Below, piece after piece: positions 1-64,000 of a stretch of DNA of 64,000 nucleotides. Below the pieces are notes generated by a model. That model saw only the letters and a program-made list of their open reading frames with translations, searched no databases and had not been told where the DNA came from. This stretch comes from Yuukianura sp. NJ FZ-2021 (lineage: Eukaryota): assembly GCA_046563655.1 (NCBI GenBank), contig CM102287.1, positions 10,354,001 through 10,418,000 on the forward strand, given 5' to 3'. The position numbers and the translations under genes were made by a program. Within the stretch, counting starts at the first letter, position 1; each line of letters begins with the position of its first letter.

Positions 1-35
1 AGTTTTAGTTTTAATTAACTTTGGATTTTTTGTAG

Positions 36-3000
36 GTGGAGTTGCGATGATTCGACTGGGGGATGTGATAGTTGAGTTTCATCCGATGTTTCGGTTTTAC
101 ATCACAACCAAATTGCGGAATCCACACTACCTTCCAGAAATCTCTACCAAAGTCCTTCTTCTCAATTTCATGATCACTCTCGAGGGACTGGAAGATCAGC
201 TCCTCGGAATTGTCGTCGCAAAAGAACGGTTAGACAACTTTTGTGCAACTTTTTTGCAACTTCCTAAAAAGTGTTTCTCTTACCGTCTTTGTTTGAATTT
301 CTAGTCCGAAACTGGAAGCGGAGCGACAAGAGTTGGTGGCGACCACTGCTAGGAATACGAAAGCACTCAAAGATGTAGAAGACAACATTTTGAATACGTT
401 ATCGTCGTCACAAGGAAACATCCTGGAAGATGAATATGCAATTGAGATACTCGATTCATCCAAGAAGATTTCAAGCGACATCCAGGAAAAACAGGTCGTG
501 GCAATGCAGACTGAAAAGCAAATTGAAAAGCATCGACTTGCGTTTAGACCAATTGCCCAGTAAAACAAAATATTCAATTACTTTTGAGAAATGTTCTTGA
601 ATTCTAATGTTTTGATTTTATATTTGTAGACATACGAGTGTTCTGTTCTTCTCGTTGACTGAATTACCCAACATTGATCCCATGTACCAGTATTCACTCA
701 ATTGGTTTGTCAATCTCTTCATCAATTCTATTGAACGAAGGTAAACACGGAAAAATTGTTACTTTCGAAAAAGCTGAATGTTACCAATTTTCTTATGCTT
801 TTGTACAGTGATCCGAGTCGAGTTTTGGAGAAAAGACTGAAGAATGTGATCGAACATTTCATGTTCAACTTGTACTCGAATGTGTGCCGAAGTCTTTTTG
901 AAAAAGACAAACTCTTGTTTTCCTTCATCCTCTGCGTTATCATTCTCTTGTGAGACTTTTTACACAATATGATTCAAAATTGATCAAAAAAGAAGAACTA
1001 ACTTTGAAAATTTTGAATTTCAGATCCCAGCAGAAACTGACGAAAGACGAATTTAAATTTTTGCTGACCGGTGGTGTTGGTCTTGCGAACGAACTGAAGA
1101 ATCCAGGGAAAGGATGGCTCTCTCCAGTTGCCTGGGACGAATTGTGTCGACTATCTCAGATGACCGGAGTTTGTCCAGCGATCAAAGGATTCCTGGATGA
1201 CTTTGAGAAAAAAATCGGTGCGTGGAAGGAGTTTTATAACTCCGCGGATCCAGCTGTAACTCCGCTACCTCCACCTTGGCAAGAGAGACTCACGCCCTTC
1301 CAACGCATGATGGTTCTCCGATGTCTGCGTCCAGACAAACTTATTCCGAGTATTCTTCTCTTTGTCACGGCCACACTTGGAGAAAAGTTTACACAACCAC
1401 CGCCATTTGACCTTGCGACCTCTTATCTTGATTCGTCGCATCTCATTCCACTCGTGTTCATGTTGTCTCCTGGAGCAGATCCAATGGCAGCTTTACTCAA
1501 GTTTGCAGAAGATTCTGGATTCGTTGGAACCAAGTTTGAAGCAATTTCACTAGGACAGGGACAAGTTAGTCTGATTTCCATGTAAAAAAAAAAAAGTCAA
1601 GACTTGTTCTGAAAATTTTTGAATTTGAATTTTTGAATTTCAGGGACCAATTGCAAAGCAGATGATTTTGAAAGCAGAGGAAGAGGGGAACTGGGTGTGT
1701 CTGCAGAATTGTCACTTGGCAGCATCCTGGATGCCGGAACTGGAGCGATTGTGTGAAGAAATGGGAAACGCTAAGATCCAGCCAGAATTTCGCTTATGGT
1801 TGACTTCGTACCCATCGCCCAAGGTCACGCAAATTGTTTTTTTTTGTTTGCCACTTCTTAGTATTATACTTATGAAAATTTTTACAACTACCTACTGACA
1901 TAAAATTTTGGTTTTCTGGAACAGTTCCCAGTGGCGATTCTGCAGAACAGTGTGAAGATGACGAATGAACCGCCGACGGGTCTGCGCATGAATCTTTTGC
2001 AATCATACAGTTCCGACCCCATTTCAGATCCAAAGTTCTACGGAGGCTGTCCAGGAAAAGACACTGAATTCAGAAAGTTGCTGTATGGACTTTGTTTTTT
2101 CCATGCTGTTGTGCAAGAACGAAGGTAACCTTAATTTAAGTAACAACTAATTAACTTAACAACTAATTAATTTGTACGCAATTAAATTAGAATATTGTCT
2201 TGGGCAGGAAATTCGGACCGCTTGGATTCAACATTCCTTATGGCTTCAACGACTCGGATTTGCGGATTTCAATTCGTCAGCTGCAGGTAAGTTTTTTCCA
2301 AAACCAAAATTTTGAAACTTATTGCCCAAAATCATGATTTAAAAAAAAGTTGTTTTTTTTTTTTGTTTGTTTGTAGATGTTTTTGCTTGAATATCCACAA
2401 GTTCCATATGATGCCATCGCATACTTGACTGGCGAATGCAACTACGGTGGACGTGTAACTGACGATTGGGACAGGTTATGCTTGTTCAATTTTTTAAACA
2501 GTAGTTTTTGAAAAAAAAAAATGAACTTATTTAATTTTAGACGTACACTGAACACCGTATTGGCTGACTTCTGCTGTCCAGAACTAACTGCTAATCCAAA
2601 CTACAAGTTTTCACCTTCTGGAATTTACGGTGTTCCACAACAATTGGGCTACGAAGATGTTTTACAATCGATCAAGGTTAGCATGTACAAGGGTTACCTG
2701 TACATTGTCCTAGTATCCAAAATTCCAAAATGTGTAACTTTTTCGAAATTTTGAAATTGTTCCAGAAATTGCCAGCAGTTTCAAAACCGGAAGTTTACAG
2801 AATGCATCCGAACGTGGACATTAGTCGAGAACTGCAAGAGACACGGAACCTTTGTGATGCTGTTTTACTCACTCAAGATCAATCAGGAGGAGGAGCCGAT
2901 GGAAAATTTGATTCATCGCTGGATGATATTGCAAATGGAATCCTTTCCAAGGTTCTAACACGATTTTTTTTTTAAAAGAAAAAGGAAAATTGAAAAAAAT

Positions 3001-3875
3001 TCGTTTTGTTTAGCTTCCAGAAAATTTTGACCTTGAAGTTGCTCTTGCCAAGTACCCGACTACTTACACAGAGTCAATGAACACCGTTTTGGTTCAAGAA
3101 ATGGAACGATTCAATCGCCTCCTCACGCGCATTCGCAACACTCTCAAAGATGTGCAGAAGGCCATCAAAGGACTCATTGTGATGTCACCAGATTTGGAGG
3201 CCATGGCAGTGACACTGGCCAATGGGAAAGTTCCTGCACTTTGGGCCAAAGTGTCTTACCCAAGTCTCAAGCCACTTGGATCCTACATCACAGACTTCCT
3301 CGAAAGACTTCGCTTTCTAGACAAGTGGTTCCGGGAAGGGAAACCACCAGTATTCTGGATCTCTGGATTCTACTTTACACAAGCATTTTTGACTGGAGCT
3401 ATGCAGAACTACGCTCGAAAATTCAAAATCCCAATTGATAAATTGGGATACGATTTCAGTATTTTGAAAGTTGACACGCTCAGCACTCCACCAGAAGACG
3501 GAGCTTATGTCTTTGGACTTTTTCTGGACGGAGCTCGATGGGATCGCCAACAGTAAGTTACTAAAAAGAATTGAAAAAAAAGAGTAAAAGTTAGAATAAC
3601 GAATTTGATTTGTTAGAAATCGACTGGATGAAATGCTGCCAAAAGTACTGTGGGACGCTATGCCAGTGATTTGGCTTGTACCAAAACAAAAATCAAAAAT
3701 TGAGAAAAGTGGGCGCTACGAATGTCCGGTTTATCGGACCTCGGAACGTCGTGGAACGCTTGCTACGACTGGACACTCGACAAATTACGTTCTTCCGATT
3801 CTACTTCCGACGAAAGAGGAACCACAGCACTGGATCAAGAGGGGAGTGGCACTTTTGTGCCAATTGGACAACTAG
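36..3875 (+). CDS. DNAH12: Axonemal inner-arm dynein heavy chain, C-terminal part (AAA5, AAA6, C-terminal domain); DNAH12/Dhc62B-like; 5'-partial, about 14 exons in window
   Basis: Spliced ORFs with GT-AG introns give [98 protein letters not shown] and terminal [36 protein letters not shown]. Stop TAG at 3873-3875. The dynein call is secure. The subfamily (DNAH12 vs DNAH3/7) rests on recalled diagnostic residues. Confidence 0.93.
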
Positions 3876-4163
3876 AAGCTAAAAGAACTTCCTAAACGAC
3901 GCTACAAACTATTACTCTAGTCAACCAAACAGTATGATCTCATTTTTGCAAGAGATTTTTGCACAAGAGAAATAGAAAGTGTTATTCAATTGAAAGGGAG
4001 GGAATTTTAACATCTCTTAGGAATTTTGAGTGGAAGGGATCAGCTGTAGTTTGCAAAAAACATAACGGAACTTTCATTCATTTGTTCAGTTTTAAGTTCT
4101 ACGTTTAATTAGTGTAGTTGTACTTTTTAAGTTCCATTCCATTGTTGTTTAGTTGTAATTCCA

Positions 4164-6700
4164 ATGGACATGTCTTCCGAATCCTTTGAGTTACTGGCAG
4201 AAGAACTGCAAAGTCTCTGTGAGACAATTGAAAAGAGGATTGATAAGAAGTTAGTTGTTAGTCCTTATGGTGAAGGCAGGAAAACACTAACCACAGAGCT
4301 TCAGCGAGATTTTGATGAAGCGCAACGATTTCTGCAACAAATGGAATCCGAATGTCGTCTAGCACCGCATCCATATCGATCTGAATTGATGGGAACTCTC
4401 CGAAAGCACCGCGAAAGCGTATCGAAGCTCAGGTCACGGTTCAACAACACCCTCGCAACGTTTGAAGGCACTCGGTAACTTCTAAGTCTCCATTTTTCTA
4501 TATAAATTAACAAAATTAAGGTTAGTTGAGATATTCTGAACGAATGGACCAATAAAATCGCTGCAAAGCGAATTTCGCAATGAATTTACGTTAGAAGCGA
4601 TTCCCGAGCCTTTGCGATGTAATTTGCGTTAATTCCCAGCTTTTCTTGATGGCAAATGACGGAGAATGTTGTTCTGTAATTTGATCCAAGCGATGGAAGC
4701 GCAAAAATCGCTGCAAAGTTGAAATTTTGAAAAATTAAGAACAAGGAGGAAGAATTAGCGTGTTTTGGAAAGAGTGTTTTACATGGGAAGCATTCGAGAG
4801 AGCAGAAAAGTTGATCGGAGATTATACGGAGCAGAGAGGCAGATAGGAAGGTTCCTCCTGCATTGCTTTTTGTATGGGAGTTTGAGTTGCGGGAAAAAGT
4901 AGGGGAAGGGCGAGGAACCTTTTTGGGTCGCATAATCTCCTGTCAGCTCGGATGGTTTCCCTGCAGCTTCCTTCACAAACCAATATAAAATCTCTCCCCC
5001 CGAAAATTTAAATTTCCAAAACTTTAAAAATTCATAACTTTTGAACGGAAAGAGATAGAGAATTTTACTCTACACGCCTGAATTCAGAAAAATGTGTAGA
5101 ATTTTTAAAAAATTCTAAAAAGCACCCTCAAGCTGTCAAAATTTTGATGCTGTGCTTTTTTTCTGTACTTCTCGTTTTTTATTTTTTACAATTTTGACAT
5201 AAAATTGTTTAGGACCATGTCGTATGACTAGATCCGAGCGCTGGAGTCACAGAAATCGCTGCAAAGTGGAAATTTTTCGAAGTGAAAAACTACTAAAAAT
5301 GAGTGTTTGTAGGGGGATGAAAAAGTTGAATCGAGAAGTGATGACTTTTGAATGGGCTAATCCCTCAACTTTTCCTCCATTCAAACTTAATTTCAAAATT
5401 CAAAAACTTTAAAAATTCATAACTTTTTAACGGAAAGACATAGAGAATTTTACTCTACACGCCTGAATTCAGAAAAATGTGTAGAATTTTTAAAAAATTC
5501 TAAAAAGCACCCTCAAGCTGTCAAAATTTTGATGCTGTGCTTTTTTTCTGTACTTCTCGTTTTTTATTTTTTACAATTTTGACATAAAATTGTTTAGGAC
5601 CATGTCGCATGACTAGATCCGAGCGCTGGAGCCACAGAAATCGCTGCAAAGTGGAAATTTTTTGAAGTGAAAAACGACTAAAAATGAGTGTTGAAAAAGT
5701 TGAGTCGAAAAGTGAAGACTTTTGAATGGGCTAATCCCTCAACTTTTCCTCCATTCAAACTTAATTTCAAAATTCAAAAAACTTTAAAAATTCATAACTT
5801 TTTAACGGAAAGACATAGAGAATTTTACTCTACACGCCTGAATTCAGAAAAATGTGTAGAATTTTTAAAAAATTCTAAAAAGCACCCTCAAGCTGTCAAA
5901 ATTTTGATGCTGTGCTTTTTTTCTGTACTTCTCGTTTTTTATTTTTTACAATTTTGACCTCAAATTGTTTAGGACCATGTCGTATGACTAGATCCGAGCG
6001 CTGGAGCCACAGAAATCGCTGCAAAGTGGAAATTTTTTGAAGTGAAAAACGACTAAAAATGAGTGTGTGCAGGGGGATGAAAAAGTTTAGTCGGAAAGTG
6101 AGGACTTTTGAATGAGTTAATCCCTCAACTTTTTCGTCCATTCAAACTCACCTTCATACAAAATCATTTCCAAATTCAAAAAAACTTTGCAACTACGTAT
6201 CTCGGGAATCGAATGCTTCCGATTGATCGCCAATTCCTTCACCAGTGAACTCAGAATGACCTAAATTTTTGAATTTGATTTCATTTTTTTTTGTATTTTA
6301 GAGTAAGCGGACTAGCAGATCCGAGGCAGGTTGTGCTGGAAGGTCGAAACATTCTGGAGAGAACTTCCAACAGCATCTCACGGTAAGATAGCTCGTAACT
6401 TCAAAAATTGTAAAATTGAATCTAATAAGTTATTTTAATTTGGTTTTTAGTTCCACTGCTGTGGCAATCGAGACTGAACAGATCGGAAACGAAGTGGTGG
6501 GGGAGCTGGGGACTCAGCGGGAAGCGCTGCTTCGAACAAAGACGCGATTGGTGGACACTGACGTAGAGATTTCCAGAAGCCGCAAAATCCTGCGTTCAAT
6601 GTACGTCAACATGGTCTACAACAAACTCATTCTCATCGGAATCATCATCCTGGAAGTTGGAATCATCGGAGTCGTTTCTTACTTGAAGTTTATCAAGTAA
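4164..6700 (+). CDS. VTI1B: Vesicle transport v-SNARE Vti1b-like (Habc domain, Qb-SNARE motif, C-terminal TM); exons 4164-4474, 6302-6382, 6451-6700
   Basis: Exons join in frame across GT-AG introns. N-terminus MSSESFE...MESECRLAPHPYR, SNARE helix AIETEQIGNEVVGELGTQREALLRTKTRLVDT..SRSRKILRSM, TM NKLILIGIIILEVGIIGVVSYLKF. Confidence 0.92.
5021..6150. repeat. Three tandem ~375-385 bp units in Vti1b intron 1, plus degenerate partial copies at about 4545-4740; probable non-autonomous transposon or satellite
   Basis: ACTTTAAAAATTCATAACTTTT starts units at 5021, 5406 and 5781. AAATCGCTGCAAAG recurs at 4555, 4705, 5253, 5638 and 6013. The units are near-identical. Confidence 0.9.
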
Positions 6701-7678
6701 ACTTCGTCACCTTCATCGTGCCATCGTCTACAACTCCACTTCTTACACAAAACCACCGAATTTGTTGTTAAAATACAGTTCCAGTACGCATACTCGCAGC
6801 ATCTTGGAGTTATGCTGTTCTTACCTTGATTCCCTTATTTTTTAAACTAATTTAAACGTTAGTAGTGTCCTGTCTAAGTTCATCCTGAGTATTTGCGGTG
6901 AAAATAAAGTTATTTAAAAATACTGCGGAGTTTATTGGAGTTGTAGTGAAATAGAGGAGGGTTTGCACAGTGTTTCCAAATACTTTTGATTATTGCTAGA
7001 CCATGTCTTATAAAATACTCCAAGTGTAGAATTGGTTTCACTAAATAATTATTATCAAGTACAAGGCCCTTTCCAAAGGCATTTAGATTCCAAAGAAGCA
7101 CGACCATCACAATTCTTAAGTTCCCCAAACTTACTAAATAGCAGCATCCCTTAACACGTCTAAAAATGGGGGGTTTCCAGAACACAGTTCCAGAAACACA
7201 GCGGGGGATTGGGGTGTGAGGTACTGGCTGTCACAGGGTGTCGTTGTTTCTTGAAATACTTTGGGCATATCCTCATACTCTTAGTATTTGTGATTTAAAA
7301 TTAAACTTTTAAATACTATTCATTATAAATAGATTCCACATTACAACTATTTAAAATACTTTTAAACCTTTAAAACAATAAATTAAAATTAACATTCGTA
7401 CTCGAGTATACATGATTTTGCGAGCAGAAAAACAATTGTGACAGTTTGACGTTGTGAATTGAGACTGTTATAAGTTATTCGTTGAGACACATCCATACTG
7501 TAGTTCCTGGTAATACACTTTACCTTCCACCTAAGTACAAACTGTTAAGTATCATTTAGGAGCGCTGATCTTAAAGTTTAAGTTTTACAAAAAAGTACTT
7601 TTCGTTCTCTATGTACAAAATTGTTTTTGAGGGACGGCTAGAGTTAGTGTTGTAGAAAATGTTGAGATTTTAGTTGTT

Positions 7679-10433
7679 TTAGACTTCAGTTTTGATAGTG
7701 GGCGGGGGGAAGGCCTCTGAGATGGTAAGCGTCCCGTCGGAACCACCACGCACGTTGAGACTGATGTTGCCATTGGCATCCACCAAACTATTGTTGTTTG
7801 GCTCCTCCTCCTCCATCTTCAGATTCTCGTCGGATTTGGAAATACTGAGCTTACGGCCCGGCATTCCGCCACTTCCTTTACGAAATGCACTCATACCACG
7901 CACCCTAATTCACAAAATAAGACAGAATTAACAAAAAACTCACAAAAACAACAACTAAAATTTAAAACGATTACGTTACTTACCAGAGTTCTCTGTGTCT
8001 GTAAGCAAAGTGTTTACGTAGAGCATCTCTCGATCTAGAGGCGTGGCTGCAAACTGAACAAACGAAAACTTGACCCGAATGACCTTCCATATGGACCTGA
8101 AAAAACACAAAAGTTATAATTCGTTGGCCTTAAAATGAAAGTTGACCTAGAAAATTGTTAATTTTAGTTTGACTTACGCGAAGGTTGTAAGCGTTGCTGA
8201 ATTTCTTATTGCAAATGTCACAAATGATGGCTTCTTGTGGCTTCTTCGGTTTCGGTTTTGTTGGTGGAAGGGACGGATCGTGACGCGAAGAAGAAATCAA
8301 ATCACCTTCGGAACCTGTATTTCTCGGTTTGCGTTTGACTCCACGCGTTGTTGATGGTTCCGAAAGTGGAAGATGTCGATGAATTTGATGCTGCTGGAAC
8401 TGCTGAAGCTGCTGTTGGTGAGACTGCATAGCTGAAGCCACTTTGGCCAAATCAATCAGCGGATTCTGAATACTCAAGGGAAGACCGATGTGACTCCCAC
8501 CTCGTCCGTTTCCACTGTATCTCTCCCTACTAAATTCGTTTCCAATGTGATATTCTACGTTGGGCTCCAGAAGTTGAGCTGGAATTGGCCCACTGTCATC
8601 TTGTTCATTTTCTCCTTCATCTTGACCCTGTCCATCTTGAAGCATAAAGTGACCTGAGCCATGGGACGGAGAATAGTAGACAGACTCTCCATATTCGCTT
8701 TCTCCATCTTCAGTATCTTCTGGATTGGAGTTACAACTGAGATTGACAGGACGTTCGTTGGGTGGAAAAGTGTTTGATCCTCCAGGGCTTTGGTTGCGTG
8801 GATTCTTGAGAAGGTTGTCTAGAATGCTAGTTCCACTGCCGATGAAGAGACGTCCAGATGAATTTTTGGATGGCGGAGATTCCTTGGAGCTTGATTTATT
8901 GCCAGGAGAAACTCGTGAGAGTTTGAGTGATTCTAGGAAGGCCGGTGGAGGAGGAAATGGCGAGTTGCTTTTTGACCTTTCCCCTGACCTTGAATCTCCT
9001 CGTCTGCTCGAGTGGTAAGAGTATGCCGAGTGAGAACTTTGTACTGAGGGGGTTGGTGAAGGTGACGGAAGTGAAGAGACATGAACTCCATGGATGGATG
9101 GAATTGTAGGCAGTTGCATCGTAGGCATTCCAGAGTCACTGCTCAATCCTTCTTTTGTCGATCCATTTTCAGCCCCATCTTTAGTCTGTTGTCCAGATGA
9201 AGGTGACGGGGATGCGCGTGTCGTTTGTCCAACGTCAGGTACCATTCCAGTTAGAGATTCCAGAACACCCTGTAAAACAACAAATAATTTGAATTTGAAG
9301 ATTGAATTAAACTTTTAAAAAGTATTTTGAAGTAATTAGGGTTAGAATGCTTCAAAGTTTACCGGTTCGCCGAATCCAGATATTCCGAGGAACTTGGCTC
9401 CTGCCACTAGCTGTGGTATAAGTGAGACGGGGACATGTGCTTCTCCGCAGTAGAGGAAACTGAGCAGTGCCTTTCCAGCTTCAGGCGGAATGTCAACCAC
9501 AATGACAGGCATCATATGGGAGGCTGTGACCATTGTCTATTTTTAAAAAAACAGAAAGCATTAGTAATTGGAAGAAGTAGGTCTCTGGGCACGTGGAAGT
9601 CCTGGATTCTCATCTTTCAACTGGCAGAATACTTGAGAGTCTCAAGGAAGCTGAGATGACTGTTTCTATTTCTGGAAAATCCAGTGAGTCAGCTTAGCTT
9701 TTCCTTTGCCTGAGTGTGGTGGCGTCCAGAAAGAGGTACGACCAGGCGCCAACCTTTAGCTTTTCCTGCTCTTATTCGGAGTGAAGGAGAGGAGAGCGGA
9801 GGCTAAATTTAGGAAATTCAATGGAACATCCTCCCTCTGCTCTCCATTCACTTTTTATGGACATATTCCAAGAAGTGGAAGTGGATTCGTCCCTACTGGT
9901 GACTGGCATTTCTGGACACGTTGGCCAGGAGCCAATTCTGAGCTCTCTTCCTAAAACCCGCTTTCTTTTCTTTGTTCTCCATTGTTAGGGGGGACTTAAT
10001 AAGAGAAACAAGAGAGGAATGGACTCACCTGGACGACAGATGCGACATAGGGAGAAGCTGCCGTGAGAATTATTTTGTGGACGGGAAGTGGAGTGCCTTG
10101 ACATAGCAGAACTGCGTCCGTTCCGATTCCGTTGTCCCAGAGATTGGCCAGTGACTTCTGGAGAGCCAGTAGCTGCGTGTTCCACTTGAGACTGTACATG
10201 TTCGTTTTGGAAGAACTGTTGGACCCCTGTGTTGGAGCCGTTGAAGGGGGAGAGAGAGTGTGCTTAATACTGGACTGCGTCGTGGTTGAGTCTGGATTGA
10301 TTCCTCCGATTCCAATGGAGACTCCTGGTGGATGCAAGGGGCCCTTCGACTCCCCTCTTCCCTTCAATTCAAAGACGCTGAGGGTACTCATGCTATTTGC
10401 AGCAGAGGAGGGAGGTCCAGTACCCTTTTCCAT
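7679..10433 (-). CDS. Tramtrack-group BTB/POZ + two C2H2 zinc-finger transcription factor; exons 10433-10029, 9536-9363, 9269-8178, 8096-7984, 7904-7679
   Basis: BTB: YSLKWN..TDAVLLCQG..PVHKIILTAASPY..ALLSFLYCGEAHV..LVAGAKFLGISG. Fingers after splicing: CDICNKKFSNAYNLRVHMEGH and CSVCSHASRSRDALRKHFAYRH. The fingers resemble Drosophila CG12236-type proteins (from memory). A probable 5' UTR exon has its donor near 11160. Confidence 0.9.
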
Positions 10434-12884
10434 CCAGAACTACACCTTCAAATCCCTTTTGACCTGAAAAGGGAGAAACAGAGTTTTAGAACACATTTCA
10501 GAACAAAGTTAAGAGAAGGCCTTAGATGCTAAGGGGACTTAAGGGGTCATTCACTTCCAGAGAAAGAGACTCTTAGACCTGGTGCTGGTGAAAAAGGGAA
10601 CCATGAACTTGGTTCTATTTCTGTTCCTATTGTTTTGTTCCACGAACTGAGTTCCAAAATGGGACAGCGTGGGGAGGTAAGTGGCCAGGAGCACTGTTGA
10701 ACGTTGGAATCCTTCTGTGGTGGCTCATTCTTTGGAAGAATGGATCTGGTGGTGTAGAGAAGGTGTAAGGGGCAACTACCGATAACGCTACTTTGGCATA
10801 CTCAACTTCTGATTTCTAATTCCATGCGAAATGAGGAGAGAAGGAGGATGTTGGTCTTTCTTGACTTGCGAATCCAGTCTTTCCTTCTTCACCTCAATTT
10901 CGTTCCGTTTCGACGAGGGACATCCTCACAAGATGTACTTGGGAGGCCATGAACAAGACGAGTTTCACGACTGCTCTTCCACCACCAATTCTTGAGGTGG
11001 GCCCAACACAGGGGTCACTGGAGTTCAGTTCTTGACGGGGTCCAGCTAACATCCTCATTCCAACACACAATGAGATCCAAAACAATCAGAGGCCCTTGAA
11101 CTCTCAGTCAACTCTAACAATCATCTCCAAAAACTACTCAAAGAACATCTTATGTCTTACCTCTTCTTTCCTTAATTAGGCCAACTCCTCAGCTCCCAAA
11201 ATAAACACCGTCAACTAACTGGATTCAAACAAAGCTAACTTACAACTCTTCTTCTGACTTCATCCAAACAAATGTAAAACTCAAAAGAATCGTTTGTACA
11301 ACTAAAAACAGGAAATGAAAACGAAAAAATGAACAAAAACAACGAAAGTTCTTTTTTGAATGAAAATGTCAGTTCCCGCCATCCAATTTTCAAATTCAAA
11401 AAAATTCCAGCCGGCTAAATTCTAGTTCTCATTTTGCCCCAAAAGAGGGCGGAGCTTTATAGCGTCATTGCCACTCTTATCCAAACCAACATTTCTGGAA
11501 AATTCTAAGCCCATTTCGCTTTTCCAAAAACTACAAAATGGAAGTTGAAGATGTTGAAATTTTGAATTTTTTGTGTGGTTGGGAAAAGTGGATTGTTGAG
11601 AGGTGAGTTGGATGAGATGTTGGTGGGATTGCGGTCAAGATGGCTGCCGGAGTGGATGGAAATGGTGAGTTTTCTCTTCCGCCTTGGCTGGATGTCTTTT
11701 CAAAGTACAAAATCTTACGATTGAGGAATGAGGACACGAAGGAAGGGGTGGAAATATTTGCAAAGTGGTTTTGGCATGGGCTAACAGTACTTGTTCCTTC
11801 TAAATTGGCGAGGGAGTTGCAACTCCATGACACACCGTGTCCACTGTTGGAGAGAGTTGGTGGGAGGGGGATGAAATCTTGAGAAATTGGGGGTAGGGTG
11901 GGGGTAGGGGGTGGATTTGTGCATGGATGGAGACGGATAGGCATGGAGAGCTTTGGTCTCTCGCACGAGGTCAACGATCTCACTCCAACAATACTTCAGC
12001 CTTCCCACACTTTCTCAACCACTCCATGTCCCTGTCTCACGATTTCAAATACACAATTCCAAAGTTTTTGCAAAACGCCTCCGGCAACCTACAATCTCCT
12101 AAACTTCCCAATTTAGAATCCTCAACCACCCAATTTCCAAAGAATTTCAGCGATTTCCGACCGTTTTTCTCCAGAAAAGACCTCAAATCCATTTTCAAGA
12201 TTCTGGAAATATCCAAGTCCTGGACAAGATGAGTTGTACAATATGGATTTTTTGTGGTTGGAAATGTGCTGGATACTTGGCAGTATCTAGTCAGAGGGCG
12301 TAAGGAACAATGGACTGTGGGGTCGTTGGCTCTGATTGTTGGCTGGACTGAGTGTGTGGGTAAGATGGCTGCTGAATTGGCAACAAGTGGGCTGTAGCCT
12401 CCTTTGGAATGAGCACATGCAATCCCCAGTGCCTCAACCTCAAAACCCTTCTCACTTACGGTTCTTAGCCTCAATTACAACGCCACTTCCGCACAACTAC
12501 TTCCAACTACTGCCAGCATCAACTACTGCCAGCACCTCAACTGGGTCCAGGAATTCTAGTCGTCACCGGAGATGACTAATCCAGCAGAATTCTCTGGAGA
12601 AGATGACGAAGTGGAAGGGAAGGAGAGTGACGCTCTGGGATTTCATCTCCTGCCTACACACTTCAACACACGTCCTCAATACCTACCCTATGCATATGCT
12701 TCCAAATACAAACGTCATCTCAAAACCGGAACAAAAAAAGTTTCGGAAAAAACGTTTTTCGGATGAATGGAAAAACGATGAATCGGAAAGCACTCAAAGT
12801 ACAGATTCTCAGATTCCCTCACTTTAGCTTTCCCCTGTCTCTATTTTGTAAAAAAGCTAAAAACAGGAAGTCTTTTTTTCTTAC

Positions 12885-14672
12885 CTGTAATTTTGCGAAA
12901 CTCCAGCGATCGGTCGGCAGCGTTCGCTGGAATCCAGACGACGGAAGTCACGGTGTCACTTTTCGTTGGAAAAAAAAGCGTAGAAACTTGTGTTGAGCTG
13001 CCAAGAATCCGTTTTGTGATGAACAAAATGTTGGAAGCGTGCCTATTTCCAGGGCCTGGATGTTTGAGCGGCAGTTTGAGCCGTTGGCCGGAGTGTAGTG
13101 GTGCTTGGTAGGGTTTGGAGTGAACTGAAGTGGGAGCTTGATTTGACGTTCGTGTTTTGGTGGGGAGATGAAAAGTTGTGAGTCCAAAGGAAGGAGGTGA
13201 ACAATGGACCAACGTCACCCTCCACTACATGATCTCAGTCCCATCCTCCGTCGTCACTGCCCTTCCTGGACAAAACAACTACATTCACAACAGTCACAAT
13301 CAGAGTTCATGGAAATACTTACTTGGGCTGTTCCAGTAGAACAACTCTGCCCATCTTCTGTGTTGGGATGAAGGTCACGCTGGAGAGAGCAACGGACTGG
13401 ATCAACTTCTGTCAAATTTCAATTTCCAGAGGCACAATTCCTCTTTTTTGCTTGGTTTGTGAAATGTGATGGATGAATTGGAAGAGATTCCATTTGGAAA
13501 GTGAATTGGACTCAAGACGGCGCCTGGATCTCTCAACAGGCCATTGACACCTCCATCACTCTCCACCAAACACCAGCAGTAGGACGCCATCTCTTACAAC
13601 TTTCAATGCCTGCAAACATCAAACAAATTCAAAAATACATTTTAACTTCAAAAAACAAAATTTAAACTTCAAAAACAAAATTCCAACTTCAAAATACCAG
13701 AACCTAAATTGCATTTTGCATAATTTTGAATTTAAAAAAATTGGGGTCATCAGAACATAAGAAACTGGAGAAATTTGATTTTTAAAATGAATGGACTCAT
13801 TGCTATCCAAATCTTACTCAAATGAGCCATAATAGCCAAAAATACTTGAGAGTAAAAAGTGTGAAATGAGTGAAAACGTCGCTACTGGAAAACAGGCGCT
13901 TCTATTTTGAGCCAAGGTGGCTGGAAATTGTGAAAGACAGCGGAGAAAGGGGTGACCTTGACATAATTTTGAGACCTTGACCTTCACATTTTATAAGTGC
14001 TGGAATGTAAAGTAGTGCTCATAAAGTTAATTTGTAGGTCAAGTTAATTGGAATCCCAGTTGGAAGTGCGTTATAGCGTAAGTTGGGTTGGTCCAATGCG
14101 GAATGCAGCCTTAGTAAGAGGATGCTCCCTTTGTGTCTTTTTTAGACTGGGACTTGCGCCAAAAGTCTTTGCGCTACATTCATCGATTTCTCTACTTCTC
14201 TTACCGAATTGAAGAGAGTGATGCGGCAGTGATACAACGGAACTCAGCCGAGCCACACTCTCCTATCTTCGCTGGACAGAAGTGACCTTGGCACTTCAAC
14301 GTCAGTTGACACACTTCCAGTTGACCTCCAACTTCGATGAAGGTGGCACAACACTACTCCTCTAGGCCAAGGTGGGACTGCGGCTAAACTTGGTGGGTCC
14401 TTGGAGACAGACAAGAAGCATGCAGAGCCTGGATCTCCTTCTCTCATTTCTCCGTGAGTCCTTCAAATTCCTTGGTTTTTAGCTGAAATTAAAAATTTAA
14501 TTTTAAGTTTGAACATTTAAACTGTCACTTCCATTTCTGTACTTTCACTTCCGACTGTTTGTGTTCTCAATTGTTTCCAGTTTTGTGTCCAATTGTACCT
14601 GTGTTCTCCGGTGCTGGAGAGTGTCGAAGTAAGACTCCACTTCTCGATTTCTCTTGTCTCTTTCTCGTCCTC
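12885..14672 (-). ncRNA. Candidate spliced long non-coding transcript, or extended BTB-gene leader; putative exons 14672-14599, 14482-14205, 13609-13323, 13265-12885
   Basis: GC-richer blocks bounded by minus-strand YAG acceptors with pyrimidine tracts and GTAAG/GTAC donors, separated by AT-rich spacers. No continuous ORF across the joins. Confidence 0.35.
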
Positions 14673-15578
14673 CTACATTTTAGTTTTTGACATTTGAATA
14701 AACATTTTTGGAGAGAAAGTAACTTTTGGTTTGGCTTAGGAGAAAGTAAGACGCCGAGTGGATCAAAGATGCTTAAGTATTAATGCAACTCTCTTTGATT
14801 TTGTTTCTGGGTGTTGGGTTCTATTTTTGACTGTCCTTTGGATCTTCGCCACTCCATTTGCAATTCCCCAACTAAACTCTTACTTTCTCCCGCACTTAAA
14901 ACCTGTTAACGACCTCTGACCTCGGTAGGATTCATAGGCGGTAAGTCCAGAGGCAATGCCTTCCTTACGCTACTGTCAGTGTCAGTTCGTTGCTCAGCCG
15001 CATCATCCTCTCCCTCTCATCCCATTCACAGTCTCTCCACTTCTAAACAAAAACTAAACTTTTAAAAAAAATTAAAAAAAAAAACTTTTCTAAAAATCTA
15101 AAAGATCAACTTCCCCTTACATCAAAACTTTTCAGCGCTGTTTTAGACATCAAGTGTAGTTGGATTGTAGGAAAGTAGAAAGTTGAACAATTTCAACTTG
15201 AAATTGTAACCATCAAAGTGTAGTTGGAGAAAGTAAAAGTCACTCCTGGGTTGAACAAGGTTCTAGAAAACAAACACAATTTTTAGAATAACTTTTGATT
15301 TCGGTTTGATTTTTGAAAAAAGTCTTTGTATTTTAGTCTCTCTATTAGTTTTTGTAGACTTTTCTTCTACAAACTTTGATATTAAACTTGAGCTTACATT
15401 GTTAGCGTAGAGGTAGCATGAGAGCCCAGTCCTTTGGTTCCTCCGTTGCCCTGTTTCCAGCTCTCCAGTCACTTGACCTCTCTCTGTCCACATGACCTCT
15501 GTGCCGTGGGCTTGCTTTGTGTCTCTGCTTTTTAGCACAAATCATCAACTGCTCAACATGCTCCACCTTCTTTTTCAG

Positions 15579-16157
15579 CCAGAACACTGGAGTGCTATGA
15601 CTGCGACAGTCGTGATGACCCACAGAACGAAACGACCTGTTGGAACGTCGACAGAAACGACCGCGATGCAAAAAAACCCAAGACGAGGGAATGCCACGGG
15701 TGCTGTGTAAGTCCTATTCCATACAAACACAAACTTCTACTCAACTAGTAAACAATTATAAATGTTGAAACAGGTCAAATTCTACCACGACTTACCGGAT
15801 GGTAAGTTCCAATTTTGTAAATATCGTAGTGTAGTGGCATTGGAATTGGAGTTGACGCATTGCTCTACGTTCATTTCCAGAGGAACCTTTCGTCGTCAGA
15901 ACCTGCACAGAAATGATCGAAATCAAGTAAACACATCCACTTTGAATTAACTTCTAATGTTAACATGAATCTGTACATGTAAAATGGTTTTTAGCTACTT
16001 CATGGTGGACCATGTTTGCTTGAGGGAGGGCAAAGACCGTGGGAAAATGTGTTTCTGCGAAGACAACTTCTGCAATCCAGCCCCACCGTCAGTCCCTGCC
16101 CCACTCTCAATCCTATCCAGCATCCTCCTCCAGTCTCTCCGAAGCGCCTTCTCCTGA
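15579..16157 (+). CDS. qvr: quiver/sleepless, GPI-anchored Ly6/uPAR three-finger protein; exons 15579-15706, 15774-15801, 15881-15926, 15995-16157; signal-peptide exon not resolved
   Basis: Spliced translation LECYDCDSRDDP..TC..ECHGCC|VKF..VRTCTEMIEINYFMVDHVCLREGKDRGKMCFCEDNFCN plus a hydrophobic GPI-type tail. The FMVDHVC..MCFCE..CN signature matches Drosophila Qvr as recalled. The ORF track misses this gene. Confidence 0.88.
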
Positions 16158-17110
16158 CTCCCCACCAGTACCTCCCAATTTACTCACAACTACTATGTTA
16201 AACACTCAATAAATTACCTATTACATCTAAAATCCAGCACTTGTCCTCCATCTCTTTATTTAATTAACTGAGCAGATTCAGTAGTACATTTAGATCAATC
16301 AGTAACTCAAACCCTCAAGTCACTTTCACCAACTAAAACACTAACTAACGTGTACGTCCAAAACCTACTTAATATATAGTACTTACGTATTAGGTTCCAG
16401 GAAAACAAGAACTTAGCCAATTACCTACTGACCTGTGTTGTACCAACTAATAATACTAATAGTTTAAGTTTAACTTTAATTTAATTGGTGGCTTTGGTCC
16501 GACTTAAGGGTGATCCATTGACGAAGTAAGAAGACTGATGAGAGAGGCCTAACCTCGACGTCTGCAGTCCCTTCCAGTTCCAGAACTTCCACGCCATGTC
16601 CCAATGCACAAGACAACAAAGAACATAAAGAGTCCAGACGCCATTCCGTAAAAGGCGGGTCGTAAAAGCTGTGGTAACAGTGCACTGCGACTCACTCCAC
16701 TCGACATATCCCCATGCTCAATTCCCGCTAATTCCACGATAATCTGGCCAGGATATTGGAGCTGTGGCAAAATTATGGGAAATGAGGAATAAGGGTAAAC
16801 TGGATAAAGAAACCCAGAAGGGGAACGTACTGTAAGCACTGCACCCATTTCCAACAAATCACTCCTTACTTGGTCATCTTTACTAAAAACCTCACACTAA
16901 AACGAGAGTTTGAAAAGAACAATTGGAACAGTGAGACTCTCAGCCGCCGCATCTAAGTCTCATCTCAACCTCCATTTGAGTCGCCTATGTTTGAATCAAT
17001 ACGGAGACAATTCCCAAAGTTTAGTGTAAAAAGCTTAGGATTTATTCATCCACTGTTTCTAAACTGTGCGACCTGCTTCCAATGTCTGTCAACCACTGAA
17101 TCATATTATC

Positions 17111-18686
<1,576 letters not shown>

Positions 18687-19514
18687 TCCTGTGCCCACTT
18701 CACCCACCAATTCAGTGTCTCTCCCCATAACTTTTAATTTCTTCAACACTTTCACTCTTCAATTGTTCACACAATTTTTAAGACTATCAATCCAACCAAA
18801 ATGAAAAGTACAAAGACAGTCAAATAATAGCTGAAACTCAACTGACAAAGAAGTGGGCGTGTTTTGTTACTAAGCAGAGTTCGGTTTCTTTGCATTCCTT
18901 TGTGCGTCTAAACTGTAAACGTGTCAATTCTTAGAAAAGTGCCTACTCCTACCACAACGTAATTCTTAGAAAGAGCCCATGAACATTGTCATAAAATGTG
19001 GATCTTATCTCATTCAAACATTAAATGTCATGACCCCATCATTCACACCATCTTAAAATAGTAATGTAACTATGGATCACTCCAGTTCAAATTGTTATGG
19101 AAAAGAATGACTTACTCATCATCTTCTTCCCATTCCTCGCCAACTCCTTTGTGCTGCTCGATTTGTGGTTCCATGGTGCAGTGGTTGGTCACTTTGAATG
19201 AATGAGGAAACCCACAACTCTCCTGTCCTACTTTCTTCCTTTCTCGGATGAATAGCTGGATTGAAGTTAAGCGCAAGTGCGTGGGTTGTTGAAGGTGGCT
19301 CAATAGATCTGCCTCCCCAAACAGAGTCCACATCACACTGGGACTCAAATCCATTGCGAAACTGTTCTTTTGCTGCGTCTTCTTGTGGATTGTGCCAAGG
19401 ATTATCTCCAGCTGTCCATCAAAGTCCTCCACAGGAAACAGGCTATGCAACAAATTAAAATGTGGTTAGTTTGGCAATAAGAGCTCATAAAACTGTTGCT
19501 CAAATATAATCTCA

Positions 19515-19604
19515 TTTTCTCATTAAGTTACATTGCAAAGTGCAAGTTTTGAATCAGAATAGGCCTTCATAAGAGGTGTCAGATTTTAAGTAATCATTGG
19601 TCAA
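19515..19604 (-). ncRNA. SNORD60: Box C/D snoRNA, U60/SNORD60 (snR48-related) type, copy 1
   Basis: C box ATGATTA (19597-19591). Guide TCTGACACCTCTT is complementary to conserved 28S rRNA AAGAGGUGUCAGA and directly precedes D' ATGA (19570-19567). C'-like CTGATTC follows, then D-like ATGA (19523-19520) about 75 nt upstream of the 3' splice site at 19443-19445. Same architecture as recalled human U60. Confidence 0.75.
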
Positions 19605-19758
19605 CTATACATGGAAGCAATCGAATACGTAATGCATAAGACACTTACCTATTCTAAATGATAACTTCATCCCGATTGAAATTGAAACATAATTCTGAAA
19701 ATAGAAAAAATGATCTTTAGATATTGAGCCAATTCAAGAGTGTTTGAATTGGTTTCTG

Positions 19759-19841
19759 AGTATTCAGATAGGGGCGAAAGATAAATCCCAAATTGATCGT
19801 CATCTTCGTCAGATGAACTATGCAGTCATCATTCATTTACT
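19759..19841 (-). ncRNA. snR60: Box C/D snoRNA, snR60/Z15/U80 type (dual 28S guide), copy 1
   Basis: C ATGATGA (19832-19826); guide GCATAGTTCA (anti 28S UGAACUAUGC) + D' CTGA; C' ATGACGA; guide TCTTTCGCCCCTAT (anti 28S AUAGGGGCGAAAGA) + D CTGA (19767-19764). Terminal stem AGTA/TACT. D box is 67 nt from the 3' splice site. Confidence 0.93.
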
Positions 19842-19994
19842 ATGGGTTAACAAAGTTACAGTCACAACTTACCAGTTTAGCAAAGACTTGAAATCCATCC
19901 GGATCATTCATAACGTTTTCTGTGATAAAACAACCATTACTTTCATAAAAGAATCCACCAATTAACAACAGTATTTAAGATTAGTTTCTAAATG

Positions 19995-20080
19995 TGTCTC
20001 ATTGATACATTGCAAAGTGCAAGTTTTGAATCAGAAAAGGCCTTCATAAGAGGTGTCAGATTTACGTAATCATTGGTCAA
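19995..20080 (-). ncRNA. SNORD60: Box C/D snoRNA, U60/SNORD60 type, copy 2
   Basis: C ATGATTA (20073-20067), identical guide TCTGACACCTCTT + D' ATGA (20047-20044), D-like ATGA (20002-19999) about 77 nt upstream of the acceptor at 19920-19922. Confidence 0.75.
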
Positions 20081-20225
20081 CTCTACATGGAGATAATGGA
20101 ATAAGTAATGGATAAGTGATACTTACCTACAAATGATAACTTCATCCCAATGTAAACGTAATTCTGAAAACACAAAAAGGATCTTTAGATATTGAGCTTA
20201 ATTGAAGAGTGTTTGAGTTGGTTTT

Positions 20226-20310
20226 TAGTGTTCAGATAGGGGCGAAAGATAAATCCCAGATTGATCGTCATCTTCGTCAGATGAACTATGCAGTCATCAT
20301 TCATTCACTA
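20226..20310 (-). ncRNA. snR60: Box C/D snoRNA, snR60/Z15/U80 type, copy 2
   Basis: C box 20300-20294, D box 20235-20232, both guides intact. Terminal stem TAGTG/CACTA. 66 nt from the acceptor at 20164-20166. Confidence 0.93.
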
Positions 20311-20477
20311 CGTTTTAACAAAGTTATAGCCACAACTTACCAGTTTAGCAAGGCTGAAGTCATCCACTCAACATTCCAATAATACGATTTCTAAATGTAA
20401 GAGCAGTGGATTCTGAAAAAGAAAAAACCGATTGAGTATAAGAGATGATCATCTGCTTTTGGTTCATGCCAATATTT

Positions 20478-20558
20478 GAGTGTTCAGATAGGGGCGAAAG
20501 ATAAATCCCAGATTGATCGTCATCTTCATCAGATGAACTATGCAGTCATCATTAACTC
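20478..20558 (-). ncRNA. snR60: Box C/D snoRNA, snR60/Z15/U80 type, copy 3
   Basis: C box 20552-20546, D box 20487-20484, both guides intact. Terminal stem GAGT/ACTC. 69 nt from the acceptor at 20413-20415. Confidence 0.93.
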
Positions 20559-20611
20559 TTGATTTGTAAATGATTAAATTAACAGCGCTATTACCTATTC
20601 GTTGTAGTAAT

Positions 20612-21251
20612 TCAATCTCGCTCATCTCCCGAAACAATTTCTCTTGTATTTTGTGAGGAGAATCGTTTGACCTTCTCTCCCTTGGAAGCCAGAATTTGTT
20701 CAATGTTGTTCCCATGTGGGTCCTGGAACCAACCAAGGTTGTCTGCTATCAGATGATTGTTTTCACAGGAGTTGCAAGTCACAATTACTACGCCATGGGT
20801 GTACGCCTGCTTCGAGAAGGTGTAGGAATTGGAAGTATTGCATACTCTACAAAACAAAACATTTTTTTAAATTCATAAACAGAAACAAAAACATTCCAAG
20901 TTAGAATTTGTAATTAGAATGAACGTACTTGCATGTAAAGCTTAAGAACAGTTTGGCACCCACGTCTCCCAGTACTTTATCCTCCGAATGCTTGTTTTCA
21001 GTAAGTCCAGTATGAGTGAGAGGTCCATTGGTATTGAATCCATCGGTTCCAAATTGTCTCAGTAGATTACTGCTCTTGTAGAGTTCAACTTCCTGACTTC
21101 GAATCAACTGCCTTTGCAAGACACTGCTTCGCTGGTAAACAAATGGAAATGGATGGAACTTGCTCCGATGTACTTGATACCCTCTGCACTGGAGACAGAC
21201 GAAGTTCTTTATCACATGACTGAAGAGCAAAGGACGATGAAACACGGACAT
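20612..21251 (-). CDS. DNLZ: Mitochondrial DNL-type zinc finger protein (Zim17/Tim15/Hep1); exons 21251-20929 and 20846-20612
   Basis: Presequence-like N-terminus, then [59 protein letters not shown] (zf-DNL signature). Confidence 0.95.
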
Positions 21252-21324
21252 TTTCACCTAACAAACGATTAGTCATTTAGTTAATCGATTAATTAAACTT
21301 TGAAAGAAATTAGTGAAACCTTAC

Positions 21325-21350
21325 CAGTAGCGTGACGAGAGATGAGAAGT
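21325..21350 (-). promoter_or_regulatory. Short non-coding first exon of DNLZ starting with a pyrimidine tract (5'TOP/TCT-like)
   Basis: Minus strand reads CTTCTCATCTCTCGTCACGCTACTG|GTAAGG. The acceptor at 21258-21260 lies just upstream of the DNLZ ATG. TSS position is inferred. Confidence 0.45.
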
Positions 21351-21801
21351 GTGATTCGTGCCCACCGCACCGCATGCACTTGTGGCGTTTGTCGTTGGTT
21401 TGACTAGAGCATACTCACACACACTTTCACCACCACCTCACCAGAAATGGGCATCACAACACTTACCATAATCTAAACTTACCCCTTCCCTATTCTTATG
21501 AATAAGTTAAGTTAATATAAATTAAATTTAAATCATATTATAACTTAACTTATTATATTATTAATAATATAATATAACTTATTAATAAACATAATCAACT
21601 ACTGCTTGGTTGGAAGGTGATCCTTCTTCACCTTCCTTTTATTAGATTGGATAACAGGTTTGAATTTTTGTAGAAACTGGATAATTTAAGTGTAGAAAAG
21701 TATGCGAAACGTTTTCTGAACGATTAATAAGTTAAATGCTGGTCAAATTGTGGAGTTAACTGGAGAAAGTTGATTAGAACCTTGTTATGAAACTGTGATT
21801 C

Positions 21802-22329
21802 CTACTTCATTTGGAGCAGGGGGTTCTGTGGGTCTGTGAGAATGTCGAATGCTGGAGGTCGAGGAGAAGCGGATCTTGCTCCAGGAGAGGGTGAGGGTGA
21901 CCTTGACCTCGTGGGGGTCACAGTGAACGGTGGATTTCCCGAGGGAGAAGTAGTTGTCACTTTGATAGCTGGTGGAGTGGGCAGTGTGCGTCGCTTGACC
22001 TTGTCCTTCTCCTCGTCTGAGTCAGAGGAGTCTGGGAGTTGCGTAGTGCGTTGACTGGGTCGTGACCTGTCCCTCATGAGTGGATTTGGGGGACGCGGAG
22101 TGGAAGGTCTTCGTTCCATGTTCCCTTGGATGAGTTTGTCCCTCTCATGACCTTTGACCCCTGCCTCCTGGTCCCCTGTGGAGGGACAGCAGCAGCACAG
22201 TGTTGACCACACCGAAGGGGGGATCCACTTTCGCCAAAAGTAGAAACTGAACATGGACATTGAGAGGAGGAGAGCAAAGAGGGCGAGTGTGATGGCCAGA
22301 GCCCAAATCCAGACTGTTTCGGTGTCCAC
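21802..22329 (-). CDS. Orphan single-pass membrane protein (N-terminal TM, CCCC palmitoylation-like cluster, Pro/Ser/Arg-rich tail), 175 aa from a GTG start
   Basis: GC-rich 528-nt ORF in AT-rich flanks. Hydrophobic WIWALAITLALFALLLSMSMFSFYFW is followed by RKW and LCCCC. Acceptor at 22340-22342, with upstream non-coding exons (about 22536-22743). Confidence 0.65.
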   Translation of the reverse strand: MDTETVWIWALAITLALFALLLSMSMFSFYFWRKWIPPSVWSTLCCCCPSTGDQEAGVKGHERDKLIQGNMERRPSTPRPPNPLMRDRSRPSQRTTQLPDSSDSDEEKDKVKRRTLPTPPAIKVTTTSPSGNPPFTVTPTRSRSPSPSPGARSASPRPPAFDILTDPQNPLLQMK

Positions 22330-22956
22330 TTTGGTGGTTCTGGAAGTAGATCAATAGAATTGGATCAATTAATCAATTCCAATTAACCCTATTTCTCCTA
22401 TATTCCCCGGGTTGACCCGTTACATTAAATGGGCCACCCTTCACTGTCACGCGAACAACAGCGTTAGCCAAAAAGTGAACACCTAAACAAACAAAAGAGG
22501 GTACTGAATAAAGTGAAATAAAAATAGAGACTTACCAAGGGGTCACTGCCCCGAGCCCTTGAGAATTGAGATGAGCAGGAACTTAAGCTTTTACTGCACT
22601 TTTTTTAGTTAGCGTCCACTGTGTTGGAGTTGGTTGGTTGCAGTGCTTTAGCGTTTGGCAAGAACAGAGACTGCGGTTGGTTAACGAGGAAAACCAAAGT
22701 CATCCGGTTAATCTTGTCTTTCAGGATCCACCACACAGATCACCTACACAGATAAATCTTAATTAAATACGCCCAAAATCACAATGTCTTTTTAAAATGT
22801 TACAAAAAATGAATTCAACTTACTGTAAACTTCCGATTCGTCACTGGGATGCACAAGAGTTGCAAAAAAGAATTCTTCTTCCGTGGAATTTCATAATGCA
22901 CAATTTAGTCACACTTTACTCACAATTTACTTGTGAATTAAACACAGGAACTAATA

Positions 22957-23095
22957 CACTTTGAACTGCAATTAATCAACTGAGGAGATTAATTAAACTA
23001 AATTCACTTTGAACTAATTAATCAACTAAGGAGATTAATTAAACTAAACACACTTTGAATTAATCAACTATGGAGATTAATTAAATTAAACAAAA
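22957..23095. repeat. Three tandem ~45-bp AT-rich repeats
   Basis: CACTTTGAA..ATTAATCAACT..GGAGATTAATTAAA at about 22957, 23005 and 23052. Confidence 0.85.
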
Positions 23096-23434
23096 TGTAA
23101 CTACTTGAACTATCATAGTTTTCAAGTGAATTTTACCAACTATTAAACACACAACACCAGCAATTGGTTGTGTAACAATTTTGGAGAGTAACAATTGTGT
23201 AACAATTGAGTGGGAAGCTACTGTGAATTACCTTCCAAAAAACAAGAGTGGACTACAACTATTACGTTCAACTGCTTCCAACATTCGCATGTAAACGTAA
23301 ATCATTAGACTAACTATTAAGTATTTCGCACTTTCTTGTCATTTGCAAAGTATGAATAGAACAGGATCGGTTGCAGCATTTGTAAACTCCGACTCTCGAA
23401 TATGATTTGGTCAACTGTAAGCAACTGAAGGTGT

Positions 23435-26298
<2,864 letters not shown>

Positions 26299-26563
26299 TC
26301 AAGCGAATTGGTTTATGTTAGTTAGTTCGTCCTGGTTAAACTAGGAAGTAACTTAAGAGCGACGGTTGAAGGTAGAGTGACGACGGTGGCTCCTTATCTA
26401 ATGACCACAATACCCTCTTCTTCCTCTTTTGGATTGGAACTGGGTGAGTGTGACGAAATGAGTGAATGAAGTTTACAAATCCCAGTTCACTAAAAAATAT
26501 GTGGAAGTGTCACTGGGATGACTCGATGACTGGCGACCTCAAGTTGAGGTCCTCAACTGTGTT

Positions 26564-26728
26564 TCAACGGTTTCTGAACAAAGAATTGAGGTCAGGTTTG
26601 GGCTTGGATTTGTCACTGTCTTTAGGAAACAAAGTTTCGTATGCCAAGGTCAAGCAGAGGAATCCAAAACTCAATGAACAAAATCCAAAGGAGTACAGTG
26701 CAAAGTTAAGAGCAGTGGCAGAAACCAT
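26564..26728 (-). CDS. Single-TM microprotein paralog 6 (54 aa; not in ORF track)
   Basis: MVSATALNFALYSFGFCSLSFGFLCLTLAYETLFPKDSDKSKPKPDLNSLFRNR*. Homologous to the neighbouring smORFs. Confidence 0.55.
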   Translation of the reverse strand: MVSATALNFALYSFGFCSLSFGFLCLTLAYETLFPKDSDKSKPKPDLNSLFRNR

Positions 26729-26783
26729 TACTAAAAGACAAAATGGACCATTTCCAGGAAATGGTTTCCTTGTTTACGTTAAG

Positions 26784-26981
26784 TTATTTAGGGTTGGGCT
26801 TGTCACTCCCTCTACGTGTCCACTTGTGAAATACATAGGTCAAACCGCACAATGCAATAGTCAATCCAAAGGTCAATGAACAAAAACTAAATGCATAAAG
26901 AGTAAACTTAACAGGGGTATTCAGCGACTCCAATCCCCATGACACGTCAACTCTGAGGGGGGCTGGTGGAGCAGAAACCAT
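26784..26981 (-). CDS. Single-TM microprotein paralog 5 (65 aa)
   Basis: MVSAPPAPLRVDVS..SLN..VKFTLYAFSFCSLTFGLTIALCGLTYVFHKWTRRGSDKPNPK*. Confidence 0.65.
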   Translation of the reverse strand: MVSAPPAPLRVDVSWGLESLNTPVKFTLYAFSFCSLTFGLTIALCGLTYVFHKWTRRGSDKPNPK

Positions 26982-27040
26982 TAGTGAATGACAATAATGA
27001 CAAAAATGGACCGTTTCCTTATTTACGTGTCAGGGTCAGG

Positions 27041-27232
27041 TTATTTAGGGTCGGGCTTGTCACTATCGCTGCCCTTACGAAGGAAGTTGTCAAAGACCCA
27101 GATCAAGGTGCAGAATGCAGCGGTCAAGGCGCACAATCCAAAGGAACCCATCACAAACGTAACAACAGTTGGGTTCAACGAGTCCACTGAGACGTCAATT
27201 CTGATGGGGGCGGGGGCTGGTGAAGAAATCAT
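27041..27232 (-). CDS. Single-TM microprotein paralog 4 (63 aa)
   Basis: MISSPAPAPIRIDVSVDSLNPTVVTFVMGSFGLCALTAAFCTLIWVFDNFLRKGSDSDKPDPK*. ATG at 27232. Confidence 0.65.
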   Translation of the reverse strand: MISSPAPAPIRIDVSVDSLNPTVVTFVMGSFGLCALTAAFCTLIWVFDNFLRKGSDSDKPDPK

Positions 27233-27260
27233 TGCGGAATGACAAAATGTTAAGGTTGCG

Positions 27261-27593
27261 CTATTTAGGGTTGGACTTGTCACTGCCTCTACGAGAGTTG
27301 TCTGGAGACGGAGCGGAGGTCAAGAGCCACCATGCACAGGCCAATAAACACAAGCTAACGGCACACAGTGTACAGTTAAGAGCGATTGGATTAATCCGCA
27401 AGTCCAATCGGAACGACTCCACTGACACGTGAACTCTGAGGGGGGCTTGTGGCGATGGGGGTACAAGGGCTGGGGCGCAAACTGTGTCCGCAGTACTCAC
27501 CGACACTGGTAGAGGATTTTCAACTGTAAGACGTTGCTTAAAAGTCGGAAATAACCAGGAAAATCCAGAAGATGAAGGTGACACAGATCCCAT
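27261..27593 (-). CDS. Single-TM microprotein paralog 3 (110 aa)
   Basis: ..PTF..LPVS..PALVPPSPQAPLRVHVSVES..hydrophobic Cys-rich helix..RRGSDKSNPK*. Confidence 0.65.
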   Translation of the reverse strand: MGSVSPSSSGFSWLFPTFKQRLTVENPLPVSVSTADTVCAPALVPPSPQAPLRVHVSVESFRLDLRINPIALNCTLCAVSLCLLACAWWLLTSAPSPDNSRRGSDKSNPK

Positions 27594-27770
27594 TAGTAAA
27601 TGAATGACACTCTTTTTAATAAATTAAGTAAATTCCTTATTTGAATCATCCGCTTCCTTGAGTTCACTTCAAACAGTAAAAAAACAAAGCTGTACTAAAA
27701 TAAATTTTAAAAAGTGGAACCTTTTAAGCGAAATTTGTTTCGTATAAAAATCAACTTCAGGATCAGTGTA

Positions 27771-27824
27771 CTACATTATGTCTTGTAGTAGTAGTTCATT
27801 GATCACTGGAATGAGTTCTTCCAT
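27771..27824 (-). pseudogene. Degenerate duplicate of the first codons of Drp1
   Basis: ATGGAAGAACTCATTCCAGTGATCAATGAACTACTACTACAAGAC (MEELIPVINELLLQDIM*) vs Drp1 ATGGAAGCACTGATTCCAGTGATCAACAAACTACAAGAT ([13 protein letters not shown]). The TAACAT..AAACCA leader is also similar. Confidence 0.75.
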
Positions 27825-27860
27825 TTGGTAGTTTGGTTTTATAATGTTATGGTGGTCGTA

Positions 27861-28157
27861 TTACTGTGGGTTTGAAGGATCACTGTCACCCCCTCTACGA
27901 AACCACTTATCGTACACAGAGGGCAAGAGCCACAATCCACAGATCACGCCAAGAGACGCGAAGACATAAAGGACAAACTTAACAGCGGTAGGTAGTGCGG
28001 TGTCTGGGTCCACTGCCTCCAGTGCAGCAGACCCACGGAACGGCGTTGATGTCACAGAACCCACCTCTGGGCTAGTGAAGGACACTGGCAATTGGTTTAA
28101 GTCAATGCGGTGGTTGAATGTAGGGATGAAGCAAGAAGAGAATCCACCGAATCCCAT
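27861..28157 (-). CDS. Single-TM microprotein paralog 2 (98 aa)
   Basis: MGFGGFSSCFIPTF..LPVSFTSPEV..AVKFVLYVFASLGVICGLWLLPSVYDKWFRRGGDSDPSNPQ*. Confidence 0.65.
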   Translation of the reverse strand: MGFGGFSSCFIPTFNHRIDLNQLPVSFTSPEVGSVTSTPFRGSAALEAVDPDTALPTAVKFVLYVFASLGVICGLWLLPSVYDKWFRRGGDSDPSNPQ

Positions 28158-28585
28158 TATTAGTCACAAGGTTCCTTCCACCGCGTCTACTACAACTCGA
28201 CTGACAATGACTAGGTCAGACGATCCTTCCTTTTTACAATGTATTTTCCCAACTCAACTTGGTTTCACCGTGTTGTGAGACCAACGTAGTGAGACCAAGT
28301 GTGGATGAGGGACGATGCAAATCTTAGCAAGGTTTGTATCCGCTTCTTTTAATTCTCCTCCAAGAGTAAAAAACCAAATTGCTTGCGATGTTGGTGGGTA
28401 CAAATGTACACATCCGACCGGTACAATGGGTGGCTAAAATTATAGCGGGGCGAAAATTTGAACGAGTGGGTATCCTAGTCTGGCCGCCCAGGTTTACTTC
28501 AACCAAGAACGCCGATCCGGTAGGAGTAGGTACAATTAAAAATGGAAAACCTTGGTATCACTGGAATTACGTCAGCTGGGCAGTA

Positions 28586-28819
28586 TTATTCTGGGTTAGA
28601 CCGATCAGTATCATTCCCTCTGCGAAACAACTTGTCAAATGCCCAGGTCAAGGCGCACAATCCAAAGGCAAACATTACAAACGTAACGGCTGGGTTCAAT
28701 GAGTCCACGGACACGACAACTCTGATGACTTGGGGCGATGGGGGTGCAAGGGCTGGAACAGAAGCTACCTCCGGAGTGATCGACACTGGTAGTGTATTTC
28801 CAAATGTAGGACGCTCCAT
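28586..28819 (-). CDS. Single-TM microprotein paralog 1 (77 aa)
   Basis: MERPTFGNTLPVSITPEV..PALAPPSPQVIRVVVSVDSLNPAVTFVMFAFGLCALTWAFDKLFRRGNDTDRSNPE*. Confidence 0.65.
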   Translation of the reverse strand: MERPTFGNTLPVSITPEVASVPALAPPSPQVIRVVVSVDSLNPAVTFVMFAFGLCALTWAFDKLFRRGNDTDRSNPE

Positions 28820-29210
28820 GAAAATTCACAAGGCGATGATGGTAACACCGATCGACTGATCCTTAGTACGATAACGACAACTTCCTTATGGTTATGACTT
28901 TATTTGATTCATCCGCTTCTTTTAATTCACCTCCAAGAGTAAAAAACCAAAAAGAGCTGTACTAAAATAAATTAAAATAGAACCTGTTGAGGTAAATCAA
29001 GGTTGACCCCTCACTGTTTGTTTTGTATAAAAATCAACTTCAGAATCAGAGTGTCACTTATGGCACTCGCAACATTTCCTCAATAAATAAAGTGGAAACC
29101 CCTCACAAACCACTTGGAATCTCTACTTCACACTCCGGATATGAACCTGAGAGGAAAGTAGTGCTTTCAAAGCTCAATGTAACCCTATGAGTCAAACTAT
29201 TGTGACACTA

Positions 29211-32200
29211 TCAGTCACTGGATAGGTTGCTGTCCGTGTCATTCGTGAGGCGGAACAACTTTCCCTGCACAGTGTACACCGTCGACGCTCCGTCCTTCTC
29301 AGCCATCGTGTGACCTGCCGACTAAACAAACACTTTGCAACGTCTTTTTCAATTTAAAAAAAAAAACAACTTTTTTCTTTAGAAAAAGTTTGCGTTCTTA
29401 CTTCACTGTATCCAGAGTATGAAGGGGCTTTACAACTGTAGCAACTCGCACGAGAGGATCGGATATCCGACAAGTTTCTAAAGTAGTCAATTCACAATTA
29501 CTTGAATCAATTGATTGAATTTAGAATATTTTTTTAGGAAAGATGCTAACTTGTCGTAAACCCGTGGGTGGAACTCTGGCTCCAGCCCAGTGGAACGTCG
29601 TCGCATTCCGCCTCTAGCCGAGACTTCAGTTCCCGAAGACACCAAAGCACCCGTAGAAATCCGCCGTTCTTGCAGCGACAGTTTGCGAAACGCTTTGGCT
29701 TCTTGCTCCCGCTGCAGCGTCGACGGTTGAACACTGGTGGATTTGGGGGGTTTGGGCTCCAAATAACTGAGCAACTTCCTCTCTCCAACACTGTCACCCC
29801 CAGAAGGGCCCAGACTCACAGTTGACCTTCCGTGACCTCCGTTGGGACTCTGGCGGATTTTGGCTCTTGGAATTACGACACTCATGGGAGACATTTCCTA
29901 AAAACAGGACCAAATCAGACTTAAATCCATAAAATTCCTTTTACTTTGTTTCATACGTGAGTCCTCATGGAGAAATTGATGAGATTGTGGTCGTTTCTTC
30001 TCTGTTGCGACTTCAGTCCAGGCTCAACCTAGATTCAAATCGTAACATTTCAATTATTTTTTTATCTATCAAAAGTTCTACAAAGTTCAAGTTCTAAAAA
30101 AATGCAAATGCGTTCAATTCGTTTTTCTGGGATTTTTTGTGGGTTACGAGTGAGTCTGGAGTGTATGACGGACGGGGTTGATGTAATCGCTGAATCGGTT
30201 CATCGCTGCCAATACTACTGGCAGTATCATGCATGATAGCGGTTCTTTCCAGCGTCGCTTGCGAAGTAGGACTTCTGTAGCGCATGAATCTTCCGCCTTG
30301 AATAGTCACCACAAATAAAATCCAATTTGCAAAAAAAAATGGATTTTTGCGTAATTTTTTATTTTTTTAAATTCAAAGTAATTTTTTGACTCACTTCCAA
30401 GTCGTTGTTCTCTGATGATTCCAGTAGTTCTGGGTTTCCGTCGACATGTGATGATAGTACAGACAATGACGAGGACAAAGAGCATGAGCCCCACCCCCAC
30501 CACGCCCATGAGCAGCACTTTGAGGTTCCAGCGACAGTCGGCCCCACCGAACCACCGGAAACAGTCACACGACATCCGCCCACTCTTGTCTCTGAGGCAG
30601 TTTCCTTTGTAGTTGCACTCGGAACAACCAAGGAGACTCACGCAGTCTCTCCCTGGACGATGTCTTTTCCTGTCTTTGAACCCCTCTTTACATTCACAAG
30701 TGAACGAACCAGGCAAATTAACGCACTCAGCATCAGCAGAACAGTCGTTGTAGTCCCCATTCGAGCATTCATTGAAATCTACATTCCAAAAAACAAAAAA
30801 TTATTATTTCGTTTTCAAATTTCAAAAAAACTCAACATTATGTGTGATTTGGATACCTTTGGTGCTAAAATCGGCGGATGCTTCCGGAGACAACAGCCCC
30901 ACTTGCCCCACCGTAAAATTAGAATTCCTCAGCGTTCGAACCAAGTGGCTGCGAATCCTCTCCTGCGTCATGTTTGTTGTGAGTTGAAGTAGAAAATCGA
31001 CGTAGAGCGTTGACGGAGGGCGTGGCTTCACTTTCATGACTTCCGTTCCTTGGAACTGTCGCTTGAGCTCGGAAGACAAGAACGCTGATTCCAGTGCATC
31101 CGACATTTGTGTCGTGAATCCATCTCCAGTAGACATGTCCATCAATTTATCAGTCGCTGCAACCATCTCCTTCACACTCACTGACATCTCATAAGTATAT
31201 GTCGCTGCAAAATTTCAAAAAAAAGCTCAAATCTTTTTCAAAACTTTAGTTTTTACGAAAATTTTGAATATTGTTACTTACGTCTACAAGGGTAGTTGGG
31301 CTTGAGTCGAGCGTATCCAATTTTGCAAGAACATTTTGCTGCAGTTCCGGTTCCACGACACATTTGGTTTCCAGTGGAGCAACTTGTGATGTTGCATCCA
31401 GAAAATGTCGCCACTGGAACTTTTGTCGTAGTTCCGTCTGTCGGAACAGCAGTAGTTGTCTGGCGAACTTCAACGGAATCGGAAGTGGTCGTTTTCCGAA
31501 CTAAAATTCCGCCTCCGGCCTTCAGAATTTTCTTTTCAGTTGATTCATTGGATAGAGCTGGAGTGAAACCGGAAGAAACCGGTTTCACGAGAACGAAACT
31601 GCCTTTACGTTCACTTTCCGCAACCAGAACTGGAACTTCATAAAAATATTTATACAAATATTTTTTTTATAAACTTTTAAAAGAATTTTTTTTTTTTGAA
31701 AAATTAATGTAAAGCATTTCTTACTTTGTGTAGGTTGTGATACAATAGTAGTTCTGATTGTAGTTGGTTGGATTTGAAGCGTGTTGACTAAAGTGACTGA
31801 ACCGACAATCGTACTCACGACTGTTTCGGGTGGATAAATTTTAGTTAAAATCACAGTTTCCGTGACAGGTCCAAATCCTTGAGCCGTCGTTGGTAAAATC
31901 CTCGTTTCCGTTTCAATTACGGACTCTGTTATACTTTCCGAATGGGTGACGAACCTTGTAGTTGGACTTGGTTTTGGAACTGGGAATTTAGTTGAAACGG
32001 AAGAAGCTGTGGAAACTGCCACTTTTTTGACTTTGGCCACCACTGGCCCTTCTTTTGTGATGAGTGTAGTTGCTGTCAAGTTTTCTTTTGGTGGTAGAGT
32101 GGAAAAATAGTTGGGTCGAATGGCTGGTCGAAATGTAGTTGGCGTCATTTCCACTGATTCTGCTCCGTTCAGAATTTCCTCCGAATCTGAAACTGGTTCA

Positions 32201-35200
32201 GAAGATTCCAAATGCGGAGAATCCAGTTGCTGATTGGACGGCATCGGAGGATTGGAAGTGATCACTGGAATTTCTGCAGAAACTGGTGGATTAGGAGTAG
32301 TTTTTAAAGTGACAAACACTGGAGATTCCTTTGTTGTGATTGGTCGAGGAGTTGTTTCCGGACTTGTGATTGGCTGAGCAGTAGTTTTGGGAGTTGTGAT
32401 TGGCGGAATGAATTTGTAAGTTGACCTTGGTGGCGACAATGTCGTTGTAGTTGTGCTTGTAGTTCTGAGTCTCCAAGGTGGAATTCTGGTTTCAGCTGGA
32501 TTTCGGATCGGCATGAACGGCTTCTTTGGTTTATAAGGAGGCGGAGTTTTGATTGGAATCGGAGATGCTGGAGGGGATTCCAGTGCAGGTCGAACATTTT
32601 CTTCCAAAATTGTTTCTTTTGAAGAAACTTGAATTTCAGCACTTTCTTCTTCATCTTCATCTGGTTGTGGAGTTGAAGTAGAAGTGGAAGTGGTTGGAAT
32701 GCGAAAACTTGGAAGTGTTCCTCTCTGAAGCGTAACTGGAGGTCTTCTGGTAAAAGTTCTCGTGGGTTTAATTTCAAAACGTTTTGTTTGCGTCGTTTGT
32801 TGCGTCAAAGTGGTTAAAGTTCCACTGGAATACTTGACAGTTGAGGATTTCTGTGGTTCTGGAATGTCGTAACTCGCTTGAAGATCAACCGTCTCTACAC
32901 TTCCGATTATTAGCGGTGGCTTCTCAATTTCTGTCGCTGTAGTAGAACTTGGACCTTCAATTTCGGGAGACGTAGGTTCAATTCCTGGAGTCGCTGAAGT
33001 AGGAAAAGCCGGAATGACATTGGTTCCAATTATTTTATTCTCGTGATCCACCGTTGCAATTGTATGGAAACTGGGCTTTATTGGACGCAGTAAATTGAGT
33101 TGTGGACGAAGTAGATTCGGCCTTGGACGGACTCGAACTGGCCCACCACTGGGCAGTTCTAATGCTGGTGGGTGGAGTCTGTTGGAATCTATTGGTGGTG
33201 GCTCCATTTCCACTTTGGGTGGGTCTAGAGTGGGGCGTTGGAAGGAGTTGGCAACATGGCCACCCACATGTCTGTTGCTATCGCTGTTGCCACCCACATT
33301 TCTGTTGCCATAGTTGAATTCTGGACTCTGGGCATTATCTTCTTCTTCAGATTCGTAGAATGGATCTCCATCGGCTGCAGGGCGCAAGTCCGTCGGTCTC
33401 TGGCTCATCGGCTGACGTTCTCCCACATTTTTGATGTTTTTGGTTCCTTTGTCCACTTCGTTGTCATCTTCATACGAAGGAATTTCTGTCGTGGTGGATG
33501 ATTGGTGGGTCGCCATTGTTGGTCTCTCTGTTGTGGTGGTTGTCGTTCTCTGTCTCAATCTGATTGGTGGCGTAGATTGTTTAAAAGTTGCTGGATTGAG
33601 TGGAATTGGCTTCACTTTATGGAAATTGTTGGCCACAATTAGATTGTGCGGTGGATTTGGCTGCGGATTGAGATTTGGACTTGGTTGTCTCATTCCTGGT
33701 GAACTAACATCCACATAAGGATACTTCTTCTGTCGGTTGTTTGGTGGAAACGGCTTAAGTGGCAACCTTTGACCTTGAACTGCCGGTTGACCCGAACTTT
33801 GTTTTGGCGGCAGGAGATTAGTTGCTGGTGGTGGTTGGACTGGTCTTCTAAAAATATTTGAAAAAGAGGGAAAGGGACTTGGTGGTTCCGGTGGTGGGGC
33901 AGGACGTCGAATCAACCCTGGTCTAACAACTTCATTTTCTGGTTGAAATTTTGAATGAGATGGAAGTGGTGGCGGTGGAGTGAGTCTGCTAGCTGGATAT
34001 CCAGGAGGACCCACTTCATAAGTTTCGAAACTTTCAGATTCTGGAAATTTTTGATTTGGAATTTCAAATTTTTGAGTCTGAGGAATTGAAAACTTTTCTT
34101 GATGTTCAAGTTGATTTTGTTCATCTGAATCCACTTGAGGAATAAAAGCAAGAACAGGATGATTCTGCGTTCTGTTTCTGTTCCTTACAAATCCCGGCGT
34201 TTTCAAAATTTCGACGTTTTTCAATTTGACTTGATCCAGTCCCTCGTTTTCAAATTTGGAATTTGGTGGGACCGGCAAAAGTTCCTTCGAGGCAGTCGGT
34301 GGGACTTGGTTTGGTGCATTGCTCAAAAGTGGTCTGCGCGGTCGAAAAGTGGTCGCCCTCTGCAATTGTTGATTTCTAAAAGTGGTCGGTAGAAGGTGAG
34401 ACGTCGTTGGACGGAATGTTGTGGCCCACATTGGAGAACTTTCGTCTCGTTCCGGATCGTTGTCGGAATGAAACGAACTCAAAACCGGTTTGTCTTCTGA
34501 ACTGAACTTTGTTTTCTGTTGATTTTCTAGTCGAAAAGCATTGAGGATCGCCTTTTCCTCTGAATTGAACATGGACTCTTCACTTGGCGTAATTTCCAGC
34601 AGCAGACTGGTTCCATTTTCGGCCGAGTGGTGGACATCTTTGATTCCAATTTGATCAGAACTTCCAAATTGTTCATCAGAATCAAGCACAGTTTTGTTGA
34701 AATTTTGAAATTGGAAATTTTCTTTTGACGCTCCAGTTGAAATTGTTGGTTTTGGCTGTAGACTTTGGAGAACGTCTTTGACTTGATTTGAAAATTGGAA
34801 TCCGTTTGGAAAGAGATTGACTGAAGAAGGTGGTCGCGGAGTTGTGGAGGAACGTCGAATAAACATGGGGCTCCGTGTAGTCGCAACTGTTCGGGTGTTT
34901 TCGTCATTCCGAGTGACAGAATTCGGAGAGAATCGAGTGTGTTCGTATTTTGAAGTCGAAGATGATAGGGCAGAAGATGGTTCTTTCATGACTTCTTTGA
35001 CAATGAGTTGGGGGTTCGTTGGTGGGGCAAAAGTGGTGGATTTTGGAGGTGGATCGTAAGTTTCTTCTACAATGAAGACAGTATTTGGTCTCTGTTTGTA
35101 CGGTGGGAAATGCGGAGTTGGGAGGATGTGAGGCGGAAGTTGTTGCGGTGTGGGCCATGCTGGAAGGAGAATTTCCGAGTTTAGAGTTGGTGAATTCGGA

Positions 35201-38200
35201 GGAGAGAAATTGGGAGGTGGAGATCCAGGCAAAAGAATTCCGGAATTCGGTTGGATTTCGTGGAGTCCGTGACTTCCAAAAGGAAATCGCTGCGGGGGAG
35301 GCGGAATTGGACTTTGTGGAGGTGGTTGAAGGTTGAATGCTGGCATTGGTCGGAATTCAGTTGAAGAATGAATCGGTTTTGCTGGCCGCAAATTTTTAGG
35401 TGGCTGACTTCCTTCCTTTTGCGACTCAAACTCTTGAGATTTCTGAAATTCTTGATTTTTCTGAAATTCTTGATTTTTCTGAAATTCTTGATTTTTCTGC
35501 AATTCCTGGTTTTTCTGCAAGTTATGATTCTTCTGAAATCCTTGATGTTGCTGAAATTCTTGACTTTTTTGAAACTGGTTATTGCTTTGAACTTCTTGAT
35601 TTTGCAGAAATTGATTTTTTTGAAATTCTTGATTTTTGTGAAACTGGTGATTTTTCTGAAATTCTTGACTTTTTTGAAAGTTGTGATTTTGAGGGCGGGA
35701 ATCTTTGGCAGGACCAATCGGTTGAAACTGAATTCTGGAATCCTGATGCTGATTGTTTGGTGGAATTCCGTTTTGAGTTGGTAGAATTTCTTCACTGGAG
35801 AGGAGAATGGTGGGGAAGTTTGGCTGCTGAGGAAATGGGATCATCATGGTTTGTTGTGGCCTGGAATTGGGCGGTGGACGAGGGAAGTTGCCAAACATTG
35901 GCCTTTGACTTTCCTCTGAACTTTCCCTGATCAAGTGATGCTGCGGTGGCCTTGAGTTGAATGGATTGAAACTTCCTCCTGGTTTGAACATGTTTAGAAT
36001 TCCCTCTGGTTCTTCCCAAGACGCTTGCAGTGAAGAGGGCGCTTCTTGAGGACGCAGATCAAAAACTGGCTGGAAATGATTCGGAATTGGTGGACGTGGG
36101 AGTGGATTCGGAGAAGGAAAATTCGGTCTTCGAACCACTTCTTCGCTGCCTTCCCCTCGATAATCTCCCGTTTCTTTACTGGGCTGAAATGGTCCAAAAT
36201 TTGGAAACGGCTGAAAAGGTCTCACTTCTTGAAAAAAGTGGTGATGCTGCAGATTTTGACCTTGGTTTTGATTTTGATGCAGAAGATTCTGACCTTGACC
36301 TTGGTGAATTCTGGTATTCTGATTTTTCTGTTGAGTTGGAATGAATTCCAGTATTGGTCTCTCCTTGCTGAAATGATTTGACAATTCTGCTGAATTTTGA
36401 TTGACCTTTGACCCCTGATTCTCCTGCGATTCTTTGTGAAGTTTGTGAAATTGATTTTGAGATTCCGTGGCCACCGTTGGTCTCAAAAGTGTCGCTGGAC
36501 GCTTCTGAAACGCTGGAATAGTTTGAACTTTTTTGTGTTCATCTTGCAAAATGGGTGGTCTTGGACGCTGATGCGAAATTGCCGTTGGAATTGGGCTGGA
36601 TGGGCGTCTTTCTGTGAACAACGGAGGAGTTGGAGAGCCTTCTTTTGGATTCTGATTTTCTTTGAAAGGAACAAGTTGGGATGGACGCTGCAGCGATTCT
36701 GGATTTCGAAGTAAATTATTTGGAGTGGGTCGCGGAATTAGTTCTGGAAATTTATGAACAGCGTTTGGTTTTGGATAAAGAGGCGGTGGTTTCATTTTTT
36801 GCAGAACTTCGACTGATCCTTGTTGATGATAAAAGTCTTGATCAATTTCATTGGATTCGTCTGGCGGGAAAGGCAGAATGATTTGGTTAGTCCAAACTGG
36901 TTTTTCAGCGATTCTTGGCGGTTGTCTTCCTGTGCTGAAGCGATTTGGCACTGGACCATTGACCTTGACAATATTTGATGGTTGTTGATGTTGCTGGAGA
37001 TGGAGAGGATTTGGCTGGAGAGGAGTCAGCACAACTCGCATGTTTTTCGGTGGACCGTAGCCAGGAAACGGTCCATTTTCGTATCTGAAGTTTGGTTCAT
37101 TGGCATGCGTGACAATTGGACGACGCGGAATCGTGGCTGACTCTTCCATGTGCATTCCTTGCTGTCCGTTGAGTCTCAGTGGTCGCTTTGGATTTCCCTC
37201 GAAATGGTTGTTGTCGTGAGTGTCGTTTCTGGCTAGAATTGGAACTAGTCCTGTTTTCAAGTACCCCAGAAGGGGTGACCACTTCGTCAAAGCTGAGGCT
37301 CCCAAACCACCCAATCCAAGGGCCCCCAGTTTGAGGAGTGGATTCCAGTTGATTCCTCCAGTCCCAGACTGGGACACTGCAAGGTCTGGAGGTGGCGCTG
37401 GAGGGGGAGGAGCAAAAACAAAAGTTGACTTCGGTGGATCGTTCAATAATGGTTTCCGAAGCTGTTCATCTTCCAACTCTTCTGATTCCTCATCGTCTTT
37501 TCCCGATTCATCTTCTGTTCCAGAAGCACCTTTCAAAAAAATATTAAAAAAAAAAAAGTTTTGAAAATTATTTTGAAACATTTTTTTTTTTGAAAAAGTT
37601 ACCTTCATCTGCAGAACTGGAACTTGGTGGTTTGGGTAGAATTAAATTGTAGACGTTTCCGAGTAGTTCCGACTCATCATCGTCTTCTTCTGGCACTCCG
37701 TTGGATTTATGAGGGAATTTTGGCGTAGACGCTGGAATGCGATTGGTGATTTTGATTGGTTTTCCAGCCTCATTTAGCTTGAAATGAATCCGTTCTGTTG
37801 AGGAGGGAAGCGATTCTGTTGGAATTTCGTCCAGAATTTCCTGTTGCAGCGTCTCCAGTGACATTTCTGTTGTGGTTTCTTCCTCCTGAGCATTCACTTC
37901 TGTTTCTGACCCAACAGGATGCTCAAGTGACTGATTGTCGCTTGGTTCTTTGAAAGCAGTTTCCTCCATTCCTTCGTCGTAGTAATCAGGAGCAGCAGGA
38001 TTCTTATGAACAGAGTCTTCCCCTAGTACATAAATTTCTCATCAGTTTATTTTTCGGAAAACTATTTGAAATATACAATTTCAATTAGAAATTGTATTTT
38101 GAAATAAAGAAACAAAAAGAAATCCAAAATTTTGAAAAAAGTCGTTACCAGAAATGAGATTGAAGACTTTGTTGTTCTCTCCGACGGGATGTTTGAGATG

Positions 38201-39903
38201 ACCAAACAGCAAGGCTGGACCTGTCTTTAAATTGTTAGCTTCCACCACAATTCCTTCATCTCCGTTAGATTCATCGGAAATAGTGGTCGCTTCAGGCTCA
38301 ACCACAGCAGTACTTCCAGCATTGTGCTTCATACTGGCTGAAGATGTTGAAAATACTTGGAGGGGAGGAGTTGGTCTTTGCATAAACGATTCTTCTAAAC
38401 CCACTGTCGGAAATACTTGTGGCAGCATTGTGCTGGATGCTTCGATTCCACTCTCCGAAGTACCAGCAAGATCTTGCATTAAATGGTGGATTTCACTTTG
38501 CATTTCGAGGAAAGGCAGTTTTAAAGTCCCCGTAGGCTCCACTTTTTGAGGGTCCATGACCCCTTGATCTTCTCCCTTTGGCCAATGGGGGTACAGTTGA
38601 CTGGGCGGAGTGTCAGGCACATAAGTCCCCTCTATCGTCCTGATTGCAACTTCCGGAAGTGCTGTTTGTGTAATTTGTGAAGTTGAAGTTGGTTGTGGAT
38701 GTTGAGCCAAGTATGAAGATTCTAGTGCTAGAAGATACTGGCCATTTAAAACAGTTGACATGGCTTCTGTGACGATATTTGACACGACGGAAGTTCTGCT
38801 TTGAACTTTAGTTTCATTTCCTTCTCCTAAAATAGAAGTGAGGAATGTGGTGGTTGTGTAGAACGTTTTAGTTGCGTAGATCATGAAGGGGTGGAGTCTC
38901 GTTGGCTCAACTTCAGAAAATGCTGGACCAGGAGTGACGACATTTGAGGTGACTGAGGTTGACGTTTTTGTGACGATTTCTGTTCCTTCTAGTGCAGTCA
39001 GGAATGTCGTAAATGTCGTGAAGTAGGTTTGGAGTTGTGGACTTTGGTTTCCCACGATGACAAAGTTTGTGAGTGTTTCCAGTTGCGTTTGAATGTGGGG
39101 TCCATGGAAGTCGTAGAGTGTTTTGGAGAAAGTGAAAGTGGAGAGATGCGTTTGAGTTGACATTTGGGGGACAGTGATTGTGAGAGAAGTGAACAACTCC
39201 AGAGGGAATTCAGTTGGATCGTCTCCAGTGGGGTACAGTTCAGTCACAACATTCGACATCACCTGAAAATCACAAATTCCAAAACATTTTTCAAAAATAT
39301 TTCGAAAACACAATTTTGAAAAAATTGAAAAAGTTTTTCCAGTAATTTTTTTTTCGATGCTGCGTGCCTGTTCACTGCTTGTGACGACTGTGGAGTCATT
39401 CTGGAGAAGTGTTTGGAAGTAGGTGAATGTTGTGAGCATTGTTTTTGTCACAAGGTCAGGCGTTGCTGACCTTGCCATGGAATGCAAGAGATGGTCAATC
39501 GCCGTGTTCTAAAATACATTTTCAAAAAGTTTATTTAAAATTTTAAAAATGTGATCGTTTGAATAGATTACAGGTCTGTTGGGATTGTCCAGAAGATGAA
39601 ACTGGTTGGACACAGTTGTTGGTGGTAGTGTTGTGGCAATCGTTCCACCAACTCCGCCGGGTAGTCTTCCATTCACTCTTAGCAGCGGCGACGCTTGGTT
39701 TCCTGCAATCATTCATCAAAACCAAAAACTTACAATTTGTAAAATATTATGTTTTTTTTTAAGAAAATTCATAAAATTTTGAAACTCATTTAAAATTTCG
39801 AAACCTTTGATGATGACCTCTACTCCATTCGCCATAATTTTCGTAGCCAATCGTCTTCCGGACTCCACAATCAGCCTCCCTGCTGCTACTTTATCTTCAA
39901 CAC
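29211..39903 (-). CDS. pwn: Pawn-like transmembrane mucin portion: Thr-rich repeats, 5.8-kb Pro/Gln/Thr exon (37529-31725), EGF-like, SEA-like, Ca-binding EGF, EGF, TM, cytoplasmic tail; 5' end unresolved
   Basis: In-frame spliced exons give CSCKIGYAR..PCR, a SEA-like block (LYVDFLLQL), DFNECSNGDYNDCSADAECVNLPGSFTCECKEGFKD, CNYKGNC..CDCFRWFGGADC, TM VLLMGVVGVGLMLFVLVIVCTIITC followed by RRKPR. Stop TGA at 29211-29213. The pawn assignment rests on recalled domain architecture. Confidence 0.75.
35425..35690 (-). repeat. Coding 18-nt tandem repeat encoding (QKNQEF)n-like hexapeptides
   Basis: CAGAAAAATCAAGAATTT-type units, about 13 degenerate copies. These explain the shadow ORFs on both strands here. 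Confidence 0.9.
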
Positions 39904-40481
39904 CTATAATTTCAAAACAAATTAAATTAACACAAATCAAATTAGACAATTAAAATGTTTACCTGTACTGGTTGATTTTCAAAAAAGAAAAAGTGAAGAA
40001 GGTCATGCAGCATGCAATTGAAAACGGAAGTGCAGTGATTTGAGAATTGGGACAGACCAAGACAGAATTAAAGTTTGGCACTTTGCACAGCTTTATTTCC
40101 ACAAAAAAAGTTGGAAAGAGCAAAGAAGGACAAATTACAAATCAAACAGAAAGAAAGTTAAGAAAAGAAACTTAAATTTTTAAAAAAGTTTAAAAAAAAA
40201 GAGTTTTAGAAGAAGTGACAACCTAGTTCTTAAATATCTCAACATTCCACCGTCGCTTCTCGCCTAATTTACCCCGTCTTGTACAAATATGTAAAAAGTA
40301 TTTGTAAGTAAATTAGTCTCGTTACAAAATTACAAAAATTGCTTAAAAATGTCTAAAAGTCTAACAAATTCCTAATTTCTAAAAATTTTCTAAATTTCTA
40401 GAAAATCTAAATCAGACCGTACATAAAGTTATTAAAAAATGTTCAAAAACTTACAAATTAATTGAATTCAAAATTGAGTTT

Positions 40482-43400
40482 CTAAAATCTAAGACTCTCC
40501 GTTCTCAAGGGCAAATGATTTTGAATTTGTGTTTGGATCCAGTTTCCTTCTGAATAAGAGTAAGAGTCGTCCAGTTGCACTTGACCTCTGACCTCGCCCA
40601 CAAAGAAGGTGGGCACAACTTGAACTTTGACCTTGCTGGCCTCAATGTCTCTCCTCTTCCTTCCTTCGGAAACTGTCGTAATGGTGGACACCACTGTGCT
40701 AAATTCTCCCGGCGTTTTGCCCGACACAAAAAGAGTGACGAGAGTCGGAATGGAACTGGCTTCTCTTTCTTCCACTCTGGTCGCCTCAACTTGAACTTTT
40801 TGCTGCTGTTGAGCAAGTTGTTGCTGCAAAAGTCCTTGGAGCAAGGCCGGATTCAAATTTAACGCAGGAAGTTGCGGCATGATCTGCGTCTGCGTCGCAG
40901 CAGGGATGACGGAGGACTCTGTGATGAATTCAGTTGCAGTTAGAACGTTCACTTGACTTTCTACAATTGTGGATTTGATTGGTTTGCCATGCAGAGTGAG
41001 TGGGACGATGGTGGAAGTGTAGTCTGTGATTGTGGTCACATAAGTGGTTGTTTTGGTGCTGAAAATGGTCTGCGCAGACGCAGGATCTCCATTATTACTC
41101 ATGAGTTGCTGCATATTCTGTTGCTGCTGGAGTCCCGCCAGGTTCAAACTGCCCAGAAGTTGGCTCAGGAGGAGATTCGTCAGTTGATTGTTGTCTCCCG
41201 GAGAAGAAGTGAGCATGTTAATTCCAATTGTGCTCACTGTGGGGTCAATTGTGTAGTAATGTGTAGAAAGTACATGAGAAAACGAAGTTTTTCTGCCGCG
41301 AATTGTAGTTGGAGTGAACGTAACTGTTGTAGTTGGGACTTCTTTGATGATAAACCGAGTCACTTCTCCGCCAAATCCAACCGAAGGAGTAGAAGTCACT
41401 TGAGAATTGAGCACTCTAACTTCTTGTCCATTTTCAATAAAGTTCGTATATTCATAAGGACTGAGGACTTGTACACTTGGACTCGGCACAAACAAAGTTT
41501 TAAATTCCGTACTTTTTCCATTGACGACTGAAACTGTCGTTTCCGATGGAACGAAATGTGTCACAGTCAAAATAGTTTTGGCTCTCTCTGTTGGTTTTTC
41601 ATAGTAAATACTTTGTTCTTCAAACACTCCGCGATTTCTGACAGCCGAAAATCTTGATTTGGGTTTTGAAGTTGTAGTTTTGTGATTCTGGTTTCTACTT
41701 GACTTGAATCTGGAAGTAGTTCTGGAAGTAGATGGTGGATTTGTGGTAAACGATTCTTGTCGATATCTGGACGTCATGCGACGGCTGTTGAGCAAAGCAG
41801 CATTTGAGGATGGACGAACACTTCGTGGAGTAGTTTGTGGAGGGAGGAGTGTAAAGGGAGTTTGACGAGACGAGGCAAAAGAGGGAGAAATGGAAGATTG
41901 GAGTCTTGCTCGGAAGCGACTTGCTGCCCGGGAGTTTGTGGGTTTAGGAGTAGTTGTGGTTGGGATGTCGTCATAGTAGTAATCGTCATCGTCTGCGTCA
42001 CGTGAGTCAACGTCTGAAGAAGAAAGAGGAAAGTTAGACTTGACTGCTCGTCTAAAATTAGTTCTAAGAATTTCTGCTCTAGAACGAGACTTTTCAACTT
42101 GCCTCGTAAACCTCCGATGCAGAAGGGAGCTCCCAACTGCTTCGTCAGAGTAAACTTCGTAGGAATCGTAAGGACTTCGGACGGTTTCGAAAAATTCGGA
42201 TCCGGAATCGACTAAATCCGGTTCGTCCGGTTCGTCAATTGCAAGATGATCTGAATGTAGAGCAGAATCTCCAGGGATTTCCAGTCTCTCTGCTACATTT
42301 TTAGTTTCGTCTAAATTGAGTTCTTCTTCACTTTTTTCTGTGGTAGGTGGACCACGAACGAGAGCCCTTGAAGGGAACCCTTGCGGCCTTGCTCTGGGGG
42401 CAAAAGATCTTCGAGTTGTTGTTTTTGGAGGAGGTGCTGGTGTGGTAGTCAATTGACGATTTTGAGGTAGTGGTCTCGGATTTGGAGAAGGCGGTGGACT
42501 ATTTCTGTTTCCAGAAACTGGTTTCCTGTTGGCCAACAAACTTTTCAAACTGGGTTTTCCTGTTGTTGTTGATGGAGCAACTGTAGTGGAAGTTGGCTGT
42601 TCTGCCTGATTTGTGTTTCCTTGCTCTTCATCTTCTGCTTCATCATCTTCTTCTGTTGCTTCTGTCGTCGAAGGCGGAGCTCTCGTTGGAAGCGTCGGAC
42701 GAGTAAAATTTTTCCGGGGTCTGGAAGGTGTTGTGGATTTTTCTGTTGTTGTGGTGCTAAGGAGATGCTGGACGTTCAGTTTCGGATTGAGTCTAAACCG
42801 ATTATTTCCAAACCGATTTCCTGTTGCTCCTGTTGTTGTTTTGGGCACTTCTGTTGTTCCTTCTTCCTGTTGCTGTCGCACTTCCTGTTGTTGTTCTTCT
42901 TCTTCAACAGGAGGCGGCAGAGTTGTTACTACTGCAGTAGAAGAAGCAACGATACTTGGTCTAGCTGGAGCCACACTTCCGCGCGGTCTCAGAGAAAATC
43001 TGCTTGAAAGTCCTCTAGCACTGCTACTTGGCCTTGATGGAGAAATTGACACGGATCTGGCCGAAGTTTGTCGAGGAGCAACAGGATTTCTGCTGGCAAC
43101 AGGATTCGTGCTGGCAACAGGATTTGTTGCTGCCGATGGTTTTTGAAATCGACTTCTTCCGGCAAAAGTGGGAAGTTTTGGAGTTGGTACTGCAGAAGAA
43201 GGAGCAGAGTTTTCTTTGTCTTCTGCATTGGGTCTTCTGAATCTCGGTCTATTTTGAAGTGGAAGACGAGTTGAAGTTGGGGCCAAAGTGGCTGTGACTG
43301 TTGGAGTCACTTCTTCTCTGCTTACAATTACAGCAGCAGTTGCTTCTTTTTTCTTGGGAGTGAATGTTGGTCTACTTCTGGAAGCAAATGGAGTGATGAA

Positions 43401-46400
43401 TGGCGTAAAAGATTTTGAAGTTGGTGCAGAAACGCTCACTCTTGGCCGAATTCCAGCCCTTCCTGGAAGGCGTCTCAGTGGATTAACTTCTGCCGCGCCT
43501 TCAGTCGTTGTGGACGTTGTTGTAGTCGTTTCTTCATTTTCAGAACTTGTCAACGGTTTTTCGGAACTTGCAAGCATCGTTTCTGCCAGTACAGTTTCTG
43601 CAACCGGCGGAAGAATAAGTGGTTCGGTTGGAGTGATGACGTACCTCGTAGTGCTTTCAATGATTTGTCCATATTGATTGTCAATCACAGTTCCATAGAT
43701 GCTGGAAGTGTAAAAAGTAGTTTTGTCTCCCTGGACAAGCGATCCATCAATGACCCGTACTAAACCCGTTTTCTGTACATCTTCAGTTCCAGCATCCGAA
43801 ATCCTGGAGACGCTGGAACTGCTGGAGATGATTTGTGCATATTTTCCATCAATGAGACTGCCGATGGTTGCTGTTTGGTAAAAAGTGGTGGCTCCTCCAT
43901 CTCCATCCACTGTTTTTCCCTGATTCACCCCAATTAGTCCAGTGATACTTTCGGTTTCATCTGGAATGAACTTGGTAAGGGCAATGTTTGTGGGTTTGAT
44001 GACTCTGGAGGTGGATTCGAGTACTTGAGCATAGATTCCATCAATATAAGTGCCATACACATCAGTCAAGTACTCTGTTGTAGTGGAATCAACAACTTCT
44101 CTGTTTGTGACTGTAGACAGGAGACCAACTGGAAGTGTTTCCATTTCAACTAAATCTTGGTCTGGAACGGCGCTCCCAACGGCTCTCGCCTGATTTTCAA
44201 CTGACGAAGATGCTGGAGATTCAGTTGCAGAAGGAGTTCCACTAACTACGTTTGTCACAGTCTCCAACCGCGAGTTCACAATCGTCTCATCTCCAATGTA
44301 ACTCGAAGTAAAGTAAGTGTACTGGAATTTAAAAAAAAATGAAATTTTAGAACCCTAAAAATCAACTTTAAAAAAAAACTTTAAAAATGTGTTTCTTGAG
44401 GAGAACGCCATTTCATCGAATGAATTGCAACGAAGTGAATTACTCCGAAACCAATTACAACGATAAGTGAATTACCCCCGAAGCGAATTACAACGATATT
44501 AGATTAGGTTAGGCTAGAATATATTAGATTAGGTTAGGATAAGATTTCTTAGACTATAATATATTAGATTAGGTTAGGATAAGATTTGTTAGGCTAGAAT
44601 ATATTAGATTAGGTTAGGATAAGATTTGTTAGGCTAGAATAGGCCTATTAGATTGTAATTTAACTTTCGTTGTAATTTGTTTCGAAGAAACTCATTCGGG
44701 GTAATTCGCTTCGTTGTAATTCATTCGGTGAAATGGCATGGAACCGTTTCTTACAGTGGTAAAATAAGTAGTGAGTTCCATTTCCGGTTCTTCAGTTTGA
44801 GCAGCCCCTTGCAACTCCATTTTCTTTGGTTCTCTCTGCAGCGGTTCTTCAGTTTGTTTCACTTGAATTGAGTCCACATCAGCCGTACTTGGACTGATGT
44901 CGTCCATTCCAGGAGTGACCACATTCGAAATCGTTTCTTCCCGCGAAGTTACAATCGTACTCTCTCCCTTGAAATGCGTCGTCCAATAAGTAAACTACAA
45001 AGTGAAAAAAAAAGCCAAATTAATTCCTAAAAAATCAAAACTCTACTTTTCAAAATTGTAGTATTAAAATTACCGTTGTGAGGTAAGTGATTGGGAAAAC
45101 AGGGAAGTCAGTGTCAGTTGCTTCTTCTGTTTCTGTTCCATCTGAAACTACGTTAGTTACAGTTTGGAGGCTAGTTGCGACTGAGGATGTTCCTCCTTTG
45201 TAGTAAGTTGTGAAGAAGGAGAAAGTAGTAAAGAGCGTCTTGAGTGCTGGAGTGGGTTCAGCTGAACTATCAACTTCCTGCAACTCCTGTTCGTTGTACA
45301 CTGATCGATCAGTTGGCATTTCTGAACTCTCCAATTCATAGTAGTCGGGTGGTTCTTGGTGGGACGTGGGTTCAGAAGTTTCGCTTAAACTGGATCCACC
45401 TTCACTCAAATCCTCAACTGAGTGGGAACCCACTGAAGATGGCGCAGTTTGAATTGAAACTGACGAAGGTTGGATGCTGGCTGAGACTGTGGATCGCATT
45501 ACAGTTGGAACTACGTTGGTGATAACTTCAATTCGACTGCGAGTCGACGCTTCAGCGCCATTGAACAGCGTTGAAAAGTAGCTGAAAAATAAAAAAGATA
45601 AGAACTTAGTTTGGAAACTTTTACAATGTTTTCTTAAATTCCTTAAAAAATCAGCGCCTTTTTACAACAATTTACTTAGCAAGTATAATTTTTTACGTGT
45701 AAGTGGTGAAGAACGTTTTGAGAACTGTGTGCTCGATGACGGATGGAAGTTTTGCACTGGATTCTTTTTGTTTCTTGAAGTCCACATTCCTCAGAGCAAT
45801 TGGTTGGGATTCAAGTGGAGAAGCTGTTGGTTTCACTTGAGAAATCGCTGATACCGCTGCAGAGGATGGACTGAGTTGCGTAATTGTGGAAACAGAAGAA
45901 ATGATTTCCTCCCGACTGGACACACTGCTCGTTTCTCCAGTGAAAAATGTCGTCAAATACGTAAACTACAAAACACAAAAATCCAAATTATGCATTTCCT
46001 TCTTTACTTTTCAAAATTAAATAAATTCTTTCTTTAAAATTTTCAAAAAGTGAAGAAACTTACCGTTGTAAAATACGTTTTGTAGAAAGTAGGCGTGTAA
46101 TTCTCCTCTTCATCATCTTCATAACTAACCGGAAGTTGTGTGTCCGTCGCTTCTACTTTCGGTTGAACCGTGGCCGTCGGAACGACGGAACTAAACGTTT
46201 TCTTGACGAAACCCACGGCAGTGCTCGTCACTTCCCTCGAAATGATTGAAGACACGGTGGAATCTTCTTTAGGAATGAAGTAGGTCGTGAAGTAAGTGTA
46301 AGTTCGGAATACCGTCGTCGGAACAGTTTTCGTCACGTAAATCGTCTGTTCTGCTTCTGGTGTCGTTTGTTCTGTCACTTCTTCTGGAACTGAAGCCACT

Positions 46401-49400
46401 TTCGGAGTAGTTGTGGTTGGTTCTTCCTTGAATTTCTCAGTCGTTGGTTTTTCCAGTGTCGAGTCCACTTTCTTGTCCTCAACAATTATTTGTTCGTGCG
46501 GTCTTCCAGCAACTTTTCTCGCTCGCTCAATTTCGTTTAGTGCTTCATCCAAATCTTCTTTTTGGATGTTGATCGGAAGTGAAGTTGTTGTTGGATCTTC
46601 TTCCTCAGAATTTGAACTTCCCCGGGTCGTTGTGGTTACTGGCGCTTCAGTTTCAGCTTCTTTTGGAGTCGTCACAACTTCCGGTTTCTTAGGAGTCGTC
46701 ACAACTTCCGGCTCTCTTGGTGTTGTCACAACTTCGGGCTTCTTTGGCGTCGTCACAACTTCTACTTCTCTTGGCGTCGTTAAAATTTCAGCTTCCTTTG
46801 GCGTAGTCGTTGCAATTTCTTCTTCTTTTGTGGTCGTTACAACTTCTGTTGTGCTTGAAGTAACTCTGACTTCTGCCCTTTCAAAGGGAGTCGTCTCTTC
46901 TTCTGGATTGGACGTCGTCACTTCAAACGTATAAGAAAATACTGGCTCCTGAGTTGTAGGAATGATGCTGGACAGAACTGGAACTGGTGTGGGAGCGATG
47001 AAGAGTGGAGTTGGTTCCAGTGTTTGTGAAGGCTGGAAGAAGACAGTTGAAGTTGACTTGATCACTTGAGCATAGGAGCCATCAATGTAAGTTCCAATCA
47101 CAAGTGAAGTTACGAGTGTCGTTGTGGAATCTTTCACAAAAGATCCGCCGATGGACGAAACAAGTCCGGTAGGATTGATTTTATCTTTTTGAAAAACTGC
47201 AGTTTCCAGTCGTGGTGTTGTTTCCAGTGGTTCAATGCTTCTGCTTGAAAATTGAACTTTAGGACTAAATAGTGGTGTGGGTTTGGGAAATTCCAGAAAC
47301 ATTGTTGCTGGAGTGGTAGGTTTGAGTGTGCTGAAAAGTGTTTCTCTCCCGGACAGTAGAACTGTTGTTTCTTTTGGAATTTCGGATTCTGGTTTTTTCT
47401 TGGTGAATTTCGGCCTTGGAATTACTGGTGGTGGTTTGGGAGTTGTAATTTCAATAATTTCTGGAACAGTGACAATTTCTGGAACAGTGACAACTTCCGG
47501 TTTCTTTGGAGTTGTGACTGGAGGAAGATCTTGTTCAGTTGTAGTGAGGTAAGTGTATCTCGTTGGATCCACACTCACGGATTTAGTAGCACTCGCATGG
47601 ATGCTCAAATCTTCCAACATTCTTGTCCTCGGCATAAACACAATCACTAAAAAAAGCAAAAATCTTTATCAAATCCAATTTTTGTTTGATTTTTCGATTT
47701 TTTTTTCAAAATGCCTCACCTGTATTTCCGACTGTGGTTGTGAAATCTGCAAATCCGACATAAGTCACTGTCGCATGTCCATTGGATGCTGCCGACATCA
47801 AATCATTCGATTCCATCTCCCTGTCCCTTCCACTCACATCGAAATCTCTTAAATCCGAAAAAGTTTTCGGTTTTCTTGAAAACTGTAGTGGACTCTGAAT
47901 TTTGGCTGGTCCCGTGGCTTTCGTTCCCTTTTGAAACACTGGTTGTCTCTGTTTCATGTCTTGACCTCTGACCCCGGCCGTAGTCGATTCAACTGTGATC
48001 TCCTCATCTGAATTCGTTGTAGCTTCAAAGTAACTTCTAGGAGACTCACCGCCATCTTGACCCACTGTGTACCTCGGCAAATTCATATTAAATTGTGGCC
48101 GATTCTCATTTTCTGACTCAGTTTTCTCCATTTCCGCTTGAGCTGACAACGCTTTCGCTGCTCGGCCTCTCGGAACTTCATTTTCCTCTGGTCGAACCGT
48201 GGACTGATCCAGCAACAGTGGGCGTGGTTTTTCAAAAACAGGACGTGGGGGGTTCTCCGGGGCAGGACTCTTGTTTTCTGAAATGACACGAACGTTGACT
48301 TTTGATTTGGAAGTTGATACTTTTCGAATGTCTCTGTCCATAGTAACTGTAACTGCGGCAATTCTGGAGTCATGCGGAGTAGGAAGTTCGTTTGGCGTGG
48401 CTCCCTCTACTGTAATCAAGTCGTCTCTGTTCTCTGATCCTTCTATTTCGACCATGACCCCTTCAACGGGTTGTCCGTCCAGCGTCGTGTCAATTGTCGT
48501 TCTCTCTTTTGTTCCAGGCACAATCAGTTTCAGATTCTGTCTCATGTCAACCACTAAATGATCTCTCTGCCTTCCGTTCTCAACAACTATGGTCTGCTGC
48601 TGATCTTCGGTGGGACTGGAGGGATTGAGAGCAGTATTTCCAAAGAAAAAGAGGAAAGTTTGGTCTCCTTGCAGATAAGTTCCAGTGAAAACGTTGTAAG
48701 TTTTGTCTCCAGCAACAAACTCTCCGTGTGTCCCAGTCACTTCAACGTCATTGTCATTCAGCCGGAAGGAAACTGGAGCCACCTCTTGCCCAGAATTTCC
48801 AAACATTCCGTCCAATCTTCTGGGGAATTCTTCACTTTTCGGAAATTCTTTGCTGTTTCTCGATAATTCTTCACTTTTCGGAGATTCTTTGCTGTTTCTC
48901 GGAAATTCTTCACTTCTCGGAAATTCTTCTCTGCTTCTGGGATATTCCTCTGAACTTATCGGAATTTCTTCACTTCCAGGGTTGACCAGAATTCTTCCGA
49001 ATCTGCCGTTGTTGTTGTGCTGGATGAGTGGTGGATTTGAATCTAAGGTCATGAGGTCATCAATTGGAATGTAGACCGGAGTTGGATATATTTTCCCAGT
49101 TTCTTCAGATTCTGGAGAAGAGGCTGATGGTTCAATGGAATCCGTGTACCATGGGGGGTAGATGACGTTGGAGTATTTGCTCATCTGCTGTGCATAAGTA
49201 TTGTCAATGTACGTTCTGTAGAAGTCTGTCGTGTGAACCGTGGTTGCATAACCATTCACTTCCGTGGAGAGTGCAGAAGTGATGAATCCAGTTGGTTTGA
49301 TTTCTGGTAGAGATGCTGTGGGCAGAGCAGCGTAGATTCTGGAAGTGGTCGTGAGGATGCGTGCATAAGTCCCTTTGAGGTAAGTGGCAATGAGTTTCGT

Positions 49401-52400
49401 AATGTACTCTGTTGTGGTTCCAGATACTTGGAAACTGCCCATCGTCGTCGTGAGAACTCCGACAGGTCTCGTTCTGCCTCTTTCTCCCTCGAAAAACGTA
49501 GTGGTGGCCCCTCCATTCGTGACCCTCAGCAGTTCTAATGTCAAAGGTCATTCAAAAGAGACAGAGAAGAGGGAAGAGGTCAGTTGATGTGCATTGACAG
49601 TCAAAGTAAGTGCATTAGTTTAAAGTGTCAAGTGCTTTATGGAAAGTACTCTCAAGTTCTAAATTTTAAAATAATGTTTCAATGTTTGAAAGGAAGTGTT
49701 GTGCGTGTGAGAACGCCAGAGGCTGTGTGTGACCAAATAGGATAGTTGGAATGGAGATCGTGTGAAATTAAGTGGGTACTAGTGGGAAGTAGGTCTGTGG
49801 TGGACATGGGACGGTGGGACGATGGTCTGCTCCAAATGTAAACAATGGGCTTTGGTCCCCATTTGTCGGAACAACGGAAGATGGGCAGGAGGTGTGAGTG
49901 TGCCAAGGGGGCTGTCATTTACACTCCACTTCAACAATCAATCCAGTTTCTCTCTAATTTCACTCACAAAAAATTCACAAATTCAAAATTGACCAATTCA
50001 AATTGTAATAGAAACAATCAGAGCAACACAAAGGAATACAAATTCAGTTTCATCTTTACAAATCTCTCATCCAAATTCTAATCAATCCCTCACAAAGCAC
50101 AATTAGTTATGCTCCTTAAATGTAAATTAGACCAATTCTGGCAATGATTTTATGGTTAAATTTCAAAAAGTGGGGATGTTTCCAGTGATTGACTTATTTT
50201 GTTAACTTTGTAAATCTGCAGTCTGGCAATGATTTTACGGCGAAATTACAAGTAGTAGGGAGACTTGCAGGGATGGATTTTTGTTAACTTTATATAGCTG
50301 TGTCCTGGCAATAATTTTATGGTAAAATTATCAACAGTAAGGAAACTTCCAGTGGTGGATCTTTGTTAATTTTGTACAGCTGTGTCAATGACTTTATGGT
50401 AAAATTGCAAACAGTGGGGAGATTTGCAGTGGTGGATTTTTGTTAATTTCGTATAGCTGTGTTCTGGCAATGACTTTATGGTTAAATTACAAACAGTGGG
50501 GATATTTGCAGTGGTAGATTTCTGTTAACTTTATATAGCTGTGTCCTGGCAATAATTTTATGGTAAAATTATCAACAGTAAGGAAACTTCCAGTGGTGGA
50601 TTTTTGTTATTTTTGTACAGCTGTGTTCTGGCAATGACTTTATGGTAAAATTGCAAACAGTAAGCAAACTAGCAGCGGTGGATTTTTGTTAATTCCGTAT
50701 AGCTGTGTTCTGGCAATAACTTTATGGTTAAATTACAAACAATGGGGAGATTTGCAGTTTTGGATTTTTATTAGTTTTGAACCACTATAGTTTGAATATG
50801 CCAGTTAAACTTTTTCCCAGATGGAATGTAATTTTTATTACAGAATTTTTTTTTTTGAAGAAATGTATGTTGGGCTTATTTGAAAAGAGGTCAGAGGTCA
50901 TCCACCAGATAAAACAAAGATTATTATGAGTGGGAATGTTCAAAGCGCATGCCAAGCAGGAAGTGAATTTAAATCCCACAAGTACATAAGTTAAAGTTGT
51001 AAAGCATCAAGTGGGAAGTTGCTAGGGAACTGAAGCTGTGAAGCTTAAGAACTAAGAAGCGCTAAAGATTCCGCTCGTGGCAAGTAGGTGATGGTGGGAT
51101 TTAGTTTTAATTAGCAAACTCCCCTCCTAAGTCCACTACAAATCCAATTAAACTTTCACAATCACACCCATCACTCACCCCCTCGCATCTTCTCACGAAC
51201 CAACTTTCTACCAACCCCTCGGCACAACTCAAATTCAAATTAATTATGAACTTAAAAATTCAGTTTTTTCAATTTTAAAAAATGATGAGTGGATGAGTGT
51301 CTGAGTAAAGGAATAGTAAGAGAACCGGTTTTTGGTGGGAACTGTGTAAATGAAAGGGAGTAAGAAGAGAAATTGTTGCTGGGTGAGTCGTAAGCGTCCA
51401 CACTTTCCCTAGAACACTTTCCACTCTGACACTTGATCCTCATTCAAACTCACCTGAAACTGCGCCTCTCTTCGTCCTTTCCACGCACCCTCCCAAGTCC
51501 CATTGACCTACAATCCAAACAATCCACAACAAATCAATCAATCCAATCTAACATCAGGGAGCCACTAATCACCCAAAGCACATCAGCATCAATTTTCATT
51601 TTCACTTTCAAACCGTCTTTAGATTCTTTTCCATAGCATGGGAAGGTTCCCCTCTTCGCTTCAAAAGACGCCCTTCCCACTCCAAAATTATTTACGGAAA
51701 ACGATTGGAAATGGCTTGAAATGGCGTAAAAAGTGTAAAGGACCAAAAAAAATTGGAAAATTGTAGATCCATCCAGTTTGAAACTTAAAAAAAATTTTTG
51801 TTTTGACGATTGGAGCTGGCTTGAAACGTCGTTAAAAGTGAAAAGCAATAAAAACAAAACAAAAATCAGAATTAAATATACTAAAAGTAAGATTACTTTC
51901 ACTCTCTGCAGTCAGCACGTAGGCTTCCTCTAATTAATTGGGGAATTGGACTTTCTCCAACAAATAAAATAAGAATGTGGCTGATTACCTTGTTCATCTG
52001 AGGCATCTTGGCAGTCTCTGATTCCATTGTTAACTAATTTGCGGTCTACGCATCGTGGAACGCCACAGAGGCACTTGACCTCTGACTCTCCACACTCTGC
52101 AACAAAATTCAATTCATTTAGTTCATCTGTAGAATTGTAAAGAGAAGAGAGGTTGTTCACACTGTGTGTGCCCATTAATTAGGTCACTCAACCACCTTAA
52201 GTAACGAGTCTATGGGAAAAGCATAGTGCGAACAGAATGCAGTTAGACAATTAACACCACCCACACATCTCCCCAAACACACCGCAACTATTCGGCAACC
52301 ACCGTTAACTCACCCTCTCACCAATTAACATCTTACTATTAATACACTCATACTCAAGTGCTTATCTAACTTGTTGTCCACTGTCCAAGTGACCCACATC

Positions 52401-55400
52401 ACAGGTCAAACTGACCCCTTTCTCCGCTTCCTGTGAGTGAAACGATTCCCTGGGTTCCGTTTCCTACTTCCCTCGGCGGGAGTAACTATTTGCAGAGTGA
52501 CCATGAGTCCCGTTACGCACACCTCCAAACAGAGGAACATCTTAGCCCACATAGGACCCACCATATTTTCCATAACTCAGCCACAACGGGACTCACAAAC
52601 AATTCAGAACTGGTTACCAATCTCATTACGAACCAAGAAGATGAAGTGGTTCTGTCGGCCTCTTCTAATTACTAATCAGTACACACTGACCTCCACTCTG
52701 CTCCAAAGAACAATCTCCGAGGGAAACCTCCATGAAGATGTGATACCGAGAGATCAAGCAGAGCAGAAACGACCTTACCTCACAACAACACTCCCATTAT
52801 GTCACACACCAAAACTACAATTACACCACCAGCCCCACTACAAAGTCTATAAATCATCTTATGAAAGATTCAAATTAAGATTATACTCAAAACTTACGAA
52901 TCTTCTACTCTAACAAACAACTCATCCCCACATTCCTTGAAAAGAAGCCAAAAAAGTCATTGCGAAACAAAAGGTATACAAAATTAACAAAAATCAACCT
53001 CAACTGGCAGCTTCCGCAATGTATACAATTTAACCATAAAATTATTGCCAGAAAGAGGGGTTACAACAGGAATCATTCACTTCACCGCAGAATTTCCCAC
53101 TGTTGTTTTTTAACCATAAAGGCATAGCCAGATGACAGCCGTACAAAACTAAGGACAGAAAGTACTGGAGGATATCCTACTGTTGTCTTGTAACCACAAA
53201 ATCATAGCCAGAACGCAGATATACAAAGTACACAAAAATTAAACCCTGGAAGTCTCCTCACTGTTTGTGATTTAACCATAAAATCATTTCTAGATCACAG
53301 CTATACAAATCTCATACAAAATCAATCCCTAGAAGTTGTCCTACTGCTTCTAAATTAACCATAAAATCATTTCTACATCACAGCTATACAAATTTCACAC
53401 AAAATCAATCCCTGGAAGCTGTCCTACTGCTTCTAACCTAACCATAAACTCATTTCTAGATCACAGCTATACAAATTTCACACAAAATCAATCCCTGGAA
53501 GTTGTCCTACTGTTTCTAAATTAACCATAAAATCATTGCCAGAGAATAAGTAGCCAAAATTTTTGTAAAAAATCGTACACTGGAAAAGTTCCTACCTATG
53601 CTATTTTTCTTAACCAGAACTTCATTGCCAGAGCCCAGCAATTCAATTTTTGCAGCAAAAACTTGTCACTTGAAAATGTGCAAATTTTGTTGACTTGCAA
53701 AGGAAGTTTATGAGTTCTAATCTAAGTGTCGTTAGGAAAGTAGATTGTTGTCATCTGTGGCAGTTGGTTTGAATCGGTTTCCGCCCCAATTCCTTCTACA
53801 CTAATTTTGATTTGTGATTTTTGTGATTTGGCATCTGGCTGCAGGATGATTAATTCGTGATGATACTGGGAATTGTGATTCCGGAGGCTGTTAGGAGAGT
53901 CAGTGACTTGTGAATGTGGGGCAGTGGACTGTTGTCCTACTCGCCACCAGATGAAGATACGAATCAAGTGACTAAGAGGAGACAATGGACTCAGAGTCCG
54001 TGCATGCATAATGGACCACTGTCCTCCACAAAACTCCCGCTACTCCGAATGGTCCTTGAAATTTAATCAATTACTCAATTCCACACCTCTCTCTTCACAC
54101 GCGACAATTCAATCACCACATTCAGTTCTCTCCCACGAAACAATTCAATCACCAGTTCAGAATTCCTTGGAATTGGGAAAACGGAAGTAACTAGAATGTA
54201 TCTCCCCTGGGCTCATCAAGTAATTTGAGGAGGCAGCAAAAAAGAAGAATACCTTATGCAACTGAATCTGTGGAGCGGGAAGATGGAAGATGAGTTCCTA
54301 AAAAACAAGTCCCGTATTTACAAACCATTCCACAACTAACAGGATCCAACCAAATCCACGCACCAACCACAACCATCCTGCACCCAGCGAAAGCTTTCTC
54401 CACTTATTGAATCACAAACATTGCATCACTCCTCAACTGAATCAAAGTAATCAATGTTTGTAATCAGTCTCAGATTACTCAGATTAAATTGGAAATTGAA
54501 TTGATGTTTCCCCTGAGCAGTTGATTGAGTCATAAGTACACTTGGGGGATCTGTGGGAAAATGAGAGATTGGATCTGCACGATCTCATCTCCAAAGACGC
54601 TTAAACTTAAAACTGAAGAGACAATGACCCAAATAGGGAAATAATCCCCAGCAGCAGTTGTTTGGCCCAAAGTTCAAAGGAATTAGAGGCCTTAATTCCT
54701 GCCTTGGGCCCTTCATAACTTAAGATAGAGTGGGAATTAGCCTAGGACCAGAGGTCATCTTCGTGGAAATGAATTGCCACCTATGACTTGACTCATGTTT
54801 TGTGTGACCCAGGGGTAACTCTGCTCACACGACCACAGATCACGACCTCATCCATACTCTCAACCTCAGTAAGATGCTTCAGAAATGGATGCTTGATGGT
54901 TGTGCTGAATGTGTTTCCTATTAATTAAAGGAAGAAGAATCTTCTTCTTAGAAGATGATGTGCCTTTGAAAGTACAAGACTCCAGTCACCGGAACGACGC
55001 TACAAAGTTCCGTTACACCCACAGAAAAGAGCCAGACGACTGGGCACAGCAACCATGGGAACTCACCATCTTCTGCTCCTGGGAACAAGGCACAGAAACA
55101 CAGAGAGAGACGCATCTTGCGGTAATCCACCATTTCCTCATGCACAAATTGGCAACTCCACTTCAATTTTCATTCAAAAAGAAGAAGATTCCTCTGTTTT
55201 TTGGGGAAAAAAGCTGCCAAATGACATAAGAATGAAGAGATGCGAGTGAAGAGGCGGACAGAAGTGTGATTGGAGTTATGAATTATAACAATTGTTCCAT
55301 CAATCCCTCAATCACGGACCATCCCAGTCCAAATGCACAGATCATAACTGTTCCTTCAACCGTGTTGGCCAACGGACAGGACATGTTGGTCCTCCTTTCA

Positions 55401-56718
55401 CAACAAACACTCCCAACACCTTATGCAACAACTCAATCTCCCTCTTCACCAATTCATTATCACAATTAACTACAATCCATTAACAAAATCAACGTTTTGT
55501 TGCCACCATCCATCCCCATTTCATCACAGTCCCTAACCAAAAACATCAACTCTTGGACCAATTTGCAATAAAACACCAACTTTTAGAACAATTTGCAACA
55601 CTGTTTCCCCAATTCCACCTTCGAAACATCTTCCTTTGCAAAATGGAGCCAACTTCCCTGTCACGACTCCACCAAAACACGAACCACAATCGCCAAAATC
55701 TCTTTTGCCCAAATCCAATTTTGCCTAATTTCAAACCTTGGAATTTGAAACAAATCCTAACAATTGAATCAAAATGTACGGAAAAAGAGAAAAGAAGGTG
55801 AATTTAGTTTTGTGTTTGTAGATTTTAGAATGGAGAGTGAATTGGGGTAATAATTTGGAGTTTATGATCATTAGTCCATTGGGAATACAAAGAGCGACAA
55901 TGGGACTGGTCCACCACGTCAGTCTCTGCATGACGCTCTTGTCCCTTTGCCAAGTGGGGACAGTGACAACTTGCCAACATTTGAGTCAATTGACAAAGTG
56001 GAAGAAAGTGGCCCCAACCTGCTCATCCACTCTTCCACTTTCACATTCCACTTTGAAATAGTCACCTCCCTGGGCATCATACATAGACAATGGAAGTAGG
56101 AAGAAGATTGACCAAGTGGAGGAAAGTGTGTCGATAGCATCATTTGCATATAATCCTTTCCCTCTCACTCCAATTACAATTACAACACTAAACAACTAAC
56201 TAAACACAACTGGGCTAATCGTTCAACCAACTTCAATTCAAAAGAAAAGACAGAAGGAGATTCGCTCCTACTTTCCAGATCCACGTTGGAAGGTGGAGCG
56301 ATGAACTTGGTTTGCCATGCGTAACTCTGTTCAAGCGATACAAGGTGTCAATGGATCAAGTGTCAGAGGATGACGAAAGTTGGAATTAATTGTTGCATTG
56401 CGAATCCATTGTTGGCCTAGCATGCTAATATGGATTCTGTACCCTTTGCCTCCAAAAGTCCCCTTTCGAAATCCCTTGGGAAATTGAGGACGTTCATTCA
56501 ATTGTCAGTGCATTTAGCAACAATAGTAACTCCTCTCGCTTGCAAAATCACCAACAAACAAACTCTGAACAGGAAGTAGGTTAACAAAAACTAGAGAAAT
56601 GCAAAAGAAGTTGACCTTTACCTGATTGTTGTGTCGAGGCAGTTGACAGGCAGAGCACCAGCACTAGACCCACCACAAATTGAGATGGTCTCATGGTCCA
56701 CGGGGGCACTGTAACCAT
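40482..56718 (-). CDS. Very large secreted DUF4758-type Thr-rich mucin: signal exon 56718-56622, LDLa-like exon 52096-51989, small exons 51929-51903 and 51507-51454, then 49534-47720, 47647-46064, three TYFTT-repeat exons and terminal exon 44321-40482
   Basis: Signal peptide MRPSQFVVGLVLVLCLSTAST; LDLa-like C..DCQDASDE; furin-like RTKR; repeated PTGL..TT.Y.T...GTYIDG.YAQ....S modules; all joins phase-compatible. Stop at 40482-40484, then an AT-rich UTR with minus-strand AATAAA at 40097-40092. Confidence 0.8.
44398..44746. mobile_element. Non-autonomous inverted-repeat (MITE/foldback-like) element with internal TTAGG-rich ~40-bp tandem repeats, intronic
   Basis: GCCATTTCATCGAATGAATTGCAACGAAGTGAATTACTCCGAA (about 44407-44449) is the inverted copy of about 44695-44737. 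Core is ATATTAGATTAGGTTAGGATAAGATT x3-4. Flanking direct repeat GTTTCTT at 44391 and 44746. Confidence 0.8.
50135..50775 (+). repeat. Tandem array of about 8 diverged ~82-bp units (intronic satellite)
   Basis: CTGGCAAT..TTTATGGT.AAATT recurs at about 50139, 50224, 50306, 50465, 50546, 50628 and 50710. Confidence 0.9.
52960..53635 (-). repeat. Second array of the same ~82-bp family in inverted orientation (about 8 units)
   Basis: TAACCATAAAATCATT(GCC/TCT)AGA..CAGCTATACAAA recurs every 82-83 bp and is the reverse complement of the 50135-50775 unit. Confidence 0.88.
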
Positions 56719-58752
56719 GTCAACGCATGGACTAAACTTCACTTTTTAGCAACTTCACTTTTTAGTAATTTGTCACTGCACTTCGGAACTTAAGTGTTTG
56801 TCCACGACTGGGCCACGAAGTCACTGCCCATCCTCAACTCCAGTGTCCCGATGACATGTCACTCTTGTCTGCAACCTGAAACCAAAAAAGAAAAGGAAGT
56901 CAATAAAAAGAGAATCCAGTTCATGCCAAATTGCGGAATGAGTCAATTATGCTCAATTTGTGGTGGAGGAAGAGTCGTTAACGTAGTTTCGGAGCATCCA
57001 CACTCCTGTTATGTCTAAGACACCGTGACAAGACTTTCACAAACACAAACCAAGGTTAGCCAAATACTTCCTACTCACTTCCACGTGCACATGCGGTCAC
57101 TAAAAACTACTGTCTGCACAGTGTGCACTGGACCACATCAATACAAACTTCAAACTTCAAATCCTTTCAAATTTCATGTCATTTGAACCAATGCTTCATG
57201 CTTCCCTTATGTAACTTAAAACTAAGTTTTAGAATTTCTAAACCGCATGTTACATGGGAACTGCACCGTTTTCCTAGCGTGGGATCGAGCGACAAATAGT
57301 CGTTGACACTCTTGGGAATTGTGAAATTTTGGTTAGAGCATATAGCTCAAATGGGAATGTTAGAAAGTAAACAATTGAAGCGGAAGTGTGTTAGTTCATT
57401 TACAATTTTAACATTTTCGCACCTTTAATTATAAATTATAATTATTACAATTTATAATTATAGCAAGAGACAATGGGCAATTGGGCAGGTCTCTTTTCTG
57501 AAGGCCCTTGTGTAATCTTAAGGCGTCAACTCGTGCCCTATGACACTTCAGCCAACACAACCAAAGCGACTTCCTTCCAAGGCAAGCTCCATTTACGTAA
57601 CCAAATTACCAAGGCAAACCAACGATTACGTTTATTACCAAGGAATTTGAATGAGAAAAGACTCAAGTCCGGTTTTCTATTTTGAAAAAGTGAAAGTGAT
57701 CCATAAATTGGGAGATTGGAGTGCAGGATATGCTATTTTTAGTCCTAAGCCCTCAGAATAAGCCCTTTCTCGTGTCCATTGTTACAATTGTGGGCCATGG
57801 CCAAAGATCCAACTTAAGAATTATGGAAATGAGGACAGATGGAAGGCGGTTGTTCCAGAATAGCCTCGCAACATCCTCTTCCACTCTCCTATTGTTCTTT
57901 CCAACATTCTTCCAAGATCCACAAGTAACAATGGAACCACAGAGAATGATTTACACCCTCCAATCTTATAAACCCACAATTTATGCCCTCACATAACACA
58001 TAACTGGCTGGAGATTATACAAAATTCACTCACGCATCCGTGGATCCGGTTCCAGACTGACTTCGATTATGTAATCCCGAATGTTCGTTCACGTAACGTC
58101 GCTGGATCCAACTTGTGGTAGCACTGCGTAAAGACAAATCCAAAGCTAAAAGTCAAAGAGAGTGTCACTGGTAACTAATGTAAAGTGGATACTGAATTGG
58201 TGCTGTACTTATTGTTGAGTAGTGTGCTGCGAAGAGGGTGTTGATCAACTGACTCCCAGTTGGTTGTGGGTGAAGGAAGACGAGTAGAAGAATGTTGTAG
58301 AAGTGGTTGAAAGGAAGGATGACTAAAGTGCGTCTACCCCTTCTCCTTGTCCCTGCAAACACAACAATGGATGTAACAATGGAATTGACTCAGTGACCAA
58401 CTAACTCACCCCCTCTGGCTCCATCCGCCGTCTCTCCAGTTCCTGCCCCACTTCTTCCATCTCCATCTTGTCCAAGGAACGAGAAATGGTGAAGATCAGT
58501 CATGAATGTGCCAAAGACAGTCTCTCACATCTTAGAATCGTCAACACTTCAACTGAACACGATCTTTATGAAGATTAATTGACTAATTAATCAGAACAAA
58601 AACAATTGACAGCTGATGACTCCATTGACAGATCGTGGGACACGGACACAAACGGAGGAACTGAAAAAAAAAGAAACAAAACAAAGGAGGGAGAAATGTC
58701 GGATTCAAAATTCCCACTTTTTTTTTGCGGCGTCTCTTTTTAGTTTCGGCCG

Positions 58753-58773
58753 CCACCGACAGAGGGCGCTGCC
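58753..58773 (+). promoter_or_regulatory. CTCF-like insulator motif between the mucin promoter and the 3' end of the upstream gene
   Basis: CACCGACAGAGGGCGCTGCC fits the CCnnnAGRKGGCGC core. It sits just upstream of putative mucin 5' UTR exons (58034-58352 and 58410-~58640). Confidence 0.5.
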
Positions 58774-59455
58774 AAAGACTCCTTATCCAAACGACGCCAT
58801 TTAAAATCCATCCAAATTATAAAATACGTAAAGGTAAAATATGAGTTAATTAATCAATTATAATTAATTAAATAATTATAATTAATGAATCAATCTTAGT
58901 TGGCTTCGCCTGAAATGGAAAAGTATTTGATCGTAAATGATTTTTATTAAGACTTGGTTAGTTAATTTACAAAGATTAAGAGAACCTTAGTGAGTGATTT
59001 ATCCTAAGTACCGTTGAAGGGTACTCAAATGAACACATGGACCAACGTGATTAACAAACTACAATTAAAATCCTATTTCTAATTAACTTTGTGTTACGTG
59101 CATCCTACTTCCCTCCAGCTCAATCGTACTTATTTTTCACTTACAAGTTAACTCTGACTTAAGTCGTGACAGAAGGAGAGAAAGCCAAGGAAAAGGAAAA
59201 GTCCCTTAAGTCCCCTCATCTCGCTGAAATCAAACACAAAGTACTCAAATCATAAACCAAACAAAATTAAAAAGTATAAAAACACAAATTCAAATGCAGG
59301 CAAAAGGCATGTGCAAGCTTTTCCCAAAACGCTCTTTTGAACAAACCGCAAAACTTCTAAAAAGCGATCCGGCGCCTATTCATTTCAATTTTTAAGCCAA
59401 AAATAGCCGGGCTCTTAGAAGTTTTAGGGTGGGTTCAAAAGAAAGCAGAAAGTGT

Positions 59456-62400
59456 TTAGGGAGAGGAGTTGCGGGGGGAGTTGGAGGTGGGGATGATCAC
59501 AATGTTATTAGTGTTTCTGGACACATGATGGAACCCACCTAAGTGGCCCACCTCTGGTGGGGCTTTCCTAGTCGGTGGGGCCGGGGTGAAGTCGTACTCA
59601 AAGTCTTTGTACAGTTTGTCCACTGGAATTTGTGGTCCACTTCCTTTGGCTGCTGCAATGCGTGACAATGGGATGGAAATGGAACCTTGCCGAACCCATG
59701 GTTTGCTTTTCCGCCGTTCAATTTGAACTGGAACTGGGATTCCCACTAATTTTGTGGGTGACAGGACGAGGAGGTTCGGATTCTGGGGGGCAGTTTGAAT
59801 CGCTTCCGGCAGTGGCGGCGCTGATTTCAAAATCGCTTCTGGTTGTAGCAGCGCTGAATTGAAATATTCCGGGGGTGGGACAGGTTGCGGTTGGTCAGGA
59901 ACTTCGACCGAAGAACAAATTCGGACTAAATTCGGATTTTCCGGAACTGGCGACGGTTTCAGAATTTTTTCATCCTCTGACTTTGTTTCGTTTTGCGTAA
60001 GCGGTACTGCGAGCAGATTTGGATTTTCCTTCTCCGATGGCGAAATAAGTAACTCTGATTGTTTCTTAGGAGAAATGACAACCAAATTGGAATTCGGTTT
60101 TTCCGGAACCTTAGAGCTGCGTCTAGGGGAATCATTCTTCGTGGATGAAACGAAAAAATCCGAAATGTCGGAATTGCCCGGATTTTCATCCCCAGGGGGA
60201 AGTAGCGGCGGTGAATAGCATTTCTGAGGAGGGTTTGCTGGTGAAACTACCCGTAAATTCGGATTTTCAGGCTCAAAGTGACGCATGGGTTGCCGAATTT
60301 GTTTCACAGTAGGAGAAACTACAAGTAGATTCGGATTTTGCGAAAAAGAGGGTGTTCCTACTGTACGGTTGCGCGGTAAGTTTTTAGTTGGTGAGACGAT
60401 GCGAAGATTTGGATTTTGATGTGGGAGCGGTCTATGTGTGACTTGTGGGCTTGTTGGCTCAATTTCCTCAAAGTGAATGGCAGAGGAGTCAAGGTCATTG
60501 CGTGACGCTGTGAGTATTGTGGGGATTCGAGAGACCCCTTGAGCGGGGGGTTGCGGGGGGAAGGGGGTCCAACATTCAGGGGGGTTGACTTCCACTTCTT
60601 TTACGATACCTTGCGTTTGGTCGGCGTAAGGATGCTGCGTAGAGGGCTCAAAAACGATGTCAAATCCCTGCTCTGCCATTGTTTCGGCGTACAACACTAT
60701 CAAAACAAAAAAAAAAACTTTAAACATTTTAAAAACTTTTACAAAAAAAATTTGTACATTTTAAAAAAGTTTTAAATACAAACTAAAATTGGAATATTGA
60801 GTGACAAACCTGCGTATTTTGGACAGACTTGGTAGAGAATGCCGATGGGGCAGAAGGGGTATGACGACGGAGGGGGCGGAGGTGGCTCTGGACTCGGCTG
60901 AACTTTGGGCTTCTTGTTGCGAAGGACCTTGACCTTGATTTTCTTCTTCTTCGGTGGGCCCTTGTCCTTTGCCACTGACTTCTTGTAGGGGTAGGAGGGG
61001 GGCGGGGGTGGAGATGTCATTTCTTCACCACAAGATTCACTTCCTCCACAACCAGGGTTGATTCCATCAGCAAATGTCACTCGCTTCTTCCCTGACTTTG
61101 GCCTGTCCAAACAAAAACACAAACTCAGTTTACAAACTCACCAAGAAATTGAACAAAAAGATCCTAAAAATGACAAACTTTGTCTAAAAGAAAAGTTCTT
61201 TTTTTTTTTAAGTTTCATTTTGGAAAAATAAATTAACTGTAAAAAATGTTGAATGTAAAAGCATTAACCTGAGTCCAAAAGGAACCAAAATGCCAGTTTC
61301 CGGAGGGGGCAGAATGGGGACTGGACCAACGCCCCACACAACCACATCTTCCGCTTGACCTCTGGAGGTCACTCCATCTTGACCTTCCACTTCTTCTTTC
61401 AAATCCACTTTCACATCTTCCTCTCCTGCTTCTTCTTCTTTCTGACTTTCTGCTGGCGGGACTACTTGAGACTCTGCTGGGAACACATCTTCACTCTTCC
61501 TCAATTCCTCCTCTCCCTCAAAACTCTCACTAATTGCTTCCTGGAATTAAAACAAAACATATTATAAAACATTATTAAAATAATATAATATATAAAATAT
61601 TTTGTGTGGGGAGGGGCATAGCTCGTAACCTTGTGACCACGCCTACTCTAACCACCACCCTATCTCTCCTTTCTCCTCTTCGCACAACTAACTTTCTCCT
61701 GCCTTTCTCTTTCTCTCACCAACTTTATGCCTCACAAAGAACACTTCCTTCCTCGGATCAACACAATTGAAATGAAGACAAGTGATTGTTTATTCAAACT
61801 AAGATTTATTTCCAATGCCACCCAAAGGTCAAAGGTTACGAGCTATTTCCACAGTTACATTGCTAAAAAGTAAAAAGTAGAGGGGGCTTAACAATAAGTG
61901 ACTCTGCGTCTGACGACGACAGATAAGATGAAGGGGGGCTTGTGCTGAATGGCTTGCAATTGGAGCCACGAAACAACAATTCCTGTGACTAACAACTTAA
62001 GAGAGTCAAGAGACCACTGTGGCGTCCCTACCTTGAGCAGAGCCATTTCTTCAGCTGAAACTTCATCCTCCTTTGTCTCTTTCACCTAAAATTCAAAATA
62101 CAACTTATAACCAATCCAAGTCTCTCAATTTCACTCAAAATTTCAAAATTTCATATTTCATCAAAGTATTTTTGAAAGTGGAACTAACCGCTTTGGCTTT
62201 CTGTTCCATCCGCTTTCTCTCTGCCCTCCTGCGTTTCCTCCTAATTGACTTTTCCTCCTCTGTCAACCCTTGTGGCTGAGCTATGGGCACTTCAAAGGGA
62301 ACGACTGGCACTTTGATCCGCACAACTCGCTTCACAACTTCATCCTGAAAACAACAAACACCATCAGCACAAACAGCACTAAAAACACTTTTTCATACAT

Positions 62401-64000
62401 CATGACCAAAATACTTCCACATCAACCAAACGATTGAAAGCATCTTGCATTTCTAGCCATGACTTGGTGTTTCCTATCCTAAAATTCCTTCCATTCCATT
62501 TCTTCTCACTCAACCCATCATTCCAACTGAATAAATAATTTCAACTGACCTTGCCCTGTCCGTTGTTCAGTTGATGCGTCCTGTCTCCTAATACTGCTGC
62601 ACAACTGATCACAATCGGCTCAGTCGGAATCTCCGCCGGCAAAACACGCAGCATATCCCCAATCTCCAATTCAACAACAATAAAGTTTGTTAGTTACTTC
62701 CTTCAATCGTCAATTCAAAATTCAAAATCAAAAATCCTGATTAAATTATCAACTTCAAAATTTCTACTCTCCAAATTGAGTTTTCCTTACAAAGATTAAA
62801 TAATTTCAAGGAAAATAGTGCTGATTGGCGTTAATTCCATCAATAATCAACATTTTTAACTATTGACGGATTTAACGCCAGGCAGTTGAATTCTGACTCA
62901 AAATTAAAATATTCAAAATTCTAAACTAAAAGAAGTGGGTAATTTTGTGAATTTTGAGTATACCTGAATGACTGTTGACTGCTTTGGTTTCATTTGAGTT
63001 GTAACTGGAGGTGGGGCCATAGGAGGCCAGTAGGGTGGGATTGGCGGTGGGCCTCTGAGTCCGAACCCACGATTTGGTGGTGGTGGGGGCGGAAAGAGAA
63101 ATCCATTGGGGTGGTTGAGGTAGAGTGGTGGAGGTGGGATCGGGATCTTCCCATTCTGCATGTAGTAAGGCAGTGGAGCCACTTTCGGCACAACATCTTC
63201 AGTCAACTTGATCCCCATCTCCCGCTCCAGCCTTTCATCCAGCGACAACCGCCTTGGTGGGGAACTGAACCCACCACTTCTCTTAGATGGGCTGATTTCA
63301 TCCTGTTCCCACTCCACTTTCGGAGTTCCACCGGAAGAAGCTAAAGATGGTGACACTGGACTTGGTTTTAGCTGCTCATCCAACTCGGCATCACTGATTG
63401 TAGAATCAGCGACATTCAGTTGAAGTGGCGGAGAATGCTTGGGATTCCTCCTCACTCTTTCAACGGGACTTCTGCTGTAGTGTCTCCTGCAAGAATCAAG
63501 GTTTCTATAATAACCAATCTACAACCATCTACAACAGGTTGTCCAGTACCTCAGGGTTTCCAAAAATCCTACTTCAAATCTGCACCAATCCCATTTACAT
63601 TACATCCAAAAAATTAGAAAGGCAGAATTTTTTCTTGAAACTTTTAAAACTTCCAGGTACTGGACAACCTGGCGTAGAAAAAGTTTTGTTTTTGTTTTAC
63701 GAACCTTGTGTAAGAATGGTGACGATGATGGTAGTGACGACGGTATCGATAGTGTCTCTCCCTCTCTTCTGAATCCGACCTCCTCCGATAGTGAGAAGAA
63801 TGGTGATATCGACTGCTTCTGTAGGAGCGATATCCATCAGGGGTCCTTGACCTTGACCTTCTTCCTTCTGGGGTGCGTGACCTTGACCTCCTTCTGGATC
63901 TTTCATGACCTCTGACCTCCCTTTCCCTCGATCGAACTCTTTCAACCCTCACTTCTTCTTTAGAGTAACATTTCACTGCTTCCTTTTCACTTTGTACTTG
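59456..64000 (-). CDS. Uncharacterised RS-rich/Pro-rich protein with PP1-docking-like KKRVTF motif; 5'-partial; exons >64000-63705, 63486-62964, 62663-62550, 62344-62190, 62085-62032, 61540-61269, 61102-60810, 60696-59456
   Basis: Exons join in frame. RSRSRTP repeats, RRLSLDERLE, poly-Pro, basic coiled RRKRRRAERKRME, GIL..KKRVTFADGINPG. Stop TAA at 59456-59458. No family recognised with confidence. Confidence 0.8.
61618..61846. mobile_element. Small intronic element with ~20-bp inverted repeats and a CT-rich core (MITE/HINE-like)
   Basis: ATAGCTCGTAACCTTGTGACC (61618) vs GGTCAAAGGTTACGAGCTAT (61827-61846). Confidence 0.6.
62826..62880 (-). other. Intronic ~25-bp stem hairpin (pre-miRNA-sized or mini palindromic element)
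   Basis: Minus strand TGGCGTTAAATCCGTCAATAGTTAA-aaatg-TTGATTATTGATGGAATTAACGCCA pairs with one mismatch and three G-U wobbles. Confidence 0.6.

Follow-up and report, generated by a model that had tools for sequence, protein, structure and literature searches.

Does a gene for a mitochondrial Hsp70 co-chaperone also serve as a host of snoRNAs, and where would the RNA that carries them end? This question is raised by a stretch of 64,000 nt from Yuukianura sp. NJ FZ-2021 (GCA_046563655.1 CM102287.1:10354001-10418000), in the following called the window. A first-pass annotation of this DNA had proposed that DNLZ carries five introns downstream of its stop codon, each with one C/D snoRNA, and that the exons between and behind them are non-coding.

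Introns downstream of the DNLZ stop codon in two species

The window is eukaryotic and its introns are short; the coordinates of all features are compiled in Table 1. DNLZ lies on the minus strand in two coding segments (21251-20929 and 20846-20612), which yield a protein of 185 aa with the Pfam domain zf-DNL (E 1.5e-27) and with a protein of Allacma fusca as the best named match. The first host donor (20594) follows the stop codon after 17 nt, and the five host introns, 177-207 nt in length and all downstream of the DNLZ stop, have GT-AG borders exactly where the first-pass annotation had placed them. Splice sites were rated with a matrix trained on only 14 coding introns from the window and from a related locus, L054, described below. 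By this measure the donors of introns 2-5 rank among the top 0.1-0.2% of the 3669 minus-strand GT sites in the window and the intron 1 donor is middling (top 7%), while the five host acceptors fall into the top 0.0-3.7% of 4129 AG sites. Each of the five spliceosomal introns holds one C/D snoRNA with its D box 68-79 nt before the 3' splice site (71, 68, 79, 69 and 77 nt for introns 1-5, counted from the end of the D box to the end of the acceptor AG); when counted to the start of the AG, the distances are the 66-77 nt that had been reported.

Table 1. Positions of the features at the DNLZ-UPP locus, counted from the first nucleotide of the window
Feature	Position	Strand	Remarks
DNLZ non-coding first exon	21325..21350	-	5' end approximate; donor top 0.3%
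DNLZ 5'UTR intron	21324-21258	-	
DNLZ exon 2	20929..21257	-	ATG at 21251
DNLZ exon 3	20595..20846	-	zf-DNL domain; stop 20614-20612, then 17 nt 3'UTR up to first host donor
Host intron 1	20413..20594	-	GT-AG
snR60/Z15-family C/D snoRNA copy 1, intron 1 (C box to D box)	20484..20552	-	RF00309 53.6 bits
Non-coding exon, 72 nt	20341..20412	-	longest word in common with the small exons of L054 8 nt
Host intron 2	20164..20340	-	GT-AG
snR60/Z15-family snoRNA copy 2, intron 2	20232..20300	-	RF00309 49.5 bits
Non-coding exon, 37 nt	20127..20163	-	
Host intron 3	19920..20126	-	GT-AG
SNORD60/G3255-clan-like C/D snoRNA copy 1, intron 3	19999..20073	-	degenerate C and D boxes; below Rfam cut-off
Non-coding exon, 47 nt	19873..19919	-	
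Host intron 4	19695..19872	-	GT-AG
snR60/Z15-family snoRNA copy 3, intron 4	19764..19832	-	RF00309 51.2 bits
Non-coding exon, 46 nt	19649..19694	-	
Host intron 5	19443..19648	-	GT-AG
SNORD60/G3255-clan-like snoRNA copy 2, intron 5	19520..19597	-	SNORD60 22.4 bits, below cut-off 42
Shared exon, 327 nt: last of the snoRNA tail and alternative first coding exon of UPP	19116..19442	-	
Non-coding blocks in common with L054, same order	19196..19414	-	at 19414, 19306, 19278, 19240 and 19216
Second alternative first coding exon of UPP ('R|Y' type)	18643..18728	-	initiator-like hexamer at 18845
Common UPP exons (six)	17111..18528	-	Pfam PNP_UDP_1; AATAAA at 17046, kept in L054

A metagenome scan with a three-sequence DNLZ alignment returned one locus, L054, from 288 candidate stretches. 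It is the only relative found, and conservation as discussed here rests on these two species. The DNLZ exon 3 of L054 is 81% identical to that of the window, and the order of elements is the same, with DNLZ followed by snoRNA introns, a shared long last exon, the second UPP first exon and UPP. The first host donor of L054 lies 13 nt past the DNLZ stop and all seven introns carry one snoRNA each, with D boxes 72-92 nt before the acceptors, four of which are weak (top 11-28% by the splice matrix). Two of its snoRNA copies pass RF00309 (61.6 and 59 bits), three match clan CL00066 below cut-off, and one copy retains only the A817 guide. An intron in the 5'UTR of DNLZ is found at a similar place (146-189) and has a weak donor. 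In UPP 61 of 98 fourfold sites differ between the window and L054 (62%), and the small exons of the two loci have no word longer than 8 nt in common. Identity among the snR60 copies is 97-99% inside either species and 80-82% across the two, which suggests that duplications occurred separately or were homogenised while the layout stayed. As the layout was kept despite this distance, selection acts on the position of the donor shortly after the stop, on the presence of one snoRNA per intron and on the order of the genes, but not on the number and order of copies. The comparison indicates that the feature is real and conserved, and a layout of the type known from the fly gene minifly, a coding gene with snoRNA introns past its stop, is seen at the DNA level in both species.

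In a tree of 18 UPP proteins the window and L054 are sisters (99/96) and belong to a clade of 7 rows that also contains Allacma and Orchesella (100/100); on this basis, and given the best named DNLZ match, the window is treated as springtail DNA. In Allacma fusca the contigs that carry DNLZ and UPP differ in length and have distant accession numbers, so linkage of the two genes is not seen there.

None of 13 poly(A) hexamers occurs between the DNLZ stop and the first host donor, either in the window or in L054. With the donor 13-17 nt past the stop and no such hexamer in between, the RNA of the first snoRNA must traverse the DNLZ coding sequence. These signals uphold the proposed role of DNLZ, and we consider it very probable that DNLZ is a host of intronic C/D snoRNAs. 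Mammalian snoRNA hosts that lie upstream of coding genes and are spliced into them, such as SNHG3-RCC1 and SNHG4-MATR3, offer a model for another arrangement, in which the small exons would form a separate non-coding or UPP-leader transcript that starts inside DNLZ, or would be joined from DNLZ exon 1 directly to 20412 with the coding exons skipped; the exon chain does end in a first exon of UPP (see below). We regard such a transcript as very unlikely, since the first donor follows the stop so closely in both of these distant species (after 17 and 13 nt) that the start of the transcript would fall inside conserved coding sequence, and the DNLZ mRNA would have no poly(A) hexamer at which to end before the first snoRNA.

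Identity and rRNA targets of the five snoRNAs

At gathering cut-offs Rfam returned exactly three matches in the whole window, all to RF00309 snosnR60_Z15 (cut-off 41 bits) and located in introns 1, 2 and 4. The first-pass annotation had predicted matches to both snosnR60_Z15 and SNORD60, of which the former were obtained and the latter was not, as nothing in introns 3 and 5 reaches any Rfam cut-off. The best sub-threshold score in intron 5 is 22.4 bits for SNORD60 (RF00271, cut-off 42 bits), and the best clan match in intron 3 is snoR1 (clan CL00066) with 20 bits at a cut-off of 49 bits. In both introns the D box reads ATGA, not CTGA, the C box is likewise degenerate when compared with RUGAUGA, and the snoRNAs fold no better than shuffled sequences (z 1.46 and 0.43). 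Two copies exist of a 468-477 nt unit that contains a single snR60 and a single SNORD60-clan-like snoRNA, and the third snR60 copy lies 252 nt further up; judged from this arrangement, the five copies arose through tandem duplication.

Targets were assessed on eukaryotic LSU rRNA from organisms other than springtails, contained in at least 53 rRNA contigs inside prokaryote assemblies; a scan of viral contigs with the rRNA pattern gave no match. The 53 LSU loci used were picked by a pattern that holds both snR60 targets and allows a gap of 70-100 nt between them, and the seven loci scanned with Rfam were all assigned to LSU_rRNA_eukarya. On this non-springtail rRNA the snR60 copies are dual guides, with perfect pairing over 10 nt for the D' guide and over 14 nt for the D guide. 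Applied to these guides, the fifth-nucleotide rule puts the two targets at a distance of 91 nt in all 53 pattern-selected loci, a spacing that is not forced by the pattern, given the allowed gap of 70-100 nt. The yeast snR60 sites Am817 and Gm908 have the same 91-nt spacing (PMC5699541), and by pairing and spacing the snR60 copies select the LSU equivalents of these two nucleotides. In four of seven long LSU loci a complement of 10-13 nt to the D' guide of introns 3 and 5 lies roughly 2 kb beyond these targets, the other three loci being devoid of the 17-nt context that was searched for. This guide selects the second G of a G-A-G, probably the equivalent of yeast Gm2793 of the snR48 pair. Pairing with eukaryotic LSU rRNA thus bears out the assignments of the first-pass annotation, which had named Am817, Gm908 and a U60/snR48-type site, and the snoRNAs and their targets are in themselves ordinary.

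The copies in introns 3 and 5 could be taken for decayed relics, leaving only the three snR60 copies at work: their Rfam scores are sub-threshold, their boxes are degenerate, and their second guide is unmatched beyond 11-12 nt words at chance level. We give this little credence, because the matching last intron of L054 (intron 7) holds a copy, detected by blastn and not by Rfam, that is 82% identical to the copy of intron 3 and 81% identical to that of intron 5. Its guide, degenerate C and D boxes and small hairpin are those of the two window copies, and at the Rfam cut-off the window contains no other guide for this LSU site. Moreover, a kink-turn has a G-C pairing at a position where the C-box G-to-U and the D-box C-to-A changes would restore a U-A pair, and under this pairing rule the two changes appear to compensate each other.

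The exon shared with UPP and the ends of the transcripts

While the last exon of the snoRNA tail (19442-19116) had been described as non-coding, the first-pass annotation missed that it carries an alternative first coding exon of UPP. The 3' 59 nt of the exon, starting with an ATG at 19174, correspond to a first coding exon of the 'DE|Y' type, and the donor at 19115 (phase 2), which is intact and conserved, keeps the frame on joining to the common UPP exon at 18528. Spliced from this ATG, which stands in a good start context in the window as well as in L054, the UPP model comprises 358 aa with one terminal stop. UPPs of hexapods and their relatives have two alternative N-termini at the junction to the common exon: among 86 full-length proteins classified, 59 are of the 'R|Y' type and 22 of the acidic 'DE|Y' type, with 5 otherwise. 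Several species carry both types as isoforms, and in the window and in L054 both first exons are in frame, the DE-type coming first. By these splice signals and frames the last exon of the snoRNA tail is a first coding exon of UPP, and the tail joins two coding genes. Like snoRNA identity and guide pairing, the splice signals, the UPP frame and the conservation of the locus can be read directly from the DNA.

Upstream of the UPP ATG the shared exon shows no conservation as protein between the window and L054. A 108-codon open frame across 19442-19116 was considered as a conserved UPP extension or a separate protein and was rejected, as L054 has two stops there. In Pfam, in a word index and in the Atlas this frame has no domain, no relative and no usable match, respectively. 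HMMER gave two matches with many weak stretches, one with 8 stretches and the other a YDG-repeat protein, for which the best BLASTP score is 27 bits. Two in-frame upstream ATGs within the frame could serve as starts in the window only. At the nucleotide level the blocks listed in Table 1 add up to 43 nt colinear with L054, a value reached by 1 of 500 doublet shuffles; the AT-rich downstream intron has 30 colinear nt, a figure with no shuffle control of its own. Conserved RNA structure was not found in the shared exon (z -1.63 and -0.04 for the shared blocks). One block of 11 nt includes the hexamer AAGAAA at 19237, and just past it follow initiator-like hexamers at 19205 and 19201, as they do upstream of the UPP ATG in L054. 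The blocks are candidates for a weak 3' end of the DNLZ RNA and/or for a UPP promoter.

Neither AATAAA nor ATTAAA is present in any tail exon of the window or of L054, and AAGAAA is the only one of the 13 poly(A) hexamer variants that occurs in the tail exons of the window. The first AATAAA outside introns is that of UPP itself, kept in both species; in shuffled sequence 1883 nt are free of AATAAA with a probability of 0.23, so that its absence is a weak argument alone. For a dicistronic RNA a splice path and a single strong poly(A) signal are predicted at this locus. In the spliced tail 487 nt with 11 AUGs lie between the DNLZ stop and the UPP start, and for fly loci that are only polycistronic gaps of -34 to 319 nt are given (PMC4528330). 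The length of the gap, the AUGs and the initiator-like hexamers favour a start of UPP's own. Hexamers of this sort occur frequently by chance.

We consider the following combined model likely, on the evidence of the sequence. A Pol II transcript from the DNLZ promoter would be spliced through the five introns behind the stop codon, with the small exons acting as spacers, and each excised intron would give rise to one C/D snoRNA. These snoRNAs would direct 2'-O-methylation of LSU rRNA, three of them at the Am817 and Gm908 equivalents and two at the Gm2793 equivalent. The last tail acceptor (19443) would open the exon that ends in UPP's alternative first coding exon, and the DE-type UPP isoform would most likely originate from a start site of its own within it. 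The RNA of DNLZ would end at a weak site in the shared exon or would partly splice on into UPP, and such read-through RNA would end at the AATAAA of UPP as a dicistronic RNA. What we infer within this model is the activity of the DNLZ promoter, the splicing, the rRNA methylation, the two 3' ends and the start site in the shared exon.

The two genes might also be mere tail-to-head neighbours, with DNLZ/snoRNA RNA that always ends at the AAGAAA near 19237, a UPP that starts on its own a few bases beyond it, and no dicistronic RNA. In keeping with this, the sole hexamer variant of the window's tail exons lies within a block shared with L054, is followed by a GU/U-rich stretch and directly precedes initiator-like hexamers. 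AAGAAA is, however, a weak poly(A) variant that also resembles a purine-rich splicing enhancer, the GU-rich stretch begins 0-15 nt after it and thus nearer than in the usual poly(A) layout, and the conserved donor at 19115 has remained intact. Fly minifly is known to use alternative 3' ends (PMC1821038). Complete separation of the two genes is a possibility to be taken seriously, if on balance a doubtful one.

An obligate dicistronic unit, in which the DE-type UPP has no promoter and is translated from a DNLZ-snoRNA-UPP mRNA by internal initiation or reinitiation, seems unlikely to us. Conservation of the acceptor and of the in-frame donor, the good start context in both species and the lack of a strong poly(A) signal in the exons between the DNLZ stop and UPP would agree with it, and dicistronic mRNAs are numerous in fly (159 pairs, PMC4528330). 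Against these points stand the 487 nt and 11 AUGs that precede the UPP start, the initiator-like motifs just upstream of it, the shared blocks without conserved fold, and the occurrence of this UPP isoform across insects, whose snoRNAs have other hosts. It is similarly improbable, as far as the sequence goes, that the locus is a conserved three-product unit of a springtail lineage, in which one pre-mRNA gives DNLZ, five to seven methylation guides and a UPP isoform, the host exons separate the two ORFs, and UPP lacks a promoter and is translated from that mRNA despite ~490 nt and 11 AUGs ahead of its start; if true, mitochondrial import, ribosome modification and uridine salvage would be tied to one promoter. 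SL trans-splicing as a means to resolve a dicistronic RNA is not favoured, being described as absent from insects in PMC7986045, whose passages on this process leave springtails unmentioned. A DNLZ-UPP fusion by splicing of DNLZ exon 2 to UPP is not supported either: the phases permit it, but the junction is found in none of the compared proteins, and the longest DNLZ match has 284 aa.

Comparison with known snoRNA hosts and dicistronic loci

The multi-intron 3'UTR, which the first-pass annotation had called unusual, is less so in view of Drosophila minifly/Nop60B (mfl), which has one as well, including a guide for the G908-equivalent site (PMC1821038). In this cluster, formerly annotated as dUhg6, four DmSnR60 copies and two others occupy introns of the 3'UTR, at a distance of ~70 nt to the 3' splice site, and release of the snoRNAs depends on the poly(A) site used (PMC1821038). 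Both loci combine a coding gene with one snoRNA per 3'UTR intron, tandem copies and a distance of about 70 nt to the 3' splice site; DmSnR60 guides the same G908-equivalent site, and the two last minifly copies have a degenerate C box as do those of introns 3 and 5 here. Minifly, however, is a ribosome-biogenesis gene for which a 5'TOP start is shown and whose upstream poly(A) sites skip the cluster, whereas DNLZ encodes a mitochondrial Hsp70 co-chaperone and no upstream poly(A) signal was seen. Furthermore, the guides at the DNLZ locus are dual Am817/Gm908 and SNORD60-clan guides, and a second coding gene uses the last exon as well. As a kind, the 3'UTR snoRNA cluster is already known from fly minifly, with a guide for the same G908-equivalent site; new here are the mitochondrial co-chaperone as host and an exon that also belongs to a second coding gene. 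A cluster of this kind, once more with a G908 guide, would have arisen in another host gene, unrelated to the first and not part of the translation machinery, and the arrangement lasted across near-saturated synonymous divergence while the snoRNA copies turned over.

With yeast snR60 and RF00309 snosnR60_Z15 the copies of introns 1, 2 and 4 have in common the C/D boxes, both guides and targets 91 nt apart, while the presence of three tandem intronic copies sets them apart from yeast snR60. The mammalian counterpart of snR60/Z15 is U80 (PMC1821038). In fly the functions of snR60 are split between G1083a-d in Nop60B and A992 (Am1017) in Uhg5 (PMC11014333), and Am1017, which lies 91 nt before Gm1108, is presumably the Am817 equivalent. 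A link to fly Uhg4, which holds A982 and G3255, was discarded, since A982 targets Am1007, 101 nt before Gm1108, and not the Am817 equivalent. The copies of introns 3 and 5 resemble SNORD60, snoMe28S-G3255 and snoR1 (CL00066), and correspond to the snR48 sites Gm2791/Gm2793, in their D' guide for the same LSU site and in D' and C' boxes that are in register; unlike the members of the clan they score below cut-off and have the D box ATGA. In fly G3255a/b are found in Uhg4 and G3253 in RpS9 (PMC11014333). That fly guides for other sites reside in Uhg5, Uhg4 and RpS9 suggests that snoRNAs move between hosts. Three fly gene identifiers taken for those of DNLZ and UPP had 0 matches in the fly host table, a weak negative.

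TAF1D is a further snoRNA host for comparison, and GAS5 is a host of U80. The DNLZ locus shares with GAS5 and the fly Uhg genes the short, unconserved exons between snoRNA-bearing introns, and differs from them in having no evident separate promoter, coding exons on both flanks and no conserved TOP start. With the DNLZ ORF upstream and the UPP start codon in the last exon, the locus does not qualify as a non-coding host of the GAS5/Uhg kind. Two unrelated ORFs on one possible spliced RNA are a feature of Drosophila dicistronic loci and of adjacent genes with shared exons, and dicistronic loci often have monocistronic alternatives through a downstream promoter or an upstream poly(A) site (PMC4528330). 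Unlike in those loci, the spacer between the ORFs is here a chain of snoRNA-host exons; the main text of PMC4528330 does not contain the word 'snoRNA'. No description of a DNLZ-snoRNA locus or of a UPP-snoRNA or dicistronic locus was found in the literature covered, which comprised few subscription journals and, of PMC4528330, the main text. Gene finders would split such a locus or miss the UPP isoform.

A pyrimidine tract, which the first-pass annotation had read as a 5'TOP start, is indeed present before the first DNLZ donor in the window; it has no match to the fly TCT consensus used for the 5'TOP comparison and is absent in L054, so that a TOP start is not supported. The predicted DNLZ 3'UTR has a length of ~450 nt if the weak site is used, or of ~1650 nt in the case of read-through. 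Among direct NMD targets in fly neither 3'UTR introns nor polycistronic transcripts are enriched, while 3'UTR length is (median 423 vs 218 nt; PMC3962487), and introns alone are thus a weak argument for NMD in a hexapod. Human multi-snoRNA hosts give rise to many NMD isoforms (PMC4233243). The exon shared with UPP would make the locus a compact test case for hexapod NMD of mRNAs with many post-stop junctions, and also for the way in which snoRNA tails may lead to dicistronic RNAs.

SNORD60-clan and snR60-like copies

By the fifth-nucleotide rule, the downstream G is selected as target by the SNORD60-clan copies in introns 3, 4 and 7 of L054, a metagenome contig from a distant springtail-clade relative, and the window guides likewise address the downstream G only. 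A further L054 copy carries two additional bases ahead of its D' box, and under the same rule its predicted target would therefore be the G two positions upstream (Gm2791/G3253-like). In both species, the SNORD60-like copies with degenerate boxes have kept a 5-bp hairpin directly ahead of the D box, and the hairpin loops differ; a search of these copies in the window and L054 for a second rRNA guide yielded no convincing candidate. In one snR60-like copy of L054 the G908 guide has been lost and only the A817 guide is retained, a state like that in fly, where the two guide functions are split. This copy is absent from the Rfam matches at E up to 1.

Features of the window and of contig L054
Feature	Location	Strand	Remark
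Dynamin-family (Drp1-like) gene	window 23728-26317	-	short introns
Open frame, 182 codons	window 22350-21802	-	apparent upstream exons to about 22840
Hairpin regions, degenerate-box SNORD60-like copies	window 20010-19999, 19531-19520; L054:2725-2754		
Cys-rich exons, hydrophobic tail at end	window 15536-16157	+	convergent with UPP
SNORD60-clan copy, two additional bases	L054:2053-2251		
snR60-like copy, A817 guide only	L054:2324-2517		
Long unrecognised open frames	L054:6100-10350		3' of UPP

Eukaryotic rRNA in prokaryote assemblies

The eukaryote-type LSU rRNA pattern used to obtain target sequences was found in at least 53 stretches of prokaryote genome assemblies in the collection. All of those checked (7/7) proved to be eukaryotic LSU, which suggests that these contigs are contaminants.

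Flanking genes and UPP

The 182-codon frame directly precedes DNLZ in the same orientation and combines a hydrophobic N-terminal stretch with a Ser/Pro/Arg-rich tail; a Pfam search gave no match. The Cys-rich exons resemble those of a Ly6/quiver-type GPI-anchored protein, and taken singly they had no Pfam match either. Several long open frames, the longest of 347 codons, follow UPP in L054 and have no counterparts in the window; synteny between the two stops at UPP.

Among the UPP homologues, a Musca autumnalis isoform (P0255) has an N-terminus of a third type, rich in Arg and Ser, which by eye resembles a mitochondrial targeting peptide.

What the first reader, a model, noticed from the sequence alone, without database searches (positions are those of the whole stretch)
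26564..28819. Array of six paralogous tail-anchored microproteins, apparently polycistronic, directly upstream of Drp1
Seen: six same-strand intronless ORFs of 54-110 aa share P-x-P-[LI]R[VI]xVS, SLN, a Cys-containing hydrophobic helix (FGLCAL-like) and a short R[RK]G-S-D-K-x-[ND]-P-K tail. Indels between copies leave every ORF open through the TM and tail, which argues for coding selection. The last four ORFs are separated by only 28, 59 and 55 nt, too little for poly(A) sites plus promoters, so one mRNA with several cistrons is likely. Established: arthropods have polycistronic smORF genes (tarsal-less/pri, sarcolamban), and a C-terminal TM followed by basic residues is the targeting pattern of mitochondrial outer-membrane and peroxisomal tail-anchored proteins such as the Drp1 adaptors Fis1 and Mff. 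Inference: an undescribed, expanded microprotein family that may be co-expressed with Drp1 or modulate it. I recognise no known family.
Basis: partly seen in the sequence, partly recalled or inferred. Interest (0 to 1): 0.85.

Follow-up and report, generated by a model that had tools for sequence, protein, structure and literature searches.

The report
Six small membrane-protein genes beside Drp1
A springtail genome carries, just upstream of the mitochondrial-fission gene Drp1, six tandem copies of a tiny gene with no known relatives that appears to encode short membrane-anchored proteins; how they are expressed and what they do remain unknown.

Summary
Six paralogous minus-strand ORFs of 54-110 aa lie at 26564-28819, directly upstream of Drp1 exon 1 (ATG at 26295). 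The host is a springtail.

The ORFs look coding:
- The proposed frame has 0 stops in all six copies. The other five frames have 5-35.
- In a frame-blind DNA alignment, 20 of 20 gap runs inside the ORFs are multiples of 3, against 2 of 11 in the upstream flanks.
- omega is 0.56 (2dlnL 13.7), or 0.67 (2dlnL 5.2) on a DNA-guided alignment. The five other frames give 0.73-1.69.
- All six keep a hydrophobic segment of 19-26 residues that ends 14-24 aa before the stop.

No homologue turned up in any library searched, so this is an orphan family.

No transcript data could be obtained, so the polycistron stays an inference from the 28, 59 and 55 nt spacers. Tail net charges (0, 0, +2, 0, +4, +2) do not separate ER from mitochondrial targeting. 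Nothing links the proteins functionally to Drp1. One historical link exists: a decayed copy of the start of Drp1 exon 1 lies 36 nt after the o2 stop.

Verdict: a real, new, lineage-restricted microprotein family of moderate interest.

The parts
28586..28819 (-). o1, 77-aa ORF. Uncharged hydrophobic span at residues 43-61, then a 16-aa tail.
   Evidence: AlphaFold2 gives a single helix at 43-66, mean pLDDT 60.
27861..28157 (-). o2, 98-aa ORF. Hydrophobic span at residues 61-82, 16-aa tail. Longest branch in the tree.
27261..27593 (-). o3, 110-aa ORF. Hydrophobic span at residues 70-94, 16-aa tail ending RRGSDKSNPK.
27041..27232 (-). o4, 63-aa ORF. Short form that lacks the N-terminal extension of o1-o3.
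26784..26981 (-). o5, 65-aa ORF, short form.
26564..26728 (-). o6, 54-aa ORF and the most degenerate copy. It has no PxPxRVxVS block, has lost the shared stop (10 extra codons), and its Inr-like motif is mutated.
27233..27260 (-). 28-nt spacer between o3 and o4. It contains GTCATTC, with the Inr-like TCATTC 10 nt before the o4 ATG.
26982..27040 (-). 59-nt spacer between o4 and o5. It is homologous to the o5/o6 spacer (35 of 49 aligned nt identical).
26729..26783 (-). 55-nt spacer between o5 and o6.
28911..28951 (-). 41-nt non-coding element, unit A copy. It contains ATTAAA, and an AATAAA follows at 28904.
28338..28378 (-). 41-nt element, unit B copy. It is 40/41 identical to the unit A copy and contains ATTAAA (28353).
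27648..27688 (-). 41-nt element, unit C copy. It is 32/41 identical to the unit B copy.
27594..27769 (-). Upstream flank of o3. It is homologous to the flank of o1 (28820-29052); over the alignment of 27594-27800 with 28820-29100, 144 of 196 aligned nt are identical (73.5%).
27791..27825 (-). Decayed copy of the start of Drp1 exon 1 (31/35 nt identical), 36 nt after the o2 stop. Read from its ATG, it meets a stop after 17 codons.
   Evidence: (family D13)
26197..26295 (-). Coding part of Drp1 exon 1.
26456..26470 (-). Inr-like TTCATTCACTCATTT, 166-174 nt upstream of the Drp1 ATG and about 95 nt downstream of the o6 stop. Possible Drp1 transcription start.
   Evidence: Motif only; function inferred.

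Best explanation
The array is a lineage-restricted family of six tandemly duplicated, protein-coding small ORFs in a springtail genome. No relative was found in any library.

Each ORF encodes a microprotein with three parts: a disordered Pro/Ser-rich N-terminal segment of 8-69 aa, one hydrophobic helix of 19-26 uncharged residues, and a short charged tail of 14-16 aa (24 aa in o6) that starts with R[RK]G in five of the six.

How it most likely works (inferred). The helix ends closer to the stop codon than the length of the ribosomal exit tunnel, which established knowledge puts at roughly 30-40 residues. The protein must therefore be released before the helix is exposed and be inserted post-translationally, as tail-anchored proteins are. 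That would put the N-terminus in the cytosol and the tail across the membrane. The target membrane, ER or mitochondrial outer membrane, cannot be decided from sequence.

The family grew by unequal tandem duplication in the interval between a mucin-like SEA/EGF/TM gene and Drp1. One duplication carried the first 11 codons of Drp1 along, so an o-type ORF was already next to the Drp1 start at that time.

o1 and o2 probably have their own mRNAs. o3-o6 are too tightly packed for separate 3' ends and must share transcripts. These could be one polycistronic RNA, or nested RNAs starting at the Inr-like motifs 10 nt before the ATGs of o3, o4 and o5.
For: Coding:
- The proposed frame has 0 stops in 6 of 6 copies. 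The other five frames total 18, 35, 17, 5 and 32 stops.
- In MAFFT nucleotide alignments made without frame information, 20/20, 21/21, 20/20 and 19/19 unique gap runs (four MAFFT modes) are multiples of 3. The upstream flanks give 2/11 and 1/11.
- GY codon model: omega 0.555 and 2dlnL 13.67 against omega = 1 (about p 2e-4). The other five frames give 0.73-1.69.
- On a DNA-guided alignment of 76 codon columns, omega is 0.668 and 2dlnL 5.22 (about p 0.02). The two shifted frames give 1.28 and 1.12.
- 13 of 15 pairwise Nei-Gojobori dN/dS values are below 1.
- Rough neutral simulations on the terminal branches: all six stay open with P about 6e-5, and all six keep a 19-residue Kyte-Doolittle window of at least 1.6 with P about 0.002.
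- The ATG aligns in 6 of 6 copies and the stop in 5 of 6 in the DNA alignment.
- The co-duplicated Drp1 fragment has decayed to a stop after 17 codons, while the ORFs beside it stay open.

Architecture: best 19-residue hydropathy is 1.67-2.14 in all six, with tails of 14-24 aa. AlphaFold2 on the alignment predicts a single helix at 43-66 and disorder elsewhere.

Orphan status.

Transcription signals: ATTAAA at 28926, 28353 and 27620, and AATAAA at 28904. There are none between 27620 and 26000. Inr-like TCAKTY lies 10-47 nt upstream of the ATGs of o1-o5.
Against: - No expression evidence of any kind could be obtained, and no orthologous locus from another species could be examined. All selection evidence therefore comes from paralogues in one genome.
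- Constraint is weak. omega is 0.56-0.67, and the o3/o4 and o3/o6 pairs give dN/dS of 1.13 and 1.0.
- DNA identity of o1 and o3 (73.8%) equals that of their non-coding flanks (73.5%).
- The omega = 1 null was fitted on a coarse kappa grid, which can inflate the likelihood-ratio statistic slightly.
- The protein-guided alignment favours the tested frame, and the DNA-guided control is only marginally significant.
- The antisense frame that shares wobble positions is also fairly open (5 stops) with omega 0.73.
- A codon-usage score trained on genes of the window did not separate the ORFs from non-coding controls, except for o1.
- TCAKTY is not enriched in the window: 255 matches against 256 expected. 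The copies are homologous, so the Inr-like motifs amount to about two independent observations.
- By the positive-inside rule, the basic residues after the helix could instead mean a cytosolic C-terminus, which is the opposite topology.
Confidence: 0.55

Rival explanations
1. The ORFs are upstream cistrons or uORFs of Drp1 mRNAs. Transcripts that start in the array run into Drp1. The ORFs then act mainly in cis by tuning Drp1 translation, or are co-expressed with Drp1, rather than forming independent genes.
For: - No canonical AATAAA or ATTAAA lies on the minus strand between 27620 and 26000, so RNAs covering o3-o6 have no obvious 3' end before Drp1.
- The o6 stop is only about 95 nt from the Inr-like motif of Drp1 and 268 nt from its ATG.
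- A Drp1 exon-1 start copy lies 36 nt after the o2 stop. This suggests an ancestral layout of an o-ORF directly followed by the Drp1 ATG.
Against: - Absence of the two hexamers over about 1.6 kb is weak evidence. My own estimate from base composition expects about 1.7 by chance.
- Purely cis-acting uORFs would not be expected to keep a hydrophobic helix and a shared tail across six diverged copies.
- Six ORFs of 54-110 codons in a leader would nearly abolish translation of an essential housekeeping gene (inference).
- Drp1 has its own Inr-like motif and a candidate 73-nt leader intron downstream of o6.
Confidence: 0.15
2. The units are dead or dying duplicates. On this reading the duplicated DNA is Drp1-upstream sequence, perhaps regulatory. 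It once held, or merely resembles, a small gene, and the present ORFs make no functional protein.
For: - Constraint is weak, with two pairwise dN/dS values at or above 1.
- CDS and flank identity are equal.
- o6 is visibly degraded.
- A 41-nt non-coding element is far better kept than the ORFs, 40/41 between units A and B. This hints that selection or gene conversion acts on non-coding parts.
- There are no homologues anywhere, and the codon-usage score is uninformative.
Against: - 20 of 20 in-ORF gap runs are multiples of 3, against 2 of 11 in the flanks.
- There are zero stops in 467 codons in one frame only.
- omega is significantly below 1 only in that frame.
- The neutral expectation for all six staying open is about 6e-5.
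- The ATG is retained in 6 of 6 copies.
Confidence: 0.15
3. The units are alternative or cassette exons of a larger gene, for example alternative terminal exons of the mucin-like SEA/EGF/TM gene just upstream. They would not be complete ORFs.
For: - Tandem arrays of similar exons exist in arthropod genes (recalled).
- The last ORF of the upstream gene ends at 29487 in a sequence that could also be read as a GT donor (by eye).
- A pyrimidine-rich ...ttttag precedes the flanks of units A and C (by eye).
Against: - All six begin at an aligned ATG, and five share an aligned stop.
- The upstream gene already has its own TM segment and cytoplasmic tail.
- No acceptor site is conserved before the ORFs, and candidate internal donors are not conserved between copies (by eye).
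- The profile search over proteins of all lengths found no larger protein containing such a segment.
Confidence: 0.05
4. The units are fragments of a transposon, virus or satellite.
For: They are tandemly repeated and have no cellular homologues.
Against: - No Pfam family of any kind matches at E up to 10.
- No relative was found among viral contigs.
- There is no further copy elsewhere in the 64-kb window.
- The repeat carries host sequence, namely the Drp1 exon-1 start.
- The genome-wide copy number could not be checked, because no genome is held.
Confidence: 0.03

Closest known systems
Tail-anchored membrane proteins, including the Drp1 adaptors Fis1 and Mff
   Same: There is a single hydrophobic helix whose end lies 14-24 aa from the C-terminus, no second hydrophobic segment, and basic residues directly after the helix.
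   Different: No sequence relationship: 0 Pfam families at E up to 10. The cytosolic part is 8-69 disordered residues with no TPR or coiled-coil domain. Tail net charge is 0 in three of the six copies, which is ER-like rather than mitochondrial or peroxisomal by the mammalian statistics of PMC5450235. Topology and destination are untested.
tarsal-less / polished rice / mille-pattes polycistronic smORF gene (arthropods)
   Same: Several paralogous small ORFs lie on one strand within a few hundred bases, and the last four are only 28-59 nt apart.
   Different: The tal/pri peptides are 11-32 aa, soluble and share an LDPTGxY-type motif. That description is recalled; only the titles and abstract starts of related papers were seen in the listing. 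Here the ORFs are 54-110 aa, membrane-type and lack that motif. A shared mRNA is not shown.
Sarcolamban / phospholamban / sarcolipin-type single-pass micropeptides
   Same: They are small single-helix membrane peptides, and in Drosophila two paralogous ORFs share one transcript (recalled).
   Different: No Pfam match. The ORFs here are two to four times longer, carry a long N-terminal disordered part, and have a different tail.
Short coding sequences (sCDS-type smORFs of about 70-80 aa) of insects
   Same: The size class matches, and so does the frequent presence of a recognisable structural element such as a helix (abstract start of PMC11674832, listing).
   Different: This family has no detectable conservation outside the window and is amplified six-fold in tandem.
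uORF-encoded microproteins of mitochondrial-dynamics genes (for example the MIEF1 upstream ORF product; recalled, not looked up)
   Same: A small ORF sits immediately upstream of a fission-machinery gene. A Drp1 start copy 36 nt after o2 suggests a former uORF-like layout.
   Different: The present ORFs lie upstream of the likely Drp1 start site, number six, and encode membrane rather than soluble peptides. Co-transcription is untested.

Membership tests
Tail-anchored (TA) protein class | A single transmembrane segment | tested here: met
   The best 19-residue Kyte-Doolittle window is 1.67-2.14 in 6 of 6 copies, within uncharged spans of 19-26 aa. AlphaFold2 predicts one helix at 43-66 in o1. 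No dedicated TM predictor was available.
Tail-anchored (TA) protein class | The TM segment lies within about 30 residues of the C-terminus | tested here: met
   Tails after the hydrophobic span are 16, 16, 16, 16, 14 and 24 aa.
Tail-anchored (TA) protein class | No N-terminal signal peptide; post-translational insertion with the N-terminus in the cytosol | not testable with these tools
   Hydropathy shows no second hydrophobic segment. No signal-peptide predictor or experiment was available. The basic residues after the helix would also fit the opposite topology.
Mitochondrial outer-membrane / peroxisomal TA targeting signal | Net positive C-terminal tail (mammalian means: mitochondria 1.12, mitochondria plus peroxisomes 2.5, peroxisomes 6.03, ER 0.21) | tested here: inconclusive
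   Tail net charges are 0, 0, +2, 0, +4 and +2, compared with the values read in PMC5450235. The six copies span the ER-to-mitochondria range.
Mff and Fis1 (Drp1 adaptors) | Match to the family profile (Pfam) | tested here: not met
   0 Pfam families for all six ORFs at E up to 10. The PDB profile search gave only two unrelated hits at E 0.07-0.08.
tal/pri/mlpt polycistronic smORF gene | ORFs of 11-32 aa sharing the LDPTGxY-type heptapeptide (recalled) | tested here: not met
   The ORFs are 54-110 aa, and the motif is not in the alignment.
tal/pri/mlpt polycistronic smORF gene | All ORFs on one mature mRNA | not testable with these tools
   No RNA run was listed.
Phospholamban / sarcolipin / sarcolamban | Match to the family profile; peptide of about 30-50 aa | tested here: not met
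   No Pfam family at E up to 10. Lengths are 54-110 aa.
uORF of Drp1 | Located within the 5' leader of the Drp1 mRNA | not testable with these tools
   There are no transcript data. Motif-level hints point both ways.

The most novel reading that the evidence does not exclude
A springtail-specific family of tail-anchored microproteins began as an upstream cistron on the Drp1 mRNA and was amplified in place. It is still expressed from polycistronic or Drp1-reading-through transcripts. Its products sit in the mitochondrial or peroxisomal membrane and modulate Drp1-dependent fission. This would be an animal operon-like unit that couples a fission GTPase to lineage-specific membrane partners.
Probability: 0.06. 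Interest if true: 0.85.

Novelty: new member of a known kind. Interest (0 to 1): 0.45.

Why it matters
If these ORFs are expressed, they form a previously unannotated microprotein family. The profile search of 1.84 billion protein representatives found no true relative, which shows how standard annotation and homology searches miss small genes.

The last four ORFs are 28-59 nt apart. That spacing leaves no room for conventional separate 3' ends and promoters, so the locus is a compact natural test case for how animals express several 50-110-codon ORFs from one stretch. The options are a true polycistron, nested starts, or read-through into the next gene.

The decayed Drp1 exon-1 copy inside the array gives an internal neutral control and a dated link to the 5' end of Drp1. 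It is useful for studying how new small genes arise and multiply in promoter-proximal DNA.

A functional tie to mitochondrial fission would be important, but nothing here supports it beyond position.

Tried and rejected
**Data that could not be obtained**
- Expression: the look-up of sequencing runs listed no RNA holder. That is 'none was listed', not evidence either way. Read laying could therefore not be used.
- Whole genome: none is held for this window.

**Homology searches**
- The word-indexed search with o1 found no candidate. With alignment A1 it had 1223 candidates, none at E up to 1.
- The HMM profile against 1,835,955,588 representatives gave 2 hits at E up to 0.001. One is a 1593-aa protein with 9 matched stretches and the other a 2629-aa protein with 4. 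Reading them, I judged both to be spurious matches of repeat units, with no helix-plus-tail unit.
- Pfam gave 0 families for the six ORFs at E up to 10, and 0 for the six plus-strand antisense ORFs at E up to 1.
- The PDB profile search gave 2 unrelated hits at E 0.07-0.08.
- ESM Atlas: the best score for o1 was 0.84, below the 0.9 lead level. There was no usable named hit for o4.
I repeated it with single proteins.
  - Metagenome contigs gave 1 locus matching only residues 1-21 of o4. Its translation has no hydrophobic segment, so I judged it spurious.
  - Viral contigs gave 54 pattern matches, none of them a relative.
- The 41-nt element had 0 exact matches in viral contigs.
- Rfam over 26000-29600 gave 1 match at E 0.96, far below its gathering score.

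**Tests that were inconclusive or not significant**
- The codon-usage log-odds score, trained on 5187 codons of window genes, was inconclusive. Only o1 exceeded the 95th percentile of the non-coding controls, and the sense and wobble-sharing antisense frames scored alike.
- A possible seventh relic copy at 29232-29261 was not significant: tblastn E 0.59, and DNA local score 19 against a shuffled maximum of 21.
- A second Drp1-like piece after o1 (11 exact nt at 28557-28567) was not significant alone: score 22 against a shuffled maximum of 24.
- I thought I saw homology between the Drp1 leader and the spacer after o2. The local alignment did not recover it beyond the 35-nt exon-1 copy.
- There was no significant similarity between the o6-to-Drp1 interval and the unit flanks.
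- The three short spacers gave too few gap runs to serve as an indel control: 1 of 3 or 2 of 3 were multiples of 3.

**Literature searches (listings only unless stated)**
- Collembola + smORF: 1 paper, unrelated.
- Drp1 + microprotein + tail-anchored: 7 papers, 6 listed; none describes such a family by title or abstract start.
- polycistronic + smORF + transmembrane + arthropod: 10 papers.
- Collembola + polycistronic: 9 papers. The seven whose titles or abstract starts show a topic concern mitochondrial genomes or tRNAs, and none describes nuclear polycistrons.
- 'Folsomia candida' + 'spliced leader': 0 papers.
- These searches found no description in print of this family, or of nuclear polycistrons or trans-splicing in springtails. 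Subscription journals are not covered.
Full report
**What is there**

On the minus strand, one search lists six ATG-to-stop ORFs at exactly the reported coordinates:
- o1 28586-28819 (77 aa)
- o2 27861-28157 (98 aa)
- o3 27261-27593 (110 aa)
- o4 27041-27232 (63 aa)
- o5 26784-26981 (65 aa)
- o6 26564-26728 (54 aa)

The spacers are 428, 267, 28, 59 and 55 nt.

Downstream on the same strand, an ORF starting at 26295 is 30/33 identical to the N-terminus of Folsomia candida dynamin-1-like protein. The exon at 25116-25634 is 89% identical to the same protein and 87% identical to that of Orchesella dallaii, and every other hit is at or below 83%. So the window comes from a springtail that is not itself in the protein database, and the array lies directly upstream of Drp1.

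Upstream of the array, still on the minus strand, is the 3' end of a very large mucin-like gene. It has SEA and EGF matches and its own TM segment at 30306-31214. Its last long ORF ends at 29487.

**Paralogy**

In a tblastn of the six peptides against the window, each finds all six loci. E-values run from 5e-16 to 0.38, with o3/o6 the weakest pair. Nothing else in the 64 kb scores below E = 0.06.

The protein alignment A1 has 41% mean column identity.
- The PxPxRVxVS block is intact in o3, o4 and o5, near-intact in o1, degraded in o2 and absent from o6.
- The tail R[RK]G..(S/T)D..NP[KEQ] holds for o1-o5.
- o6 has lost the shared stop and reads on for 10 codons.

**Is it coding?**

Several independent-looking lines say yes, with weak constraint.

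1. Open frames. Within the aligned ORFs the proposed frame has no stop in any of the six copies. The other five frames have 18, 35, 17, 5 and 32 stops in total.
2. Indels. When the six coding sequences are aligned as plain DNA, with no knowledge of the frame, every unique gap run is a multiple of three. The counts are 20/20, 21/21, 20/20 and 19/19 under four MAFFT modes. The same procedure on the upstream flanks of units A, B and C gives 2/11 and 1/11. This is the strongest single result.
3. Codon models.
   - A Goldman-Yang model on the protein-guided codon alignment gives omega 0.555, and a fit with omega fixed at 1 is worse by 2dlnL = 13.67.
   - The same columns read in the other five frames give omega 1.59, 1.14, 1.44, 0.73 and 1.69.
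   - A protein-guided alignment favours the tested frame, so I repeated the test on codon columns taken from the DNA alignment. That gave omega 0.668 with 2dlnL 5.22, and 1.28 and 1.12 in the two shifted sense frames.
   - The null was fitted on a coarse kappa grid, so these statistics are slightly generous.
4. Pairwise dN/dS. 13 of 15 Nei-Gojobori values are below 1. The exceptions are o3/o4 (1.13) and o3/o6 (1.0).
5. Neutral simulations. Rough forward simulations used the terminal branch lengths of the codon tree. All six copies stay open with probability about 6e-5. All six keep a 19-residue hydropathy window of at least 1.6 with probability about 0.002.
6. Start and stop. The ATG aligns in six of six copies and the stop in five of six.
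7. Internal control. A 35-nt copy of the start of Drp1 exon 1 lies at 27791-27825, 36 nt after the o2 stop. It is 31/35 identical, with a local score of 50 against a shuffled maximum of 26. Read from its ATG, it meets a stop after 17 codons (sequence). So a co-duplicated coding piece decayed while the ORFs next to it stayed open.

**Evidence against coding**

- The antisense frame that shares third positions with the sense frame is also rather open (5 stops, omega 0.73). This is the expected by-product of a hydrophobic, Tyr/His/Gln-poor sense frame. That frame has no conserved start or stop and no hydrophobic segment.
- The DNA identity of o1 and o3 (73.8%) equals that of their flanks (73.5%).
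- A codon-usage score was uninformative.
- No transcript, ribosome or cross-species evidence could be had.

I put the probability that these ORFs are, or until recently were, maintained as coding at about 0.85.

**What they encode**

All six have one strongly hydrophobic stretch. The best 19-residue Kyte-Doolittle mean is 1.67-2.14, within uncharged spans of 19-26 residues. The tail that follows is 16, 16, 16, 16, 14 and 24 residues long.

AlphaFold2 on the six-sequence alignment predicts a single helix at residues 43-66 of o1 and nothing else ordered (mean pLDDT 60). The N-terminal part is Pro/Ser-rich and varies in length through large in-frame indels (8-69 aa).

The helix ends well within the length of the ribosomal tunnel from the stop codon (established knowledge). 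Post-translational, tail-anchor-type insertion is therefore the most economical mechanism. This is inference.

The destination is open. Tail net charges are 0, 0, +2, 0, +4 and +2. In the mammalian data set of Costello et al. 2017 (PMC5450235, passages read), mean tail charge is 0.21 for ER, 1.12 for mitochondria, 2.5 for proteins shared between mitochondria and peroxisomes, and 6.03 for peroxisomes. The basic residues just after the helix would also fit a cytosolic C-terminus, which is the opposite topology.

**Relatives**

None were found:
- The word-indexed searches gave nothing.
- The profile HMM search of 1.84 billion representatives of all lengths returned two proteins. Both are long repeat proteins matched through their repeat units, and I judged them spurious on reading them.
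- Pfam, PDB sequences, ESM Atlas, viral contigs and metagenome contigs (one spurious hit) gave nothing.

The nearest springtails in the database share only 87-89% identity even in Drp1. With omega near 0.6, orthologues at that distance would probably be undetectable, and small ORFs are rarely annotated. The blank therefore says little about the age of the family.

**Anatomy of the repeat**

Units A (o1), B (o2) and C (o3) are 570-730 bp long, measured from ATG to ATG.
- The upstream flanks of A and C align over about 200 nt at 73.5% identity.
- All three units carry a sharply bounded 41-nt element. It is 40/41 identical between A (28911-28951) and B (28338-28378) and 32/41 between B and C (27648-27688). 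That is far better preserved between A and B than the ORFs o1 and o2.
- The element contains ATTAAA, and in unit A an AATAAA follows it. It may be a 3'-end formation signal for the preceding transcript, a promoter element or a gene-conversion patch. It has no Rfam match. I cannot decide among these.

Units o4, o5 and o6 are compact duplicates of ORF plus spacer. The o4/o5 and o5/o6 spacers are homologous, with 35 of 49 aligned nt identical.

The Drp1 exon-1 copy between units B and C shows that at least one duplication spanned from an o-unit into the start of Drp1. An o-type ORF was therefore already adjacent to the Drp1 start, possibly within a few dozen bases, before the array expanded. The distance is inference, because later deletions cannot be excluded.

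**Expression model (all inferred from motifs)**

- Canonical poly(A) hexamers on the minus strand between 29600 and 26000 occur only at 28926, 28904, 28353 and 27620. These lie before o1, between o1 and o2, and just before o3. o1 and o2 could therefore be ordinary monocistronic genes.
- There are none from 27620 to beyond the Drp1 start. With about 1.7 expected by chance (my estimate from base composition), this is weak evidence. It leaves o3-o6 without an obvious 3' end before Drp1.
- Inr-like TCAKTY motifs lie 40 and 47 nt upstream of the ATGs of o1 and o2, and 10 nt upstream of those of o3 (a second, overlapping match at 14 nt), o4 and o5. The o6 copy is mutated. Others lie 166-174 nt upstream of the Drp1 ATG.
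- The motif is not enriched in the window: 255 matches against 256 expected. The positions are homologous between copies, so this is a hint only.

Three models remain for o3-o6:
- nested RNAs that start before each ORF and share a 3' end;
- read-through into Drp1.

I rank the first two about equal and the third lower.

**Comparison with known systems and verdict**

The locus works most like a smORF microprotein family with a tail-anchor architecture. It is not a member of Mff, Fis1, phospholamban/sarcolamban or tal/pri by any feature I could test.

Lineage-specific tandem families of small single-pass proteins are a known kind of thing. What is less usual is the 28-59 nt spacing of 54-110-codon ORFs and the documented history at the 5' end of Drp1.

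I score it as a real, new member of a known kind and of moderate interest. The more exciting readings, a polycistron and Drp1 modulation, are still untested.

Noticed in passing
window 28911-28951, 28338-28378, 27648-27688 (minus strand): A sharply bounded 41-nt non-coding element that contains ATTAAA. It is 40/41 identical between units A and B and 32/41 between B and C, far better kept than the neighbouring ORFs. There are no other copies in the window, no Rfam match and no viral-contig match.
   Followed up: partly
window 27791-27825 (minus strand): A decayed copy of the first 11 codons of Drp1 (31/35 nt identical), 36 nt after the o2 stop. Its frame is closed after 17 codons. It marks a duplication that reached into Drp1.
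   Followed up: yes
window 26341-26413 and 26456-26470 (minus strand): A candidate 73-nt GT..AG intron in the Drp1 leader and an Inr-like TTCATTCACTCATTT upstream of it. Together they would place the Drp1 transcription start about 95 nt downstream of the o6 stop. This was read by eye from the sequence.
   Followed up: partly
window 29211-29306 (minus strand): A 31-aa ORF whose end resembles the o1 tail (8 of 10 residues identical; tblastn E 0.59). It could be a seventh relic copy, but it is not significant at the DNA level.
   Followed up: yes
window 29487-49547 (minus strand): A run of very long Ser/Thr/Pro-rich ORFs of 2018, 1290, 613, 540 and 475 aa, ending in SEA, EGF and TM segments at 30306-31214. 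Together they look like one giant transmembrane mucin-like gene. The 2018-aa ORF contains a QKNQEF-type repeat tract.
   Followed up: partly
window 26466-28859 (plus strand): Long open frames antisense to the array (61-137 aa). They are in the antisense frame that shares third codon positions with the sense ORFs. They have no Pfam match and no conserved start or stop, and are best read as a by-product of the sense coding frame.
   Followed up: yes
window 1-3556 (plus strand): ORFs that look like the C-terminal part of an axonemal dynein heavy chain. This is recognised from memory and was not checked with a tool.
   Followed up: no
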